From positions 32,001-96,000 of the IMG/VR virus record IMGVR_UViG_3300050142_000050: DNA of 64,000 nucleotides. The stretch is one strand, 5' to 3'. The position numbers and the translations under genes are program-made. The notes below the pieces were generated by a model. It saw only the letters and a program-made list of their open reading frames with translations. It was not told the DNA's origin and did not search any database. Positions 1 through 64,000 of this stretch are shown one piece after another (positions within the stretch are counted from its first letter, which is position 1; every line of letters begins with the position of its first letter). The DNA comes from a virus (Duplodnaviria; Caudoviricetes).

Positions 1-1110
1 TTCTCGGTCAAATTCCGTGCACAGTTCCAGTTTGGTAGGCCGATAGCTTTCATTGTCAACTGTCAGCCGGCTATCGACAACAATCTCATCCCTGCTGAAC
101 TCTTTTCGAGTAAGACAGCTCAGGGTCACTATAACCCCAAGATGCCCACCCTCTATGACAACATCGGGTTCTCGACTACATTCAGTACGTCGGCCGATGG
201 GCGTGGGCAGTTTGTTCGGTTCAATCGATACCCTGAGTATGACGACTGGGTACCCCGTGACAGTCTCTATCTCAAGTTCGAGTATAACCCTCTGTTGATC
301 CAGCACTTCACGCTTGATCCTGGGGTGACTCAGATTGACCTGAAGGCTATGGGTGATATCGAACTCAATCCGATCGCTATCGATATCCTAACAGTGGGCG
401 GGCAGTCGGTACTCGAGTTTGGTTCACTGCTCCATGTGGGTATATGGGCTGATGACACTCAGATGACATCGGGTGTCTCTATCTCTGATGATCTGGTGGT
501 ATCGATCGATACCTCTATCAAGAGCCGTAATTATCGATTGGTGATTTCTGAGACGACCAACATCCAGTATACTGATCTGATGTGGAACAGCATCTTGATG
601 AAGTATCGCTACTTCTTCCCACTGACGATTGCTCGCAATATCAGTGAACTCATCGATGTCGGGTGTTTTGTAACGACTGTGGATTCTGGGTTCTATTCGA
701 CCCTGGTCAATATGTCGAATGCAGGTACCCTCGGTACGGTGCTGAGTAAGATGATCGCAGATGGTGATGACACCTCAGTCCTACTTGGCTATGCATCCAC
801 CACAGATCAACTTACCTCATATCTGGTCGATCGAAATTCGATGGTGAGGAACTATACTCTCCCTACGGATGCGTCTGCTGAGTCAGTCAAGCTCCGTTAT
901 TACTATTCGAAATATGCATCTGTGAAGAGTCGTTCTCTTCTCACTGTGTTTGTGGGGATTGCTTTCTCGAAGGGGTATTTGGCAGAGGAAGATATTCCTT
1001 CTGTGAACTTCGAACCGAACCGAGAAGTCTTCCCACTCTTTACCACCGATGGAGGGTATTATGGCATTAACACCCCGTTTAGGGTCCTCTCTGGTACCAT
1101 CAGCCGATAA
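1..1110 (+). CDS. Conserved phiKZ-like virion structural protein (5'-truncated by window edge)
   Basis: Frame 1 is open from base 1 through the track ORF start at 142 (FSVKFRAQFQFGRP...) to TAA at 1108-1110, so the gene starts left of the window. RYPEYDDWVP resembles a phiKZ-family structural protein motif as I recall it. Confidence 0.55.
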   Translation, partial: FSVKFRAQFQFGRPIAFIVNCQPAIDNNLIPAELFSSKTAQGHYNPKMPTLYDNIGFSTTFSTSADGRGQFVRFNRYPEYDDWVPRDSLYLKFEYNPLLIQHFTLDPGVTQIDLKAMGDIELNPIAIDILTVGGQSVLEFGSLLHVGIWADDTQMTSGVSISDDLVVSIDTSIKSRNYRLVISETTNIQYTDLMWNSILMKYRYFFPLTIARNISELIDVGCFVTTVDSGFYSTLVNMSNAGTLGTVLSKMIADGDDTSVLLGYASTTDQLTSYLVDRNSMVRNYTLPTDASAESVKLRYYYSKYASVKSRSLLTVFVGIAFSKGYLAEEDIPSVNFEPNREVFPLFTTDGGYYGINTPFRVLSGTISR

Positions 1111-2359
1111 TACGGTACCCAGTGATATTCCCAATACCCAATCTGATGCTACCATGGCCATGGACTATCTCTCTGACGGTGTCCTCAACAAGGTGGCTGT
1201 GGACATGGGTCAGTATCCCAAGGTCCATGCTGGTATCTTGGGTTTTGTCAAGGGTAAGCGTGTACCTTGTACCTATTACCGCGTAGTCAAGACCACTGGG
1301 GCGAACGTACGCTCACATGTGGCTGACTATGCAACCACAATCAATCCGAACAATGTTGAATATATCAAGATCTTGAACTTCGAGATCACCCTACAAAAGG
1401 GATTCGAGTTCTCGGCCAATAACGAGACTGCTAGTGGTAGCATGACGGCTACCGCCTACTTCTACCCCAATAGTAATCCGTCTATCGCTGATCTGGTGAT
1501 CCTACCTACCGGTGATGGTCGTCGAGGCATCTTCCGTGTCTCAAAGATCGATATCAGTGGTTGGCAGAATGATCGGGGCTACTCGGTCACTCTATCACTT
1601 CAGTCCTTCATGGATCAGAGTGATGAAGCTGCTTTTGAGATGAGTGTCCGTAAGGTACTCGTGTTTGATAAGGCTAACTTCCTCGGGGGTACTCATGCTC
1701 TCATCACGGAAGAGACCTATCGCTATCTCCAAAAGATCGGACAGTTCCGTGCCAATCTGTTTCGACACTTCCACATGCAGTTCTTCGATCGAGATCGTAG
1801 TTCTTACTTCCGAGCAGATGCGGTATATGACCCCTATGTGACGAAGTTCATGTCGAAGAAGATTTCGATGGACTACAACCTCCCTATCCCCAAGAATCTC
1901 ATGGGGATGATTGAGGAGGACTATCGCTATTCGATCTGGTCTCGTCTGGAAGAAACCTTCAATCCTTCTCTGGTGGATCTACGGCGCTATACCGTGGGTA
2001 CGTCCTACGGGATGACGAAGATGAGTGGGTTCATCTCTGAGCTCTATGATCGCACGATCGTGAGTCTGACGAGTTCGAATGAGAATGGCGAAAGTTCTTA
2101 CGTGTTTTCTGAGAGCTTCTATGATGGTGCTGTTAGTACGATGACATCATTGGAGTCTGATGTACGCACGATGATCATCAATAGAACTGAGCCTGATCTG
2201 GGACCGATGATCGATAATTATCTGTCACTGGCTACCTCTCTTCCTAAGGACCGTGCGTTCTACCTGATTCCGATCTATATCCACATGTGTGATATGGCTA
2301 AGGATCACAGGTTTGCGAAGATCGACTCCTCCTCTATGAATTACAAATCCACGGAGTGA
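1061..2359 (+). CDS. Conserved phiKZ-like virion structural protein
   Basis: Long ORF; GGAGGG RBS at 1050-1055 favours ATG 1061. The TYYRV...YIKILNFEITLQ and YPNSNPSIADLVI...GIFRVS segments resemble a jumbo-phage structural family. Confidence 0.55.
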   Translation: MALTPRLGSSLVPSADNTVPSDIPNTQSDATMAMDYLSDGVLNKVAVDMGQYPKVHAGILGFVKGKRVPCTYYRVVKTTGANVRSHVADYATTINPNNVEYIKILNFEITLQKGFEFSANNETASGSMTATAYFYPNSNPSIADLVILPTGDGRRGIFRVSKIDISGWQNDRGYSVTLSLQSFMDQSDEAAFEMSVRKVLVFDKANFLGGTHALITEETYRYLQKIGQFRANLFRHFHMQFFDRDRSSYFRADAVYDPYVTKFMSKKISMDYNLPIPKNLMGMIEEDYRYSIWSRLEETFNPSLVDLRRYTVGTSYGMTKMSGFISELYDRTIVSLTSSNENGESSYVFSESFYDGAVSTMTSLESDVRTMIINRTEPDLGPMIDNYLSLATSLPKDRAFYLIPIYIHMCDMAKDHRFAKIDSSSMNYKSTE

Positions 2360-2363
2360 GAAG

Positions 2364-3110
2364 ATGGCAATTGTAGCTTATGTCACCCCACACCACGAGC
2401 TGATTCAGCGTAAGTTTGAGGTCCTCGTACCGATGCACTATCACCCTGGTGGGCGAGCGGACTATGATCCACTCGCTACCCAGCAGAAGGTGGATCCTTT
2501 GGAATTCACTTATCGGATGGTGACCATCGATGATCGACCCAATATCCCATTCGTCCACATCGAGAATCCTCACGCGAAGGGTCGTGTCTTCTACGAGATT
2601 CCTATCCTGATTGACATGAAGGAAAGGGGTGTACCTTTCACCTTTATGGATTGGGCAGATACAGTCCATTGTTTCGACACGATCGATCGTTATCTGATCT
2701 ATGTCTACGACTACATCGAACGTCGGTCTGAGGAGCATGTGAACTTCTGTCGGAGACTCATCAAGCTTCGTGAAGGTGTCTATCCTCTCTGGTTCAAGTT
2801 CATGAGGGAAAATCCCACAGCAGAAGATGAGCTCTATGCTGGTGGTTCCAAGAAGGACGACATCGTCAACTTCATGGCTAGGATGCTCGGTAAGGGTATC
2901 GAGACAGCCGATCCAGTCTTGCGTAGACGTAAGCCTCCTTATGACTTGGAAGCTCTACAGGTCGTCAAGCAGGAAGTCGTGGTATCACCTACCAGTGATA
3001 ACTTCATGGCTGGTCTGGGCATCTCCACAGTCAAGAAGGATGAGATCCTCTCTGACAGTGGCAACGGATTCGACTTCAATGCGTTCCTGAATGGGAATCT
3101 CAACAAGTAA
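2364..3110 (+). CDS. Conserved jumbo-phage hypothetical/structural protein (248 aa)
   Basis: ORF with GGAG RBS, tightly packed in an operon with its neighbours. Confidence 0.6.
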   Translation: MAIVAYVTPHHELIQRKFEVLVPMHYHPGGRADYDPLATQQKVDPLEFTYRMVTIDDRPNIPFVHIENPHAKGRVFYEIPILIDMKERGVPFTFMDWADTVHCFDTIDRYLIYVYDYIERRSEEHVNFCRRLIKLREGVYPLWFKFMRENPTAEDELYAGGSKKDDIVNFMARMLGKGIETADPVLRRRKPPYDLEALQVVKQEVVVSPTSDNFMAGLGISTVKKDEILSDSGNGFDFNAFLNGNLNK

Positions 3111-3122
3111 CGGAGATAGCCC

Positions 3123-4436
3123 ATGAAGAACGTAGTCTTACGTGAGGCGGCTGATCGGGTGGTGGCGAATCGCAAGGTTCTCTATCACTCGGTGAGTATG
3201 CAGCTGACTGACTCTGCTACTGGTAGTAGGAATGCAGCAGTCAAGTTCATCAACAATTTCCGAGTCACTCAGAACTTTGCTGAAGACATCTCCATGGCGA
3301 TTTATATCTCGTGGAAGATGACGCCTTGGTCTCTCCTATATGTCGCAGGAGATGGTCCTCCTAATGCATCTGTCACGATCGCTCCTTGTGATATCGTCGG
3401 TAGATGGGATGTGGAGGATGCTAAAGTCCTCAAGGGTGAGTTGGTCTTGATTGTGGACCCTGCCGTACTGGCTAAGGCTAAGGCCATGCCTAACTCAGGA
3501 CACCTGACAGATCTCATCGATTGTTCTGGTATGCTGGTTTATCCATCGGCTCTCAAAGCCCGCAGTAGCCGTATCGGAGGGGTACTCCCTAAAGCCTCAG
3601 TCGAGGATGCTATTCACTACATCGCGAATCAATTCGGGATGTCATCAGTGGCTATGCCTCCTCCCAACAACAAGCATGTGTATGACAATATCGTCTTGGA
3701 TGGATATTCCAGCCTCGATGAATGCATGTACAAGCTCCAGCAGAAGTATGGAGTCTACGAAGCGGGTATCTCCACTTGGGTGAAGAAGAATAACAACCTA
3801 GTGGTATGGCCTGCCTATGACACCACTCTGTCGCAGTCCAACAGTGAGATCACCTTCTATCAAGTCGACCAGGGAGACTATGCAGGCACGAATGGCCTGG
3901 GTAGGTACTTGGGTAGTGATTCTTACATCGAGGTGGTCTACAACCAGTCTCCGGTCATTACAGACCTATCTGTGGTGGGGGCAGAAGCTGCTGGGTCTGG
4001 ATTCGTCATGCTCAAGGCTAGTTCCTCTGGCGGTGGTCGCACGACAGTCGACTCCAAGGATGGTGCTAAGTTCACTGAGGATCACACCGTCACTGTCCAT
4101 CTCAACAAGGTACAGGGTGGTGTTAAGGATGCGAAGCGGGTGACCTATATAGGTAAGACCGATAATCCTTATCCGAAGATGGCACAGATCCTTTCCACTC
4201 AAGCCATTTTGGCTAAGATGGATTGGGCTTTCTCATCGCCATTCAGTCTCCATCCTTTTACCAAGGTGACCTATCAGTTCGACGATAACGACGTCCTCAA
4301 GAAGAGGACTGGTGTCATCGAGAGTATCGAGACCATTTCGAAACTGACTATGCAACGCAATGATAATTTCGAATCTATCTTTGCTCTGTCATCGACATTC
4401 ACCCTGCGTCTTTCTAAGAAAGCCACGACTGGATAG
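3123..4436 (+). CDS. Probable virion/baseplate-associated protein (437 aa)
   Basis: ORF with GGAG RBS, ends at a hairpin; beta-rich composition. Function inferred from context only. Confidence 0.5.
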   Translation: MKNVVLREAADRVVANRKVLYHSVSMQLTDSATGSRNAAVKFINNFRVTQNFAEDISMAIYISWKMTPWSLLYVAGDGPPNASVTIAPCDIVGRWDVEDAKVLKGELVLIVDPAVLAKAKAMPNSGHLTDLIDCSGMLVYPSALKARSSRIGGVLPKASVEDAIHYIANQFGMSSVAMPPPNNKHVYDNIVLDGYSSLDECMYKLQQKYGVYEAGISTWVKKNNNLVVWPAYDTTLSQSNSEITFYQVDQGDYAGTNGLGRYLGSDSYIEVVYNQSPVITDLSVVGAEAAGSGFVMLKASSSGGGRTTVDSKDGAKFTEDHTVTVHLNKVQGGVKDAKRVTYIGKTDNPYPKMAQILSTQAILAKMDWAFSSPFSLHPFTKVTYQFDDNDVLKKRTGVIESIETISKLTMQRNDNFESIFALSSTFTLRLSKKATTG

Positions 4437-4439
4437 TTT

Positions 4440-4467
4440 AGGATGGAGGGCGTGAGCCCTCCATCCT
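4440..4467. terminator. Bidirectional GC-rich hairpin between convergent genes
   Basis: AGGATGGAGGGC-GTGA-GCCCTCCATCCT: perfect 12-bp stem with GNRA loop, between a + stop (4436) and a - stop (4468). Confidence 0.75.
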
Positions 4468-5631
4468 CTATCTCTTATTGAGGTATTCGTACATACCCAC
4501 TAAACGAGTCCTGATGGTCTCACGATAGGGGAGTGAGTTTGAGATGTTATTCCACACCTCACTCCTGACCCAATGATAGATCTCTCGCTTTACATCCCTT
4601 TCGAAGGAAATCACTTCAGGGAGCTTGGATAGAGATGTGGTGACGAGGATCATCTCCCACCATGAGAGGTGGAGGATACAGGTAGCCCAAGGTTGCGTAC
4701 TGTCCGGGGATGGGATCGAATTCTTACCCAGTTCTAAGTAGTACTGGGTGAATGTCGTATCAGGAGATAGCTTGAGAGATGACAGAGCCACTAGAGGTGA
4801 AATAGATCCCTTGATCAAATCTGTCCTGAGAGCCTCCACATCGCGCTGTGCTGCGTTGAAGGTAGTACCCAGGGTATCACCGTTGATATTGTCCCAGAGG
4901 GTCATCGTAAAGGATCTGAGAGGTGATCCGCTGATGAGTGTCTTCCTGAAGTTGTTCCTGATCCACAAAGACACTGAATCCTTGACCAGGGTAGGAATCA
5001 CGATCTCTTCATGGAGGAAGTTCATGATGATGAGTTCGAGATTACCATCGGTACTGTGGGACTCGAAGTAGGAAAGGAACTTGGACACGAGTGAGACTGT
5101 GTCGAGAGTGTATACGACAAACTTAGGACCTACCCCATGGTAGAGGAGTTTGGCCTGGTGAGCTGTGTAGACAAGATCACAGTCGGATATGTCCATCATC
5201 CTGAAAGGACGAATGTTATCCCATCGGGCATCCTGATAAGAGACATAGTGCGGAATGTCAATCATCGGATGCTTGCGGCGCACAGGGATGATGACTTCAT
5301 CGCACTTTACTCGACTACTGATGAAGTAGTTCGAGCTGGGTCGTGTTTTGACCACACGTGAATCGATGGGTTGTTCCAGCTCGCGGATCATGAAGGTCAG
5401 ATCGGTAAGATCGAACTTCTTGTCGAGATAGAGAGGGATCACCACTTCGAGATCTACAGACTTGATGATCTCAGCCAGGAGACGCACTCCGTATGAATTG
5501 GAGTTCGTGTAGGAAGAACGACGAATAGACTCCTCGATCTTCACATTGGTGAACTGGAGGAACTGGTTCACCTTGGGAAGGAGGCGTGTCCTCTCCTGCC
5601 GCAGATACGTCAGGAAGTGATTGTTATACAT
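4468..5631 (-). CDS. Conserved hypothetical protein divergent from chimallin (387 aa)
   Basis: Long ORF; position opposite and upstream of chimallin matches phiKZ-like core synteny as I recall it. Confidence 0.65.
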   Translation of the reverse strand: MYNNHFLTYLRQERTRLLPKVNQFLQFTNVKIEESIRRSSYTNSNSYGVRLLAEIIKSVDLEVVIPLYLDKKFDLTDLTFMIRELEQPIDSRVVKTRPSSNYFISSRVKCDEVIIPVRRKHPMIDIPHYVSYQDARWDNIRPFRMMDISDCDLVYTAHQAKLLYHGVGPKFVVYTLDTVSLVSKFLSYFESHSTDGNLELIIMNFLHEEIVIPTLVKDSVSLWIRNNFRKTLISGSPLRSFTMTLWDNINGDTLGTTFNAAQRDVEALRTDLIKGSISPLVALSSLKLSPDTTFTQYYLELGKNSIPSPDSTQPWATCILHLSWWEMILVTTSLSKLPEVISFERDVKREIYHWVRSEVWNNISNSLPYRETIRTRLVGMYEYLNKR

Positions 5632-5821
5632 GTTACCCTCTGACGGTTCGTGATGGAAGTCATACGATGTGCTATATTTACAGATATAATAAACGAGTAT
5701 TTTTACTAAGCAGTAGTAGGTGTATACTGTGATCAGTACCTGGACCGTTTAGGTCCTGGTTTACTGGAGGCTCTATGCGCTATATTCTGGAGAAGGCCAA
5801 ATCTCATGGAGATTGACCCTT

Positions 5822-5829
5822 CATATTAC
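5822..5829 (+). promoter_or_regulatory. Putative early promoter motif CATATTAC upstream of chimallin
   Basis: One mismatch to the phiKZ early consensus TATATTAC; intergenic, about 155 nt upstream of the chimallin ATG. Confidence 0.35.
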
Positions 5830-5983
5830 CAGTGTGAATGCGATACGTGATGATTAAAATCTTTACGATCGTGTTCGTTCTGCTATAGCGAAGACTAGAA
5901 ATTGAAGCTTCTATACTGGTCATTCGTGTTCCCCTCGAAAAGATCTATCGAGGGTTATTTCATACAAAGTGGAGAATTTTCCC

Positions 5984-7669
5984 ATGGCAGTCGCTGAAAA
6001 CGGTCAACCCACCCCCACCCCGGCATCGCAGGGTGTGGTACCTCCCTCGCACAAGGCTGAGGAAGCGTCCTACAGCACCGGTGCTTACGTTCGTCCTCCC
6101 GCCGACGGCGGCCTGGTCGGCCTGATGAGCGCCCTGAATGCTCCTTCGGTTTCGCCGGAAATCAAGCCCTTCTTGGAAAAGCTGCTCGAGAACCTGAAGG
6201 CTTCGGTCGGCGGTGCTTCGTTCACCAATGTCCGTTGTGAACATGTGGTCGGCTCGCCCAACTCGTTCATCATCGTCCTGCCGTCGACTCGCTACGAGAA
6301 GTCGGAGATGATCTTCCCGCTGCGCTTCGTGGGCGCTGCTTCGACGATCCAGAACTCGACGGATCCCGAAAGCAAGTTCATCAAGAACGCAGTCGAGGCC
6401 TACACCGCAGGTCGTTCGAACCAGATCCTGGTGGGCTCGCTGATCGTCCTGACTCGTGCCGAAGATATGGCTCGCGTCGATCAGGTGACCGAAACCATCC
6501 GTCGTGCATTCGTGTGGCACGACAATCAGGATGCCCACAACGCCACAGCATCGGGCTTTGCCGGCTACGAGCTGATCGTCACGACCGACGAGGCTACCGC
6601 ATCGGAAATTCTGAAGCGTCACTCGACCACGAGCACTCAGGTTCGTATCGATGTCGCGATGAACGTCATGCTGCGCCGTCCTCGCCGCGCTGGCTACCTC
6701 GCCTATCAGGAACAGGGTGATGATCGACCGATCCCGCTGGGCTCGATCGGTGGTTATGTTGACTTCCCGGGTGAACAGCCGGAATTCAATCCTGCGCAGA
6801 ACACGCAGGTCATGCGTCAGAAGCCGCTGGTCTACATCACTGCGATGCAGTGCGACCTGCCCATCGCTCCTGTGATCGCAATGTTGGTGTCGGCCTTCAC
6901 GTCGGAAGTCATCAACAACCGTCGTTTCTGGCTGCAACAGTACATCCCGACCCTGGGCGGTACCGATCCGATCCATCCCGGCGTACTGGCTCCCGACCCG
7001 CAGACCAACACGCCGGCCGATATCCCGACCGACGTGCATCTGGAAGAATTCGCATCGGCTGTGTTCGCCGATGTCGACGTCGCTATCCAGTTCCAGGATG
7101 GTCACGACAACCTGCCGCATCTGGCAGAAATGCTGAACTCGGCAAGCGCCCCTGACTTCGTGCGTGAATGCGCTCGTTTCTTCGGCGTGGGCGAAGACCT
7201 GTTCCCGCAGGGGATGGTTCCTACCCAGCACTACCGCTCGGACATCGAAGGTGTCTATGGTTCGTGGGATGGTAACCTGCGCGATTCGCGCTACATCGAC
7301 TTCGTCAACTATGCCTCCAAGCATGGTCTGGCCAGCTGTAACGAGAAGACCAAGACGCTGCTCCTGCGTCGTGACTACCCGGCTCAGACGCGTGAACGCG
7401 CTCTGGAGATCTCGAACATCATCGCGAACTCCGGCCAGGTCTTCCGTCCTCTGTATGACACCTCGGTCCACATCGTCGCTCGAGGCTTTGTGAACGCGGT
7501 GACCCATGCGATGAGCCGTGCTGGTGTGACGATCACCAACCCGAGCGCGCCGATCACTGCTCAGAATGTTGCCTACTGGCAGCAGGTCGCCGGCAATGTC
7601 AACGTCGCTCGTGCCATCGGTGCTGGCAGCTACAACGGCCCCGCCTACAACGGTGGTCGCGCCTGGTAA
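5984..7669 (+). CDS. chmA: Chimallin (phage nuclear shell protein, ChmA-like), 561 aa
   Basis: Colinear motifs resemble Goslar chimallin as recalled: QVRIDVAMNV, GGYVDF, KPLVYIT, IHPGVLA, GVYGSWDGNLRDSRYID, NAVTHAMSRAGVTITNP. Lies just upstream of the gp55-like nvRNAP gene, like phiKZ gp54. Strong C/G third-position bias; GGAG RBS at 5971. Confidence 0.85.
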   Translation: MAVAENGQPTPTPASQGVVPPSHKAEEASYSTGAYVRPPADGGLVGLMSALNAPSVSPEIKPFLEKLLENLKASVGGASFTNVRCEHVVGSPNSFIIVLPSTRYEKSEMIFPLRFVGAASTIQNSTDPESKFIKNAVEAYTAGRSNQILVGSLIVLTRAEDMARVDQVTETIRRAFVWHDNQDAHNATASGFAGYELIVTTDEATASEILKRHSTTSTQVRIDVAMNVMLRRPRRAGYLAYQEQGDDRPIPLGSIGGYVDFPGEQPEFNPAQNTQVMRQKPLVYITAMQCDLPIAPVIAMLVSAFTSEVINNRRFWLQQYIPTLGGTDPIHPGVLAPDPQTNTPADIPTDVHLEEFASAVFADVDVAIQFQDGHDNLPHLAEMLNSASAPDFVRECARFFGVGEDLFPQGMVPTQHYRSDIEGVYGSWDGNLRDSRYIDFVNYASKHGLASCNEKTKTLLLRRDYPAQTRERALEISNIIANSGQVFRPLYDTSVHIVARGFVNAVTHAMSRAGVTITNPSAPITAQNVAYWQQVAGNVNVARAIGAGSYNGPAYNGGRAW

Positions 7670-7690
7670 GGCGAATAACAAAAGGGATAG

Positions 7691-7733
7691 GGGTAGGAGG
7701 GTTTTCCCTCCTACCCTCTTCTCTTCATTTTTT
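7691..7733 (+). terminator. Hairpin plus spaced T-tract after chimallin
   Basis: GGGTAGGAGGG-TTTT-CCCTCCTACCC followed by TCTTCTCTTCATTTTTT. Confidence 0.75.
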
Positions 7734-7753
7734 AACACATCGGAGTATGACAC

Positions 7754-7882
7754 ATGCCGAAGACGATTGAGGAAGCTTTCGAGCTCTCCGTAGAAGCGGC
7801 TAAGAAGCTGCATGATACCAAGGTGGTGACGACGGTCGTCAACACACCGCGCGAGCGGCGTCCTTTGGGTCTGTATAGTTAG
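7754..7882 (+). CDS. Small 42-aa protein not in ORF track (MPKTIEEAFELSVEAAKKLHDTKVVTTVVNTPRERRPLGLYS)
   Basis: GGAG RBS at 7742-7745, ATG 7754, TAG 7880-7882; fills the gap between the terminator and the RNAP gene. Confidence 0.5.
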   Translation: MPKTIEEAFELSVEAAKKLHDTKVVTTVVNTPRERRPLGLYS

Positions 7883-7937
7883 TAAACTAGCAATCTAAGA
7901 GGGGTATGCTTTAGCACCCTCTAGACTAGGATATCCG

Positions 7938-9260
7938 ATGACTCAGGAAAATATCCAAGAAGAAGATCTGAACGGTATTATGACAGATACCGATCTGAGC
8001 ATCCTCAGACTCGTCGATCATGATAACCAGTTCGTTGTCAGTGGTCGCAACCTCAATGGGAAGGTGAATGTCCTTAACTCTTACGACCTCAACTCAGGGG
8101 ACTTCGTAAGTAGTATCATCGAAGTCATCGCTTCTAATGGGAGTAATGGTGACTCGGTGGCTCATTGCGACTGTGGGTGCACTGAGGGTGATCAACGTAT
8201 CGGTAGTAGGTGTCGTGAATGCGGTACTTTCGTGCAGAAGCGTGAGATCACTGATGATGACAATCTGACCAATGCGAATTGGTTCAGGTGTCCTGAGGAA
8301 TTGGCTTCGGGATGGTTGCATCCTGTCGTATACATGATCCTCTCCAACTGGCTCGTCTATGAGCGCAAGAAGAAAGGTGGTCGCAACTACCTCGACGATA
8401 TCCTCAATGTCGACGCTGAGGTCGACTATGAGATCGCCAATGTGGTGAATGGTCGTGGGTTCCAATATCTGCGCGACAACTTCGATCGACTGATGGACTT
8501 CTTCATCAATGACCATCCGAAAATTTCGGAGAAGTCTGAGTCGAAGACTATGCGCTTCTTCCTTGACATGTACAAGGATGTCATCTGGTGTCGGTATATA
8601 CCGATCATGCCAGCAGCGCTCAATCCCATCACCAGTCGTGATCCTGACAGTGTCCAGGCTTCACGTCAGATCGATCCCATCACTACCCATGTGATGGAAG
8701 CGGCATCTATCCTCTCGGAGATCGACTTCGGGACTAAGCGCCGTAAGGATCGTCAGCTCAAGGTAGAGCGACAAGTGTGGGCAGCCTATCAGGCTATCAT
8801 CGCCTACAATGAAGAAGCCACTCGTAAGTTCCACTCGACGAAGAAGGCTATCCCTCGTACACAGATGCTGGGTGCTCGTATGCACCTCACATTCCGTGCG
8901 GTGATCGGTCCCATCATCGGTGAGCACGTACACGACGAACTCCACATCCCGTGGTCCATCGGCGTGAACACTTTGCGGGTGCACATCATCGGTATCCTCC
9001 AGAACCGATATGACTACATGCTCGTAGATGCTCAGCGCATCCACAGTCGAGCTATTACGACCTATGACAAAACAGTCGATGACATCATGAAGTCTTTGAT
9101 TGAGGAGAGTCCATGTCACGGTCTACCTGTACTGTGGCACCGCCCTCCATCTATCCGGGATGGTAACGTGATGCTCAAGCGCGTCACGCGTATCAAGACG
9201 GACATCAACGATCCATCAATTAGTATGACGCCTATCGACGTCGCTCTCCCAAATGCGGAT
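7938..9260 (+). CDS. Non-virion RNA polymerase beta-prime N-terminal subunit (phiKZ gp55-like), exon 1
   Basis: Zn finger CDCG...CRECG, GARMHLTFRAVIGP and HRPPSIR motifs. Ends in NAD, the first half of the NADFDGD-type catalytic motif, then TAA. Confidence 0.88.
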
Positions 9261-9627
9261 TAACTATTAGTCCTACGTCATCGAGAGGTGACGGTAAATA
9301 TCTCCTTAATTGCGGGGAAGTCTCATTAAGTTCTCACACACCAAGTGGATCATGGAAACATGATAATCCATGGCGACGCTAATTACGTCGGTACGGTAAA
9401 AGATGTGAGATAGAGAAAATCCGCAGCCAAGTGCCTAAGTCCTTCTTGGATATGGTAAAGGTTCAACGGCCATCGCAGGCATGCGAGTAGGGATCGAGTG
9501 ATCCCGAAATGGGAGACCCCTCCTCTGGAGGGTGAAGATATGGTCTGTTCCTACATGAGAATGTAGGCGGAGCTGCCTCTATATGAGGACAAGCCGGGTG
9601 AGTCTAACGAGCTCACTGGACATCAAG
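9261..9627 (+). mobile_element. Group I self-splicing intron (367 nt, no ORF) in the RNAP catalytic motif
   Basis: P AATTGCGGGGAA, Q AATCCGCAGC, R GTTCAACGGCCA, S AAGATATGGTC. P1 is GGAT|TAA-CTA-TTA-GTCC with a U.G pair at the splice site; terminal G at 9627. Splicing gives NAD-YDGD in frame. Confidence 0.9.
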
Positions 9628-9804
9628 TATGACGGGGACACGCTGGCAGGGATTCTGCTGGTAGAATGGGAGATGGTAAAAGCCATGCGGCGTATGTCGA
9701 CCGACAATCTGATCTGGGATCGCAACACAGGGCGAGTCAGCGAGGAAATCGGTGTGTCCAAAGACGTCGCTCAGGTCATGAATAGGTTCTTGGGAGTTCT
9801 TTAA
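9628..9804 (+). CDS. nvRNAP beta-prime N-terminal subunit, exon 2 (YDGDTLAG...; spliced product 499 aa)
   Basis: In-frame YDGD directly after the intron terminal G completes the Mg-binding DxDGD motif. Confidence 0.85.
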   Translation, partial: YDGDTLAGILLVEWEMVKAMRRMSTDNLIWDRNTGRVSEEIGVSKDVAQVMNRFLGVL

Positions 9805-9859
9805 CTTAATAGATCACCATGATCATTTGAGTTAGAGGTAAGAGAACGGGGAACAACAG

Positions 9860-10471
9860 ATGGCAATTATCCGTATCAATCCAGGTGTTTCTTCGGGATA
9901 CGGGATGCCGAGTCTTTCGACGTTGATGGGATCTGGTGTGAGTGGTAGTGTCTTTGACAGTATCAACACCAATGCTCATGACGCTTTGTTCGCAGAGCGT
10001 TTTGCAGGGTTGCACCAGAACTTCATGGATCTCCATGTCAAGCCACTCGAAGCGGTGGCTCGTGAAGTAGGTGGTCTGTTCAATCAGGCTACTAACCCCA
10101 ACGTCTATCGACCACTGATCTCGGAGAATGACTTCTATGCAATTCCAAACTGCATGGAACTCCCGATCATGATGATGCCTGAAATGCGTAAGCTCCTAGT
10201 GGAGGGACGCATCAATGGTTTCGGCTATACCCCGGAAGATATCCCGGAAGACGACTCGTTCGGGCGAGTGCTCGATCGATTCCACGTACCCGACGTGGAA
10301 GCTGCATCCAATAAGGATGGCTATTTCACAGTGACTGCCAGGTTCGAAGAATTCGACCCTGTGTTGGACGACACGCAATTCTACGCATTGCGCCGTACTC
10401 GCGGTGCTATCCGTAAGTTGTTGGAAGACACGGAGCTCGATCCGACGGACATCGGCACGATTCGTGGGTGA
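9860..10471 (+). CDS. Conserved Chimalliviridae core hypothetical protein (203 aa)
   Basis: ORF with RBS; position after gp55-like gene and C-terminal DPT resemble a recalled core family. Confidence 0.65.
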   Translation: MAIIRINPGVSSGYGMPSLSTLMGSGVSGSVFDSINTNAHDALFAERFAGLHQNFMDLHVKPLEAVAREVGGLFNQATNPNVYRPLISENDFYAIPNCMELPIMMMPEMRKLLVEGRINGFGYTPEDIPEDDSFGRVLDRFHVPDVEAASNKDGYFTVTARFEEFDPVLDDTQFYALRRTRGAIRKLLEDTELDPTDIGTIRG

Positions 10472-10472
10472 T

Positions 10473-10516
10473 AGTGGAGGGTCCTAGGACCCTCCACTCT
10501 TTCCCTATAATTTTTT
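10473..10516 (+). terminator. 26-bp palindromic hairpin plus spaced T-tract
   Basis: AGTGGAGGGTCCTAGGACCCTCCACT then CTTTCCCTATAATTTTTT. Confidence 0.65.
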
Positions 10517-10533
10517 ATCGAGGAGACTCTATC

Positions 10534-10803
10534 ATGAGTAAACATATACTGACAGTCGACAAGAGACTCGCGGTTTCTTCGATCGTGATCCCGATGATCC
10601 TCCATAACCAGGGTATGAGATATCTCGGCCACCGTATGGACGTAGAGGCGGTCAGTAATACCGACGGTGAGTTTGTCGTATCCTACGCTTACTCCGACAT
10701 CGATCCTGAGCGTAGTGATGATGATCTGAGTACCATCCGCATGCTACATAAATCTCATTATAGCATGATGTGGGATGACATATACGAAGTCGGTGAGCTG
10801 TAA
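10534..10803 (+). CDS. Hypothetical protein (89 aa), partial paralog of 9860-10471
   Basis: AGGAG RBS at 10521, ATG 10534; shares a DVEAVSNTDGEF motif with both neighbours. Confidence 0.6.
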   Translation: MSKHILTVDKRLAVSSIVIPMILHNQGMRYLGHRMDVEAVSNTDGEFVVSYAYSDIDPERSDDDLSTIRMLHKSHYSMMWDDIYEVGEL

Positions 10804-10821
10804 CGACGAAAGGGTCGACCT

Positions 10822-11598
10822 ATGTCCGGAGTAGAAGTACAACTCAAGATGACTGGTCCTGAAGAGGACCTCAATACCCTCTATGAGGGACTCAAGAGAA
10901 CAAGGTGGCTCAACATCCCATTCGGACCTCATTGTCCTCCTGGGATAGAAGGTATCACTTCCAAGCTTATGAAAGAGCTTGATCCCGAAGTTCCAGGTGT
11001 GAAACTCTTACGTGAGGGTGGTTATACCTGCGTCTACGACTGGATGAAGAAGAATTGGGGTACTGAGCATGCTGAGATCACACGGGTCGATAAGAAGACC
11101 GTGGTCGAAGTACGGATCGATCCGGGTCATGACAACGTATATCCCATCTTGAACCACATCCGTGCTCAGTTTCCTAATGTCACCTTCGACTATGCTGATA
11201 GCGACACATTTGGTGTAGCTTATGAGCAGCAATATACACCAGGGATGATCCACATCCCGATCAAAGAGGAGACCATGAGTCATCTCAGTCTCGATCGGTC
11301 GTATGAGTTCGGGGATCCTGATTATACCTGGGATGGTAAACCCCTGACTATGTATGAAAGAGATCAGCTGTTCGAAAGAGATATGGAACATCTCAATGCC
11401 ACTTATGAGATAGAGTGTTATTGTTGTACCGATAAACAGTTCTATCCTGGATTTGGGTATGTACCCGATGTCGAAGCTGTGAGTGATAATGCTGGATATT
11501 TCGAGATAACAACTCGGACTAACGAGTTCTGCCCGCCTATGCCGGATGAAGTGATGAGATCACACAGAGTACTATATGCCCTAACGAATCAAACCTGA
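10822..11598 (+). CDS. Hypothetical protein; N-terminal YDW..NWGT ferredoxin-like (DUF1281/Api92-type) region plus C-terminal DVEA motif
   Basis: VYDWMKKNWGT motif; C-terminal PDVEAVSDNAGYF. Confidence 0.55.
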   Translation: MSGVEVQLKMTGPEEDLNTLYEGLKRTRWLNIPFGPHCPPGIEGITSKLMKELDPEVPGVKLLREGGYTCVYDWMKKNWGTEHAEITRVDKKTVVEVRIDPGHDNVYPILNHIRAQFPNVTFDYADSDTFGVAYEQQYTPGMIHIPIKEETMSHLSLDRSYEFGDPDYTWDGKPLTMYERDQLFERDMEHLNATYEIECYCCTDKQFYPGFGYVPDVEAVSDNAGYFEITTRTNEFCPPMPDEVMRSHRVLYALTNQT

Positions 11599-11603
11599 GG
11601 ATA

Positions 11604-12026
11604 TTGGTCATGGTAGGAATTCTGACTCTAGGCGGTAGTCTCACGATCACCGACCCACTGCGCATCATCGCTTATGTCATCAGGATGGCATGCTCAGTAC
11701 CAGCAGGTGCTGTGGATGATCTAGGTGGCTACATCTATTCCTTCAGGGAAATGGCCGGTCGACTGGGTCATGATCCTGATGGTCTGGCAGCTGAGATGAC
11801 ACGGTCCCTCAATGGTACCTACAGGCGCATCTTCACCGATACTCGGAGCGTGGTCGCATCTGTGACGGTCACTAAGTATGAGGATACTCGTACCTATGAC
11901 TTGAAACTCAATGTGATGTTCTCCAAAGAGAATGGGGATCTCGATACGCTAGGTACTGACATCACGATCGAAAACGGACAGATCGTCGTACCGACTGGTT
12001 CATTGGATCAGTATTTTGCAGACTAG
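11604..12026 (+). CDS. Conserved jumbo-phage hypothetical protein (140 aa)
   Basis: ORF; resembles a small recalled phiKZ-core family by size and position upstream of SbcD. Confidence 0.55.
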   Translation: MVMVGILTLGGSLTITDPLRIIAYVIRMACSVPAGAVDDLGGYIYSFREMAGRLGHDPDGLAAEMTRSLNGTYRRIFTDTRSVVASVTVTKYEDTRTYDLKLNVMFSKENGDLDTLGTDITIENGQIVVPTGSLDQYFAD

Positions 12027-12090
12027 TTAGGAGATAGTGGATTTATACTCTACCTCTCCATCGGCATGATATGCAATAAGGAGATATCCC

Positions 12091-12729
12091 ATGTCGGAAG
12101 AAAAAGAAAAACAACCCATCAGTCTGGAATTCTTCGACCTGTGTCGTACTGAGTTCATTCAGGATCTGGATGGACCCATCGTACTGTCAGCTTCGGAGTT
12201 CGCTCCTTATCAGGAGGCATTCTATCCTGACAAAGAGCGGTATGAGAATGATGGCGAGTATCGTAAGCATCTGTCTCAGGTGCGTGCGGCAGCTCAGTCG
12301 CAGTTGCGGTGGTCGCCCTATCGTTATTTCATCATCGTGAGTGATACCAATCGCGATGAAGTACTCCTGACGACTATCCCGATCTTCAATCGGATCAGTA
12401 GCGATCGGTCGGAACGACTCTCTCGGCGTCAACCTGGCGGTAGTCCTCTGGCTAATAAACTGGCGGATCTGGATGCAGTATCCAGCTTCGAGTCGCTCAT
12501 GGAGAGTAATCATACCCCAGAGATGGTGGAATACTTCCAGAAGGCCAATATGCGGACCAAGGTCTTGCATACCCTCTGGATGACAAAGACCGCTACTGAT
12601 GCACAGCTCGCAGAGCGTGGTTATAAGCGTGTCGATGGTGTGATCTATCCCCTCGAGGATGATCCTGAGGCCCCCAAGCCGGTAGGTACTATCGTACCCA
12701 CACTCGAGTTCGATGACGATGAGGACTGA
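12091..12729 (+). CDS. Hypothetical protein (212 aa) with acidic C-terminus
   Basis: AAGGAG RBS; overlaps the SbcD start. Confidence 0.65.
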   Translation: MSEEKEKQPISLEFFDLCRTEFIQDLDGPIVLSASEFAPYQEAFYPDKERYENDGEYRKHLSQVRAAAQSQLRWSPYRYFIIVSDTNRDEVLLTTIPIFNRISSDRSERLSRRQPGGSPLANKLADLDAVSSFESLMESNHTPEMVEYFQKANMRTKVLHTLWMTKTATDAQLAERGYKRVDGVIYPLEDDPEAPKPVGTIVPTLEFDDDED

Positions 12730-13870
12730 ACCTAAGTTCCTCATGATGTCCGATCTCCACTATGGCTCTAGGGATATTCCTCCGCATGAGATGGCGGATG
12801 CTTTCAGGAAGACTGTGTTCCCCATGGTCGGTGATGTTGACTTGATCTGCATCAATGGGGACTTCTACGATGATGCGATTGAATTTGACTCCGTCACATT
12901 CGATTGTGTCTATAATCTGATCGTGGATTTGATGCGCGAGTGCCAGCAACATGGGACTAAGTTGAGACTCATGCAAGGTACTTGGACGCATGATCGTGGT
13001 CAGGTCCAGAAGTTCGATCTTTTCTACAAGAGCCATCAGTTCGACTTTGACTTCCGTTTCGTCAGGAATATCGATTTTGAGGAGATCTCCTTTGGGGAGA
13101 AGACTCTTCGATTTATGTATGTCCCTGACGATATCGGTTACACCTCTTCTGAAGATGCCGTACAGGCTATCAAGGAAAAGATGAGTGATCGAGGGTGGGA
13201 CTATGTCGATTATGGTTGTATGCATGACTTCTTTGACTTCACATTCCCCAAGAATGTGAGCACTGAATACCGTCGTGTATATCGAGAGGAACAATTCCCA
13301 TTCGTCCATAAAGCGATCAATGTGGGTCATGTCCATCAATACCGAGTAGGTCCGATGAGTAAGGCCATCTCCAATGGTGGATTCGATCGCTATGTCCATG
13401 GTGACGAAGATGCTAAGGGGATGATCCTCTATGTCGATAAGGAAGATAGCTACACGGCCACTTTTGTGGAGAACAAGTTTGCAGCTGTCTTTGACACATT
13501 GGTGATCCCAGAGAGTCTCACGACTGAACAGATCACCAAGCTCATCACAGATCATCTCAATAGTCTCGCGACTGACCGCAGAGTCAATCTGAGGTTTGTG
13601 GTGGACACGATCAATAAGTGGTCAGTGATCCGTGAGTGGATGAGGGATAATTACCGAGACGTCAGATGTTCGATGAAGAGATCAAAGACTGTCACTCCGA
13701 TCAAGATGGTCAATGGTCCCCTCCTCACGACCAGCAGTAGTGCAGAACCTGAAGAGATTCCCACTCCTGCTAATCTGGCTACTTTGGTAAAAGCCATGCT
13801 CAATCCTGAAGATCCAATCACGATCGATGAGATCCAGAAACATTTGGATGGTCCTGTAGGAACGTCCTAG
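12713..13870 (+). CDS. sbcD: SbcD/Mre11-like metallophosphoesterase nuclease subunit
   Basis: Calcineurin-like motifs SDLH, NGDFYD, QGTWTHD, MHD, VGHVH; syntenic with phiKZ gp65. Confidence 0.85.
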   Translation: MTMRTEPKFLMMSDLHYGSRDIPPHEMADAFRKTVFPMVGDVDLICINGDFYDDAIEFDSVTFDCVYNLIVDLMRECQQHGTKLRLMQGTWTHDRGQVQKFDLFYKSHQFDFDFRFVRNIDFEEISFGEKTLRFMYVPDDIGYTSSEDAVQAIKEKMSDRGWDYVDYGCMHDFFDFTFPKNVSTEYRRVYREEQFPFVHKAINVGHVHQYRVGPMSKAISNGGFDRYVHGDEDAKGMILYVDKEDSYTATFVENKFAAVFDTLVIPESLTTEQITKLITDHLNSLATDRRVNLRFVVDTINKWSVIREWMRDNYRDVRCSMKRSKTVTPIKMVNGPLLTTSSSAEPEEIPTPANLATLVKAMLNPEDPITIDEIQKHLDGPVGTS

Positions 13871-13887
13871 TCTAGGGATGGTATTCC

Positions 13888-14808
13888 ATGAGGCAATTTC
13901 CAGATAAGACTAAAATGCCCCTCTCACAAGACGGGAGTGAGGTCATCCGTGGTTCTTCCATGGGTTTCAACCTCATCCTGAAATTGTGGGAGGAGGCATC
14001 TTTGGTGGATATCAATCCGAGGACGAATGCGATCCTCGTGTCGGTAGCTACCATATTCCGAAACGTGTGGGATACCCCCAACATCGATCGGAGTAAGATG
14101 AGTGAATGGGTACTCAACGACATCTTCATGCTTGCTGACTATGTGGATACCTATCTGCATCATACAAGCATGGTCCATGAGATGAAGCGTAAGCTTCCCA
14201 TCATCATCTATTTTCCCAAATACAGCGCTATCAGAGAGGATAGACGTAAGCCCCTCACTGATCGTGACAAACTCTTCGAAGAGGCCTATACGGCCTTCAG
14301 TAAGCGAGGGGTGATAGATGGTCAAGTAGTCCACCAGACACCTAAGTGTAAGGTGTTCACCTCGATTGTGGGGTCTGCTCACGGATTACCCTTCCGAGAA
14401 CTAGCAGCTCAGTTGCGCATGTACTCCACACTGTCCGACGTCCTATATACTCCGGGTTCTCCGTCCTATCTCATTAGTCACAATGACTTGGACTTCTATT
14501 TCCTGGACATCGTCAGGAACTCGTCCATCTTGCGCAGTCATACTGGCGCACTGATCGGTAAGAAAGATCTTGCGAAGAGGATAGATTCCAGTGGGATAAT
14601 TCCTTTCAATCCTCTAACGCATGGTATGTTTGGTGACAAAGTCATGGTGAAAAGACTCCTCGATATCAAGGGGAAGAAACTCATCATGGATGCGGCAGCC
14701 AAAGAGAATTGGTTGATCCGCTCTGAAGGAGATATCGCTCGAAGTGTCGCCAAGATACTCTCGATTCCCCTGTCGGATGTGATGAAAATGCGCATCCGTG
14801 GAGTGTGA
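13888..14808 (+). CDS. Conserved core protein, possible PIN/5'-3' exonuclease-like fold (phiKZ gp66 position)
   Basis: ILVSVATIFRNVW motif; position between SbcD and the ChmC-like gene. Fold assignment is tentative. Confidence 0.5.
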   Translation: MRQFPDKTKMPLSQDGSEVIRGSSMGFNLILKLWEEASLVDINPRTNAILVSVATIFRNVWDTPNIDRSKMSEWVLNDIFMLADYVDTYLHHTSMVHEMKRKLPIIIYFPKYSAIREDRRKPLTDRDKLFEEAYTAFSKRGVIDGQVVHQTPKCKVFTSIVGSAHGLPFRELAAQLRMYSTLSDVLYTPGSPSYLISHNDLDFYFLDIVRNSSILRSHTGALIGKKDLAKRIDSSGIIPFNPLTHGMFGDKVMVKRLLDIKGKKLIMDAAAKENWLIRSEGDIARSVAKILSIPLSDVMKMRIRGV

Positions 14809-14857
14809 TATTCTATGAATAACCCAGGCCGTAACTGGCCTTTTTGAGGGAACCTGT

Positions 14858-15607
14858 ATGTCTGATAAGCCCCAATATGCGAAGACCGAGTTTGGCGATA
14901 TCGTCCACAATAGTCTGGTCACTTCGACTGCCAAGGAAAATCGTGAGGCCAAACTGAGCCTCAGCGTCTTCAAGGGCAATGCCTCATTTTCGGTCAATAT
15001 CGGTACTGGTGGTTCGCCCTGGCGTCAGGGTCTGACTGCTCCCTACCGCATCGCTATCGCTGCGGTACTGCGTGAGATCCGCAAACAACCCAACACCTGT
15101 CGCCAGACCATCGGTGTGAAGGCTTTCGAGAAGGATCCCCAGACAGGTCGTCTCTCTCCAAAGCCCACCGGTACGATCACGATCGGTATCGATGATCAGA
15201 TGACCCTCTTCATCGAGCTGGCCTTCAACACCCTCAATGGTGGCCAGCGTCTCACCTTCCCGATCAAGATTCCAGGTACTCTGGATATGTCGGAAACCTC
15301 GCTGACCGAGCGTGATCTGATTTGCATCTGCATCGACTATGTGATCGATGGTCTGATCACCCAGGCAGGTCTGGGCGTACGACTCTCGTCCGTGCGCTCG
15401 CAGCGTCCTGGTGGCGGTGGTGGTAACTGGGGTGGCAACAACCGTCAAGGCGGTGGTGGCGGTGGTTGGAATGGCGGCGGCAACAACGGCGGTGGCCAGC
15501 GCCAGGGTGGCTGGAACGGTGGAAACTCCGGAGGCGGTAGCTCTGGTGGTGGCAACAATGGTGGCGGTGGCGCTGCCAGCGACGATGACGACGGTATCGC
15601 GTTCTAA
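14858..15607 (+). CDS. ChmC-like nucleic-acid-binding protein with Gly/Asn-rich disordered tail and acidic end
   Basis: About 180-aa folded N-terminus, then GGGGGNWGGNNRQGGGGGGWNGGGNN... ending DDDDGIAF. Immediately upstream of the gp68-like subunit, the position of ChmC in PhiPA3/phiKZ as I recall it. Confidence 0.6.
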   Translation: MSDKPQYAKTEFGDIVHNSLVTSTAKENREAKLSLSVFKGNASFSVNIGTGGSPWRQGLTAPYRIAIAAVLREIRKQPNTCRQTIGVKAFEKDPQTGRLSPKPTGTITIGIDDQMTLFIELAFNTLNGGQRLTFPIKIPGTLDMSETSLTERDLICICIDYVIDGLITQAGLGVRLSSVRSQRPGGGGGNWGGNNRQGGGGGGWNGGGNNGGGQRQGGWNGGNSGGGSSGGGNNGGGGAASDDDDGIAF

Positions 15608-15623
15608 TCGCACAATCACAGAC

Positions 15624-15651
15624 AGAGGGTGGGCCACACGGCCCACCCTCT
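15624..15651 (+). terminator. GC-rich hairpin
   Basis: AGAGGGTGGGCC-ACAC-GGCCCACCCTCT. Confidence 0.6.
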
Positions 15652-15695
15652 AGACTATGGATTATCCTTCAGTATACTGAATGTGATTTAATCCT

Positions 15696-15703
15696 CATAT
15701 TAC
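15696..15703 (+). promoter_or_regulatory. Putative early promoter motif CATATTAC
   Basis: Intergenic, 90 nt upstream of the gp68-like ATG. Confidence 0.4.
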
Positions 15704-15792
15704 TCACATGACCATTAAACTTGCTGATGGTTTCTCTGAAACTTAAATAGTTTCCATCACAAATTGATATGTAATATAGCGAGGGGTCATCT

Positions 15793-17481
15793 ATGCTGAA
15801 CATCATCACTACAGCGACGACTGCCGGTAAACGAGAGTTTTCGGCATCGATTCGTTATCTGACTAAAGGGGAAATGTCCCCAGACGTCACGTTCATGGTG
15901 AGGTCCTTCAAGAAGTGCTCTACCCCAGAGAAGGGAGAGAAGACTGAGGACTGGGAGGACGAAAGCGACAGCGAGACTGTCAAGTCCATGTATCCTGCCA
16001 ATCTGTTCTTCAACAAGTTGACCGACGAAGAGCAGGGTGAACTCTACGACATGTATGTCAGGGTGAAAGACCTGATCGGTCGTATGAATCTGGAGAACTA
16101 CCGTGTCATCCAGGATTTGATCCGTAAGCGAGTGACACAGACGCTCAAGGTCATCAATATCGCCAATCGGTTGGTGGAGTTTGCAGCGGATCCCATCTTC
16201 CTCTATCCGGACCTGACAGAAGCCGGTAAGGGTGCAAACCACACTGAGGAGCGGACCTACCATCACGGTGACTATCTGGTCCTCACGGGTATTTCTATCC
16301 TGAGCAAGATCGTCTACCCAATCTGCGGTGAGATCCACAATCTTCCTCGTATCATCGGGGATGAGACTCTCTTCGACATGATTGGGTTGGATATCATCGA
16401 ACCCACATTGGAGTCTGGTCCTTTTGGTCCTGTATACAACAAGCTCCAGAATACCATCCGCAAGACTGTCACGACCACTTTGGAGCGCCAGGATAAGGCA
16501 CTCAACAATCAGGCTCAGGATACTCGCTTCGTCTTGAGCCACTCGGGTGGATTTAAGGGTCGTTTCATCGACTCGGTTATCGCCCACATCATCACACGTA
16601 GGATGGCTTCCTTTAGCCCGTCCACTATGGTCAGGGGAAAACGCCCCAATGCGATGGTCTTCATCGACAATGCGATTACTCGTTCGACTGTGTCGAAGAT
16701 CGCTGGTATGAAGAAAGGTATGACAGTCGTACCTCGCTGGGAACTCAGTAGTGGTGATGGTGAGCAGGATAACGCATCCATGCTCGATCACATCTCACGT
16801 TCTGGGTCCAGGCCGATCGACTACTCGGTCATCACAGCTGTGAGCGCTGAGCGTCATGTCATCCCCAAGATGCTGGCTCTCTTCGATACACCGATCGATG
16901 TGTATTTGAGTGCGCTTGAGTATTATCGTATCCATCCCTTTGAGATCTCTTGCTTCACCCAGAGTATGGCGGCATCCTTTGCTGGTATGCGCTTTGGTGG
17001 ATCCAAGTGTCTCAACTGGCTACCCAATCCCATCTATGTACAGCTGGTTACGATCATGCAAATCTGGATGGTGCAAAATGGGTTGCATCGGGTGGCTTCC
17101 TTGTGCTCTGCGATCAACTCAGAGGACATCATCGATGCTGCGGACTCGACAGTACCGATCATCGCTATCCGTGAGCGTACGCCCATGGAGAAGGAATACA
17201 CGCTGTGCGAATCCTTGTTCCGGGGTAATGTCACCCGGGAAGTCGCAGGCTCCAAGAGGCGTGGAGCTAAGAAGGAAGTCGAAACCATCGGTTTTCGTAC
17301 CCTGATTTCCGGACTCGTCGAATGGCTCGGTCAGTACTCCCATAAGGAGAACATGGCTCCGAGTATCTGGAAGCTCAGGGGTGAAGAAGACTATCCCATC
17401 CACATGTCGGAATGTACAGTCGAGTCTACAATCATGGTCGACGTATGTCGTTACTATCTGATGATGCATAGCTCGACTTGA
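15793..17481 (+). CDS. nvRNAP promoter-specificity (sigma-like) subunit, phiKZ gp68-like
   Basis: 562 aa; ERTYHHGDYLVLT...YPICGEI segment matches the recalled gp68 family pattern; syntenic. Confidence 0.72.
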   Translation: MLNIITTATTAGKREFSASIRYLTKGEMSPDVTFMVRSFKKCSTPEKGEKTEDWEDESDSETVKSMYPANLFFNKLTDEEQGELYDMYVRVKDLIGRMNLENYRVIQDLIRKRVTQTLKVINIANRLVEFAADPIFLYPDLTEAGKGANHTEERTYHHGDYLVLTGISILSKIVYPICGEIHNLPRIIGDETLFDMIGLDIIEPTLESGPFGPVYNKLQNTIRKTVTTTLERQDKALNNQAQDTRFVLSHSGGFKGRFIDSVIAHIITRRMASFSPSTMVRGKRPNAMVFIDNAITRSTVSKIAGMKKGMTVVPRWELSSGDGEQDNASMLDHISRSGSRPIDYSVITAVSAERHVIPKMLALFDTPIDVYLSALEYYRIHPFEISCFTQSMAASFAGMRFGGSKCLNWLPNPIYVQLVTIMQIWMVQNGLHRVASLCSAINSEDIIDAADSTVPIIAIRERTPMEKEYTLCESLFRGNVTREVAGSKRRGAKKEVETIGFRTLISGLVEWLGQYSHKENMAPSIWKLRGEEDYPIHMSECTVESTIMVDVCRYYLMMHSST

Positions 17482-17503
17482 CATCTCACTAGGTGAGGTA
17501 TTT

Positions 17504-18802
17504 ATGTCGTATTCCACGATACATGCTGAGGTGCTCAAACGGGCACCTGTGGGACATGAAGAAGTAGGTTTCTCAACGATCGGGGATAGGTTAAACCTCC
17601 CCGTCGCAGAGGTGCCGACCCATGACCGATATGACGACGAAGGTGACAATCAGTCCATCGTCATGTCGGTGGGTGATCCTCTGGCTATCAGGATAGATCA
17701 CCCCCACAAAATCCTGAAGACCATGGGGATCTCCTCTAAGGGAGGTAAGGATAGTCTTACCTCCACTCTCCACTACATCTTCGATGAAAAGACAGTGGTG
17801 CCTTACCGCACCAAGATCGAGACCGGTCCTCAAGCCGGAAATGTAGTGACCCATATGCCTAACCTCAACTACATACGCTCAGCTGTATTTGGGGCCAGTG
17901 GTATCTCCACAGATTGTACCTCCGCAATCGTTGAGGAAGTGGTGAAAATTCAGCAGACTGGTAGGAGGAGTTCCTTCTCTGGCGAGTGGGCTGAGGAGAA
18001 CCTGATTCCAATCGTGGAGAGATGTCCGTCTACCAGATTGGACTTTGGATCGAGGTGGTTCCTCGACTTCGGTGATGGCCTCATCGAAGAGATGGATAAA
18101 GTCGATGGTTATTCGTTCGGGGGGAGTGATGCCGATAGGTTGGTGGATATGGTCATTCCACCGATGAAGTATCTACCCACTGCGTTCAGTTCTTACACTG
18201 AGAATGCAGCTCCGATGAACCACCTGTGGCCGCTCTACAATCGGAACTTTTCCGAATGGAACAATGGGACCCCTATCGAGATCCCCAATCTACCTCCAAA
18301 GGCGAGGTTCATGACCAACCCAACAGGGTTTCCTTCCACCCTCAACTTCCTCGATAGGTTACCCTTCACAGATGTCAATGTCGATATCCTGATGACGGTA
18401 GAGAAAGTCCATCATTTCGTCAATAGCGGCATCTACAACAGGTATAGTGGATATTCACTCCGTAACCTGGGTAACATCGAATATGACGAGCAACTCGAGC
18501 TCCTATTCCCAATCGATGTACTGCGATGGGTAGTGATGGAATTTTCAAGGAGTCCTGGGTTCCACTGGCAGGTGGCGTATGAGATAGAGACTCGTCCCAT
18601 CAAAATGAAGATCGTGAAAACGATAGGAGAAGAAGCTTCGGTCTTCATCTACGATTACGCCAGTGATGAAAAAGCAGCCCCTATCTGCGGTGCTTATTTT
18701 GACATATCTTTGGTGTCGCTTGCACCTACTTCGATCATGGATCCGTCTATCAGCGTACAACGTCCTTCCCAAGACGATCGAAGCTTCATATTACAAACAT
18801 GA
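17504..18802 (+). CDS. Probable phage-nucleus import factor (PicA/Imp1, phiKZ gp69 position)
   Basis: Synteny only (directly after gp68-like); 432 aa. No motif confirmed. Confidence 0.45.
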   Translation: MSYSTIHAEVLKRAPVGHEEVGFSTIGDRLNLPVAEVPTHDRYDDEGDNQSIVMSVGDPLAIRIDHPHKILKTMGISSKGGKDSLTSTLHYIFDEKTVVPYRTKIETGPQAGNVVTHMPNLNYIRSAVFGASGISTDCTSAIVEEVVKIQQTGRRSSFSGEWAEENLIPIVERCPSTRLDFGSRWFLDFGDGLIEEMDKVDGYSFGGSDADRLVDMVIPPMKYLPTAFSSYTENAAPMNHLWPLYNRNFSEWNNGTPIEIPNLPPKARFMTNPTGFPSTLNFLDRLPFTDVNVDILMTVEKVHHFVNSGIYNRYSGYSLRNLGNIEYDEQLELLFPIDVLRWVVMEFSRSPGFHWQVAYEIETRPIKMKIVKTIGEEASVFIYDYASDEKAAPICGAYFDISLVSLAPTSIMDPSISVQRPSQDDRSFILQT

Positions 18803-18859
18803 ACAGCTGTTGTCCTATGAAAAAGGTGCTGTTTCAATTTTCACAAACGGGAGTTAATC

Positions 18860-20623
18860 ATGTCCTTTGAAATCCCTGCATCCATGCTCAGCTCGCCAGC
18901 AATCGCGCCAGCTTCGAGCACGACTTCCGGTTTTGGTACCCCCAATATGGCTGTGGAGCATGTACCTGAGCACCATGGGAGGAGTGGGCTCATCAAGTCG
19001 ATCGGTGAGCGCGCTGTGTTCATCTACTTCTTCGAAGGGGTGCCCAATCAGTTCCTCGATCAGGCTATCCGCCCCTACCATTACAACATCGATGACCGCA
19101 CAGCTTCGGTCACGGGTGACATGGTGCAGATGGTGATGGCCGCCAAGATACCAGTCGATGCCGCAGTGAAGAATATCAGCAATACAGTGAATCTGTCCGG
19201 GGCTATTATGCCTTCGACCGACATGCGGATGCAGTTTCAAGCATCACAACTCTCGGATAACTATCGTTTCCTGATGATCACCAGCGAGCAAGTCGGGAAA
19301 CCCATCGGTAATGCTGGTGGCCCAGGTACTCGAATTCGTCGCATCTATACTGGTGTCGTGATGGGAGGTGAACCGGTATCCAAGACTCTCTTCTTGGCTG
19401 GTAGACACTCGGATGCCATCAACCCTAACGCGGGTCTCCTCATCACCCAGAAGACGGTACTGAGTAACAGGGTATCGTACAATGGACTCGGAGTGAGTGG
19501 TGATCAGGTATCCGTCCGTGAGTCGAACAGCTACTACCACGGTACGCTTGCTAAGAACATGACTGTGCACAGTGCGAACGATCTCTCGAGTCGGGTAGCT
19601 TCCCTCATGCCCAACAACGTACTCGCAGGTGTGGAACTCGATATCGAGAATGGTCAGTATCTGGCGTCTCCGAGCTACGAGCTCGACGCATCGACGGATG
19701 TCGCTGCCACGACTATCTCGAATAAGTTCCATGGCGGTAAGCTCCACATGGAAAATCTGATCGGTGGGGCAATTAACGGAAATGTCGAGAACCAACGGAC
19801 ATCGATGGGATCCTTCGGTGTGGACTCGTACAGCCGTAATTATGAGCAGTCGGCGAACATCGCGCCGCTCGAGTGCTTCCGTCATGCACTGACGCAGCAT
19901 ACTGCGCCCAGTACTTTGTCGGAGCTGGACTTCGATGAACACCAACTCGTGAATCTCCGTCAGCTCGATCAGAAGTTCGGCAATGATCTGGAGATGACCA
20001 TCGACCGTTTGAACCGCCCGATGTATTACGGCACGGCTGATCAGACTCAGAATGGTATCATCAATCAGTTGTCGACGATGCTGATCCACATGGTATCGAC
20101 AGTGATGACCGACTATGGTCTGGGTGACATGCGCTTCGACTATCGAGCCATGAAGGATCCAGTGTTCGGGAATATGGTCCCGTCATGGAACATCCAGCAC
20201 TCCGCACCGTTCTGGCCGACTGCTACTGAGACGGAAGTTCTCATGCGCACGGATGCTGCGAAGAGTGTTCTGGAGTCGACGGTCTTTAAGATGATCTTCG
20301 ATTCCTATCACGACTTCTACGTCTCCATGCGCGTGGATACGACTGGTCATTCCGCATGTCGTCTTTCCCTCGTCGAACAGGGAATGATCTCGGAGGTCGA
20401 CTTCGAGATCCCGACTGCATTGGGTGGTCTCGTATCGCCGATGATGGCTGACTCCCCGGCATTCGCCTACAACGGTGGTCGACTCATCGAGTTCTGGGAT
20501 GCGGTATCCCCGGATGCCAATCAGATCTCGAACAATCCGGATATCGTGACAGCGAATGCTGCACGCGCCGCTGTCCCGGAGTCGAACTTCCGTGACGGTC
20601 TGCGTACCGGTTGGAATATCTGA
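18860..20623 (+). CDS. Conserved Chimalliviridae core protein (phiKZ gp70 position), 587 aa
   Basis: IYFFEG...QAIRPYHY motif, strong codon bias, synteny. Confidence 0.55.
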   Translation: MSFEIPASMLSSPAIAPASSTTSGFGTPNMAVEHVPEHHGRSGLIKSIGERAVFIYFFEGVPNQFLDQAIRPYHYNIDDRTASVTGDMVQMVMAAKIPVDAAVKNISNTVNLSGAIMPSTDMRMQFQASQLSDNYRFLMITSEQVGKPIGNAGGPGTRIRRIYTGVVMGGEPVSKTLFLAGRHSDAINPNAGLLITQKTVLSNRVSYNGLGVSGDQVSVRESNSYYHGTLAKNMTVHSANDLSSRVASLMPNNVLAGVELDIENGQYLASPSYELDASTDVAATTISNKFHGGKLHMENLIGGAINGNVENQRTSMGSFGVDSYSRNYEQSANIAPLECFRHALTQHTAPSTLSELDFDEHQLVNLRQLDQKFGNDLEMTIDRLNRPMYYGTADQTQNGIINQLSTMLIHMVSTVMTDYGLGDMRFDYRAMKDPVFGNMVPSWNIQHSAPFWPTATETEVLMRTDAAKSVLESTVFKMIFDSYHDFYVSMRVDTTGHSACRLSLVEQGMISEVDFEIPTALGGLVSPMMADSPAFAYNGGRLIEFWDAVSPDANQISNNPDIVTANAARAAVPESNFRDGLRTGWNI

Positions 20624-20657
20624 AAAAATATTGAAATATCATCGCAAATAGTGTGAC

Positions 20658-20683
20658 GTAGTGAGGGCAGCTGCCCTCACTAC
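20658..20683. terminator. 26-bp perfect palindrome hairpin
   Basis: GTAGTGAGGGCAGCTGCCCTCACTAC. Confidence 0.55.
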
Positions 20684-20710
20684 TACACTTGGAATTATGG
20701 AAGGTTATCC

Positions 20711-21970
20711 ATGGCTTACACAATCAAAGATGTGACCTCCGATTTGCGGAAGGTCTTGACCCTCACTGGTGAGGTCGATGCAGACAGTGATGGGTTTATG
20801 GTCCATCGGGATGACCGCACTCAAATCAAGCTGGTGCGCAGCAAGAAAGATGACGACTCGCGGGCTGTGGTCCTGTTCCAGGATCCTCTCCCCAAGGGTG
20901 ACAATTTCGTCTTCAATCCCTACTCAGAGTCGATGGGTAGCTCGTCTATCCCCTCGAACTTCTTCTACAAGGCGGCTCGGACCAATTTGTCCTTCACCAT
21001 GATGGACACAGTCATCTGGCTCGCCAAGGAACTGCTGGCGCACAAGAAGGCTCTGGAAGCTAAGGAGGAACATCGACTCTCCTCGGCTATCCTGCGCCTT
21101 ACGTCGGTGAAGTTGGATGGTAAGCGTGGTCAGATCATCGATGCTGTCGATGATGAGTTCATCAATGAGCTCAAGAAGATCACCGATGCGGTCGGTCCTG
21201 AACTGACCCACATCACCTATCACAATCGCCAGATGCGTGCGACGGCAGTTGTGGGCTGTCTGTCCGAGTCCACCTGGGATGAGAACTACGGTCGTGGTAT
21301 CCGCAAGAAGTCTCTCCAGGCTTTCAAGGCTCTGATCATGGGTCTCCTGGGTATCAAGACTCCTGCGGATCTCGACACAATCGAGGTTCGTTACGACGTC
21401 GACTCAGGGGCGGCTGCAAAGTTCACGACCATTGTGACTCTGTATGTGAAGATCTACTCGGGCTTTGCTGAGGTTCTGGCCAATGTTCTGATCCATGATC
21501 TGAACCTGTCCGACCTTATGGAAGTGGTGGACAATATGTCCAACGCCACTCGTCTAGCGAAGCATTCCTCACAGCCTATCCTGCCGGTGGCGTCTCCCAA
21601 GTCGACAGCCCCCGCCAATACAGCGCATGTCACCAGTCCTTCTGGCTACAGTGCGCCCGTGGTGGCATCCTACGGCGCCAATCGTTCGAACTACTCGGCA
21701 CCTGCGGTACCTGGGACGACTGTTGGTCGTTACTCGGCTCCGATGGCGGCAGCTTCGCACTACCAAGCACCTCAGGCGCACTATGCTCCGGCATATACTC
21801 CTCCGGTCAATTATGGTGCGCCCATGTATCCGCACAATCCAGCATTCGCTCCTGCGGGTTATGGCGCACCTATGGGCTATGCTGCTCCCATGCAGCCTCT
21901 ACCGTTGATGCAGACGAACAGCACCGTTCATCGTCCCGGCAACAGTGCCGCCAACCGTCGCGGTATCTAA
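20711..21970 (+). CDS. Conserved jumbo-phage protein with Tyr/Pro/Ala-rich disordered C-terminus (419 aa)
   Basis: FNPYSES motif similar to a recalled core family (FHPLxE); last ~110 aa contain repeated YSAP/YGAP/YAP. Confidence 0.6.
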   Translation: MAYTIKDVTSDLRKVLTLTGEVDADSDGFMVHRDDRTQIKLVRSKKDDDSRAVVLFQDPLPKGDNFVFNPYSESMGSSSIPSNFFYKAARTNLSFTMMDTVIWLAKELLAHKKALEAKEEHRLSSAILRLTSVKLDGKRGQIIDAVDDEFINELKKITDAVGPELTHITYHNRQMRATAVVGCLSESTWDENYGRGIRKKSLQAFKALIMGLLGIKTPADLDTIEVRYDVDSGAAAKFTTIVTLYVKIYSGFAEVLANVLIHDLNLSDLMEVVDNMSNATRLAKHSSQPILPVASPKSTAPANTAHVTSPSGYSAPVVASYGANRSNYSAPAVPGTTVGRYSAPMAAASHYQAPQAHYAPAYTPPVNYGAPMYPHNPAFAPAGYGAPMGYAAPMQPLPLMQTNSTVHRPGNSAANRRGI

Positions 21971-21979
21971 TGACAAATG

Positions 21980-22003
21980 GGAGGGTAGCTGATGCTACCC
22001 TCC
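21980..22003 (+). terminator. GC-rich hairpin
   Basis: GGAGGGTAGC-TGAT-GCTACCCTCC. Confidence 0.55.
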
Positions 22004-22023
22004 TATCTAATCGAGGGTGATTT

Positions 22024-23217
22024 ATGATATCGGTTAACCTAGAATTACCCTTCAGTAAAATTGCATCCGAAAGTCAGCGATTCTACATCGATCGTGAGAC
22101 GATCATAAGTGGCCTACCAGGGCCTTCTTCTGTCGGAGGCGCACTTCCACCAGCAGATGGCTCTCTAACGCCTGACAGTGGCTTAAAACGCATTTCAGAC
22201 GATGTAGGGACACTGCACCTGGGATCGTGTGCGATGATACCCAGTGGGACACTCGTCAAACACATCAGCGCCCCTACGAGTTACAAGTACATATGTGAAG
22301 CTGTCTACCGGGTAGCTGGTGGTATATCGACATGTATGTATCTCACACATATCGGTCCTCTCGATCATAAGACAGGTGTGTCCACTCCTGCGGTCGAGAA
22401 GTTGACATATAGTGACAGGCCTCCTTATCGGGCGATTGGATTACCTATCCAGTCGTTACTCGATCCCACAGAGTTCGGTGTAAGGAGTGAGGTCGATAGT
22501 AAAGACTTCAACATCGTTCCTCCTATCTACGACGTGAGGGCTCTCGATAGCTTCCTCACAGGGCATCACTATATGCAGCATAGGAAGCCCTACTCGCACA
22601 ACTTCAATCCCATCAGGGGAGATATGCCGCACATCTATCGCAGTGCGGTCCATGGGGAATTCCAAGAAGATGTGAGGGGTTGGAGATACTCCTATGGTGA
22701 CGATCCATTCTTGGGTTTCGATACCCGATGTCTTTACCAGACAGTTGTGGAGAACACCAAGCACGCCACGATTGTCTACAATGAAGACCTCTTCGATGAA
22801 CCTGCTATCGATAGCGTACGGGGACTACGAGAGTCGTTCCATGTGACTGTCGATATGGACAATTGTCGATATAGGTTACCTCAATCCCACGAGCTGAATC
22901 TAGTCGACTATCTCGACCCTTATCGACTCATCTTTGGGACCACCCCTGGTAGAGATAGAAATATCGCTAACCGGATCTGCTCGATCCTCCACAAAGCCGC
23001 AAAGAGTTACTACTGCTTCCTGATCAGGAGAGGATATTTCGAGAACTGGCCAGTAGCTAGGCCAGTGACGATGACGCTGATGAAGAATCATCTCGAAGAG
23101 TTCGTTATCGTAGTGGATGATCAAAGAGTGGGTGAGACCTTCGTATTTTACACAGCAGTTCCTATTCTCATGTTGACGACATGGGCTGTGGAATCTGTAC
23201 TCGGGAAGGGCAGCTAA
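22024..23217 (+). CDS. Hypothetical protein (397 aa)
   Basis: Long ORF with GAGGGT RBS; no motif recognised. Confidence 0.6.
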   Translation: MISVNLELPFSKIASESQRFYIDRETIISGLPGPSSVGGALPPADGSLTPDSGLKRISDDVGTLHLGSCAMIPSGTLVKHISAPTSYKYICEAVYRVAGGISTCMYLTHIGPLDHKTGVSTPAVEKLTYSDRPPYRAIGLPIQSLLDPTEFGVRSEVDSKDFNIVPPIYDVRALDSFLTGHHYMQHRKPYSHNFNPIRGDMPHIYRSAVHGEFQEDVRGWRYSYGDDPFLGFDTRCLYQTVVENTKHATIVYNEDLFDEPAIDSVRGLRESFHVTVDMDNCRYRLPQSHELNLVDYLDPYRLIFGTTPGRDRNIANRICSILHKAAKSYYCFLIRRGYFENWPVARPVTMTLMKNHLEEFVIVVDDQRVGETFVFYTAVPILMLTTWAVESVLGKGS

Positions 23218-23240
23218 ATAGCGCCCTTCCTATTTTTTTT
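23204..23240 (+). terminator. Hairpin plus T8 tract
   Basis: GGAAGGGC...GCCCTTCC followed by TATTTTTTTT. Confidence 0.65.
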
Positions 23241-23258
23241 GGTTTAAGGACTTTGCAC

Positions 23259-24293
23259 ATGACTGATCAAATGAAAGGTCCGTATTCCGTCTTCGAAGGT
23301 TATGCCGCAGAAGACTTAGGTGACAGTACGACTATCATCAAATTCGTGTCTGAAGACATCCTACCATCGAGCATCAATGGCGATATCGCAGCAGGGGTCA
23401 CCGACTCCGTGATCAATCTCAAGGATCATGCTGGTAATCCCATCACCAAGAAGATCTCGACCTCTAACCATCTACCTGCCACATGGATGGGTGGATCTAA
23501 CCGGCACAGTCCCCCTCTCATCCGAAAGGGTGAACCATTGGAGATCATCCAGTATCACGGTCAGGATAAGTACTTCTGGCGTGAGACTGGGATGGGTGGT
23601 ACATATCGGACCACCGATCGTATCTATCTCGAACTGTCATCTACTGATCCCAAAAAGCCAGGTGTGGTCAATGATGACACCAACCGATGGATCCTCTATG
23701 CTGATACTGACAAGAAGAAGTTCGGTATCCGAACGTCTATCGCTAATGGTGAGGTAGGTAAGTTCCATATCGAAGGTGATCTGACTGCTGGTACATTTAC
23801 CCTGACTGATGGTGAGGGCGATGACTCCAACAATGTCGTCTTCGATACGGGGGCTGATAGCGGTGTCCCTATATTCAGCGTGTCGCTGGGTGAGAAGGCA
23901 TCTTTCCAGATGACCAATCAGGATCTCATGATCAACATCCCTCGCAAGTTCATTGTGAAGAGCGGCGAACGAGTCTTGTTTGATTCTCCTCTCACAGTCT
24001 TCAACGAATCGAGGAAGGGCTCGATCATCTTCAATGCTCTCAATATGGCACTCAATGCCACATCATCATTGGTGATTACCTCAAGTGTCTTCTCGGCCAT
24101 CGTTTCTGCTACCAAGCTCATGGGTACCACAGTGCTCGATAAGCTGCGTGTCAGTAAGTTCGGGAAGGGACCTGTGGGGAGTGCCCCATCTCCTGTGTCA
24201 GTGGGCGATCCTTATTCAGCAGATGCCTCATCTCCGTCTGCATCACCAGATAGTGATCTAGGTACACCTGTCACTTCACTCCCCGTGGCTTAA
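23259..24293 (+). CDS. Baseplate central spike/hub protein (gp5/VgrG OB-fold plus beta-repeat-like)
   Basis: WMGGSNRHSPPLIRKGEPLEIIQYHGQDKYFW OB-fold-type motif followed by short beta-strand repeats; AAGGA RBS before ATG 23259. Confidence 0.6.
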   Translation: MTDQMKGPYSVFEGYAAEDLGDSTTIIKFVSEDILPSSINGDIAAGVTDSVINLKDHAGNPITKKISTSNHLPATWMGGSNRHSPPLIRKGEPLEIIQYHGQDKYFWRETGMGGTYRTTDRIYLELSSTDPKKPGVVNDDTNRWILYADTDKKKFGIRTSIANGEVGKFHIEGDLTAGTFTLTDGEGDDSNNVVFDTGADSGVPIFSVSLGEKASFQMTNQDLMINIPRKFIVKSGERVLFDSPLTVFNESRKGSIIFNALNMALNATSSLVITSSVFSAIVSATKLMGTTVLDKLRVSKFGKGPVGSAPSPVSVGDPYSADASSPSASPDSDLGTPVTSLPVA

Positions 24294-24303
24294 GGAATAA
24301 GAA

Positions 24304-24849
24304 ATGATTTGGCCTTTTACAAAACGTCGGGATGTGATCGTCCCTGATCGAATGAGCGATATCTTCGCTGATGAATGCCGTGTGATTGAACGTCAGGTCA
24401 TTGCCTTGGCTATCAAGTTCAAGCTGGTGACTGCTGCGGATGATAAGACTGTCAAACTCAAGGTCTATGGTGAGATCGACGAGCCTTGGCGTGAAGTCGT
24501 ATTAATGACAGACTGGCGTACATTGATTGAGGCAGTGTCTGATCAGTGGTCAGGTGTCACTGAGGTGGCTGCCGGTACGAACAGTCTCATCGATGAGCGA
24601 GTCCATCCGATCAAGCTCCATGCTGAGTTCTGGAATGGGATACGTGATCTCCATCTGCGGATAGTGGGGTCAGTATCAGGTGATGCTCTGGCTACTGTCA
24701 AATCACGGATCTTCCGTGCTATGACTATCGGCTTCGATGAGAAGTTTGCCAAAGACATGTCCATCCTCATCGATGATCAGTATCCTGATCTCTGGGTAGT
24801 TGTGATGATCTCGATACTGTGTCGCAATTCCACACTCGACTATAACTGA
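24304..24849 (+). CDS. Hypothetical protein (181 aa)
   Basis: AAGGA RBS; ends at a bidirectional hairpin. Confidence 0.6.
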   Translation: MIWPFTKRRDVIVPDRMSDIFADECRVIERQVIALAIKFKLVTAADDKTVKLKVYGEIDEPWREVVLMTDWRTLIEAVSDQWSGVTEVAAGTNSLIDERVHPIKLHAEFWNGIRDLHLRIVGSVSGDALATVKSRIFRAMTIGFDEKFAKDMSILIDDQYPDLWVVVMISILCRNSTLDYN

Positions 24850-24850
24850 T

Positions 24851-24881
24851 ATAGGTGAGGGGCGATGAGCCCCTCACCTAT
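24851..24881. terminator. Bidirectional hairpin between convergent genes
   Basis: ATAGGTGAGGGGC-GATGA-GCCCCTCACCTAT. Confidence 0.7.
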
Positions 24882-24884
24882 CTA

Positions 24885-25229
24885 TCAAATCACTTCTTCA
24901 GATTGTGAGGACATGAACTTTTGATAAAGATCACTGATGAAGCTATCCTCAGGGATAGACAGTGTGATCTGCTTACGGAACTCGAAATCATTGGGGATAC
25001 CATTGATCTTGAGGACGATCCATTCGATGTCATAGTGACGAGACATTTCCAATTTGAGGAATTGTCGCATCCGATAGGCATATCGTTCAGCTGTCTGAGG
25101 AGTCAGTTCGAATTTTGCTGAATTAGCGAGGATGTAGTCGATATGGTCATCGACGAATTGTACCCAGTCTGGATTGCTAGGACCATAGGTGAAGTCCAGA
25201 CACTGCTTGACGATTGATGTGATCGGCAC
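24885..25229 (-). CDS. Small conserved baseplate-type protein (LysM/tail-X-like)
   Basis: AERYAYR...EWIVLKINGI..DF...LSIPE pattern; 114 aa. Confidence 0.5.
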   Translation of the reverse strand: MPITSIVKQCLDFTYGPSNPDWVQFVDDHIDYILANSAKFELTPQTAERYAYRMRQFLKLEMSRHYDIEWIVLKINGIPNDFEFRKQITLSIPEDSFISDLYQKFMSSQSEEVI

Positions 25230-25301
25230 CAGTAGTCTCCATTAAATAAAATAGTTCCCACCATGCGATGGTGTGATCTTATTTCAGGGTGGTTGAAACG
25301 C

Positions 25302-25309
25302 TATATTAC
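25302..25309 (+). promoter_or_regulatory. TATATTAC, exact phiKZ-type early promoter consensus
   Basis: Intergenic, 96 nt upstream of the nvRNAP beta ATG. Confidence 0.5.
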
Positions 25310-25404
25310 TACTCTGGAAATAGACCTGACAGGTGCTCACTTCCTCAAAATATAGGGTTCTCCAAAATAGGAGTTCTCTCTTTTCACAAAAGGGGTCAAC
25401 ACAA

Positions 25405-26667
25405 ATGCCTAGTAATATTGGCAAGGAATATCCCTATCTTGCAAACACCACAATGGACGTTCGTCTGTTGGGTATGCCATATCTACTCACATCGTTCCCA
25501 CAGCAGATCTCAGGATCTCGTGGTGACATGTACAACCACCACCAAGCACAAGCGATGGTGCTCAATAAGCCGGGTCTGGCTGGTGTGTTCTCTGGATTGG
25601 AACCTCAGTTCCGTGAACACATGGTGGAACCTCTAACGCGTCCGCATCGGGTGAAGGTCCTCAGGGTCATTCCGAAGTACCGCAGGGGTTTCATGGACAA
25701 CTGGGCCAAGAATTGTCCAGAGCGTTATGTGATCGTCGAGACAGAGGAAACCAATCCCAAGACCGGAAACAAGTTCGGTAGGTTGGACGTCTTGACGATC
25801 AGTACCTATTACGAAGGTGCTAATGGATTCGGCTATCTGCCGATCCTCAAGAATGTGGACAAGCTGACAGTCGGAGCCTATCTGGATCCTGACATGATCT
25901 TCTCCCATTCCCCTGGGATCATCGGTGACGATTATGGCTTCGGTGTGGATCTCAATGTGATCTATGGATCCTTTGCTGAGACCATCGAGGATGCTTTCGT
26001 CATCAGTGAATCAGCAGCGAAGAAGCTGGAGACCACTGAGGTCAAGTCCCACATCATCAATGTGGTACCTGATCGTCGTCCCCTCAACCTCTATGGTGAC
26101 GATAGTCTCCCGCAGTTCCTCCCCAACATCGGGGACTTCGTGCGTGAAGATGGTATCCTCTGCGGGCAGCGTCCTTCGCACTGGGCGACTGTGGCAGCTG
26201 ATGCTGATCCTAATGCCCTCAAGGAGGTATTGCCCTTCCAGGACAAGTTGTGGCGTCCTGCTGGCATGACTGGTGACACTAAGGTGATCGACGTCACCTT
26301 TGCAGCTAACCTGAACAACATCGGTGATTGTTATCCCCAAGTGGAGCGGCACATCAGCGACTATGTGACTGGGTGCTGTAAGTCACTGCTGGAAGTCTTC
26401 TACCAGTACTGTGAGCCGATTGGGAATCGTCCTCCTCTCCTCACTCCAACAAATCGCATGAACGAACTCTTCGTCCGTGCGTTCAAGCACTTCATCGGGA
26501 TGGGAGGACGCGATGTCCGTCTCGATGGTATCTTCAAGTCCGAGATGAAGCGTAGTCAGCTGGAAGGATTCGACGGACGTCCTGTCGAGTTCATTCAGGC
26601 TAAGGTGGTGACAGCTAAACGCCGTAAGGTGACTGCTACATCGAAGCTTACTGATAAATCGGGTGGT
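25405..26667 (+). CDS. Non-virion RNA polymerase beta C-terminal subunit (phiKZ gp71-73-like), exon 1
   Basis: GVDLNVIYGSFAETIEDAFVISESAAKKL motif; ends KLTDKSGG, the first part of the GDKxxxRHGxKG-type motif. AAGGGG RBS favours ATG 25405. Confidence 0.88.
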
Positions 26668-27028
26668 TTACACTAAGCCTCCATAATCTGAGAAGGTTAT
26701 GGAAATCTCCTCTAATTGCGGGGAAGCCCTTAGAGCTCAAGATACCAAGTCTGAGAATAACTCTCTCAGATGGCCGATGTAATCAATCGGGTATGGTAAC
26801 AACTCTTGAGATTGGGTAATCGCGCAGCCAAGCAGGGCCTCTATGGGGTTTTGAAGGTCCAACGGCTAACCGCTTACCACGGTGTAGGAGTCAGTGACTC
26901 CGAAATGGGGAGCACCCTACTCTAACGAGAGGGTGAAGATATAGTCTGCTCACATGTGAGAGCATGTGCGGAGCTGCCTCTATACGAGGACGAGCCGGGT
27001 GAGTCTAACGAACTCACTGGACAGTAGG
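26668..27028 (+). mobile_element. Group I self-splicing intron (361 nt, no ORF)
   Basis: P AATTGCGGGGAA, Q AATCGCGCAGC, R GTCCAACGGCTA, S AAGATATAGTC. P1 is GGTGGT|TTA-CAC-TAA-GCCTCC; terminal G at 27028. Splicing restores KLTDKSGG-KG. Confidence 0.9.
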
Positions 27029-28243
27029 AAAGGAGTCAGTGCCGTAATCTGGCCTGATAGCTATATGCCCGTCGATGAGTACGGCAACGTAGCTGAAGTG
27101 ATGATCGGTGGCTCCACATTCGTGAGCCGTAATAATCCGAGTGGTCCCATCGAAGTGGGAATCAACTTCATCAGCGAGATTGTCAGGAAGCGTGCTCACA
27201 CGATCAAGGTATCGTCCGGTACTGAGGAAGCCTTGAAGGAAGTCCTCGAATGGTGCAAAGATGTCAATCCGATGTATCACAAGGTCATCGAGGAAACATA
27301 CACCACACCGGTTCAGCGTGAAGCCTTCTTGAACGACATGCTCAAGCAGTTCCGAGTATGGGCTCCGCCTACGTTGGATACGTTTGCGCCGACGGAGGAG
27401 GATCGTCTTAACGTCCTCAGGAACTTCTCGATGTGGTCTGAGAAGTATGGTGCGTATCCGACACACATCACGCGCCTGATTCCACAAGCGGATGGTACCC
27501 TCAAGAAGTTCGTCTCTGACGATAAGTTTGTGATCGGTAAGAAGTATATCCTTCACCTCAGCAAACTTCCTACCCAGACAGCTCCTGGGTTTGCTTCGAC
27601 TAACCACATGGGTATCCCAATCAAGTCCAGTCAGGAGAGTAAGTTCTCCCCTGTGAGCTTGAGTCCTTACAAATTCGGTGAGGATGAAATCCGTGTTATG
27701 TCGATGGACTCTTCTGTCAAGGAAGTGGGACGCCTGATGGCGCTCTATGCTAACTCGCCCACGGGTGTGAAGCAAGTCATCCGTACGATCTTGGAAGCTG
27801 AGCATCCTACTCGGATCGCTCGTACTCCTATTTCGAATGGTGAATTGGCACGAACCAACACAGTGCTCAGGGCGTTCCATTCTTCGACGACTGCATTGGG
27901 TGTGGAAACCCGCAATACGCTGGTGACCAGTCAGATGCAGATCCCTGATGAGATTCGTCGGATCATCGCTGATTCGGAAATCTTTGTACCGCCTGGTGAG
28001 GATGATGATGAATCTCATCTCCCCAAGCCGGTGGCTACACGGCAGAAGAAGAAGCCTCGTAAGACGGCTCCTACCACAGCTGAGGTGGAAGCTATCGAAG
28101 GTGAGATGATCCTCCCGGAGTCGGACCTGGGAGTAGCTGACGTCACGCCGGTCGAGATCAGCACTGAGATCGATATCGAGACCGATATCCAGGGTATGTA
28201 TGGTGAGTTAGGAGGGAACTATTCCTCCGATGACGATGATTGA
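27029..28243 (+). CDS. nvRNAP beta C-terminal subunit, exon 2 (spliced product about 825 aa)
   Basis: KGVSAVIWPD, KKYILHLSKLP and PYKFGEDE (GGQRFGEME-like) motifs. Confidence 0.87.
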   Translation, partial: KGVSAVIWPDSYMPVDEYGNVAEVMIGGSTFVSRNNPSGPIEVGINFISEIVRKRAHTIKVSSGTEEALKEVLEWCKDVNPMYHKVIEETYTTPVQREAFLNDMLKQFRVWAPPTLDTFAPTEEDRLNVLRNFSMWSEKYGAYPTHITRLIPQADGTLKKFVSDDKFVIGKKYILHLSKLPTQTAPGFASTNHMGIPIKSSQESKFSPVSLSPYKFGEDEIRVMSMDSSVKEVGRLMALYANSPTGVKQVIRTILEAEHPTRIARTPISNGELARTNTVLRAFHSSTTALGVETRNTLVTSQMQIPDEIRRIIADSEIFVPPGEDDDESHLPKPVATRQKKKPRKTAPTTAEVEAIEGEMILPESDLGVADVTPVEISTEIDIETDIQGMYGELGGNYSSDDDD

Positions 28244-28252
28244 TTGAGTATC

Positions 28253-28279
28253 GGTGGGAGGAAGCTCCTCCCACCATTT
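28253..28279 (+). terminator. Hairpin between the two RNAP genes
   Basis: GGTGGGAGGA-AGC-TCCTCCCACC then ATTTT. Confidence 0.5.
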
Positions 28280-28301
28280 TCACAAATGGGGTGATCTAGA
28301 T

Positions 28302-30326
28302 ATGGTAGAAGTCTATAACCCTTCGCGCGTGTTGTCAGAAGACTGGCGTACTATGTGCGTCGAACGCCGATTTGAGCCAGTGGCTCTAGAGACCCTCGAA
28401 GGTCCCATCGAGATGAACTATGCTTATCTCTTGGTGAACCTGATGATCAACATGCCGATCATCGAACGGGGATTTCCCATCCCGGGTATGAAGACGGTTT
28501 TCCCCATGAGGACAATCTATGGGAACAAAGTCCAAGCCGGACTCCTCGAGAACGTAGTCCAGTATCTCGAGTCCCATGGATATGTCCGTGACAATCTCGG
28601 ACGATCCGTCATGAGTGTGGCTCAGGCCAGCCACAACATCTATTATTCGCACTTGGCTGGCTATGCGATCCCTCTCGACATCTTCTCGATCGCGAAGACG
28701 TTCCTCCAACCTGAAGTCGAGGCTCTCCTTGATCCTGGGTATGGGGATAAGTCTGATCAGGATATCCATCGGATGTCCGAGCAGTTCCGCAACAACTGTA
28801 AGAGGTTGACTGATCTGCTCAAGTCGTCGAGCCTTCCCTTCAACGCGCTGCGGTCTCCTTTGATCACTGGGTCGCTGAAGGAACAGCAGTTCTGGCAATT
28901 CGCTATGTCGGTGGGACCTCGTTCCGACTCTGACGAGCGAATCTTCCTGGAGCCGGTGGATGGTGCATTCCTTACAGGTATGAAGGACATTATCGACTTT
29001 GCTCTGGAAAGTCGTGCTGCTGCTAAGGCTAAGTATTACAGTTATCAGTTCATGCCCCAGGCGGCATATACCTCACGTAAGAACCACATCCAGACTTCGG
29101 TGTTCAGGTATCTGTACCGAGGCGACTGTGGCTCTAAGGTATTCCTTGAGTATCACCCGACCAAGGAGACCTTCGATTATCACCTAGGACGGTTCTACAA
29201 GACCGACGATGGTGGTCTGCGTGAGATTACCACCGATAACAAGCATGAGGTCCTCAACAAGGATATCCTCCTACGAGATCCTCATGGATGTCGCTATGTG
29301 GATGGTGTCTGTGAGGTCTGCATGGGGACCATCAGTAAGCACTTCCCGACCGATGGTAACATCGGTTTCATCGCTAACTCGAAGACTACGTCTCCGATGG
29401 CTCAGGCGGTGTTGTCGGCAAAGCACTTGGCGATGCCGATCGTGATGCTCTATTCCATCCCGCCCAAGTTGGTTGATATCTTCTACTCCAACAAGAACAA
29501 TGACATCTACTTCCACGACCGCATCAAGTCTGTGGCTAAGAATCGAGCCATCGGTTTCGATGTCAAGGATGTCAAGAAGATCGATGACCTCCAGCACACT
29601 ACGAGTGATGATCTCAAGTCCTCGTATTATTCGAAGATCATGCGTCTGACATACGCAGAGATCGACGATCGTGATACCATCGGGAGGATCATCGTCAAGT
29701 CGAACATGGAGTCCGAGGTGGGTAAAGCCTATCCTCATCTCGCGACTGAAGTGCTCAACATCATCCGTAAGGATCCTAGCGTCCTTATCAGGCAGGGGAA
29801 TACTATCTGGCTCCGGCTGGACAAGATCGACCTCGACAAGCCCGTGATGCAGTGCACTGTCATGAATGACTCGATTCGTTTCTATGTGGCTGACTTCCGA
29901 GAGTTCGTCACGACACGCGTCGAGCGTTATACTTCGGCTAACTTGGCACTGCGGGATCTGTGCAAGATCATCTGGGGACGTGTGGGTGCACACTCCAGTC
30001 TGATCTCTATCCTCCTGCGGTCATGCTTGGTGACGAGTGCCACCGACTATTCCATCCCAGCGATCAAAGATCCTGATGATGTGATGTATGCTCGTCAATC
30101 CAAGATCATACCTATGCGGAGTGTGGCTAATTACTTCGCATTCCAGGGCTATGCCCAGAGTCGGTGCAAAACAGGGATGTTCATCATTCCTAAGCGCCGT
30201 GGTCAGTTCGATGAAATGATGGGTTATACAGACACCATCGCCCGTGATGCTAATTGGCCACCCTATTCGGATGTTCTCCATGAGATCCCGATGGGCACCA
30301 ATGAGACGATCGGTTTCTACCACTGA
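28302..30326 (+). CDS. Non-virion RNA polymerase beta-prime C-terminal subunit (phiKZ gp74-like)
   Basis: GDCGS, LLRDPHGC...GVCEVCMG Zn-site, AQAVLSAKH motifs; directly after the gp71-73-like gene. Confidence 0.85.
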   Translation: MVEVYNPSRVLSEDWRTMCVERRFEPVALETLEGPIEMNYAYLLVNLMINMPIIERGFPIPGMKTVFPMRTIYGNKVQAGLLENVVQYLESHGYVRDNLGRSVMSVAQASHNIYYSHLAGYAIPLDIFSIAKTFLQPEVEALLDPGYGDKSDQDIHRMSEQFRNNCKRLTDLLKSSSLPFNALRSPLITGSLKEQQFWQFAMSVGPRSDSDERIFLEPVDGAFLTGMKDIIDFALESRAAAKAKYYSYQFMPQAAYTSRKNHIQTSVFRYLYRGDCGSKVFLEYHPTKETFDYHLGRFYKTDDGGLREITTDNKHEVLNKDILLRDPHGCRYVDGVCEVCMGTISKHFPTDGNIGFIANSKTTSPMAQAVLSAKHLAMPIVMLYSIPPKLVDIFYSNKNNDIYFHDRIKSVAKNRAIGFDVKDVKKIDDLQHTTSDDLKSSYYSKIMRLTYAEIDDRDTIGRIIVKSNMESEVGKAYPHLATEVLNIIRKDPSVLIRQGNTIWLRLDKIDLDKPVMQCTVMNDSIRFYVADFREFVTTRVERYTSANLALRDLCKIIWGRVGAHSSLISILLRSCLVTSATDYSIPAIKDPDDVMYARQSKIIPMRSVANYFAFQGYAQSRCKTGMFIIPKRRGQFDEMMGYTDTIARDANWPPYSDVLHEIPMGTNETIGFYH

Positions 30327-30339
30327 CCGAGTGATAACG

Positions 30340-30365
30340 AGCTCCCCACCACGTGGTGGGGAGCT
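30340..30365. terminator. 26-bp perfect palindrome hairpin
   Basis: AGCTCCCCACCACGTGGTGGGGAGCT. Confidence 0.55.
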
Positions 30366-30388
30366 ACAGTTTATAGAGGTACGTTTCG

Positions 30389-31885
30389 ATGGGCACTATC
30401 AACATCTATACGACGACGCTTGGGTTCCGTGTGGGTGTGGAGCCCGATGGGACCTTGAGTAACACCAACACCTACATCTCTGAGTATGCTAGGGCATTGC
30501 AGCAGTGGGACTTCGATTCCAAATCCCGTCGGTATGAGAAGGTGGAAGATTTCTACCACTACGACGAGACCACGAAGACTGCGTATTTCCCCAGGTACGA
30601 TCTCGAGCGATTTATTTCCTTCATCTGTTATTACGGACATAAGGAAAACATCATCCCAGTGGCACCTGTCAAAGGTGATCCAGCGAAATTCTACATGTTG
30701 CCGCATATCACGTATAAAGACGAACTCCAGAAAGAAGCTGTCGAGTTTATCACGGACGAGAAGAATGGTCCGGTACGTGCATTGGCAATTCAAACAGGCA
30801 GAGGTAAGACCACGGCCACAGTGATGGCGATGTCACACCTAGGTGTGCGTACCATGGTGACTATGACTACGCGCCTGGAGCAGTGGGTACCTGCTATCAA
30901 GCAGTATGCAGCGGTAGACGATGGAGAGATTTACACCATCAAAGGTGAACCATCTCTCACCAAGATCATCCGCATGGCTGAACGTAAGGATAAGCTCCCC
31001 AAGATCATCCTAGCATCGGCTCAGACTCTCAAGAACTACATGAAGTATAAGGAAGGTTATCGACACCTACCTAATCCTTCTACCTTCTGCGAGTTGCTGG
31101 GTATCGGCATCATCGCCGATGACGAATATCACGAGCACTTCCACACCAATTTCATGATGGGATTGCTGTTTAATGCAGCTGTCTATATCCCAGTATCTGC
31201 CACACTGGTGGTGAACCACAAGTTCATCCGTGGTATCTTTGACAAAGTTGTACCTCAAAAGGTAAGGTTTGGCGGAGAGTACGCCAAATACGTCAAGGTG
31301 TTGGAGTGTTCGATGGAGTTTGGCGGTCACCTGGTCAAACCTCATCACTACAAGCAACGAGGTGCGTATAGCCAATCGAAGTTTGAGGAATTCCTCTTAT
31401 CTGAGAAAGGCGCACCTCTCATGGAAATGTACTGGAGGAAGGCTATCCTACCTCTAGTCACAGAGCAGTACATCGAACTAGCAGAAGAAGGAGAAAAGCT
31501 ACTTATCATCGCGAATACTCGTGCCATGTGCGAAGAGCTACAGGTACGACTGAAGAGAATCACAAATCGTTCTATCGGTATCTTCGTATCGGGTGTCTCT
31601 ACGACAGTGCTCGATAAGTCGGATATCATCCTGTCTACCCCGGGTAGTGCAGGAACTGGTCGGGACGTGGCTATGCTGCGCTCATGCATCGTACTGGAAA
31701 ATACAGCTAGTGAGGCTCGTATTATTCAGTTCTTAGGTCGACTGCGTATGATGAAGTCTGGTAATATCCCAGTCTTTGTCACATGCTACTTCTCATGTAT
31801 CCCTCAACATCAGAGGTATGCAACAATCCGCTCAATGCTCTATGCAGAAAGAGCAAAGGAGTTAATCTATCGGAGATTATCATGA
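30389..31885 (+). CDS. SF2 (DExH, UvsW-like) helicase, phiKZ gp75-like
   Basis: Walker A QTGRGKT, DEYH, SAT, and QFLGRLR motif VI. Confidence 0.85.
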   Translation: MGTINIYTTTLGFRVGVEPDGTLSNTNTYISEYARALQQWDFDSKSRRYEKVEDFYHYDETTKTAYFPRYDLERFISFICYYGHKENIIPVAPVKGDPAKFYMLPHITYKDELQKEAVEFITDEKNGPVRALAIQTGRGKTTATVMAMSHLGVRTMVTMTTRLEQWVPAIKQYAAVDDGEIYTIKGEPSLTKIIRMAERKDKLPKIILASAQTLKNYMKYKEGYRHLPNPSTFCELLGIGIIADDEYHEHFHTNFMMGLLFNAAVYIPVSATLVVNHKFIRGIFDKVVPQKVRFGGEYAKYVKVLECSMEFGGHLVKPHHYKQRGAYSQSKFEEFLLSEKGAPLMEMYWRKAILPLVTEQYIELAEEGEKLLIIANTRAMCEELQVRLKRITNRSIGIFVSGVSTTVLDKSDIILSTPGSAGTGRDVAMLRSCIVLENTASEARIIQFLGRLRMMKSGNIPVFVTCYFSCIPQHQRYATIRSMLYAERAKELIYRRLS

Positions 31886-32562
31886 TTCCTCAATTCACAC
31901 AGACGAATGCGTTCCGCGTCAATGAATGGGCCCCTAATGGCGATGTCGCCCGGGTCCTTTCGGAGACACAATTTGACGGCTTTGGTGGGCTCGAGATCAA
32001 TGAGCCCACCGCCATCATTTTCGACATCAACAATCTCTATCATCGGTCGCGAGCCAAAGGCTTCCGTATCGATTACAACAAGCTCCTTAAGGAGTTTTCT
32101 CGCCGGTGCGATCTTCGGGTCGCTAAAGCCATGATGGCTATTGACACGTCAGAGCCCAGTGCTATGCGCTGGCTCGAGTTCATGAACAATGCTGGGTATG
32201 AAGTCCACCACAAACCCATTAAGCGGTTCAAACAGCGTGACTCTGAGCGTCAGGAAGTAAGTGGTAACATGGACGTGGAGATCGCTATGGAAGCTTATCA
32301 GCTCCCTCGCGTGATCCGTCACGTCATCATTGCGTCTTGTGACGATGACTTCCTGCGGGTGGTCAACGACATCAAGCGCAAACAGGGTAAGAAAGTATCC
32401 GTTATGGGGGTCGGTAGTGGTAGCTGTGCTGGTATGTCGCGCAAACTTATCAAATCAGCAGATTACTACTACGACCTCGATCGTCTCAAGCCTTTGATTG
32501 GTGGGGTGCAACGTGCTAAGACAGGTGGTAACGACTGTCATGAGGGTAATCACAACTCATGA
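31882..32562 (+). CDS. NYN/LabA-DUF88 (PIN-like) domain protein, putative RNase
   Basis: IFDINNL, MDVEIAME, ASCDDDF, KKVSVMG, SRKLIKSADYYYDL; ATGA overlap with the helicase stop. Confidence 0.75.
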   Translation: MIPQFTQTNAFRVNEWAPNGDVARVLSETQFDGFGGLEINEPTAIIFDINNLYHRSRAKGFRIDYNKLLKEFSRRCDLRVAKAMMAIDTSEPSAMRWLEFMNNAGYEVHHKPIKRFKQRDSERQEVSGNMDVEIAMEAYQLPRVIRHVIIASCDDDFLRVVNDIKRKQGKKVSVMGVGSGSCAGMSRKLIKSADYYYDLDRLKPLIGGVQRAKTGGNDCHEGNHNS

Positions 32563-33595
32563 CATCTATGGTCGTAAACAGATCATCGTAAAGACTCAAC
32601 TCGACGATGACTTTCGTGAACAAACCTACGTGATGTTTCAAAGCGTGGGCAATCCGCTCAATGACTTATGGCTGGCTACTGTAGAACCAGGGGATCAAGT
32701 GGCCGTTACCGATGTCATGTCGGGTGCTTGTTTCACGAGCGACTATACACCGGTCGACGGTAAGTACACCTCCATCATCACGCCCTCTTACGGACGTCCG
32801 AATGTCTGCTCATGCGGTACGCCCTTATTGGGAAGTGGTGATGGAGTATATTGCACAAATACCTACTGTCCACTCACTATGGCAGCTAGGATCTCAAAAC
32901 TCTCGTGTTGTGAACTAGTACCAAGGGACTTCATCAATATTGAGGAACCTCCTTTACGGTTTCAGTCCGGTTCATCCGAAGCCGCTTACTGGACTCGGGT
33001 AGCTCACCTCAGGCGTCCATTTCACCGACTGACCACTCCAACTTTCTGGGGTAGGAGCGGTGATCATCATGTCGACATAGCCGAAGTGATCACCCGAATC
33101 GGTAGCCAGGTTAACCTGGCTACCTTCTTCTGCGAATATCTGGCTCAGACGTTTTGCGACCACTATGGAAGCAATATCAATCCGGTGTTTGTAAATGCGG
33201 CCTACGGAGAGATCGGTCAATATCTCTCGTTGGTCAAGGATTACTCATTCAGACAAACAGATCGGACCCCAGCCGACTGTGAGATGATGATGAGTCTCCT
33301 CGATTCGTTATCCATTCGTTTCTTAGGCTTAGATAACATACAAAGACTAGTGGACTATGAGAGACGGAACTTCTACGGGTTGGATAGGTTCTGCACGTAT
33401 GCAGATATCTTGACGAGCGAAAAGTCTCTTATCGAAGTATGCGGTGCTCATCCGATCACTGCTAGATCGATACTCAGGTCCATCAAGATGAGACAGAATG
33501 AAATCTTCTCCATCTTCGCAGAATTCGGTGAGGTGGATTACATCGCCACATCGTTTGATAGACTCAACAGAGTGAACGCATATGCGATAGGGTAG
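32540..33595 (+). CDS. Protein resembling the OB-fold/Zn-finger half of NAD-dependent DNA ligase; no adenylation domain
   Basis: RPNVCSCGTPLL....YCTNTYCP is a LigA-type C4 zinc finger; no KxDG motif in the ORF. Confidence 0.5.
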   Translation: MRVITTHDIYGRKQIIVKTQLDDDFREQTYVMFQSVGNPLNDLWLATVEPGDQVAVTDVMSGACFTSDYTPVDGKYTSIITPSYGRPNVCSCGTPLLGSGDGVYCTNTYCPLTMAARISKLSCCELVPRDFINIEEPPLRFQSGSSEAAYWTRVAHLRRPFHRLTTPTFWGRSGDHHVDIAEVITRIGSQVNLATFFCEYLAQTFCDHYGSNINPVFVNAAYGEIGQYLSLVKDYSFRQTDRTPADCEMMMSLLDSLSIRFLGLDNIQRLVDYERRNFYGLDRFCTYADILTSEKSLIEVCGAHPITARSILRSIKMRQNEIFSIFAEFGEVDYIATSFDRLNRVNAYAIG

Positions 33596-33632
33596 GGGGC
33601 TTGCGCCCCCTACCCGTCTCGTTTATTTTTTT
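33590..33632. terminator. Bidirectional hairpin plus spaced TTTATTTTTTT
   Basis: GGGTAGGGGGC-TTGC-GCCCCCTACCC between convergent genes. Confidence 0.7.
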
Positions 33633-33829
33633 CTCAGTCTTCCGTCGGAAGTCACCTTGAAGGAGAGAGGGGCCAGAAGGAAAGCCTTCGAGTCCGACTC
33701 TTTGGTAGCCTTAGGAAGATCCACGAATTTCCACGCAGGATCACCCAGATGACGAGCTTCAAACTCCGCGAACGTACCGACATTGTAGCCGAGTACTTCC
33801 GACTGACTGTTCACCTTAACGTGGAGCAT
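33623..33829 (-). CDS. Small hypothetical protein (68 aa)
   Basis: Follows the 654-aa gene by 5 nt on the same strand; ends at the terminator. Confidence 0.5.
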   Translation of the reverse strand: MLHVKVNSQSEVLGYNVGTFAEFEARHLGDPAWKFVDLPKATKESDSKAFLLAPLSFKVTSDGRLRKK

Positions 33830-33834
33830 GATCG

Positions 33835-35799
33835 TTACACCTTGAGTCGAATGATACGGATGTTGTCCGTCAGAACATTGGCGATACTCTGAAGGGACAG
33901 TGAGACAGTGATATTGCGAGCATTGAGCTGGTTCTCAAGGTCCGTCAAGAGACTCGCGAGATTGACGACGGAGTCACCGACATTGAGAGAGATTGTGACT
34001 GCTCCCAATTCCGAACGCATCAGACGTGCCGAGATAGGTACGTCTCCCATGCTGGAAGTGGCCATAGTGATACGGCCAGTGCGCGTGGAATTGTCAGACC
34101 CATTGAGCGGGATCGACACATCATAGATGAGCGAGCCATCATCTGTCGTCAGAGTCAGGACCACTTCCTTCACCGAATCGATGTTGAAGTAGTTCGGAAT
34201 CTTGGACGGGAACTGTGATGCCGTCGAATTGGTCGTCTTGATATCCGACAGGTTCACACCTGCACCGTGATAGAGGAGGTATCCGCCATCGAGTACCGGG
34301 GTGTAGGGATACGACTTGGAATTGACATTCGCTGTCGACCAAACCGACGACCCATCGGGGAGGGCGATCGCATTATCACTGGGAGTACCCGTGGTAGCGG
34401 TATCCGTGATCCAGCAGGATTCGACCGAGGAGAGGTCCTCGACTTCCATATGGCTGGTGAGCATACCGATGGGTACACCAACTTGCAAGAATGCCCCAGA
34501 GAAGGTCGAGCCCACCTGATTGGTGATCACACGGAACATCGGGTAGACAGCCGCTGCTGCCGACACATCCGTGAGGCCGGTATAGAGAGGATCGACGATC
34601 AGACTCTCGGTGCGGAACGAAACTGGTTTACGTGTGGAGTTCCAATCCACATCGACCACGATCGAGACTGTGACCTTGAGCTCGGTGAAGCGTACTCGTA
34701 CGCGGTATTGATCGGTCAGGACGATATCGTCCGAGCCGGACACCTTATAGAGCCTTGCCAGGTTATACCAGTGGAAGCCGGCATCAGGCGCAGTGACCGT
34801 GCGTTTTGCGACAGTACCACCGGTCGCGTCCTGATAGGTCGGAGACCCAGAAAGTAGAGCGCGCATTTGATTCTCCAGTTCAGCCTGACGGGCGGCCAGG
34901 TGCTGATAAGCAGTTGTCGAAGGGATGGATGAAGCAGTCACGAAGTTGTTGCCTGCCAGGAAGACACGCATAGCTTCGATCTTCTCGTAGAGATTGCGCA
35001 CATCCTTCTGGGATACACTCCCACCTACCGCATGATAGTCGACATTGACACTACCTTCGATTTCCTTGTTGATCACCAGGAAACGGTAGATACCGCTCGT
35101 GTTCGAAGTATGTGCAGTCAGAGCGGAGAAGCCGCCTACTGTGAAATCCACATCTCGAATCAGAGCCACATTGTTGTAGCGGACCACCGTGGAGTCACGG
35201 AAGAATTCCCCATTGACTGGGATGATGATCCGCTTACCAGATGCGGTGCTGATATCGTGGACTTCATTGGTGATCAGGTTGGCACTACGCTCCTTCTGGA
35301 TATCCTCGAGGAGAAGTGTGGGTGCTGCTGTCGTATCGCTCAGGGTAGAACCTGAGGCCGACACCTGATTGCTCAGACCGGCCAATGTCGAGAGGATGTA
35401 GCCCAGGGTATCGGGATTGAGCTCTACAGGGGAACCATCACCGGATACCAGACCAGGAGATGTCATCTTCCATTCCTGGAAGGACATGATCACCTTCTGG
35501 TTCAGGTAACGAGTACCGATGAACTTGATCGACTTGATCAGATCCCGATCGAAATCGGGATTAGCCAACTTAGCCTGACCGATGTAGTGAGACGAGAGAT
35601 CATCTCCTTCATAAGTCCAGTCGGTATCCTTGACCAGAGTGGTATCAGATCCATCGGCTAGTTTGACGACAAGCGTGTCGGCAAAGATAGGAGAATCCAC
35701 GAATTCAAAAACAGCCCCATTCTTGTAGACGAGGAATGCGACATTCTGTTTCTTGAACCGAGGATCCGCCCCGGTATAATCGGGGAGACTATAGCTCAT
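33835..35799 (-). CDS. Conserved phiKZ-like virion structural protein (654 aa)
   Basis: NLITNEVH...RIIIPVNGEFF...VNVDYHAVGG pattern recalled from phiKZ-like tail/baseplate proteins. Confidence 0.6.
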   Translation of the reverse strand: MSYSLPDYTGADPRFKKQNVAFLVYKNGAVFEFVDSPIFADTLVVKLADGSDTTLVKDTDWTYEGDDLSSHYIGQAKLANPDFDRDLIKSIKFIGTRYLNQKVIMSFQEWKMTSPGLVSGDGSPVELNPDTLGYILSTLAGLSNQVSASGSTLSDTTAAPTLLLEDIQKERSANLITNEVHDISTASGKRIIIPVNGEFFRDSTVVRYNNVALIRDVDFTVGGFSALTAHTSNTSGIYRFLVINKEIEGSVNVDYHAVGGSVSQKDVRNLYEKIEAMRVFLAGNNFVTASSIPSTTAYQHLAARQAELENQMRALLSGSPTYQDATGGTVAKRTVTAPDAGFHWYNLARLYKVSGSDDIVLTDQYRVRVRFTELKVTVSIVVDVDWNSTRKPVSFRTESLIVDPLYTGLTDVSAAAAVYPMFRVITNQVGSTFSGAFLQVGVPIGMLTSHMEVEDLSSVESCWITDTATTGTPSDNAIALPDGSSVWSTANVNSKSYPYTPVLDGGYLLYHGAGVNLSDIKTTNSTASQFPSKIPNYFNIDSVKEVVLTLTTDDGSLIYDVSIPLNGSDNSTRTGRITMATSSMGDVPISARLMRSELGAVTISLNVGDSVVNLASLLTDLENQLNARNITVSLSLQSIANVLTDNIRIIRLKV

Positions 35800-35827
35800 G
35801 GTAAATAATCCTCACTTCCTACACAGA

Positions 35828-36442
35828 CTACGAGGCACTCGAGGCGATAAGCTTTCGCTCATACTCCTGAATGAGGACGGCCTGTTGTTGGTTTATTCGG
35901 CGCAATTCTTCGATCTGTACCGACAGAGGTGCGAGCGCCACTTTGTTCGCATCTCGAGCCGCCTGGATCACCTCATACTCCGACTCAGTCAGATAGACCT
36001 TACGGGTCGAATCCGACAGTACCGACGGAGGTGTCGATATACCCAGCTGTGACTGGATTAGATCGGTAGCTTGTTGGACGACCGGGAGGACGACCTGTGT
36101 GTTGGAGAAGGCTCCCATCGGGAGTACCAACATGAGATCGTAATATTCACGGACCGTGGGGTCGGGCACTAGCCGGAAGAAGGATCCCGGCATGTGGAGC
36201 AGAACATCGCTGTTGGATACTGACTTGAGAAGATAGACCTGATCATTCTTGATCGAAGGATAGTCCACGTCAAAGTCAGAACTCGAGAGACCTGCTCGTG
36301 TATAGATCGAATCGACGAAATTCACCCCCGAAGCTACCGCCGTACCAAAGGTCATCGTCGCCATGACGGTATAAATACCATCCAACGACGAGAACCTAGT
36401 CACGAACGAGAACTTACAGGTAGAGCCATTGTCTGGGGTCAT
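35828..36442 (-). CDS. Conserved phiKZ-like virion structural protein (204 aa)
   Basis: MTP....F.F..RF...YTV...G......Y..AGL pattern; overlaps the upstream gene stop. Confidence 0.6.
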   Translation of the reverse strand: MTPDNGSTCKFSFVTRFSSLDGIYTVMATMTFGTAVASGVNFVDSIYTRAGLSSSDFDVDYPSIKNDQVYLLKSVSNSDVLLHMPGSFFRLVPDPTVREYYDLMLVLPMGAFSNTQVVLPVVQQATDLIQSQLGISTPPSVLSDSTRKVYLTESEYEVIQAARDANKVALAPLSVQIEELRRINQQQAVLIQEYERKLIASSAS

Positions 36443-37863
36443 GTAGCACTACCTTTCAGGCGGGTGTAGCAGTCCTTCGTGATCACGCAGAACTCATAGG
36501 CACCCACAACGAATCCGAAGAACTCAAAGAGGCTCTCAGTCGATTTCTGATAAGCCGACGAAGTCGTCTCAGCAAAGTCCAGAGCGAGAATCGCATTGAG
36601 ATGTGTGGAGAAGGCCTGAGTGTCAGCCAGCATATACTGGAAGTTGGCTTCCGTGGGCGAGAAAGCCTGATAGTCAGGGAACAGAGTCGCTGCCGACGAG
36701 ATTCCAGTGATGCCCGATAGTTCGGGTACGATTGTGGAAATCATGCGGTCGAAAGATACTGGCATGATCTCGATGTAGTCACCGACATTAGTCCAAGCCT
36801 TGGAAGCCATCACATCCTTGGTGTTATCGATCACCTTGGGTACATTGAGGATGTTCTGGAAGACTGTCTGACCAGGCTTGGTGAAAGTCTCATTCCACAT
36901 CGGGATGATGTAGAAGCGTCCTTCGATGAATAGACCGGGGATACGGAGACGCCATGCCGCTTCGGTCCCTACACCGCTTCCCAATACGGCTGCCTTAATA
37001 GTAGCGCGAGCTTCCACCATTCCAGGGACACGTCCCTTATAGAGGATCTGGAAAGGTACTGTCAACCGGTGCTGGGCACTATCGATTAGGACAACAGTGA
37101 ATTCAGCCGTACCCGTCGGTTGATCCAGAACGAAAGCAGCATTGGTGTTGTCATAGATCAGTCCACCACTCTGTCCAGCGACTGACAGAGCATTGCTGTT
37201 TTCAGCCAGGAGCGATCCTGAGAGCAAATTCTGATACGAGGTAGGCGGCACTACCTTGAGGACCGTCGTCGAGCTGTAGCCTGCCTTAAAAGCCGAAGAT
37301 TCGGTAAACAGGGTAATATCGAACTGACGAGTCGTCGAACCAGAAGGAAGAATGACCGAGAACCTGATGAAGTCAGGAATCGATACACTCATCGTAGTAT
37401 TCGACTGGAGGTATACCGTGTCCGTCACGATGCGGGTGGAGAGTTCCAGTGTACCTGGGACATAGATCGCATGCGTGTCAGTATCGGTATTGAGATAGGT
37501 CTCCACAGTTGATACAGGGATCGACGATGAATAGCGGAAAGCCGCACGGTCGATCAATTCGAAAAATTTGGATGCGATGTTCTGCGGGAGTGCATTGACT
37601 ACATCGATGAATGAACCGAATACTTCGCTGTCGATGACAACACTGGGTGCGGTATTCGGGGCCCAATTGACATCACGCGACGACGGTGAGCGTGTGTCGT
37701 CGATAGTCGTCGGTTGGTTGAAGAAGGAGAGTGTATTCTGGGTCAGAGTACCGATTGCGGTAGCATCACCCAGAAGGATGCCGTTGAAGGCTTTTCGTTT
37801 ATCAAGAAAGGCCTCGTCGAGGATAAAACCTTCGACTGCCGTACTGTTGGATGAGGTCGGCAT
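36439..37863 (-). CDS. Conserved phiKZ-like virion structural protein (474 aa)
   Basis: Long ORF in the same operon; FYIIPMWN motif. Confidence 0.6.
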   Translation of the reverse strand: MPTSSNSTAVEGFILDEAFLDKRKAFNGILLGDATAIGTLTQNTLSFFNQPTTIDDTRSPSSRDVNWAPNTAPSVVIDSEVFGSFIDVVNALPQNIASKFFELIDRAAFRYSSSIPVSTVETYLNTDTDTHAIYVPGTLELSTRIVTDTVYLQSNTTMSVSIPDFIRFSVILPSGSTTRQFDITLFTESSAFKAGYSSTTVLKVVPPTSYQNLLSGSLLAENSNALSVAGQSGGLIYDNTNAAFVLDQPTGTAEFTVVLIDSAQHRLTVPFQILYKGRVPGMVEARATIKAAVLGSGVGTEAAWRLRIPGLFIEGRFYIIPMWNETFTKPGQTVFQNILNVPKVIDNTKDVMASKAWTNVGDYIEIMPVSFDRMISTIVPELSGITGISSAATLFPDYQAFSPTEANFQYMLADTQAFSTHLNAILALDFAETTSSAYQKSTESLFEFFGFVVGAYEFCVITKDCYTRLKGSAT

Positions 37864-37960
37864 GTCACTATTCCCTATGCCTAGATACTGACACCCTGGC
37901 GGTGGTCAATATTATCACCGATGGGGGTGATACCTTATGAGTTATTCATGAGGTGAGAAA

Positions 37961-38617
37961 ATGAGTCAGGAGTATATTACCCTCCAGAAGCCGGGGGTAG
38001 GTATCATGAACGATCGAGATCTGATCGGGAATCCGGATATGATCCGTCCATTCCAGCGAGTACTGACCCGATGGGGTGATGGTGGGAAGAAGAAGATCTC
38101 ATATGGACTCTCCTCGATGGGATATGACGTCAGCATGGGGCGTGACTATAAGCTCTTCACCCCCGAAGGTTTCTTCGCTAAGTGGAGGCGTCGTTTGCGT
38201 CGTTGGGTTGGGCTTTCACCCAAGGACGGCGATGTGATCGATCCTCACAACCTATCCAATGACTATTTCGTAGAATACAAGGATGTCGACTATATCGACA
38301 TTCCTCCCGGAGGGTATCTCTTGGGTCACACCAAAGAAACCTTCGATATGCCGGATGATGTACTGGCAGTCTGTTTTGGTAAGTCCACATATGCACGTAT
38401 CGGTGCGGTCGTGAATGTGACACCAATCGAGCCAGGCTTCAAGGGTCAGGTGGTTATCGAGATCACCAATGGTACGGAACGTCCCATCCGTATCTATTCG
38501 GACGAGGGTGTATCTCAGTTCATCTTCCTGCGGGCGAACAGCCCATGTCTCACGACATATGCCTCACGTGGTGGGAAGTACCAGAATCAATCTGGTGTAC
38601 AAGGGGCACTCGTGTGA
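37961..38617 (+). CDS. dcd: dCTP deaminase
   Basis: SYGLSSMGYDV, GKSTYARIGAVVNVTPIEPGFKGQVVIEITN, YASRGGKYQNQSGV. Confidence 0.93.
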   Translation: MSQEYITLQKPGVGIMNDRDLIGNPDMIRPFQRVLTRWGDGGKKKISYGLSSMGYDVSMGRDYKLFTPEGFFAKWRRRLRRWVGLSPKDGDVIDPHNLSNDYFVEYKDVDYIDIPPGGYLLGHTKETFDMPDDVLAVCFGKSTYARIGAVVNVTPIEPGFKGQVVIEITNGTERPIRIYSDEGVSQFIFLRANSPCLTTYASRGGKYQNQSGVQGALV

Positions 38618-38624
38618 TATATAA

Positions 38625-38658
38625 CGATAGTGGGTGGGCACATGCCCACCCACTATCG
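38625..38658. terminator. 15-bp stem hairpin
   Basis: CGATAGTGGGTGGGC-ACAT-GCCCACCCACTATCG. Confidence 0.65.
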
Positions 38659-38662
38659 AGTA

Positions 38663-38962
38663 TCAATGCGCCGGTTTATGCATTCGCCTCTGCACTTTGA
38701 GTAAGTGCACGTGTGCCATCTCCCTGGCGGCTGGTAGGAAGTATCGCCAGTTTGTCGGAGATGAACAGGAGGGTGAGACTGCACGTCGCTCGAGATAACG
38801 AGCAAGGTTCTCGATCCCACGATGATCTGTGGCTTTGGACACCAATGCGATGAACGTACAGTGTCGCGACCCTATCACCATAGCCAGGAGAAAGAGTGCA
38901 CAGACTAGTGCGATCAAGAGAGACATGATAGCGCTCATAACGGGGTCTCCGCATCCTGACAT
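38663..38962 (-). CDS. Possible small membrane protein (99 aa)
   Basis: N-terminal hydrophobic stretch; ends at the bidirectional hairpin. An overlapping alternative frame exists. Confidence 0.35.
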   Translation of the reverse strand: MSGCGDPVMSAIMSLLIALVCALFLLAMVIGSRHCTFIALVSKATDHRGIENLARYLERRAVSPSCSSPTNWRYFLPAAREMAHVHLLKVQRRMHKPAH

Positions 38963-39123
38963 CGCTGGTACTAATACGAGGTCAGGAGGTTAGAGGGGGA
39001 AGAATGCAGAACATTGCTATCCTGCACATGATGGTCTTCTCAAAGAGAGATAGATCGATGTAGTTTATTTAGATCTATAATGGGTATTACGTGTGACGAG
39101 GATTCTCAATGGAATCTTAGAGT

Positions 39124-39131
39124 CATATTAC
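39124..39131 (+). promoter_or_regulatory. Putative early promoter motif CATATTAC
   Basis: About 67 nt upstream of ATG 39198. Confidence 0.4.
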
Positions 39132-39197
39132 CATAGTGGATCGGGACATCCAGTCCTTACCCCAACGAAGATCCATTTTACAAAAGGAACACTAGCT

Positions 39198-39734
39198 ATG
39201 TCTTCCGTCCTCAACATTCGTCCTGTACCGCAGATCGGTCAGAAGGGTCGTTTCCATCCTGATACCATCCATGACCTGGGTGCTGATCATCTCAACGTCC
39301 TCTCGATCATGGTCGATGATGTCGCTCTGGCTCTGACCATCTTCCTCGAAGGTGACGGCAAGCGTCTCCACCCTTCCGACTATTCGGTCGTCAAGCAGAT
39401 GGAAACCGAACTGCGTTTCTTGAGTGGTCGTGCGACAGCTCGCTTCGACCTCGAAATGCGTGAAGGCGACAAGGGTCGCAAGCTCGACATCCGTGAATTG
39501 GTCTTGGGGATCTCCGATACTTCGAAGGAGATCAGCACCGGCCGGTTGGTCACCACTTCGACGGGCGTGTCCTACAACCAGTCGCTCCAGGATGTTTCGA
39601 TTGCATCCATCTTGGCTCTGCGTCCTCTGGTTGAAGATACCATTCTCAAGCTGACCGAAGCGTCGGTGTATGAACCCGCCCCTCGCACGGGTATCCTGGG
39701 TGGATTCATCGGACTGTTCGATTATACCCGGTGA
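39198..39734 (+). CDS. Hypothetical protein (178 aa), highly expressed codon pattern
   Basis: AAGGA RBS; C-ending codon bias like chimallin. Confidence 0.65.
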   Translation: MSSVLNIRPVPQIGQKGRFHPDTIHDLGADHLNVLSIMVDDVALALTIFLEGDGKRLHPSDYSVVKQMETELRFLSGRATARFDLEMREGDKGRKLDIRELVLGISDTSKEISTGRLVTTSTGVSYNQSLQDVSIASILALRPLVEDTILKLTEASVYEPAPRTGILGGFIGLFDYTR

Positions 39735-39805
39735 TCGTATGGACTCCAGTTAGGAGACCATGTTTCACAAAAGGAGGTGCATCCTCCTGAGTCTGGAGAT
39801 CACTC

Positions 39806-39991
39806 ATGTCCAGCATGCGCGAGCTTATGAAGGAATGCGCTGACACCCATATCGAAAATGGTGATAAGGTAGCTGGTGAAGCTATCCTGGTAGCCATCGA
39901 TGATATACGTGAGGCTAAGCGTAAGTTTCCTCAGAAGGTCACTGCGATCGACAATGCTCTCAACTACGCACGGAACGAAAGTCGGTTTTGA
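39806..39991 (+). CDS. Small hypothetical protein (61 aa)
   Basis: GGAG RBS; followed by a hairpin. Confidence 0.55.
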   Translation: MSSMRELMKECADTHIENGDKVAGEAILVAIDDIREAKRKFPQKVTAIDNALNYARNESRF

Positions 39992-40005
39992 GCATCAGTG
40001 ATTAT

Positions 40006-40033
40006 TAGGAGAGGGCTCATGAGCCCTCTCCTA
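40006..40033 (+). terminator. 28-bp perfect palindrome hairpin
   Basis: TAGGAGAGGGCTCATGAGCCCTCTCCTA. Confidence 0.6.
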
Positions 40034-40060
40034 TTCCATCCTTTATGTTTGAGGTCAAAC

Positions 40061-40150
40061 ATGCGAGATTTCTTTTTGATACTTTTCATCGTCGTTGTTT
40101 TGGGAGTGATACTCGGATGTGGTCCGAGCATCCTCGAATATGGAGGCTAG
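40061..40150 (+). CDS. 29-aa hydrophobic peptide not in ORF track (MRDFFLILFIVVVLGVILGCGPSILEYGG)
   Basis: GAGG RBS at 40051; its stop abuts the RBS/ATG of the next gene. Confidence 0.4.
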   Translation: MRDFFLILFIVVVLGVILGCGPSILEYGG

Positions 40151-40151
40151 T

Positions 40152-40484
40152 ATGGCTGCTGAACGTGAACGCTACAGTTATCAGGAAGTAGAACGCATTA
40201 CGCGCGAAGTCGAAAAGTGGGTGGACCGTAAGGTCTATGCCGTCTTCCAGGGTCGTGTCCTTAAGGGCATCGGTGAGATCGGTACTTTGTGTGACCGTAT
40301 CGGCGACAATGTCGAACTCAAGAATGCGATGACCCAGTATCATGACGTCGAAGGTCGATGGATCATCGTACCGGGTGTTACCTTCAGTGGTATCACGCAG
40401 GCGATCGAGTGCGATGTCGCTCAGTTCCGTATCTTTGCAGAATCGTTCGATATTTCGTTCGACTATATTTGGGGCAAGAAATGA
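40152..40484 (+). CDS. Hypothetical protein (110 aa)
   Basis: GGAGG RBS; ATGA-coupled to the next gene. Confidence 0.55.
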   Translation: MAAERERYSYQEVERITREVEKWVDRKVYAVFQGRVLKGIGEIGTLCDRIGDNVELKNAMTQYHDVEGRWIIVPGVTFSGITQAIECDVAQFRIFAESFDISFDYIWGKK

Positions 40485-40843
40485 TCGCTCGAATTCGCAG
40501 ACCCATCATCATCAGGACGACTAAGGGAAAGGCGTATATCGGTTCCCTGCGTTCGTCGAGTCACGCCAAGATCGTGCTCTCTGATGTCAGTGAGCTCTGG
40601 GTGCGAGGGTCGAGTACCGGAAGGGAAGCCTACGATCTGATATGCGGCCTGACGGGTACGGATATCGTCCCAGAGGTAGCAGAGAGGCTGACTGTGGCAC
40701 GCAGGTTCGATCAACGCGAATTCTCGCGCGATGAACTCAAGAGTGCCACCTATGGGATACCGGAGTGGGTAGTGAACCACTGTTCACTCCAGGAGCCAAG
40801 TCCGAAGGAACCTATCGATGTCAGGGACAAAGTCGACACCTAA
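40481..40843 (+). CDS. Hypothetical protein, possible Sm/SH3-like barrel (120 aa)
   Basis: IIIRTTKGKAYIGSL....IVLSDVSELW pattern; ATGA overlap. Confidence 0.5.
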   Translation: MIARIRRPIIIRTTKGKAYIGSLRSSSHAKIVLSDVSELWVRGSSTGREAYDLICGLTGTDIVPEVAERLTVARRFDQREFSRDELKSATYGIPEWVVNHCSLQEPSPKEPIDVRDKVDT

Positions 40844-41471
40844 CGGGACGGGATGTCTCGCTGTAGTGGGTACTGCCGGACGCGGAAACGATGCGATATT
40901 CTTGAATAGGGATGTCTATATCCGGATGGTAAGTGCCACGGTGAAGTTTATCGAATCGTTAGGGGATCTGAACAGGATTCGGTTAGTATCAGGAGGTGCA
41001 GCATGGACAGACCATATCGTAATAACGATGGTACTCCAACGAATAGTACGTCCTGAGAATGTGACTGTGTTTGCTCCATCGAAATTCGTCGAAGGTGAAT
41101 ATTACGGTACAGGGTATGCTGAAAGGACATCCCGTACTGCTAATCACTATCATCGTGAGTTCAGTAAAGCAGTCGGTGGTAATACCCTGACTGAGATTGA
41201 GACTGCGATTCACATGGGTATCCATTTCATACCTGGGTCTGGGGACTTTAAGGCTCGCAATACCCAGGTAGCCCGTTTCGTATCACCAGGAGGTCATCTG
41301 TTAGCCTTTACGATGGGTAGTAATACCAGTCGTCAAAAGCCGATGACTATCCATACCTTCGGGATGGATGATGATGCGATAGTCGGTGGACTCAAGGATG
41401 GGGGTACAGCCGATACTTGGAACAAGAGCAAGTGTGTCAAACATCATGCTAGGTTAGGGATCTGTTTATGA
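40818..41471 (+). CDS. SLOG-superfamily (YspA-like) protein
   Basis: AVVGTAGR, LVSGGAAWTD, ARNTQVA...LLAF, GGTADTW motifs. Confidence 0.65.
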   Translation: MSGTKSTPNGTGCLAVVGTAGRGNDAIFLNRDVYIRMVSATVKFIESLGDLNRIRLVSGGAAWTDHIVITMVLQRIVRPENVTVFAPSKFVEGEYYGTGYAERTSRTANHYHREFSKAVGGNTLTEIETAIHMGIHFIPGSGDFKARNTQVARFVSPGGHLLAFTMGSNTSRQKPMTIHTFGMDDDAIVGGLKDGGTADTWNKSKCVKHHARLGICL

Positions 41472-42034
41472 TCACGAAGACCATCCTTACTCTCTCGAGT
41501 GATATCCCTCGCGTGATTACATTCTTCAAGATACTGGTAGTTGTCGGATTGATTTCTATCGTCTGGAAGTTCACCGCATCGACATTGTTTGTGCGCAAGC
41601 TCAGACGGATGGAGAATCAACGCTCAGAGATGCAGGAGAATATCTACGACATCAATTGTGCGATCAAACTGATCAAAATGTGGGACGGCTACCACAGAGG
41701 TGAGCGGAGTAGCTTCCAGGTCAAGTACTGGAGGCTCTATGCCATCGGTGTGAAGTATCTCCACTATCCCACTGACTTCTACAGTTTTGGCTACGAGATA
41801 CGTGAGAAGGATTTACATCTCGTAATGGGGTGGTTGAAAACCAAGGGGATCGATATCGGTATCTCCAGGGTCAAGAGTAATCTGAACTACTTCATTCAGT
41901 ACAAGTCCGATGCCTGTATCGAGGACCTCATTCAGCGCAGGATGAACCTACATCGGGAATGTTCTAAGCTGGGTGAACAGATCAAGGAAATGACCACTCT
42001 GTCCAGAAAACATCCTTGGGAGCCCTTCCGATGA
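41468..42034 (+). CDS. Hypothetical protein with N-terminal TM helix and coiled coil (188 aa)
   Basis: ATGA-coupled on both sides; FFKILVVVGLISIVW. Confidence 0.55.
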   Translation: MITKTILTLSSDIPRVITFFKILVVVGLISIVWKFTASTLFVRKLRRMENQRSEMQENIYDINCAIKLIKMWDGYHRGERSSFQVKYWRLYAIGVKYLHYPTDFYSFGYEIREKDLHLVMGWLKTKGIDIGISRVKSNLNYFIQYKSDACIEDLIQRRMNLHRECSKLGEQIKEMTTLSRKHPWEPFR

Positions 42035-42405
42035 TTCGCGTCGGTAGTGAGCCGTTCTTGGAGTGTTCCTCAAAAGGTGAGAAGCGTCTGTCGTCTCTAT
42101 ATGCGAAGATAAGACGACGCAATAATCGAACCATCGAGGAACTCTATCAGAGGATGAAGATGATCCCAGATGGATCTGGTAATCTCCAACACAATCTCTC
42201 CTTCAGGGAGGCTAAAGGTAAAGTACCTGCCAATCTGGATCAGTGTAGGTCTTTCTTCAGCTTACTTTGGGATGAGTACATGGATGAGAATCCTGATCTC
42301 ATCGAGCTGTGTAAACAGTATAACGGATTCTCCGATATATTCGGTCAGCCCGGAAGCTGTTGTCAGGCAGTCGAAATCCATCGCATAGTTTCACAATACA
42401 GGTGA
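42031..42405 (+). CDS. Possible NADAR-like protein (124 aa)
   Basis: FLECSSKGEKRLSSLYA...TIEELYQRMK...LWDEY..ENP; resemblance from memory only. Confidence 0.45.
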   Translation: MIRVGSEPFLECSSKGEKRLSSLYAKIRRRNNRTIEELYQRMKMIPDGSGNLQHNLSFREAKGKVPANLDQCRSFFSLLWDEYMDENPDLIELCKQYNGFSDIFGQPGSCCQAVEIHRIVSQYR

Positions 42406-42442
42406 GGGGCACATGCCCCTCACCTGGTATCCTTTATTTTTT
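42399..42442 (+). terminator. Hairpin plus spaced TTTATTTTTT
   Basis: CAGGTGAGGGGC-ACAT-GCCCCTCACCTG. Confidence 0.7.
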
Positions 42443-42504
42443 ACATCTGAAACTAAGTACAAACCCTGATCGTATGGTTATAATCGAATTTATTGGAGTC
42501 ACGT

Positions 42505-42888
42505 ATGACAGACACTCCGTTTCCATTCAGTCAGGTGCATGTAGCAGCTATCTCGACCCCTCTTGCGACCAGTAGTTCCGGCAATGCGAGTTCCGCAACC
42601 ACTACTGGGGCATTCGCCCCTGAAGTAGGTAGGCCGATCTACCTCACAATATCGGCTCCCACTGGATCTCCCTATACGGGGACCGTCGCTATTCTGCGCA
42701 GCCGTGACGGTGGTACCACGAAGGAGAACATCACTCTGGGTGGTGATGTGTGGGGTAATTTCTCACTGACCGGTCGTAGCGGTACGATCTTCAATGAGAT
42801 TATCGACACTCCTGAGTCGTCATCTTTTACCTACTACATCCAACACCAGAGTTCTAGTGGTACCGCTACTATCACTCTGTACCAATAA
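42505..42888 (+). CDS. Small Ser/Thr-rich beta protein preceding the tailspike (127 aa)
   Basis: GGAG RBS; YTGTVAILRSRDGGTT motif. Confidence 0.6.
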   Translation: MTDTPFPFSQVHVAAISTPLATSSSGNASSATTTGAFAPEVGRPIYLTISAPTGSPYTGTVAILRSRDGGTTKENITLGGDVWGNFSLTGRSGTIFNEIIDTPESSSFTYYIQHQSSSGTATITLYQ

Positions 42889-42900
42889 GGAGGTTGTCGG

Positions 42901-45585
42901 ATGAGCAATATGACAATACCTTTCGTCAGACAGCGAATGTTCACTGTCTCCAAATTCTCTGACATTTCCAAGAAGGCTATCGCTGAAGAGGCGAGTGCTA
43001 TCTTGGTGACAGGTCATTCCGATATCGGAGTGGGTATGGCCTACTACGTATCGGATAGCAAGTGCACTAACGCATTGTTGGCTGCACACCCGCTGTTCGT
43101 GACACGTACCACCAATGGGAGGATCTTCCGTCTGGTGGGTGATCAGAGTGGGGTCTATCCTGAGCAAGCCGGTGTCATTAAGGATGATACCACGAAAGCT
43201 GTATCCAACGTCACTACCATGAAGGCACTCGTCGCCTATATGAGCGCGGTGGGTATCAAGGTACTGCGTGTTTCGGAAGGTACCATCCATCTGGATAACA
43301 CCACTCTGAGTGGTGGCATCGCACCGGCAGGAGATATCGACATCGTCGGTAATTCTCAAGCTGCTACTTTCAAGAACACCAATCCTGCGTCTGACGCGAA
43401 TGTCATCTTCTCGATCGTGGGTAATACCCGTATCCGGAATGTGACGATCCAAGGACGTGTGGTCGGTCAGAACAAGACCGGTGGCGGTCTGGAGAACTGT
43501 GTCATCATCGGAGGTCTCTCCAATGAGGTGCAGTATGAAAAGGTCGATATCGATCTGGCTGCACTCTTTACTTCCCCGACATTTGTCGATGAGACAAATG
43601 TTACCGCGCCTAATGACTACACGTGGTCTAAGACCGGCAGTGTGGTGAGTATGCAGCTCGACACTAACACGTCCATCCAGGGTCAGGTGCAGTATGGCCG
43701 CTATGCTAAGTCGGCTATGTTCGATGTCGATCCGACCAAGCGGTATGTGTTCTATTTCAACAAGGGCTTCTATACTGGAGCTGGTGCAGCAGTACCGATG
43801 ATCGAATGCTTCGATGCATCCGGTAACCCTCAGTCCATTTACATGGAAAAGATGCCATATACCACATCCACGGTGGATAACGTATATCAACCCAACGCCA
43901 CCGGTCAGGGTGTAGCTGACAATATGCCGGGTAACTGGCAGACTGCTCTCATCTATGGTGTATCGAAGATCCGCCTTACTCTGGGTGGATATCGAACCTA
44001 TGACACCCCAGCTGGTCTCACTGCGACATTCGATCTTTCAGCCATCACTATTCTGAAGCTGACGAATGACTTTGCGTCATGGTCGTTCTCGGATCTTCCT
44101 ACGGGTAAAAACCAGACGTTCTTCTACAACTGCGTGAACACATCGGTCCGCGACTGTACGTTCAAATATGTTGCTGGGTACACTGCTGGATTCGCATCAT
44201 GTACCGGCTGTGACTATACGGGTAACCGTGTGGTGACTTCCACCGGTGGTGTATCAGTTGACGACTCCAGGCAATGTGTGGTGGATGGTAACTACTTTGA
44301 CTTGAGGTTCAAGGATACCTTGGGTACTATCTACAGCACTCGGGCATATCGATGGAAAGCCATCAACGGTGCTCGGGTTAAGGATTGCACCTATAGGAAC
44401 AATAAGGCACTCGGTGCTTCTTGGGCCTATGAGATTCTACCCTACAGCACTACCAGTCGAAATGTGTTCGTCGCGAATGAAGCCATCTACGCGATGTGTG
44501 CTGCATCTCTCGGTACTGGTGACTGGGTGGTCAAGTCTCTGACTGGGTCAATCGTGGGCGATGGATGTATCGGTCTCGAACTCCCTGGAGGTACCGCGGA
44601 CACAACAGGTCCTCTGCCTGGCTACGAATATGCATACGTGGACTCGTGTACGATCATCTGGGACGACTTCACTGGATATCATGGTGTGGGCATCTCGTGC
44701 GCACAGGCTTATCGTCAGCGTATCCGAGACTGCTACATCGAAGCTCCTCTGATGATCCTGGCCAATGGTAATACCGACGGCGACGGTCTCGTGACGATCA
44801 GTGCAGTCAGTGGTCGATATGCGATGGGTGCTCTTCAGGTTCGTCAGAACACTGAAGTACATGCCTCGTTCGATCGGATTGTCGCATACAAACCGTCATG
44901 TACGCAGCCCCTCATAGCCGATGCTTCTATATTCTCGATCGGCTCTGGTAAGTATACCTATCGCCATTCCATTTCTGCAAACTATGTCGATGTGGGTATC
45001 GGTAAGTATGTTTTGGCATATGGCGGATATAAGGAGATCACCGTCTCCCTGAAGGAAGTGGTCAACACCGGACAATATCGGTATAACCAACCTTTCCGAT
45101 TCGACATGAATACTTCATGGGCCCAGACTGTCCGTCTTATCGACAACAACATCACCAACTCTCCGTCTGCCGGCACTCGAGCTTTCCAAATCGGCGGGAC
45201 GCCCAATGCTAGTTCGATCTTCTATATGAAGAACAATCGGTTGAAAGAGACCGAGATGGGGTGTCCTGGCGGTACTTACCCTCGCAATATTCTGCGTGGT
45301 GACTATCGCATGCGCGCTTATCTGACGAACATCGTACTAGGTACTATCAATCCATATAGTTCAATCGAAGTACCAGGTTTCACGCTCGATGGATTGACCT
45401 ATGGCTTCCAGCCCGTGACGTGGCAGTTTGCGAGCTACCTTCATAATGGGTTGGTGGATCTCAAGTTGGATGCGTATCCGACAGCTGAGGGGGTATTCAC
45501 ACTGGTGGTGCGCAACCTGAAGAACTCGGCCGTCACGCCGAGTACTCAGTCGATTGTGTGTCAGGCCTTCAACGTCGGTCTGTGA
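42901..45585 (+). CDS. Parallel beta-helix (pectin-lyase-like) tailspike/depolymerase (894 aa)
   Basis: Repeated N/D-x-x-I/V ladders (IRNVTIQG, LENCVIIG, VRDCTF, VDGNYF, IRDCYI); AAGGAGG RBS. Confidence 0.7.
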   Translation: MSNMTIPFVRQRMFTVSKFSDISKKAIAEEASAILVTGHSDIGVGMAYYVSDSKCTNALLAAHPLFVTRTTNGRIFRLVGDQSGVYPEQAGVIKDDTTKAVSNVTTMKALVAYMSAVGIKVLRVSEGTIHLDNTTLSGGIAPAGDIDIVGNSQAATFKNTNPASDANVIFSIVGNTRIRNVTIQGRVVGQNKTGGGLENCVIIGGLSNEVQYEKVDIDLAALFTSPTFVDETNVTAPNDYTWSKTGSVVSMQLDTNTSIQGQVQYGRYAKSAMFDVDPTKRYVFYFNKGFYTGAGAAVPMIECFDASGNPQSIYMEKMPYTTSTVDNVYQPNATGQGVADNMPGNWQTALIYGVSKIRLTLGGYRTYDTPAGLTATFDLSAITILKLTNDFASWSFSDLPTGKNQTFFYNCVNTSVRDCTFKYVAGYTAGFASCTGCDYTGNRVVTSTGGVSVDDSRQCVVDGNYFDLRFKDTLGTIYSTRAYRWKAINGARVKDCTYRNNKALGASWAYEILPYSTTSRNVFVANEAIYAMCAASLGTGDWVVKSLTGSIVGDGCIGLELPGGTADTTGPLPGYEYAYVDSCTIIWDDFTGYHGVGISCAQAYRQRIRDCYIEAPLMILANGNTDGDGLVTISAVSGRYAMGALQVRQNTEVHASFDRIVAYKPSCTQPLIADASIFSIGSGKYTYRHSISANYVDVGIGKYVLAYGGYKEITVSLKEVVNTGQYRYNQPFRFDMNTSWAQTVRLIDNNITNSPSAGTRAFQIGGTPNASSIFYMKNNRLKETEMGCPGGTYPRNILRGDYRMRAYLTNIVLGTINPYSSIEVPGFTLDGLTYGFQPVTWQFASYLHNGLVDLKLDAYPTAEGVFTLVVRNLKNSAVTPSTQSIVCQAFNVGL

Positions 45586-45594
45586 GGACTACTT

Positions 45595-45831
45595 ATGACT
45601 GTTTTCAAAAGCCGTATCAATAATGAAGAATTCGATGATTGTCTACTGGCGGTCAGTGGGATCACTATTCTCGAAGTGGCTATCGGCCATTTCGGTCATG
45701 ATGATTTCTACGTAATCGGACCGTCACCGATTGTCACGAATGATGTCAACAACCCTGTGGTGGGTGAGATTCCTCAGAGTGAGGAATTCCCCAACGCTAT
45801 CGTCACCAACATCGTGGCTCAACCGGAGTAA
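45595..45831 (+). CDS. Small acidic protein, tandem paralog A (78 aa)
   Basis: MTVF...EEFD...HFGHDDFYVIG. Confidence 0.6.
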   Translation: MTVFKSRINNEEFDDCLLAVSGITILEVAIGHFGHDDFYVIGPSPIVTNDVNNPVVGEIPQSEEFPNAIVTNIVAQPE

Positions 45832-45837
45832 TCTGTG

Positions 45838-46041
45838 ATGACCAAGTTCACGTGTAACAACACTGGTGAGGTCTTCGATACCGAAGAAGATCCTGCGGAC
45901 ATCAATACAGAAGTCGCTAAAGCCAAAGAACACTTTGGTCACAGTAACTTCTTTATGAGTGGTCTGACTGACGACACGCCTGTGTCGTACAAGAAGCCTG
46001 ATCTCAATATCTCCTTACCTGAGGAGCCAGCCCCTGAGTGA
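45838..46041 (+). CDS. Small acidic protein, tandem paralog B (67 aa)
   Basis: MTKF...EVFD...HFGHSNFFMSG. Confidence 0.6.
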   Translation: MTKFTCNNTGEVFDTEEDPADINTEVAKAKEHFGHSNFFMSGLTDDTPVSYKKPDLNISLPEEPAPE

Positions 46042-46092
46042 TCCATGGAATCTTATGGCCCTTTGTAAGGAGGGTACGTGAGGAGAAACACC

Positions 46093-46389
46093 ATGGACTT
46101 CAAGGCTGTAGCCCGTGCCTGGTTTGCTCGTCAGATTCGTCAGAAGTCGACATGGTTCGGCATTGTGTTTGTAGTCATTTCGGTCATCTTCCCGATTATC
46201 CGTGATGTACTGCTTCCTCACTTTCTGGCGAAGAATGAATCACTGAGTCCCTTGACCGTACAGGTTATCCAGTACGCGTCGATGGGGCTGGGTGCTCTCT
46301 TGGGGGTATTCAACGAAGAGGCGATCAAAAAGATCTCCTCTGATGTCGGAGCCGATCCTCCTACTGACGATACCGCAGCGCAACCATAA
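46093..46389 (+). CDS. Holin-like two-TM membrane protein (98 aa)
   Basis: Two hydrophobic helices, basic N-terminus, acidic tail; AGGAG RBS. Confidence 0.45.
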   Translation: MDFKAVARAWFARQIRQKSTWFGIVFVVISVIFPIIRDVLLPHFLAKNESLSPLTVQVIQYASMGLGALLGVFNEEAIKKISSDVGADPPTDDTAAQP

Positions 46390-46392
46390 ATG

Positions 46393-46437
46393 GTAGGGGA
46401 TGGGGCTTATGCCCCATCCCCTACTATCCTTATTTTT
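46393..46437. terminator. Bidirectional hairpin
   Basis: GTAGGGGATGGGGC-TTAT-GCCCCATCCCCTAC, between convergent genes. Confidence 0.7.
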
Positions 46438-46738
46438 AGATGATCTTCGGAATGATGATAGCGAGTATACTACTCACTACCATGGGTAGTACCCAGTCTA
46501 ACCATGGGTCTAGTTTTTTCCAGACTCTGATGTCGAATGGTGCCCACCAGGGCATGTTTGCGCGCTTACCTTGCCCGAGCATACTGATCCATCGATATTC
46601 TGCTTGGGTCCATTCTCTGGACGTGAACCACATGGAAGCGATAATCGCTCCTGATGTGTAGTCCTTCAGAATGTAGCCGAAGATGAGTTGGATGATTATA
46701 GTCAGGTAGATGTGAGACCAGGTGATAGATTTGAACAT
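46436..46738 (-). CDS. Small membrane protein with REWTQAEYRWI...RANMPWW motif (100 aa)
   Basis: Hydrophobic segments; the motif recalls a proteobacterial phage family. Confidence 0.6.
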   Translation of the reverse strand: MFKSITWSHIYLTIIIQLIFGYILKDYTSGAIIASMWFTSREWTQAEYRWISMLGQGKRANMPWWAPFDIRVWKKLDPWLDWVLPMVVSSILAIIIPKII

Positions 46739-46739
46739 A

Positions 46740-47201
46740 TCACTGACCTCCTGATGTGTTTGCGATGGATGTATCTCGAAACTCCTCGGCGATCTGAAGA
46801 TACCGAGGAGTGATGTCGAGATCCAGATTTTCGTAGAACTCGAGATCTTTGGTATTTTTCTCAGTCCACATCGGCACTAGACCTGTCGTGAACTTCAGAC
46901 TAGCCCAAAGGAGCTCTCTGGTCGGTAGATAGAATTCGAAGTGCCGAAACCGGGTCTTGCCGGGACTTACACTGTGGAGGAACTCCAAAGTATCGTCTGA
47001 CATGACGTGAGTGTCGAACTTGAAACCAAAACCTCTGAAGGTTCTGAAGTTCGAAGACTCCTTGGTTTTGATACATTGATCCTCGAAGAATTCAATGTCC
47101 GAGGTGGCTATGATGACATCGATGTCTTTTATAGCCGAAGGATCTCTCCAGGATGGAAGAGATTCGATCCGGAGAGATCCCGTCGATCCGATGACAATCA
47201 T
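46740..47201 (-). CDS. Possible minimal nucleotidyltransferase-like protein (153 aa)
   Basis: VIGS...KDIDVII (GS plus DxD) at the N-terminus. Confidence 0.4.
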   Translation of the reverse strand: MIVIGSTGSLRIESLPSWRDPSAIKDIDVIIATSDIEFFEDQCIKTKESSNFRTFRGFGFKFDTHVMSDDTLEFLHSVSPGKTRFRHFEFYLPTRELLWASLKFTTGLVPMWTEKNTKDLEFYENLDLDITPRYLQIAEEFRDTSIANTSGGQ

Positions 47202-47920
47202 GGTGCCCTCGCCACAATGATGGGTGTATCTGTAGATTGGAAGAAACCAATTGCCGGATCCCAGAATGTACCCCCGTTACTCCTACCGTACGACGCCACA
47301 CCATTGTCGGTGCAATAGTAGCCGGTAAAAGATTCGTAGTATATAAATGAGAATTCGGGTATACCGTCCGAGTCTGCGTCGTTCTCGAACTCCTGAGTAT
47401 ATCCGGTTATGAAGCCGTTTGCTAGGAACATGTACCGACTGGTGGGTAGGTCCTGAACAAGTGGACTAACCGGAGTGTATACCCTGGATACAACGAGGGG
47501 TTGAAAATTGAAGTTTGCCAGAAGATTACCCGAGGCATCACGTGTTTCGAACACGATGTCGGACGGTAGGCCCAGACTACTCTTCGCTTTGTCGTAGATG
47601 TAATAATCCACTACAAGATTTGGAGGAACATCTGAGCCTACCACCATGGCCACATTGAATGTCCATGTGCTACCGCTTTGTGCTCTACTGATCATAGCCA
47701 CGGACGCTTTACCGAGATTGTTACCTGGGTAGAAGCTGAGGAAAAGCATTGGTGCGGAAGCCAGATCTTCGTCCTGATACACGATAGATCGGATTCGAGA
47801 ATCGTAGCTTCCTATACCGTTGAAGACGATCTGACCTTTTTTGACCAAATGGACGTTGGAGCCGAGTTGATCGACAACTACTACACCATTTGTATTTCTG
47901 AATTCGACCACGGTTTCCAT
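47198..47920 (-). CDS. Tail-tip/fibre accessory protein (240 aa)
   Basis: Duplicated VEFRNTNG / VFETRDASG motif typical of small genes downstream of J-like fibres. Confidence 0.55.
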   Translation of the reverse strand: METVVEFRNTNGVVVVDQLGSNVHLVKKGQIVFNGIGSYDSRIRSIVYQDEDLASAPMLFLSFYPGNNLGKASVAMISRAQSGSTWTFNVAMVVGSDVPPNLVVDYYIYDKAKSSLGLPSDIVFETRDASGNLLANFNFQPLVVSRVYTPVSPLVQDLPTSRYMFLANGFITGYTQEFENDADSDGIPEFSFIYYESFTGYYCTDNGVASYGRSNGGTFWDPAIGFFQSTDTPIIVARAP

Positions 47921-47921
47921 A

Positions 47922-48257
47922 TCAGCAATATCCGTAGACTATGTTGGCACTACCACCGTTGACCCACGGTTGTAGGAGTTGGTAGGTGAGTCTCGCAGTG
48001 GTACTATTGACCCGCGATACCCAGGCATTGACTCCTACACCATTGGTCCCAAATGGGAGTGCCCATGGTGAAGCATTTGCGTGACAGGGGAAGTCCCGAT
48101 ACCAGGTATATTCACCAGCTGGGGTGTCACTCGTAGAATAGACTGATGGATGTACGTTTATTGAGAAGTTACCGAGAATTCTCCCCAGGGCGTCGTTATT
48201 ACCACACCAGAGAGTACCATCCGGTCCTCTTATCTCAAAGACCACTTCCATCGTCAT
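47922..48257 (-). CDS. Tail-tip accessory protein (111 aa)
   Basis: FEIRGPDG...IVYGYC; 1 nt after the fibre gene stop. Confidence 0.55.
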   Translation of the reverse strand: MTMEVVFEIRGPDGTLWCGNNDALGRILGNFSINVHPSVYSTSDTPAGEYTWYRDFPCHANASPWALPFGTNGVGVNAWVSRVNSTTARLTYQLLQPWVNGGSANIVYGYC

Positions 48258-48258
48258 A

Positions 48259-51200
48259 TCACGTACTCCTCAGACCGAAGGTTAAACGAGCAATGTTGTT
48301 ATTGTCGATGATTTTGGTCAAACCATTCTTGTACTCGTACCTAGGTCCACTCGCCGGTGATGCGATCTCGAATACATCCGCCAAAACCTTGAACGAACTT
48401 ACCGTACCAGTATTGGTGGATTCGGTACCACTGATGTATCCGTTGTTACTGAGCACTACGGCACTACGGGCCAATGCAGATGCCACACCTCCTTGAATAG
48501 AGACGATAGCTTCGTTGATCGTAGAGACTGAAGCGTTCAGTTCGGTGACATCGGTGATCTCGAAGAAGTTGAGACGACATTCCATCCCTGTAGTACCCCA
48601 GTCGCCATTAAGACAGACCCAGGGGGTGATAGCGATGGCGTTTGCCCCGATAGTGACTTGGAAGTCGACATTGAGGTAGCTGGCAGCACCAGCAGCCGCA
48701 TTCGAACTGCCTATCCAATCGAAGGTCCCATTCCGATAGGTGACTTTGAAACCGATCAGAGATGGTCTGGTCGAGAATTGGGCAGAGAGCGCCCCTCGGA
48801 CTCGAAGAGTACGTGCAGCCCAGTTACGGTACAGAGGTCGATCCAGGAAGTCTCTACGGCCTCCAGGACCGCCTGAGAGCTGGAGTACCCTCGTACCGTA
48901 CGGAGGGATAGTCTGTCCGAAGTCGCTAGGGGTCAGAATCTGAACACCTGATCCCATTCCGGAATCGATGTTGTTGATCCACTCTCCCATGACACCGGCT
49001 TGGAAATCACCCTGTGATACGAAGTTGGTACCATCATTGTTGGTGAGAGAAGACTTCACTGTACTGATGAGACTACTCAGAGCATTGTCTGCATTCACAC
49101 GAGCCTGTGACTCGGTGGTTACAGATGCGCTCAACTTCCTGACCAGACTACTGGCATTACCAGGAGTGTAAGGATTGAGTGTAGTTTGACCTTCACGTCC
49201 ACGACCCAGGTAGGGTTGATAGATGCGGAGCATCGATGATGAACTACCAGGTAGCGTGTCGTACTTACGAATTTCGAAGTAAACGGCCACAGTACCAGCA
49301 GGTGCCTGCTTAGAGGTTATCCCAGCCTGCACGAACTGATTAGCGCCCGATCCACTCGTTCCAAAGTTAGTACGACCACTTCCATAGGGAGTCCATGCAT
49401 TGTCACTACCCCTGATGAATATCAGGAGGACTTCCGCTTGACAGTTGTCAGTGATGAATTGAGCATGGGCTTGCCACCATTCACCTTCCTTAGCAGGAAG
49501 CATCTGGGAGAACCACAGATATGGATCGCCATTACCCACCCGGTTACTCTGCGAGAGCTGGATGTAGTTTGCAGAGGTGGTGGCGCCACTAGCCGCCGCT
49601 ACCTGACCCTTAGTAGTTGTAAACGGCATGGTGAGATTCGCCGGAGAACCGTAATACCAGCCATCGATAGTTTCGAGGTCGAAATTGGTATCCGACAAAT
49701 AGTTACCAGACGCAGTAGGAACTGCCAACACAGAAGCGTTGGTACTGTCGATCCTCTGTCCGAGTGCCCCAACGGCGGTTGAGCGAGCAGTCGACTCAGA
49801 ATTCAGGTCAGCAAATGACTTCTGGATAGCGACACCGGCACTACCATTTGAGAATGGAGTCCATTCGGTCAGGGTCGAGCGCACACGTCCGCAGAACGGA
49901 CGAATGAACCAAGCCCAGCTGTCACCTTCGCCGCTATTGGTCCCCTTCTTACGCATTTCAAACTTGACGTAAGCTGTACCGGCAGGTGCGAGCTTAGGGG
50001 TCTTGAATCCGATCTGCGAGTAGCCGGTGAACTGCACACCACCGGTACCGACAGTGGTATCACCCAGTGTCCAGGAGTTACTCCCGATGACGTTGTAATT
50101 GGCATCGAGGAAGACGAGCCACATGTCGACCTTACAGCGATGGGCTGCTGCCCAGACGTAAGCCTGCCAGTATTCGCCAGCAGATGCAGCTACGATCTGG
50201 TAAGCATATCGGTAGCCATTAGGTCCATTCGTACCTGCGTTCTTCTGCCAGATAGTGAGCGAGCGCTCCCCTGCCGGGTAGAAGTTAGCACCACTCAGAG
50301 TGGGGCCTTGGTCATAGGTACCATTCGGTTCATTGACTGTACCGATACCCCAACCCGCGTAGGTACTACCGTCGGCGTAATCGGTGTTGACAAGTGCATT
50401 GGCGGACACCAGAGCAGTCGTCTCGAAAGATGACTTCAGATCCGTGATGCGGGTGGAGAGAGCACCATCTTCTTGACTGCGAGTATAGGCTTCATCTGAG
50501 ATAGACGCATTAGCAGCCTCGATGAGTCCACGGTTACCGCCATGTACGAACGGATTGAATTCCGTCTGTGTGGCTGTGGAGAGACCCAGATAAGGCTTCC
50601 AGAACCAGGCAAACGAGTCGCTATACCCGGCTTCGGTACCGTACTTACGGACCTCGAACTTGACATAGGCGGTACCCGCAGGTGCAAGTTTAGGGGTGAC
50701 CCCCATTTGCTTGTAATTACTGGCCAGCTTCCCAGTGGCATCGTATCCGTACTCAACCGCGCTCTGGAAGAAGTTCGTACCGATCTGGACACTATTGACA
50801 TCGAGATAGTACAGACAGACTGATACCTTACAGCGATGTGAAGCACAGAAGGCGTATGCCTGCCAATACTCACCCGGCTTTGCTGGATAGACCTGATTGA
50901 TCCACACATATTTCGAGGTGTCGTTGTTGTTGTTCCACTGCGATGCGACGATGACCTTCTCATTACCAGGCCAGTATTGTGAGTCGGTGGTATTGACACC
51001 CACGTTGTAGGAGATCAGACCTGATGGATCATAGGTAGACCATCCCCAGGAGGTCATCTTGTTACCGGAAAGCTCCGTATTGAGCAGAGCGTTGCCGCCT
51101 GCCAGAGCACTGGCTTCAAATGAAGACTTCAGGGTAGTAATGCGACCGGACAGCGCGACGTCTTCTTGGTTACGAGTATAGGACTCGTCAGAAACCAGGG

Positions 51201-53433
51201 ATACTGATTTCTTGAAGAGTGCATTACCCGTACCGGGTGCATATGGGTTGAGTGTAGTTTGACCTTCACGTCCACGACCCAGGTAGGGTTGATAGAGCTT
51301 CGCCCACGAAGTCGATTGACCGGCGAGGGTATCGAACTTGCGGATTTCGAAGCACACTGCTACAGTACCAGCGGGAGCCTTCTTGGAGGTAATCCCGATC
51401 TGGGTGTAGGACGATGGGCCTGCATTACCCAACCCACCATTGTTGGCGACCGTCTCGTAGTTACCGAGTGTGACACCGTCGGCCGACTTGAAGTACATGG
51501 CCAGCTGTACATTACAGTTGGCAGTGGCCACCTTAATGTGAGCCTGCCACCACTCATCCTCACGTGCGCTGTGCCATTGTTGCATGTAGATATAGTTGGA
51601 TGCAGTACCCTGACGATTGGTCTGGTTAATGATCCAAACCTTATCGGGATCGACGGTCAGTGTACCGTTCCAGAGATCACCCCTGCTGAGGGTATAGATC
51701 ATCGCGTTCGCGATAGTTGTGTTATAGAGCCAACCAATCGGATCGGTATAAGCCCACTCAGTGTTGTCCAAGAAGTTACCACTACCTGTAGGAATGGTGT
51801 TAAACGAGGACGATAGAGTATTCACCGTTCCGGTAACCGTATCGATAGCCGTACTGCGCGACTGTGCCTCGGCACTAACCAAGTTGGCAGCTTCAGTCCG
51901 GTTCGTACTGACAGTCGTCGTCAGTGCGGTAACCGACTGAGCGACAGCTTCCACGGCATTCGCACGAGTGGTCTTCTCGTCTGTGATGTCGGCTTGGGCC
52001 TTCAGGATCTGAGCACGACCGTTACCAGGTGAATAAGGATTCCAATCCGTAGTGGTGGACTTCACTCGTCCCAGATAAGGACGATAGAACCACATCCAGC
52101 TGTCGCCATACCCAGCAAGCGTACCGTACTTACGGAACTGTACCTTGACATAGGCGGTACCCGTAGGAGCCTGGAGCTTCTTCACACCGATCTGGCGATA
52201 AGCCGATAGGTTAGGGGATGCAGAAGTTCCTCGATCGGCATTACCCGGCACTCGATCGGCTGCCCCTGACCACGAAATCCAAGATCCATCCTGACGACAG
52301 AATATAATCAGAACATCGACATCGCACCTATGGGCTGCCATCCATGCATAGGCCTGCCACCATTCGCCTTCCGCCGTGGTGATATTTTGTTCAGCGAAGA
52401 TATAGGCACCAGTATTGTTGTTCTGATTGGTCTGGTAGATCGTCAAGGGTAGATCATACATCGGACGCCATTTGGCTTCCGAGATTTCAGTGCCCTGAAT
52501 ATAGGTCTGAGCGATACCGCCAGCATCATTCTTGGAGATGGTCCAGCCACTGAAGTCACTATTGATGAACTCAGTGTTGGTGAAGAAGTTCCCACTACCA
52601 GATGCCAGAGCATTATAGTCACTACGCAGACCAGTGATTAGTGTAGTATTCGCAGTATCCCCATCCACACGAGCCTGCGATTCCTGCTGGAATGCGGCTG
52701 TGAAAGAGATGCTACCATCAGAAGACGCAGCTGACAGAAGAGAGATCTGTTGGGCTAGTGCACCGATCTGATTGGTCAGAGCAGTGTTCTGATTCGAGAT
52801 CTGGGTTTCCAGACTGGTCTTATCAGAAGACTGCTTTACCGAGAGGGTGTTGATCTGCTGTGCCAGGCCACCTTCGGAGGTAGCACGCGACGTGGACTCG
52901 TTTGAAATGAGTGTTTCCACAGCAGTGCGATCAGTGGAGACCTTTGTCTCCAGGGTACTGACACGGGTGGTCAGTGCACCCACAGCAGTAGAGCGAGCTG
53001 TGGTCTCTTCCGAGATCAGAGTGCGTACCTGTCCCAGGTCAGTATTGACCCCAGTACTGAGGGTCGTTATCGTCTGAGCCAGTGAACTATACTGGGTACT
53101 GCGAGCAGTGCTCTCGGTATTGATGAGACCCTGGGTAGTAGTGACGAGTGTGTCGTAGCTGGTGTACAGCTCGTTTACCCTATTGACCAGTCCACCGGAC
53201 TCATTGACCACAGATTCGATCTGTTCGGACAATTGTGCGGTGATGGTGGTACCGATCGCGGGAGCCAGTTGTTCTTCCAGCTTAGAGACCACGTACTGCA
53301 TCTCGATCGAAAATGTCTCATCGAGTGCTTTACTGTAGAAGGGTACCCGATCGGTAGGATCAAACTGAGTCCTCGGGTCGAGTTCACCGATCGTAATTGT
53401 CGAGTTACCATCCTGGTTTACCGGATCGGTCAT
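48259..53433 (-). CDS. Large modular tail fibre/receptor-binding protein (about 1724 aa): coiled-coil linkers, six CBM-like modules, DUF1983-like C-terminus
   Basis: Six GN-xx-x-N/T/D-F/W-started modules joined by ES.AR...AL..RI..L linkers; C-terminal GYISGTES......FKVLADVFEI. GGAG RBS favours ATG 53433. Confidence 0.75.
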   Translation of the reverse strand: MTDPVNQDGNSTITIGELDPRTQFDPTDRVPFYSKALDETFSIEMQYVVSKLEEQLAPAIGTTITAQLSEQIESVVNESGGLVNRVNELYTSYDTLVTTTQGLINTESTARSTQYSSLAQTITTLSTGVNTDLGQVRTLISEETTARSTAVGALTTRVSTLETKVSTDRTAVETLISNESTSRATSEGGLAQQINTLSVKQSSDKTSLETQISNQNTALTNQIGALAQQISLLSAASSDGSISFTAAFQQESQARVDGDTANTTLITGLRSDYNALASGSGNFFTNTEFINSDFSGWTISKNDAGGIAQTYIQGTEISEAKWRPMYDLPLTIYQTNQNNNTGAYIFAEQNITTAEGEWWQAYAWMAAHRCDVDVLIIFCRQDGSWISWSGAADRVPGNADRGTSASPNLSAYRQIGVKKLQAPTGTAYVKVQFRKYGTLAGYGDSWMWFYRPYLGRVKSTTTDWNPYSPGNGRAQILKAQADITDEKTTRANAVEAVAQSVTALTTTVSTNRTEAANLVSAEAQSRSTAIDTVTGTVNTLSSSFNTIPTGSGNFLDNTEWAYTDPIGWLYNTTIANAMIYTLSRGDLWNGTLTVDPDKVWIINQTNRQGTASNYIYMQQWHSAREDEWWQAHIKVATANCNVQLAMYFKSADGVTLGNYETVANNGGLGNAGPSSYTQIGITSKKAPAGTVAVCFEIRKFDTLAGQSTSWAKLYQPYLGRGREGQTTLNPYAPGTGNALFKKSVSLVSDESYTRNQEDVALSGRITTLKSSFEASALAGGNALLNTELSGNKMTSWGWSTYDPSGLISYNVGVNTTDSQYWPGNEKVIVASQWNNNNDTSKYVWINQVYPAKPGEYWQAYAFCASHRCKVSVCLYYLDVNSVQIGTNFFQSAVEYGYDATGKLASNYKQMGVTPKLAPAGTAYVKFEVRKYGTEAGYSDSFAWFWKPYLGLSTATQTEFNPFVHGGNRGLIEAANASISDEAYTRSQEDGALSTRITDLKSSFETTALVSANALVNTDYADGSTYAGWGIGTVNEPNGTYDQGPTLSGANFYPAGERSLTIWQKNAGTNGPNGYRYAYQIVAASAGEYWQAYVWAAAHRCKVDMWLVFLDANYNVIGSNSWTLGDTTVGTGGVQFTGYSQIGFKTPKLAPAGTAYVKFEMRKKGTNSGEGDSWAWFIRPFCGRVRSTLTEWTPFSNGSAGVAIQKSFADLNSESTARSTAVGALGQRIDSTNASVLAVPTASGNYLSDTNFDLETIDGWYYGSPANLTMPFTTTKGQVAAASGATTSANYIQLSQSNRVGNGDPYLWFSQMLPAKEGEWWQAHAQFITDNCQAEVLLIFIRGSDNAWTPYGSGRTNFGTSGSGANQFVQAGITSKQAPAGTVAVYFEIRKYDTLPGSSSSMLRIYQPYLGRGREGQTTLNPYTPGNASSLVRKLSASVTTESQARVNADNALSSLISTVKSSLTNNDGTNFVSQGDFQAGVMGEWINNIDSGMGSGVQILTPSDFGQTIPPYGTRVLQLSGGPGGRRDFLDRPLYRNWAARTLRVRGALSAQFSTRPSLIGFKVTYRNGTFDWIGSSNAAAGAASYLNVDFQVTIGANAIAITPWVCLNGDWGTTGMECRLNFFEITDVTELNASVSTINEAIVSIQGGVASALARSAVVLSNNGYISGTESTNTGTVSSFKVLADVFEIASPASGPRYEYKNGLTKIIDNNNIARLTFGLRST
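49175..49223. repeat. 49-bp exact direct repeat, copy 1 (copy 2 at 51248-51296)
   Basis: TTGAGTGTAGTTTGACCTTCACGTCCACGACCCAGGTAGGGTTGATAGA occurs twice, 2073 bp apart. Confidence 0.9.
51248..51296. repeat. 49-bp exact direct repeat, copy 2
   Basis: Identical to 49175-49223. Confidence 0.9.
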
Positions 53434-53559
53434 GGTCGGTTCTCCAAATTCAAGGTTCGTCGATTGGTTCAACAGGAAACATATTTATCAGTTCTATCCC
53501 ATTGTACGACGATACGCCATAAAATCGAGTGGTATGGGGAATCAGGTGTCCTGAAAATC

Positions 53560-53567
53560 CATATTAC
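53560..53567 (+). promoter_or_regulatory. Putative early promoter motif CATATTAC
   Basis: About 50 nt upstream of ATG 53617. Confidence 0.4.
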
Positions 53568-53616
53568 ATTCACGGATATGGTAGTGTATCAGTCTTTTCA
53601 CTAAGGAGGAATCTCG

Positions 53617-53922
53617 ATGTCTCGTATTTTTGCGGATGGTGATCCGTTAATTGAAGTCATCCGCGGTACGCTCGTAAAGCGTAAGAATGGATCTTGGTAT
53701 GGTGTGATCGTGGGTGACTATGAGACCCACCGTACGGACGGTGTGGCGGTGATGTCCCTATTGGAGTTCGGTGCAGTCCACGTCGAACCCAAGGGAAATC
53801 TTCTCCACTGGGACGGGATATTCCGTCTCGATGAGAATGCCGTGGCGATCATGAATGCATGGCGCAAGGGCGGTACTCCTGAAGAGATGACCCAGATGCT
53901 CCTGTCCATCAAACAAAAATAA
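53617..53922 (+). CDS. Hypothetical protein (101 aa)
   Basis: AAGGAGG RBS; followed by a hairpin. Confidence 0.65.
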   Translation: MSRIFADGDPLIEVIRGTLVKRKNGSWYGVIVGDYETHRTDGVAVMSLLEFGAVHVEPKGNLLHWDGIFRLDENAVAIMNAWRKGGTPEEMTQMLLSIKQK

Positions 53923-53927
53923 GGATC

Positions 53928-53955
53928 AGGTAGGAGGGCGCGAGCCCTCCTACCT
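53928..53955. terminator. Bidirectional GNRA hairpin
   Basis: AGGTAGGAGGGC-GCGA-GCCCTCCTACCT. Confidence 0.72.
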
Positions 53956-53963
53956 TACCTATA

Positions 53964-54350
53964 TCACAGAGCGCCACGAATCAGACAAACGGGGGCGGAA
54001 TCACCCGGATCATATCGGAAGAAGGCACCACCTTCGATCTTGTACACGCCATCGGCAGTCACTTGATCGAAAGTCCGAGTATACCCCTGGTCGAAGAAGC
54101 CTGTGAGCTGGATCGTGGCATTATCCAGATCACGATACAGAGTGATGGGGCGTGTCACCTGCTTGAATTGGACTTCTGCCACAGAGCAGTACCGCAAGTC
54201 TGCCACGGTGAGCGGACGCAATGTGGTGATGGTGGCCAGGTCTGAAGTTGGCAGAGGAGTCTGGTCACTCGCTAATGCGACTGGAGCCGAGTCCGTCATA
54301 CCCTTCTGACCGACCACACGATTTCTTGCAATTGTAATTGGATTAGGCAT
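53964..54350 (-). CDS. Hypothetical protein (128 aa) with PVALASDQ motif
   Basis: AGGAG RBS on the minus strand; ends at the hairpin. Confidence 0.6.
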   Translation of the reverse strand: MPNPITIARNRVVGQKGMTDSAPVALASDQTPLPTSDLATITTLRPLTVADLRYCSVAEVQFKQVTRPITLYRDLDNATIQLTGFFDQGYTRTFDQVTADGVYKIEGGAFFRYDPGDSAPVCLIRGAL

Positions 54351-54412
54351 AGTGGCTCTCCTGATGGATATTCAATAGAATATCGAGGGGCCGTATTTAC
54401 GAGGAGATTAAG

Positions 54413-54829
54413 ATGGCTAGATCGCAAAAGAGTATCATCCACTGTGGATTCAAAACTCTCCCAGAGGGTGATTTACATCCCCTGCACTGTAAGCAAGTCA
54501 GGACTGGTTTCGGAGACACCGTGAGTCTTGATCTGTGGGGTATCCGAGTACCTGAATTGCCAGATATCCGCGCTTTCAGGATTATCTCCAAAACAGCCAT
54601 GGAGATCAATGGTGTCCTCATGTTGGGGTCTATCAATGGTACCCAATTCCATGTATGGGATGTCAGTGTCGGATGGCAAATTGTCGACGTGGAAATCGCG
54701 GAGACTGGACATGAGATCTTCTACAAATTCAAAGTTCCAAGGTCCGATGTACAGGTCGAAGTGACCCTGTCTAACACGAAGATGGACTACCACAATAGCA
54801 GACTCTCCAAGCATCTTTGTAGGGCATAA
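54413..54829 (+). CDS. Hypothetical protein (138 aa)
   Basis: GAGGAG RBS; followed by a hairpin. Confidence 0.6.
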   Translation: MARSQKSIIHCGFKTLPEGDLHPLHCKQVRTGFGDTVSLDLWGIRVPELPDIRAFRIISKTAMEINGVLMLGSINGTQFHVWDVSVGWQIVDVEIAETGHEIFYKFKVPRSDVQVEVTLSNTKMDYHNSRLSKHLCRA

Positions 54830-54837
54830 ACCTGATA

Positions 54838-54880
54838 GTGAGAGGGGCTTTACGCCCCTCTCACCTCGGTCTTATTTTTT
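54838..54880 (+). terminator. Hairpin plus spaced TTATTTTTT
   Basis: GTGAGAGGGGC-TTTAC-GCCCCTCTCAC. Confidence 0.7.
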
Positions 54881-54962
54881 AGTTTTAGGACAAAATCTGA
54901 CATCGATCACTAAAATCGAATACCCTCTAAAATCGATTCTAAGCGCTCTAGGAGCTCGAAGA

Positions 54963-55463
54963 TCAACTTACCGTCTCAGTATTGCTCTGAGACCCATCTT
55001 CGCTCTCTACGGGCTTCTGAGAGGAAATGAGAGTATTTTGAGCTCGTGTGATCTCCTGAACACTCAGAAGTTGATATTCGAGATCCTCAAGATCATCATC
55101 GTTCGCTACAAACCGAATGATCTCCTCGGGATGTTTCAAATACCGGAAGATGATTTCTCGTTTCTGGGAGGTGGTAGGATCAGTCACCGAGCCGCTAACC
55201 GGGATCCCTGATTTGGGAATCGGTAGGTGGGATAGGAACCTGACCAGCTCGCGGATCGTCGAGACCGTCCCTGGGTAGGAATCACCTCGACCACGGATAG
55301 TGATCTCAAAACCTCCACGAGGATCACCTGTGACGGATGGACCGATCTCCAGATCGTTGAACGGGACCTGACCGTCGCGGAGCCCGATCCGAGGGATGCG
55401 GGTGACGAGCAACCGAAGCTCGAAGCGGAGCGGTAGGTCGATCATCGTTCGCAAGTCGGGCAT
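54963..55463 (-). CDS. Hypothetical protein adjacent to the palindrome locus (166 aa)
   Basis: AAGGA RBS 7 nt upstream on the minus strand. Confidence 0.5.
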   Translation of the reverse strand: MPDLRTMIDLPLRFELRLLVTRIPRIGLRDGQVPFNDLEIGPSVTGDPRGGFEITIRGRGDSYPGTVSTIRELVRFLSHLPIPKSGIPVSGSVTDPTTSQKREIIFRYLKHPEEIIRFVANDDDLEDLEYQLLSVQEITRAQNTLISSQKPVESEDGSQSNTETVS

Positions 55464-55639
55464 GGTCAGATCCTTTCACAGGATCAGGGTCCAACCTGGT
55501 AGGAAATTTACAACCGATCTGTTTACAGATACTGGAAAAATCGGCGGGGGGTCGCGGGCGCGCGGGCGCGCTAAACCTTCAGAGCGCTTCGCGCTACGTT
55601 TCGCTTCCGCTAGGAAGCTTTCGTGAATGTTTTTTGTTT

Positions 55640-56110
55640 CTTCCAGTCTCCTGACTGGTTGAAATTCCATGAATTGAAAATTCAAACCATTTCTGGATTT
55701 CCAAGAAATCCAAATCCAAGTTTGGTATTTGATTTTCAGGATTTTTGAAAAATCCTGATTTTCACTTTGTATTCCGTGTGCGCGCACACGTGTCTAATAG
55801 ATTATACTTACGTAGTAAGTATTCTTTATTGAGATATATTAGTTATATATAACTAATATCTAGATATTACTTAAGTAATATCTAGTATTAAATATATACT
55901 AGTATATTAATACATATACAGAGTATATGTATATTAAAATATATATTTATATATATAAATAAATTAATAAACGCGTGGGCGGGCGCACGTGCGCAGGCGC
56001 GGGCACGCACACCCGGGCGCACACGCACGCGGTATTAATAAAACCCGCGCGCGAGCCCAGGGTTTTTATACCCGCACATCCGTGCAGGGTTTTATATAAC
56101 TCATCGTAAA
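55640..56110. repeat. Gene-free cluster of inverted repeats: AT-rich palindrome array flanked by GC-rich tracts
   Basis: Perfect or short-loop IRs at 55643-55658, 55695-55711, 55736-55758, 55775-55790, 55804-55822, 55836-55859, 55860-55885, 55894-55907, 55910-55932, 55945-55960 and 55983-55994. Confidence 0.85.
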
Positions 56111-56238
56111 AAAACTCCAAACTCGGAGTGTTATGTTTTGAGCACCCAGCGAACGAACCGATCTCGGAATAAAAACTTCCACTCGGGACTCCATCCCGTG
56201 AGTGAAAACCATTCACGATTTTTGGAGGATTCGGTGAA

Positions 56239-57180
56239 ATGATTACCCGATACCGAGACGCTGACTTGGCGTACCAGGATTTAATCCGGTACGTGGACCG
56301 GCATGGTGAGATTACCCACGACCGGACTGGGGTGGGGACCAAGGAAGTTTTCGCTACGGCGGTGGGATTCGATCTGGAACCGGATGAGGTCCCAGTCATC
56401 TCGCTCAAGCGGGTGTTTTGGAAAACCGCGATCAAGGAAATGTTGCTGTTCCTGCGAGGTGAGACTCGGTTGGAGGAGTTCCTGCGATGGGACGTCCACA
56501 TCTGGTCGGAATGGCCCTACCGCAAGTTCCTGGATGATCTGGACAAGACCCGCGGAGATGGGGTTCGGACTGAAATCACCCCTATCGGCCTCAAGCTGTT
56601 CGAGGATCAGATCCTGAGTGATCCTGAGTTCTCAAAGACCTGGGGGGACTTGGGTCCGATCTATGGGGGTACCTGGCGTAAGTGGCAGGGGAATGATGGG
56701 AAGATTTATGATCAGGTCGCTGACTTGGTCCATGCCCTCAAGCATAACCCCACGAGTCGTAGGAAGCTCTTCTCGGGATGGGATTACCCCAAGCTCGGTG
56801 AAATGGCTCTTCCGCCGTGTCACCTACTGTACCAGTATCACGTCCGCCAGGATGGCCGTCTCGAAAGCCTCCTATTTCAAAGATCCGCAGATTGCTTTTT
56901 GGGAGTTCCGTTTAATTGGACGGGACAGCGAGCACTCCAGATGATGCTGGCTAAGACCTGTGATCTGACTCCAGGAGATATGTTCTGGATTGGTGGGAGT
57001 ACTCACCTCTACACGAACCATTTGGAGCATATTCCGACGATCGAGAGTCGGTGGACTAGGAATAACCCTCGTCTCATCCTGAAGACCAAGCGGAATCGCC
57101 TCGAAGATTACGTGATCGAAGATTTCGAAATGGTGGGTTATGATCCCCACCCTGCTATCTCAGCGCAGGTCGCTGTCTGA
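56239..57180 (+). CDS. thyA: Thymidylate synthase (ThyA)
   Basis: DRTGVGT, GDLGPIYG, PTSRRK, MALPPCH, FQRSADCFLGVPFN, THLYTNH. Confidence 0.96.
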   Translation: MITRYRDADLAYQDLIRYVDRHGEITHDRTGVGTKEVFATAVGFDLEPDEVPVISLKRVFWKTAIKEMLLFLRGETRLEEFLRWDVHIWSEWPYRKFLDDLDKTRGDGVRTEITPIGLKLFEDQILSDPEFSKTWGDLGPIYGGTWRKWQGNDGKIYDQVADLVHALKHNPTSRRKLFSGWDYPKLGEMALPPCHLLYQYHVRQDGRLESLLFQRSADCFLGVPFNWTGQRALQMMLAKTCDLTPGDMFWIGGSTHLYTNHLEHIPTIESRWTRNNPRLILKTKRNRLEDYVIEDFEMVGYDPHPAISAQVAV

Positions 57181-57212
57181 CCCATCCGTTTTTGAAGAAG
57201 GTTCCTTATCCC

Positions 57213-57536
57213 ATGACCGAAGTCATCATCGATGAAAACAACCCCACCGTGACCACGGAACCCGTCGAGAAGTCGACGAGTGTGCAGACTCTGGAAGCTG
57301 ATCTGATCGATCTCCAGACCAAGCTGGACAAGTACCAGACCGAACATGACGATGAAGTGTTCGATTCGTTTGTTTCGGGTGACTACATGGCCCTGAACAA
57401 CCTGATCAGTGCGCTCAAGCAGAGCATCCTGATGATCCAGGGTCGCATCGAAGCTCGCAAGCTTTATCTGGCTACTCAGCAGTCGGAGGCTGAAGCCGGA
57501 GCATCTGACGACACCCCGACCGACACTCAGGGCTAA
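57213..57536 (+). CDS. Small helical-hairpin/coiled-coil protein (107 aa)
   Basis: AAGAAGG RBS; heptad pattern LIDLQTKLDKY...LNNLISALKQSILMIQGRI. Confidence 0.6.
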   Translation: MTEVIIDENNPTVTTEPVEKSTSVQTLEADLIDLQTKLDKYQTEHDDEVFDSFVSGDYMALNNLISALKQSILMIQGRIEARKLYLATQQSEAEAGASDDTPTDTQG

Positions 57537-57542
57537 CCTCGG

Positions 57543-58256
57543 GTGTTGTTTTTCAAACGAGGAAAAGATGGAGGGCCCGATTCGAATGTTTTCGGGCTCT
57601 ACATCATCGAGATCAAATGGCTCTTCTCCATCGTCCTCTTACGATTCGATGGGGAGAGTCGTGAGGCTTTTCACACACATGCCTTCAATTCGATGGCATG
57701 GCTCCTGAAAGGCCAGCTCCGTGAGAAGATGAAGGATGGACGTGAGTTCATCTATCGACCTTCTCTGTGGCCTTTCTTCATCACCAGACGAGACTACCAC
57801 AAGGTGTCTTCGGATACTCCATCCTCTTGGGTACTCAACTTCCGAGGTCCTTGGAAGAAAGAGTGGCTCGATCACGATCAGAAGACTGGTGTGACTAGTA
57901 TCTTGAGGAATGGACGTAGTGTCGCCGATAGTTACTCTGAAGAGATCAGACCATCGACCGACCGTAGTCGCCTGGAGAAGGAAAACTCACGGCTCAGTTC
58001 TGAGCTTCTCGAGTGCAAAGAAGCACTGTCAGAGAAGAGCGGTATGTATCTCGACGCAGTCGATTGGTTGAAAGTTGGTATCTCTGGATACCCGGCTGTC
58101 CTCCTAAATCAGCTGCGCCGTGAGAGGTTTCCCAACCCAGCGTCATCGGACTTCCCTCGACTGAAAGAGTTTGCGAAGACACTTTCGGCATCGGATGTGG
58201 CGACATGGCCCGATTATGCAAGAGCTGATCTCAAAGCCTTTGTCGAAAGCGAATGA
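57543..58256 (+). CDS. Cupin-like N-terminal domain protein (237 aa)
   Basis: FHTHAF...LLKGQLRE...YHKV...WVLNFRGP. Confidence 0.6.
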   Translation: MLFFKRGKDGGPDSNVFGLYIIEIKWLFSIVLLRFDGESREAFHTHAFNSMAWLLKGQLREKMKDGREFIYRPSLWPFFITRRDYHKVSSDTPSSWVLNFRGPWKKEWLDHDQKTGVTSILRNGRSVADSYSEEIRPSTDRSRLEKENSRLSSELLECKEALSEKSGMYLDAVDWLKVGISGYPAVLLNQLRRERFPNPASSDFPRLKEFAKTLSASDVATWPDYARADLKAFVESE

Positions 58257-58259
58257 CAT

Positions 58260-58589
58260 ATGGGTCGATATACCGAGAATCTCCTACGGAGACGAAATAA
58301 GAAATCACGACTCATGAACAAGAAGCCGGAGGTACTACCCTGTGAGGAGTATCTTTCGGCATGTGGAGTCATGATCGATGGGAATCTCTATTCAGGTTAC
58401 CGCACACATCAGGCCCTCATGGAAGCCCATTCTCTGGAGGGAGTCCATGAGCGTGAGAAAGGGTATGTGACATCGACTGGTAGATTCGTCAGTCGGCGTG
58501 AAGCATGTGAAATCGGAATCGACTCTGGTCAAGTACAACCAGGTCCCATCCGAGACATCCTGTCGTGCGATATAACCTGGGTGGATTGA
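58260..58589 (+). CDS. Conserved phage hypothetical protein (109 aa)
   Basis: GYVTSTGRFVSRREA...GQV motif. Confidence 0.6.
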   Translation: MGRYTENLLRRRNKKSRLMNKKPEVLPCEEYLSACGVMIDGNLYSGYRTHQALMEAHSLEGVHEREKGYVTSTGRFVSRREACEIGIDSGQVQPGPIRDILSCDITWVD

Positions 58590-58634
58590 GGAGAGAACCT
58601 AACCATCATATAGTCCTCCAGTAGGAGTAGTGCG

Positions 58635-58988
58635 ATGGCTAAGGTATCGAATATTTTGAGATCCACGACAGATGGATATGTCTTCTTCTGTCCTGGATGC
58701 AAGAACATGCACCAGGTGCGCGTTAAGGGCACTCCGGCGTGGGGATGGAATGGGAGTCTGGATAAGCCTACTTTCTCTCCTTCCATCCTCATTAGGTCAG
58801 GTCACCATGTACCTGGGCATGAGGGAAGTCAATGTTACTGTACTTGGGATGATAAGGAAGAGTTTCCTGATCTCAAGTGTGGGGTATGTCACTCATATGT
58901 GACGGATGGTAACATTCAGTTCCTCAGCGACTGTACGCATGAGCTTGCGGGGCAGACTGTTCCTATTCCCGATTTACCTGGCGAGTGA
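58635..58988 (+). CDS. DUF6527-like Cys/His zinc-binding protein (117 aa)
   Basis: FFCPGCKNMH, WGWNGSLDKPTFSPSI, CHSYVTDGNIQFLSDCTHELAGQTV. Confidence 0.7.
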   Translation: MAKVSNILRSTTDGYVFFCPGCKNMHQVRVKGTPAWGWNGSLDKPTFSPSILIRSGHHVPGHEGSQCYCTWDDKEEFPDLKCGVCHSYVTDGNIQFLSDCTHELAGQTVPIPDLPGE

Positions 58989-58991
58989 GGT

Positions 58992-59017
58992 GGTAGGAGG
59001 GCGTGAGCCCTCCTACC
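58992..59017 (+). terminator. GNRA hairpin
   Basis: GGTAGGAGGGC-GTGA-GCCCTCCTACC. Confidence 0.65.
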
Positions 59018-59111
59018 TACTCTATCTATCCAAAAGATTCGAAAGCTCATATCACCTTAATGGAGAATAGGTAGTGAGTAGACTATCATCCTCTATCTAA
59101 GGAGAAAGATT

Positions 59112-59543
59112 ATGGCACACATCGTCCACGATACCAATGCACTTTCCACCAATCCCAATTTCACAAGCACACATCTCTGTGTGGTAGAATCGAAAAATGA
59201 TGTCGACTTCCTCACAAACGGTGCGACTGTGTACGGCCCGTTCGGTTCGGAATCCGATGCCGAGGCGTTCATCGACGACTCGTCGTGCGGTCTTTACATT
59301 ACCGTCCCCATGACAACCACCTGTCCTGACAATACGTTCAAGTCAGTCGGCTTCTCGCGGAATAGTGGGGTATGTATCATCGCGGCACTGAACGGTAAGA
59401 ACTACCTCTCTGGTGGTTCGCACTTCGTCGGCCCGTTCACAACCAATGACGAAGCTCGGGCGTGGGCAAAAGAACATATCACTGATACTCCTTACGACAA
59501 CCCATATTGGGAAGTCATTCCGATGCAGGTCATCCTCGACTGA
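59112..59543 (+). CDS. Hypothetical protein with internal two-fold repeat (143 aa)
   Basis: LCVV...VYGPFGSESDAEAF and VCII...FVGPFTTNDEARAW; AAGGAG RBS; CATATCAC at 59048. Confidence 0.65.
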   Translation: MAHIVHDTNALSTNPNFTSTHLCVVESKNDVDFLTNGATVYGPFGSESDAEAFIDDSSCGLYITVPMTTTCPDNTFKSVGFSRNSGVCIIAALNGKNYLSGGSHFVGPFTTNDEARAWAKEHITDTPYDNPYWEVIPMQVILD

Positions 59544-59561
59544 CAAGTCGTCTCTGAACAA

Positions 59562-59606
59562 GGTAGGGAGGCTCGCGCCTCCCTACCCCATATCCCTTTA
59601 TTTTTT
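59562..59606 (+). terminator. Hairpin plus spaced TTTATTTTTT
   Basis: GGTAGGGAGGC-TCGC-GCCTCCCTACC. Confidence 0.7.
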
Positions 59607-59700
59607 GAAAACCAGAATCAAAAAAATACATCACTATATCACCACAGTGAAGTTAAGGTAATGAATGGTTCGTTATCGACTTTCTAAGGAGTGTCCTAAC

Positions 59701-60333
59701 ATGTCCGCAATCAATTTCGCAATCAACGGTGCCCCTATCCACATGACCTTCCGTTACAACGAACATCTCGGTTTCGACGGATCGGTCCTGATCTCCTCGA
59801 TCTATTCTTTCGCAAAGATCGCACTGAAGAAGCTGGGGGATCACGAAAAGCTCGACGAATATCACGCAGTGATCGATCGGCTGATCTCGATGGAGAATCC
59901 CCTGATGTCCCTCGAAGAAGCCGACATCTACGTCTCGTCGTTCAGTTATCTTCTCCCCGAAGAGATCGGTGATATCACCTCGAACTACAGTGAAGTGTTC
60001 AGCAAGAATGTTGCTGCTCTTCAGCAGCAGCGCACCGCTACCATGACGTTCCCCAACATCTCGCCCATGTTCGTCAATCTCGTGAAGAGCCAGGCCGGTG
60101 CACTGATGACTCTCCCTACCGCAGACCGCGAGGCTATGGGTCTGACGATCGATACTGATGAAGCGATGACTCAGCAGTTTGATCGCATGGAGAAGTTCTT
60201 CAGCAACAGCGATTTCACCGATGATGAATTCTGGAACATGATGGGTGAGTTTATCACCACCGAGCAAGTTACCTGGATTCGCACCGCCGCAGAAGTCGCC
60301 TACAATTCGCCTGTGATGCAACCCGCCAACTAA
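59701..60333 (+). CDS. Hypothetical early-type protein (210 aa)
   Basis: AAGGAG RBS at 59686; TATATCAC at 59635; C-ending codon bias. Confidence 0.65.
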   Translation: MSAINFAINGAPIHMTFRYNEHLGFDGSVLISSIYSFAKIALKKLGDHEKLDEYHAVIDRLISMENPLMSLEEADIYVSSFSYLLPEEIGDITSNYSEVFSKNVAALQQQRTATMTFPNISPMFVNLVKSQAGALMTLPTADREAMGLTIDTDEAMTQQFDRMEKFFSNSDFTDDEFWNMMGEFITTEQVTWIRTAAEVAYNSPVMQPAN

Positions 60334-60373
60334 CTTCCTACGTGGTGTGGACATATGTCCACACCACTATTGA
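60334..60373 (+). repeat. Intergenic hairpin element, copy 1
   Basis: CTTCCTAC-GTGGTGTGGAC-ATAT-GTCCACACCAC-TATTGA directly after the stop codon. Confidence 0.75.
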
Positions 60374-60408
60374 ATTTAGTCCTAAGCCAATATACAAGGA
60401 GAATACAC

Positions 60409-60729
60409 ATGACCACTCTCGAAATCAACATCGCTATCGTCGTGACCATGATCATCATGGTCGCAGCTCACAGCCTCTATCAGGCTATCCGCTTCAGGTA
60501 CATCCCCATGATCCATCATCTGCGTGCACTCCGCAAGAACGCAATCTCGATCACCTCCTCGATCGTCTGGAGCGCGATCTGCGTGTACTTCGATCTGCAC
60601 ACTGTTTCCATGATCTGCCTGGGCATCACTGTTATCGGTGCCGTGATCCTGCTCATCGGTGACATCCTGTCGGTACTCAATGTCAAGTTTATCAACCAGG
60701 GCTTCGAAGCCGTCATCCGCATGCAGTAA
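60409..60729 (+). CDS. Three-TM small membrane protein (106 aa)
   Basis: Three hydrophobic segments; AAGGAG RBS. Confidence 0.65.
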   Translation: MTTLEINIAIVVTMIIMVAAHSLYQAIRFRYIPMIHHLRALRKNAISITSSIVWSAICVYFDLHTVSMICLGITVIGAVILLIGDILSVLNVKFINQGFEAVIRMQ

Positions 60730-60733
60730 CTAT

Positions 60734-60772
60734 CTTCCTACGTGGTGTGGGACTTACCCACACCACTATTGA
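60734..60772 (+). repeat. Intergenic hairpin element, copy 2
   Basis: CTTCCTAC-GTGGTGTGGG-ACTTA-CCCACACCAC-TATTGA. Confidence 0.75.
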
Positions 60773-60810
60773 GAATAGTTCCAACCAATCTTCAAATCAA
60801 GGAATTCACT

Positions 60811-61032
60811 ATGTTCGGTTTTAACACCAAGAAGCCTGCTCCCATGACCGATGCTCAGATCAAGGAGATGGCGTCCAAGATGACTGTCGAAGAAGCTGTT
60901 GCATATACAAAGGCGGCATCTGACAATGCTGCACGCGATATCGAGCGCGGCCATATGGTCCTCAAAGCGATCACCACAGTTACCATGACCACTGTAGCCG
61001 TAGTCGGAGCTCTCGCTCTCCTCACAAAGTAA
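60811..61032 (+). CDS. Small protein with C-terminal TM helix (73 aa)
   Basis: AAGGA RBS; TVAVVGALALL. Confidence 0.6.
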   Translation: MFGFNTKKPAPMTDAQIKEMASKMTVEEAVAYTKAASDNAARDIERGHMVLKAITTVTMTTVAVVGALALLTK

Positions 61033-61046
61033 TAGAGGATAAACAG

Positions 61047-61211
61047 ATGTCAAAGTCCATCTCGAAGTTCGATTCCTATATCGAACAAGCTCGCAACAAG
61101 AAGCCCTCTGATAAACCTTCCAATAGCGACGCTGTGAAGGTCACCCTCGAGTCGGTGATCGGAGTACTCATCGAATCGGCTAAGAACGGTATCGATCCTA
61201 GCCAGAAGTAA
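61047..61211 (+). CDS. 54-aa protein not in ORF track (MSKSISKFDSYIEQARNKKPS...)
   Basis: GAGGA RBS at 61035; fills the gap between neighbours. Confidence 0.55.
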   Translation: MSKSISKFDSYIEQARNKKPSDKPSNSDAVKVTLESVIGVLIESAKNGIDPSQK

Positions 61212-61237
61212 TACCCCCCCCCCAAGGAGAATGTCCT

Positions 61238-61519
61238 ATGCCTGGTGATTATCTCAACCGGAACAACGCACGCTGGTTGGCTCACAGTGCCAAAACTTTC
61301 AGCATGGAGTACAATGGAGATCGTAAAGAGTTCTTCTTTACCATCAATCACAACTTCCCCATCCCGGAGGCGCGTCGCCATGACTGGGTACCGTGCTCCT
61401 ACAACTCCGTCGATATCGACTATTTCGACAAGACTCTGAAGGATCTCCTGGGCGAGGGCTATACGGAAATCAATCCTTATACCACCTGGCCCGAGTTGTG
61501 TACGCCAAACGAGTCGTAG
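61238..61519 (+). CDS. Hypothetical protein (93 aa)
   Basis: AAGGAG RBS; ends at the bidirectional hairpin. Confidence 0.6.
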   Translation: MPGDYLNRNNARWLAHSAKTFSMEYNGDRKEFFFTINHNFPIPEARRHDWVPCSYNSVDIDYFDKTLKDLLGEGYTEINPYTTWPELCTPNES

Positions 61520-61520
61520 A

Positions 61521-61567
61521 TAGGAGGGAGGGCATAAGCCCTCCCTCCTACTCTCCCTTTATTTTTT
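61521..61567. terminator. Imperfect bidirectional hairpin plus spaced T-tract
   Basis: GGAGGGC-ATAA-GCCCTCC core; TTTATTTTTT at 61558. Confidence 0.6.
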
Positions 61568-61568
61568 G

Positions 61569-62135
61569 TCACTGTTTGGAAAAGTCAGGTTCCCAATAAG
61601 TACCGAAACACAGGTCGGTCTCACCGACCCTACGCTCGATCAGATTGGAGATCTGACAGTAGTATTTTGTAGTACCAGGTTTAGGCTTACAATATGCACC
61701 CTTCTTAGGTCGATCATACGTTCCCCATACCCAGTACCCGGTAAACGACTCACAGGCCTTCTTGATGTCTCCTGCGGCAAAATAGACGGACATAGGAGAA
61801 CCCTCCCATGCTCCGATCCCTGCATTGAGAGTGAAGTCACCAGCTGCTTGGAGACCTGGAGTATATTTGAGGAGTTCAGGATTCTTCTTGGCCACAAAAG
61901 ACATGGCCTTAGTCATGTCCTTTTGGTAGTAATGACGACAGGTTTCCTTACTGGCCACATCTCCTAGATGCACTCCTTCGGCGTGTCCATTACAGATAGA
62001 CACATGACCTGTATCATCAACATAGGCTTTGTAGACTTCACCTTCAAAGCCTATGGTAAAGGTAGCCACCGCTGCGACAGAAAGAGCTATCACAGCCAGC
62101 ACACCTGCTTCAGATTTGGGATCATGATGAGTCAT
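61569..62135 (-). CDS. GH24 (T4/P21-type) lysozyme with N-terminal signal-anchor-release-like segment
   Basis: GVLAVIALSVAAVATFT followed by FEG....YVDDTGHVSICNGH; AAGDFTLNAGIG and RRVGETDLC match the P21-like pattern. Confidence 0.8.
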   Translation of the reverse strand: MTHHDPKSEAGVLAVIALSVAAVATFTIGFEGEVYKAYVDDTGHVSICNGHAEGVHLGDVASKETCRHYYQKDMTKAMSFVAKKNPELLKYTPGLQAAGDFTLNAGIGAWEGSPMSVYFAAGDIKKACESFTGYWVWGTYDRPKKGAYCKPKPGTTKYYCQISNLIERRVGETDLCFGTYWEPDFSKQ

Positions 62136-62212
62136 ATCCCCAACCTCCTTTCATAGGTGGTGGAAAATCATAAAATACCATATGTGTAGTAATGGGACAG
62201 GAGTCTTCGGTA

Positions 62213-62524
62213 ATGAGGCGACGTACTCGTTATGATGACATTGTCCAAGAGGCGTACAATCGAGCATTAGTCGCTATTTTGGAACCTGTCATCACCAAAG
62301 TGTTTTCCGACGAAGCCATCACATTCCACATCCACTCCGAATTGAATGAGAATATCACCATCTCTCTAGTAGGTCACAGTACTGAAATAGGTGTCACCCT
62401 TTCTCATTTGATAAGAGACCAGATATGCTGGTGCATAGTCGATGATAACTCTCCTCCGGGTGAGGATATACTCATCGTCCACTGTGGTCAGAACAGAGCT
62501 TATATCTTTTTGAAATATGAGTAG
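62213..62524 (+). CDS. Hypothetical protein (103 aa)
   Basis: AGGAG RBS at 62199; followed by a hairpin. Confidence 0.5.
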   Translation: MRRRTRYDDIVQEAYNRALVAILEPVITKVFSDEAITFHIHSELNENITISLVGHSTEIGVTLSHLIRDQICWCIVDDNSPPGEDILIVHCGQNRAYIFLKYE

Positions 62525-62528
62525 CGTA

Positions 62529-62557
62529 AGGGGGAGGGGCATGTAGCCCCTCCCCCT
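62529..62557 (+). terminator. GC-rich hairpin
   Basis: AGGGGGAGGGGC-ATGTA-GCCCCTCCCCCT. Confidence 0.6.
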
Positions 62558-62592
62558 CTCATCCTATGCTACATTTTTCAGGAGTAAGTCCT

Positions 62593-64000
62593 GTGAGACT
62601 CTTAGAACGTACTGCTAAGCTTTTCGGAATGGTCTCTGTGAAACAGAGAGGTAACATCGTCCATGTATCTGGACTCGATGGTACTATCGTGGGATCGCAT
62701 ATCGCCCAGATCTGGAAGACCAAGTATTTCAACAAATACATGTTCAGTCAGATAACGGACACATCTCTGACACTCCCCGCATTCTTCGTACCAGACTTCC
62801 TCTATATGCTCAGTATGATCAAGGTGTCACATGACATACCTTGGTATGCTAAACGCTACATCATCAAGATCATCGATGGAATCGAGAAGAACACCTGGTG
62901 GAAACATACTCTACTGGATCATCCTTCAATCATCGATGAGAAACGACTCAATCTTCTCAAGTGGTCTCCTTTGGTAAAACAAAGAGAGTTCCTCGATCTA
63001 TACGGAGAACGCCTTCCTAAATACGACCTGCGTGGATATCTCCTAGCAGCAGCGCCAGGCACGGGCAAGACCTTTGCGGCACTCATGGTGGCTACATGCC
63101 TCATAAAACCATCGGTAGCAGAGGTAAAAATCATCATCTCTCCAAAGAAGGCTCTCCATCTCGTTTGGGAAAAATCAGTACGAGATGTCTTCAAGAAAGC
63201 TCCTACTTATTGGACATCGGACTCACCAGGAGTATGCCCCTACCATGGGGTCGAGTATTACATATTCCACTACGAGAAACTAGCAGAGGCTAACAAGCTG
63301 GCTGACTATCTCGAATCACAGAAGCGAACCTTCTTTGTGGTGGTGGATGAGTCCCACAACTTCGCTGACGATAAGTCCAATCGGACGAAGTCTCTAGTAG
63401 AGCTACAGACCAAAAAGAAGGATTCCTATTTCCTCTGGCTATCTGGGTCCCCTATCCTTAAGTCAGCTGCTGAGCTCACTTCATTCCTAGCATGCTCTGA
63501 TAAATGGTTCGATGCAGATGCTGCTCGTAGGTTCAAGAAGATCTTCAGTGCATCACCAGGAGCTGCTGCTGAAGTCTTCAGACATCGTCTGGGACAACAG
63601 ATGGCATTTAGTGTGCCTAAGTCAGAAGTCTCCAAGTCAAAACCGACTATCAAAGAACTCCCTATCAGATTACCTCCCAATAAGGCTCATCCCTTTTTGA
63701 TGAGCACTGTACGAGAGGATATGAAGGCCTTCATCGCGGAGCGTCTCAAGTTCTACGAGCCTAAGATGAAAGAGTATCGAGCCTATGTCCAAAAGTGGCT
63801 CGATCATCATGAGAAGAGACTCAGGACTAAGGAAGACAAAAGGCGGTTCCAGGAATATCTTCGTTGTATCAAACTCATCAGTCGCAATATGGACAAGATG
63901 ATGATCGACGAGATGGCTTTTGCAAAGAAGTACGAGCGTCAACATCTCATGCCGGATATCCCCCTGCATGAGAGAAAGATATTCCGAGCTAAGCTCTCTG
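62593..64000 (+). CDS. SF2 (SNF2/DEAD-like) helicase, 3'-truncated by window edge and absent from the ORF track
   Basis: Manual translation is open from GTG 62593 to the window end: YLLAAAPGTGKT (Walker A), VVVDESHNF (Walker B), WLSGSPI (motif III); GGAG RBS at 62581. Confidence 0.8.
   Translation, partial: MRLLERTAKLFGMVSVKQRGNIVHVSGLDGTIVGSHIAQIWKTKYFNKYMFSQITDTSLTLPAFFVPDFLYMLSMIKVSHDIPWYAKRYIIKIIDGIEKNTWWKHTLLDHPSIIDEKRLNLLKWSPLVKQREFLDLYGERLPKYDLRGYLLAAAPGTGKTFAALMVATCLIKPSVAEVKIIISPKKALHLVWEKSVRDVFKKAPTYWTSDSPGVCPYHGVEYYIFHYEKLAEANKLADYLESQKRTFFVVVDESHNFADDKSNRTKSLVELQTKKKDSYFLWLSGSPILKSAAELTSFLACSDKWFDADAARRFKKIFSASPGAAAEVFRHRLGQQMAFSVPKSEVSKSKPTIKELPIRLPPNKAHPFLMSTVREDMKAFIAERLKFYEPKMKEYRAYVQKWLDHHEKRLRTKEDKRRFQEYLRCIKLISRNMDKMMIDEMAFAKKYERQHLMPDIPLHERKIFRAKLS

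Follow-up and report, generated by a model that had tools for sequence, protein, structure and literature searches.

A palindrome-tiled AT core between GC boxes in an uncultured giant phage has counterparts in SPN3US-group jumbo phages and is a candidate replication origin

At the HSV origins oriS and oriL an AT-centred palindrome lies between divergent genes, with recognition boxes on either side; the boxes bind the origin-binding protein and the palindrome is opened to a hairpin form at initiation. Theta origins such as ori-lambda, RK2 oriV and oriC have an easily melted AT segment bounded by GC-rich DNA and short repeats confined to the locus, and in transcript-primed origins (the T7 primary origin, T4 oriF and oriG, ColE1) a promoter-like core lies in or beside an AT-rich unwinding region. 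In the ori/rep sequences of yeast mitochondria, GC clusters able to pair surround AT stretches. For the SPN3US group and phiKZ-related giant phages we know of no origin that has been defined or mapped. An origin goes unmentioned in a 2026 review on jumbo phages; chimalliviruses reportedly have no primase, and one proposal places initiation at RNA-DNA hybrids (bioRxiv 10.64898/2026.10.01.755736).

Here we describe a stretch of ~260 bp, consisting of an AT core and its GC flanks, which is one of a kind in a phage genome of 249.5 kb. The window that was analysed is a stretch of 64,000 nucleotides of this genome (positions 32,001 to 96,000 of IMG/VR record IMGVR_UViG_3300050142_000050), and its features are listed in Table 1. 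The assembly is circular, with a 140-bp terminal overlap. The phage itself is uncultured and its source is leaf litter.

The locus resembles each of the systems above in the respects just described and departs from them in others, as judged from established knowledge of the HSV, theta and transcript-primed origins. Each HSV origin has a single palindrome, and the virus has two or three such origins, whereas the phage has six to seven short palindromes in a single-copy element; the sequences are unrelated, and no UL9-like protein was identified in the phage. Unlike theta origins the element has neither DnaA boxes, none of which occur in the gap even with two mismatches, nor an adjacent initiator gene, the repeats are only putative sites, and the nearby strand asymmetry is of the terminus type. 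It differs from transcript-primed origins in that no bona fide promoter of the phage reads into the core.

Table 1. Features of the element, its gap and its surroundings, in coordinates of the window
Feature	Position	Strand	Basis or remark
166-aa orphan gene, left-hand divergent gene	54963-55463	-	good codon score
Non-coding gap of 775 bp, bordered by the 166-aa gene and by thyA (divergent)	55464-56238		ORF list
Distal GC block, two copies of the 9-mer CGGGCGCGC (at 55555 and 55563)	55543-55573	+	motif count
Two short GC hairpins, AGCGC-TTCG-GCGCT (minus strand: GCGAAGC) and GCTTCC-GCTA-GGAAGC	55584-55616		sequence reading
Five AAATCC/GGATTT hexamers, both orientations	55690-55760		5 copies, 0.29 expected
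23-bp palindrome TCAGGATTTTTGAAAAATCCTGA inside the hexamer region	55736-55758		palindrome search
Left GC box, an alternating purine-pyrimidine run of 18 bp that holds the 16-bp perfect palindrome CGTGTGCGCGCACACG	55775-55792		run search
AT core, palindrome-tiled	55801-55970		13.5% GC (23 G/C in 170 nt)
Palindrome	55804-55822		noted earlier
Perfect palindrome, 24 bp	55836-55859		noted earlier
Seventh palindrome TAATATCTAGATATTA, bridging the two perfect ones	55854-55869		newly seen
Perfect palindrome, 26 bp	55860-55885		noted earlier
Palindrome	55894-55907		noted earlier
Palindrome	55910-55932		noted earlier
Palindrome	55944-55961		noted earlier
Right GC tract, 83% GC, opening with AAACGCGTG at the AT/GC boundary	55971-56031	+	composition
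Two direct repeats, each with a hairpin and then a T-run (ACCCGC...CAGGGTTTT)	56040-56100	+	direct-repeat family D5; sequence reading
Hairpin and T-run directly 5' of the thyA ribosome-binding site, attenuator-like	56197-56217	+	terminator-like scan
thyA (thymidylate synthase), right-hand divergent gene	56239-57180	+	PF00303, E 9.4e-84
Sharp switch of orientation-independent GC skew	58700-59400		cumulative maximum at 59007

The AT-rich core, the six inverted repeats with their two adjoining perfect palindromes, the palindromic left boundary and the abrupt change to GC-rich DNA, all of which had been described in an earlier note made from the sequence alone, are present, each in its place. That note had also found nothing comparable in the window, and this uniqueness extends to the whole genome: the core is its lowest-GC 170-bp window (the runner-up has 32.4%), the 60-bp window from 55972 is its highest-GC one at 83%, and these two extremes adjoin each other. 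Palindromes whose arms measure 7 nt or more cover 129 of the 170 nt of the core; over 5000 shuffles that preserve dinucleotides the mean is 21 and the maximum 92, so that none attains 129 (P < 2e-4). Folded as single-stranded DNA, the element reaches z = -7.0 versus shuffles, with one hairpin per palindrome and with the left GC box paired to the right GC tract around the hairpin array. The ~80 other perfect hairpins of the genome are all GC-rich and of the terminator type, AT-rich ones being found only in or beside the element, which occurs as a single copy.

The GC flanks are extreme in a further respect. The left box is the longest GC-rich alternating purine-pyrimidine run of the genome and two of the next three longest sit in the right GC tract, that is, three of the four longest Z-DNA-prone runs of the genome flank the AT core. 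The right tract carries two copies of CGGGCGCAC (at 55980 and 56014) and the palindrome GCGCACGTGCGC (55983-55994).

The flanking genes point away from each other and the space between them is free of genes, as had been proposed. A 103-aa ORF on the minus strand (55476-55787), which overlaps the left flank, was rejected as coding on codon score and start context: it scores -0.24, where real small genes score 0.18±0.17 and off-frames -0.48, it has no SD sequence and its GTG start sits within a palindrome. Since this ORF scores as non-coding, the gap extends over the full interval given in Table 1. Covariance models of Rfam 15 gave no match in the gap at gathering score or at E <= 1, and the claim that this is a structural cis-element is supported, with no coding, terminator, early-promoter or Rfam explanation accounting for it. 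Two kinds of repeats are confined to the locus and are candidate initiator sites, namely the five AAATCC hexamers and the motif CGGGCGCRC, which has five copies in the genome, four of them within the gap and all on the plus strand (expected 0.02). The protein encoded by the 166-aa gene matches no Pfam or PHROG family and has no homologue outside the source phage among 5.8 billion proteins; its Atlas model is of low confidence and too poor for use.

The earlier note had made the reality of the element depend on reads that span it, and this check was passed. One Logan contig and two JGI contigs, each of the latter from a different sample, cross the element with zero differences, and one of the two JGI contigs belongs to a strain variant that has 3 SNPs in the 6.5 kb around it. 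Contigs of further runs enter the AT core from both sides and lower-depth assemblies break within it; these breaks we read as assembler effects of coverage and palindromes and not as physical ends of the DNA. Compared as DNA with the phage collection, the locus gave no match, and exact searches with the palindromes of the element found none in viral and metagenome contigs and only two matches in 596 Gb of genomes, one in a Ferroplasma MAG and one in Bacillus mobilis, which were discarded as isolated chance palindromes without flanks. A mobile, MITE-like repeat was likewise rejected, given the single copy in the genome and the lack of genuine copies in the collections searched.

Of the 234 proteins of the phage, 30 match SPN3US proteins at 20-36% identity. 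The description as phiKZ-like is only loosely apt: the phage has homologues of the split RNA polymerase, an SbcD-like nuclease, the DNA polymerase and TerL at 20-36% identity, and phiKZ lacks this kind of element according to a pattern search. IMG/VR searches with thyA, the 166-aa protein and an RNA polymerase subunit identified no close relatives, and because the phage has none, the syntenic element upstream of thyA that the earlier note had proposed to look for was not found. What was found in relatives is a non-syntenic element: the same layout of GC box, palindromic AT core and GC box is present in SPN3US, Asesino, Machina, Wellington and pEa_SNUABM_11, where it is a single-copy, lowest-GC spot in a gene-free gap. 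In SPN3US it has 3% GC over 60 bp, the lowest of that genome (runner-up 18%). The layout is conserved in 58 phage records of at least four genera. The SPN3US-group genera with the element are Seoulvirus, Erskinevirus, Machinavirus and Wellingtonvirus.

Likeness to the SPN3US group goes beyond layout. Erwinia phage pEa_SNUABM_11 has the very same 16-mer, CGTGTGCGCGCACACG, in its left box, and none of 2000 dinucleotide shuffles shares so long a left-box word with the SPN3US-group elements (P < 5e-4). In that group the left box is an alternating purine-pyrimidine sequence with the core GTGCGC(GC)ACAC, to which the box of the source phage aligns. With a box profile built from five enterobacterial phages, the four best matches in the whole genome all fall on the two boxes of the source phage, the left box being the best. 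On the right-hand side, the start of the right box, AAACGCGTG, stands at the same AT/GC boundary in the source phage, SPN3US and Asesino, but overall word sharing of the right box with the SPN3US-group elements does not differ from shuffles (P = 0.6) and the right-box profile has no match there. AT cores in the group measure 90-190 bp, as that of the source phage does, and their assemblies likewise tend to break inside them. The core sequences differ among members despite an excess of palindromes in most of them (P values: SPN3US 0.006, Asesino 0.02, Wellington 0.03, pEa_SNUABM_11 0.03; not significant in Machina).

Several differences set the source phage apart. Its core, at 170 bp, is longer and far denser in palindromes than the cores of ~90-115 bp in the SPN3US group, and its right GC tract (60 bp) is longer than their right box. 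The GATC cluster and the right flank GATCCTTATTAC..AGATC of the group are absent from it; a right-flank profile of the enterobacterial members gave no match in the phage, GATC has four sites in the 775-bp gap where about 8 are expected and none at the boxes, and no homologue of the SPN3US methyltransferase is among the proteins common to the source phage and SPN3US. The gene neighbours of the element are unrelated between the source phage and the SPN3US group and there is no synteny, no shared protein lying beside the element except for the non-syntenic thyA. In SPN3US, to which Wellington is fully syntenic, the flanking genes are co-directional.

The stretch in the source phage is best explained as the local copy of a single-copy cis-acting element that is also present in the SPN3US group. 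Its two GC boxes, palindromic and alternating in purines and pyrimidines, enclose the part of the genome that melts most readily. Its conservation between phages whose proteins are 20-36% identical and which lack synteny at the locus argues for selection on the DNA itself, and judging from sequence conservation it is very likely that the element acts in cis, is essential and has a protein partner that is itself conserved. A layout and a 16-bp box have been kept between an uncultured leaf-litter phage and distant phages of Salmonella and Erwinia. The element is not universal in the phiKZ-related group by GC-box pattern search, which gave only chance matches in coding regions, without an AT core, in phiKZ, RP12, LucasX, PCH45 and RSL2. 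An IMG/VR scan for the right-box pattern returned SPN3US and, apart from it, just a single chance match in DNA that looks coding, and in the literature searched we found no paper describing the element.

A skew signal had been named as one that should map here, and a strong replication-type one does exist, 3 kb away and with the opposite polarity to that of an origin. GC skew along the genome forms a strong V that is independent of gene orientation and is seen at all and at third codon positions. The sharp switch near the element, which is the cumulative GC-skew maximum, sits at a terminator and early-promoter junction; its fitted interval (genome 90.7-91.4 kb) excludes the element, which lies 1.2% of the genome away. 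The origin-type cumulative minimum is at genome 222-240 kb, and AT skew is opposite in sign to GC skew at the switch. By the classical rule (Lobry, Grigoriev) a cumulative GC-skew maximum marks the convergence of forks and not an origin. This clean, orientation-independent asymmetry, which the enterobacterial members do not offer, puts the element beside a switch of fork-convergence type and should temper the label of origin. In the 85-91 kb region word depth is 5-25% below that of the contig around 173 kb in three runs, contig depth being no valid measure of marker frequency.

The most likely reading, to which we assign a probability of roughly 40%, is that the element is a protein-recognised DNA site opened by supercoiling, and most likely a replication origin. 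Negative supercoiling, aided by divergent transcription of the flanking genes, would open the AT core, either into a bubble or into cruciforms; the GC boxes would limit the opening and act as recognition sites for a phage protein; and DNA synthesis would start in the opened core, which would make the element a replication origin or its unwinding element. Because the phage group reportedly has no primase, the primer would probably be an RNA polymerase transcript. Protein binding, opening of the core and initiation there are what we infer from the extremes of composition, the palindrome excess and single-strand fold, the Z-DNA-prone flanks, the repeats confined to the gap, the divergent gene-free setting and the conservation between phages; a place only 3 kb from one of the two switches of a replication-type strand asymmetry also speaks for it. 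Against this stands the polarity of the nearby skew switch; as regards what is expected of a theta origin, an AT-rich unwinding element is at hand, whereas a position at the cumulative GC-skew minimum is not. No recognisable initiator gene adjoins the element according to Pfam, PHROG and protein searches and the 166-aa model. The origin proposed earlier is therewith the leading reading of the locus, and a candidate rather than a proven origin. For the start and finish of DNA copying in phiKZ-related giant phages the element is a concrete target in the cultivable SPN3US, Asesino and Machina, and if its function were confirmed it could be a handle for engineering giant phages.

The skew polarity that speaks against an origin is what would be expected if replication ended here, with forks from ~222-240 kb meeting near 88-91 kb. 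A structure-prone element may pause the forks, or the last-replicated DNA may be unlinked or cut there by a topoisomerase or by the SbcD-like palindrome nuclease that the phage encodes. The switch is of terminus polarity and independent of gene orientation, with AT skew of the opposite sign, and no other unusual non-coding element was found at either switch, the AT-poor spots at the minimum being coding or ordinary. We nevertheless hold a terminus or a site of fork fusion or resolution to be unlikely: the fitted interval of the switch leaves the element out, SPN3US provides no comparison as its skew is dominated by gene orientation and has no clean replication-type signal, and the palindromes, of 24-26 bp, are short for SbcCD, which usually attacks longer ones. 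Searches for tyrosine recombinases, serine recombinases and protelomerases (PF00589, PF00239, PF16684) gave no match in the genome, and dif/res sites and a protelomerase telRL site were rejected, their cognate enzymes being missing. The more specific proposal, that the element is a defined replication end at whose conserved GC-clamped AT core bidirectional forks converge and the last DNA is unlinked or processed, is a shade less probable again. To our knowledge no phage has a terminus that is defined by sequence, and such a terminus or fork-fusion element, if real, would be unprecedented for a phage and would imply that replication runs in theta mode from an origin, as yet unseen, that lies opposite the element on the genome.

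Control of transcription, to which the position between divergent genes would lend itself, is likewise doubtful. The element could be a bidirectional promoter, an upstream element or an insulator, the hairpins with T-runs could serve as terminators or attenuators of thyA and the 166-aa gene, or the locus could encode small RNAs. The gap holds six terminator-like hairpins where 1.0 is expected, one of them directly before the thyA ribosome-binding site, and the palindrome TCAGGATTTTTGAAAAATCCTGA with its T-run also scores as terminator-like on the plus strand. The hairpins of the element itself are unlike the terminator family of the genome, in which a AGGTAGGAGGGC-type stem of 53-77% GC is followed by a T-run; with palindromes of 0-23% GC, an intrinsic terminator was rejected, and small RNAs find no support in Rfam families. 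The 26-bp palindrome contains the early-promoter core ATATTAC on both strands. Under the early-promoter model of the phage (tCATATTACCannRTGAa), however, the element attains 10.9 bits at its highest-scoring site, which ranks 24th, while 21 real early promoters, all on the plus strand, score 18-41 bits, and the early-promoter reading was rejected on this score. Moreover, since the elements of the SPN3US group adjoin unrelated genes, co-directional ones in SPN3US, gene-specific regulation does not explain the conservation.

The earlier note had also considered packaging and anchoring to the nuclear shell. A packaging recognition site (pac), or a chromosome mark for the terminase or for handling in the cell such as anchoring or segregation, would fit a conserved single-copy element whose boxes resemble protein-binding sites; in SPN3US ~4 kb separate the element from the large terminase gene, and several SPN3US-group isolates have assemblies with an end in the core. 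We consider this improbable, more so than the ending of replication or the control of transcription. Packaging is weakened because in the source phage the terminase gene is 94 kb away; besides, the assembly is circular, in other samples the contigs of this phage begin at other points, and breaks at palindrome centres in low-coverage AT DNA are what assembler behaviour predicts. Shell anchoring gained no support, as no chimallin homologue was detected with phiKZ gp54 (genome search, phmmer, blastp) and tblastn gave no hit to the SPN3US region, this protein being fast-evolving.

That the element has no function, whether as an artefact of assembly, as AT-rich DNA left over from a foreign source or as a palindromic repeat of the selfish kind, as its composition wholly unlike the remaining genome and a neighbouring thyA of bacterial appearance might suggest, is largely refuted already and hardly credible, for independent assemblies and a strain variant carry the identical sequence, it is single copy with palindromes absent from viral and metagenome collections and matched in genomes only twice by chance, and perfect 24- and 26-bp palindromes together with a 16-mer common to distant phages would need selection to survive. 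As to the neighbouring gene, the nearest relatives of thyA are ~50% identical and mostly alphaproteobacterial, and it looks bacterial by origin.

The AT core of the element is the compositional extreme of the genome. The earlier note had described it as very AT-rich and nearly tiled by six palindromes, and both points held: 23 G/C were counted in 170 nt and 6/6 palindromes were found, together with a seventh that bridges the two perfect ones. At 13.5% GC the core is the genome minimum by a wide margin (runner-up 32%), and the 60 bp directly after it, at 83% GC, are the genome maximum. Of the 170 nt, 129 lie in palindromes whose arms are 7 nt or longer, as compared with a mean of 21 and a maximum of 92 nt in 5000 dinucleotide-preserving shuffles of the same sequence, so they are not explained by AT-richness alone. 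The roughly 80 other perfect hairpins of the genome are all GC-rich and belong to a terminator family; AT-rich perfect hairpins occur only in the element or just left of it. Folding of the unit as single-stranded DNA gave z = -7.0 relative to shuffles, with one hairpin predicted per palindrome and the hairpins enclosed by pairing of the left GC box with the right GC tract.

The gap is indeed gene-free and lies between divergent genes, as had been noted before. A 103-aa ORF called over the left flank was rejected: its codon score is that of non-coding DNA, it lacks a ribosome-binding site, and its GTG start falls within the left palindrome. The gap therefore measures 775 bp. To its left, on the minus strand, is an orphan gene of 166 aa; to its right is thyA (Pfam E 9e-84), whose nearest relatives (~50% identity) are mostly alphaproteobacterial (Sphingomonas, Rhodobacteraceae) and which has only 29% identity to the thyA of SPN3US. 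These affinities suggest a bacterial source for thyA and give a hint as to the host clade. The gap is rich in short repeats: four of the five genomic copies of the 9-mer CGGGCGCRC, all on the plus strand, are found here, two located 420 bp left of the core and two within the right GC tract, and AAATCC/GGATTT occurs five times within 61 bp. The AT core is flanked by three of the genome's four longest GC-rich runs of alternating purine-pyrimidine sequence, a type prone to form Z-DNA. The left portion of the gap contains a tetraloop hairpin that on the minus strand reads as the d(GCGAAGC) mini-hairpin motif.

Coordinates of the element and related features (window positions unless genome is stated)
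Feature	Position	Strand	Remark
Gap	55464-56238		non-coding
C(UUCG)G-type tetraloop hairpin	55584-55597	plus	left part of gap
Left GC box	55775-55792		
AT core	55801-55970		element at genome 87.8-88.0 kb
Right GC tract	55971-56031		
Two repeated hairpin/T-run units	56040-56100		precede the 56197-56217 hairpin
Hairpin + T-run	56197-56217		directly before thyA ribosome-binding site
thyA	56239-57180	plus	right neighbour
Sharp skew switch	58700-59400		terminator + early-promoter junction
Second skew switch	genome 222-240 kb		outside window
Early-type promoters (~21 genome-wide)	5807, 15681, 18772, 39109, 59033, 59620 and others	plus	
GC-rich intergenic hairpins (~80), AGGTAGGAGGGC-N4-GCCCTCCTACCT type	e.g. 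53928-53955, 58992-59017, 59562-59587		genome-wide
SbcD-like 'palindrome-specific' nuclease	12713-13870		31% identity to phiKZ gp65
Large terminase ORF, 871 aa	genome 181,862-184,477		

The split RNA polymerase, SbcD-like nuclease, DNA polymerase and large terminase of the phage link it to the phiKZ/SPN3US radiation, with just 20-36% identity. Of the 234 proteins of the leaf-litter phage, only 30 match SPN3US, no close relatives were found and no chimallin homologue was detected in the genome. The SbcD-like nuclease and the genome's only AT-rich perfect palindromes are present in the same phage.

A comparable element was identified in SPN3US-group jumbo phages. Bases 70-235 of SPN3US consist of a left box ACGCGTGCGCGTGCGCACAC, an A/T-only core and a right box AAAACGCGTGCGGGCGCGCGCGTG, placed in a 1.7-kb gene-free region; inside this core the SPN3US genome reaches its lowest GC content over 60 bp (3%, against 18% for the next lowest). 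By blastn this element is present in 58 phage records (Salmonella, Erwinia, Escherichia and Proteus phages). When the elements of Asesino, Wellington, Machina and pEa_SNUABM_11 were aligned with that of the leaf-litter phage, both GC boxes aligned. The left box of pEa_SNUABM_11 holds an exact match to the leaf-litter phage 16-mer CGTGTGCGCGCACACG, and none of 2000 dinucleotide shuffles of the left box shared so long a word with the family; the right GC tract shared no more words with the family than expected by chance (P = 0.6). The leaf-litter phage, SPN3US and Asesino have AAACGCGTG in common where AT sequence gives way to GC. A left-box profile made without the leaf-litter phage sequence had its four best genome-wide matches in the two boxes of that phage, at marginal E-values and as a partly compositional result. 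The AT cores of SPN3US, Asesino, Wellington and pEa_SNUABM_11 are palindrome-enriched too but differ in sequence. Enterobacterial members have a GATC cluster and a conserved GATC-rich right flank, both of which are missing from the leaf-litter phage element, and the genes beside the latter are unrelated to those beside the former. A box pattern search of phiKZ, RP12, LucasX, PCH45 and RSL2 gave chance matches only, all without an AT core, so the element is not universal in the group. We found no published description of it in the literature searched. With an identical 16-bp box in an uncultured soil/litter phage, the leaf-litter phage element is the most divergent family member so far, and its palindrome array is the most elaborate.

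A hairpin-rich core that melts extremely easily, palindromic GC boxes prone to form Z-DNA and locus-specific short repeats in a divergently transcribed gap suggest a site that would be opened by negative supercoiling and recognised by protein, in which the GC boxes could clamp and delimit a bubble. Since layout and left box are conserved across phages with barely recognisable protein similarity, selection would seem to act on the DNA of the element, and the comparison argues strongly for this. A replication origin best fits such a single-copy element, and we give this reading a probability of about 0.4. Herpesviruses have palindromic origins, and plasmid and phage origins have unwinding elements bounded by GC-rich DNA; the element resembles both. 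Priming by a transcript is attractive because this phage group is reported to lack primase (bioRxiv 10.64898/2026.10.01.755736). No sign of a mobile repeat was found: the element is single copy in this genome and absent from viral and metagenome collections, and a search of genomes gave just two matches, both by chance. No Rfam family matches it even at E <= 1, the gap has no DnaA boxes, and neither a tyrosine or serine recombinase nor a protelomerase is encoded by the genome.

Strand asymmetry bears on the origin reading. Cumulative GC skew forms a pronounced V with a range 10 SD above block shuffles, still 9 SD after gene-orientation correction. Within each arc, genes on the two strands share one sign of GC skew at all positions, the effect persists at third codon positions (shift 0.08-0.10), and the sign of the AT skew is reversed; replication, not transcription, is expected to leave such a signature. 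It is unusual here, given that chimallin-encoding phages are reported to have no such skew patterns (PMC12625630). A two-change-point fit places the sharp switch at 91.0 kb (profile interval 90.7-91.4 kb; cumulative maximum at genome 91,007), whereas the second, the cumulative minimum, is broad. The element is 3 kb, or 1.2% of the genome, from the sharp switch, and a random site would be that near either switch with ~5% chance. thyA and four small genes separate the element from the sharp switch; judging from the relatives of thyA, they may have been acquired as a cassette. The classical rule takes the leading strand to be rich in G and T, so that forks would converge at the sharp switch, a cumulative maximum, and diverge around the second. 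The replication-type skew is thus readable in the leaf-litter phage, and the switch next to the element has a polarity that is 'wrong' for an origin. This is evidence against a simple origin at the element, though not watertight, because gene co-orientation (block counts) mildly favours the opposite assignment of origin and terminus. The same terminus-type polarity would suit a fork-convergence or resolution site, which we regard as unlikely. No unusual non-coding element was found at the skew minimum, and SPN3US offers no independent check, as its asymmetry tracks gene orientation. The top-scoring early promoter (genome 223,977) is near the skew minimum and two others flank the maximum.

A transcription control region is a similarly doubtful reading. 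Local features fit it: hairpin-then-T-run structures are enriched in the gap on both strands, and the hairpin before thyA with its preceding units is a possible thyA attenuator or leader structure. Conservation of the element beside unrelated genes is left unexplained. An early-promoter model built from the consensus tCATATTACCannRTGAa gave 21 convincing sites of 18-41 bits, all on the plus strand; the 26-bp palindrome was rejected as such a promoter, its ATATTAC cores scoring at most 10.9 bits. The GC-rich intergenic hairpins are terminator-like, and their near-identical copies break short-read contigs.

Packaging or other chromosome handling at the element is improbable, since the terminase gene is 94 kb away and assemblies are circular and variably permuted. 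The 249,638-bp IMG/VR record, from leaf-litter metagenomes and with the window as its bases 32001-96000, repeats its initial 140 bp at its end, and 249.6-kb contigs assembled for this phage from further samples differ in start point; in assembly it therefore closes into a circle of 249,498 bp, despite being labelled linear and 89% complete. The terminase ORF matches SPN3US TerL in two blocks with ~150 extra residues between, which may represent an additional domain or an intein-like insert.

That the element is an artefact or junk is largely excluded, as two JGI contigs from different samples, one a strain variant with 3 SNPs across the surrounding 6.5 kb, and one Logan contig (seven samples) span it with zero differences. 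In runs other than those flagged as possible sources, contigs reach the AT core from both flanks without mismatch and end inside it, so lower-depth assemblies break there and both flank junctions are independently confirmed. Assemblies of the SPN3US-like isolates EC001, JN03, SEGD1, SPFM2/16/17 and Proteus phage 7 likewise begin or terminate within the AT core, frequently at one shared position near a palindrome centre (bases 1-330 of phage record L017, and relatives), which is probably assembler behaviour.
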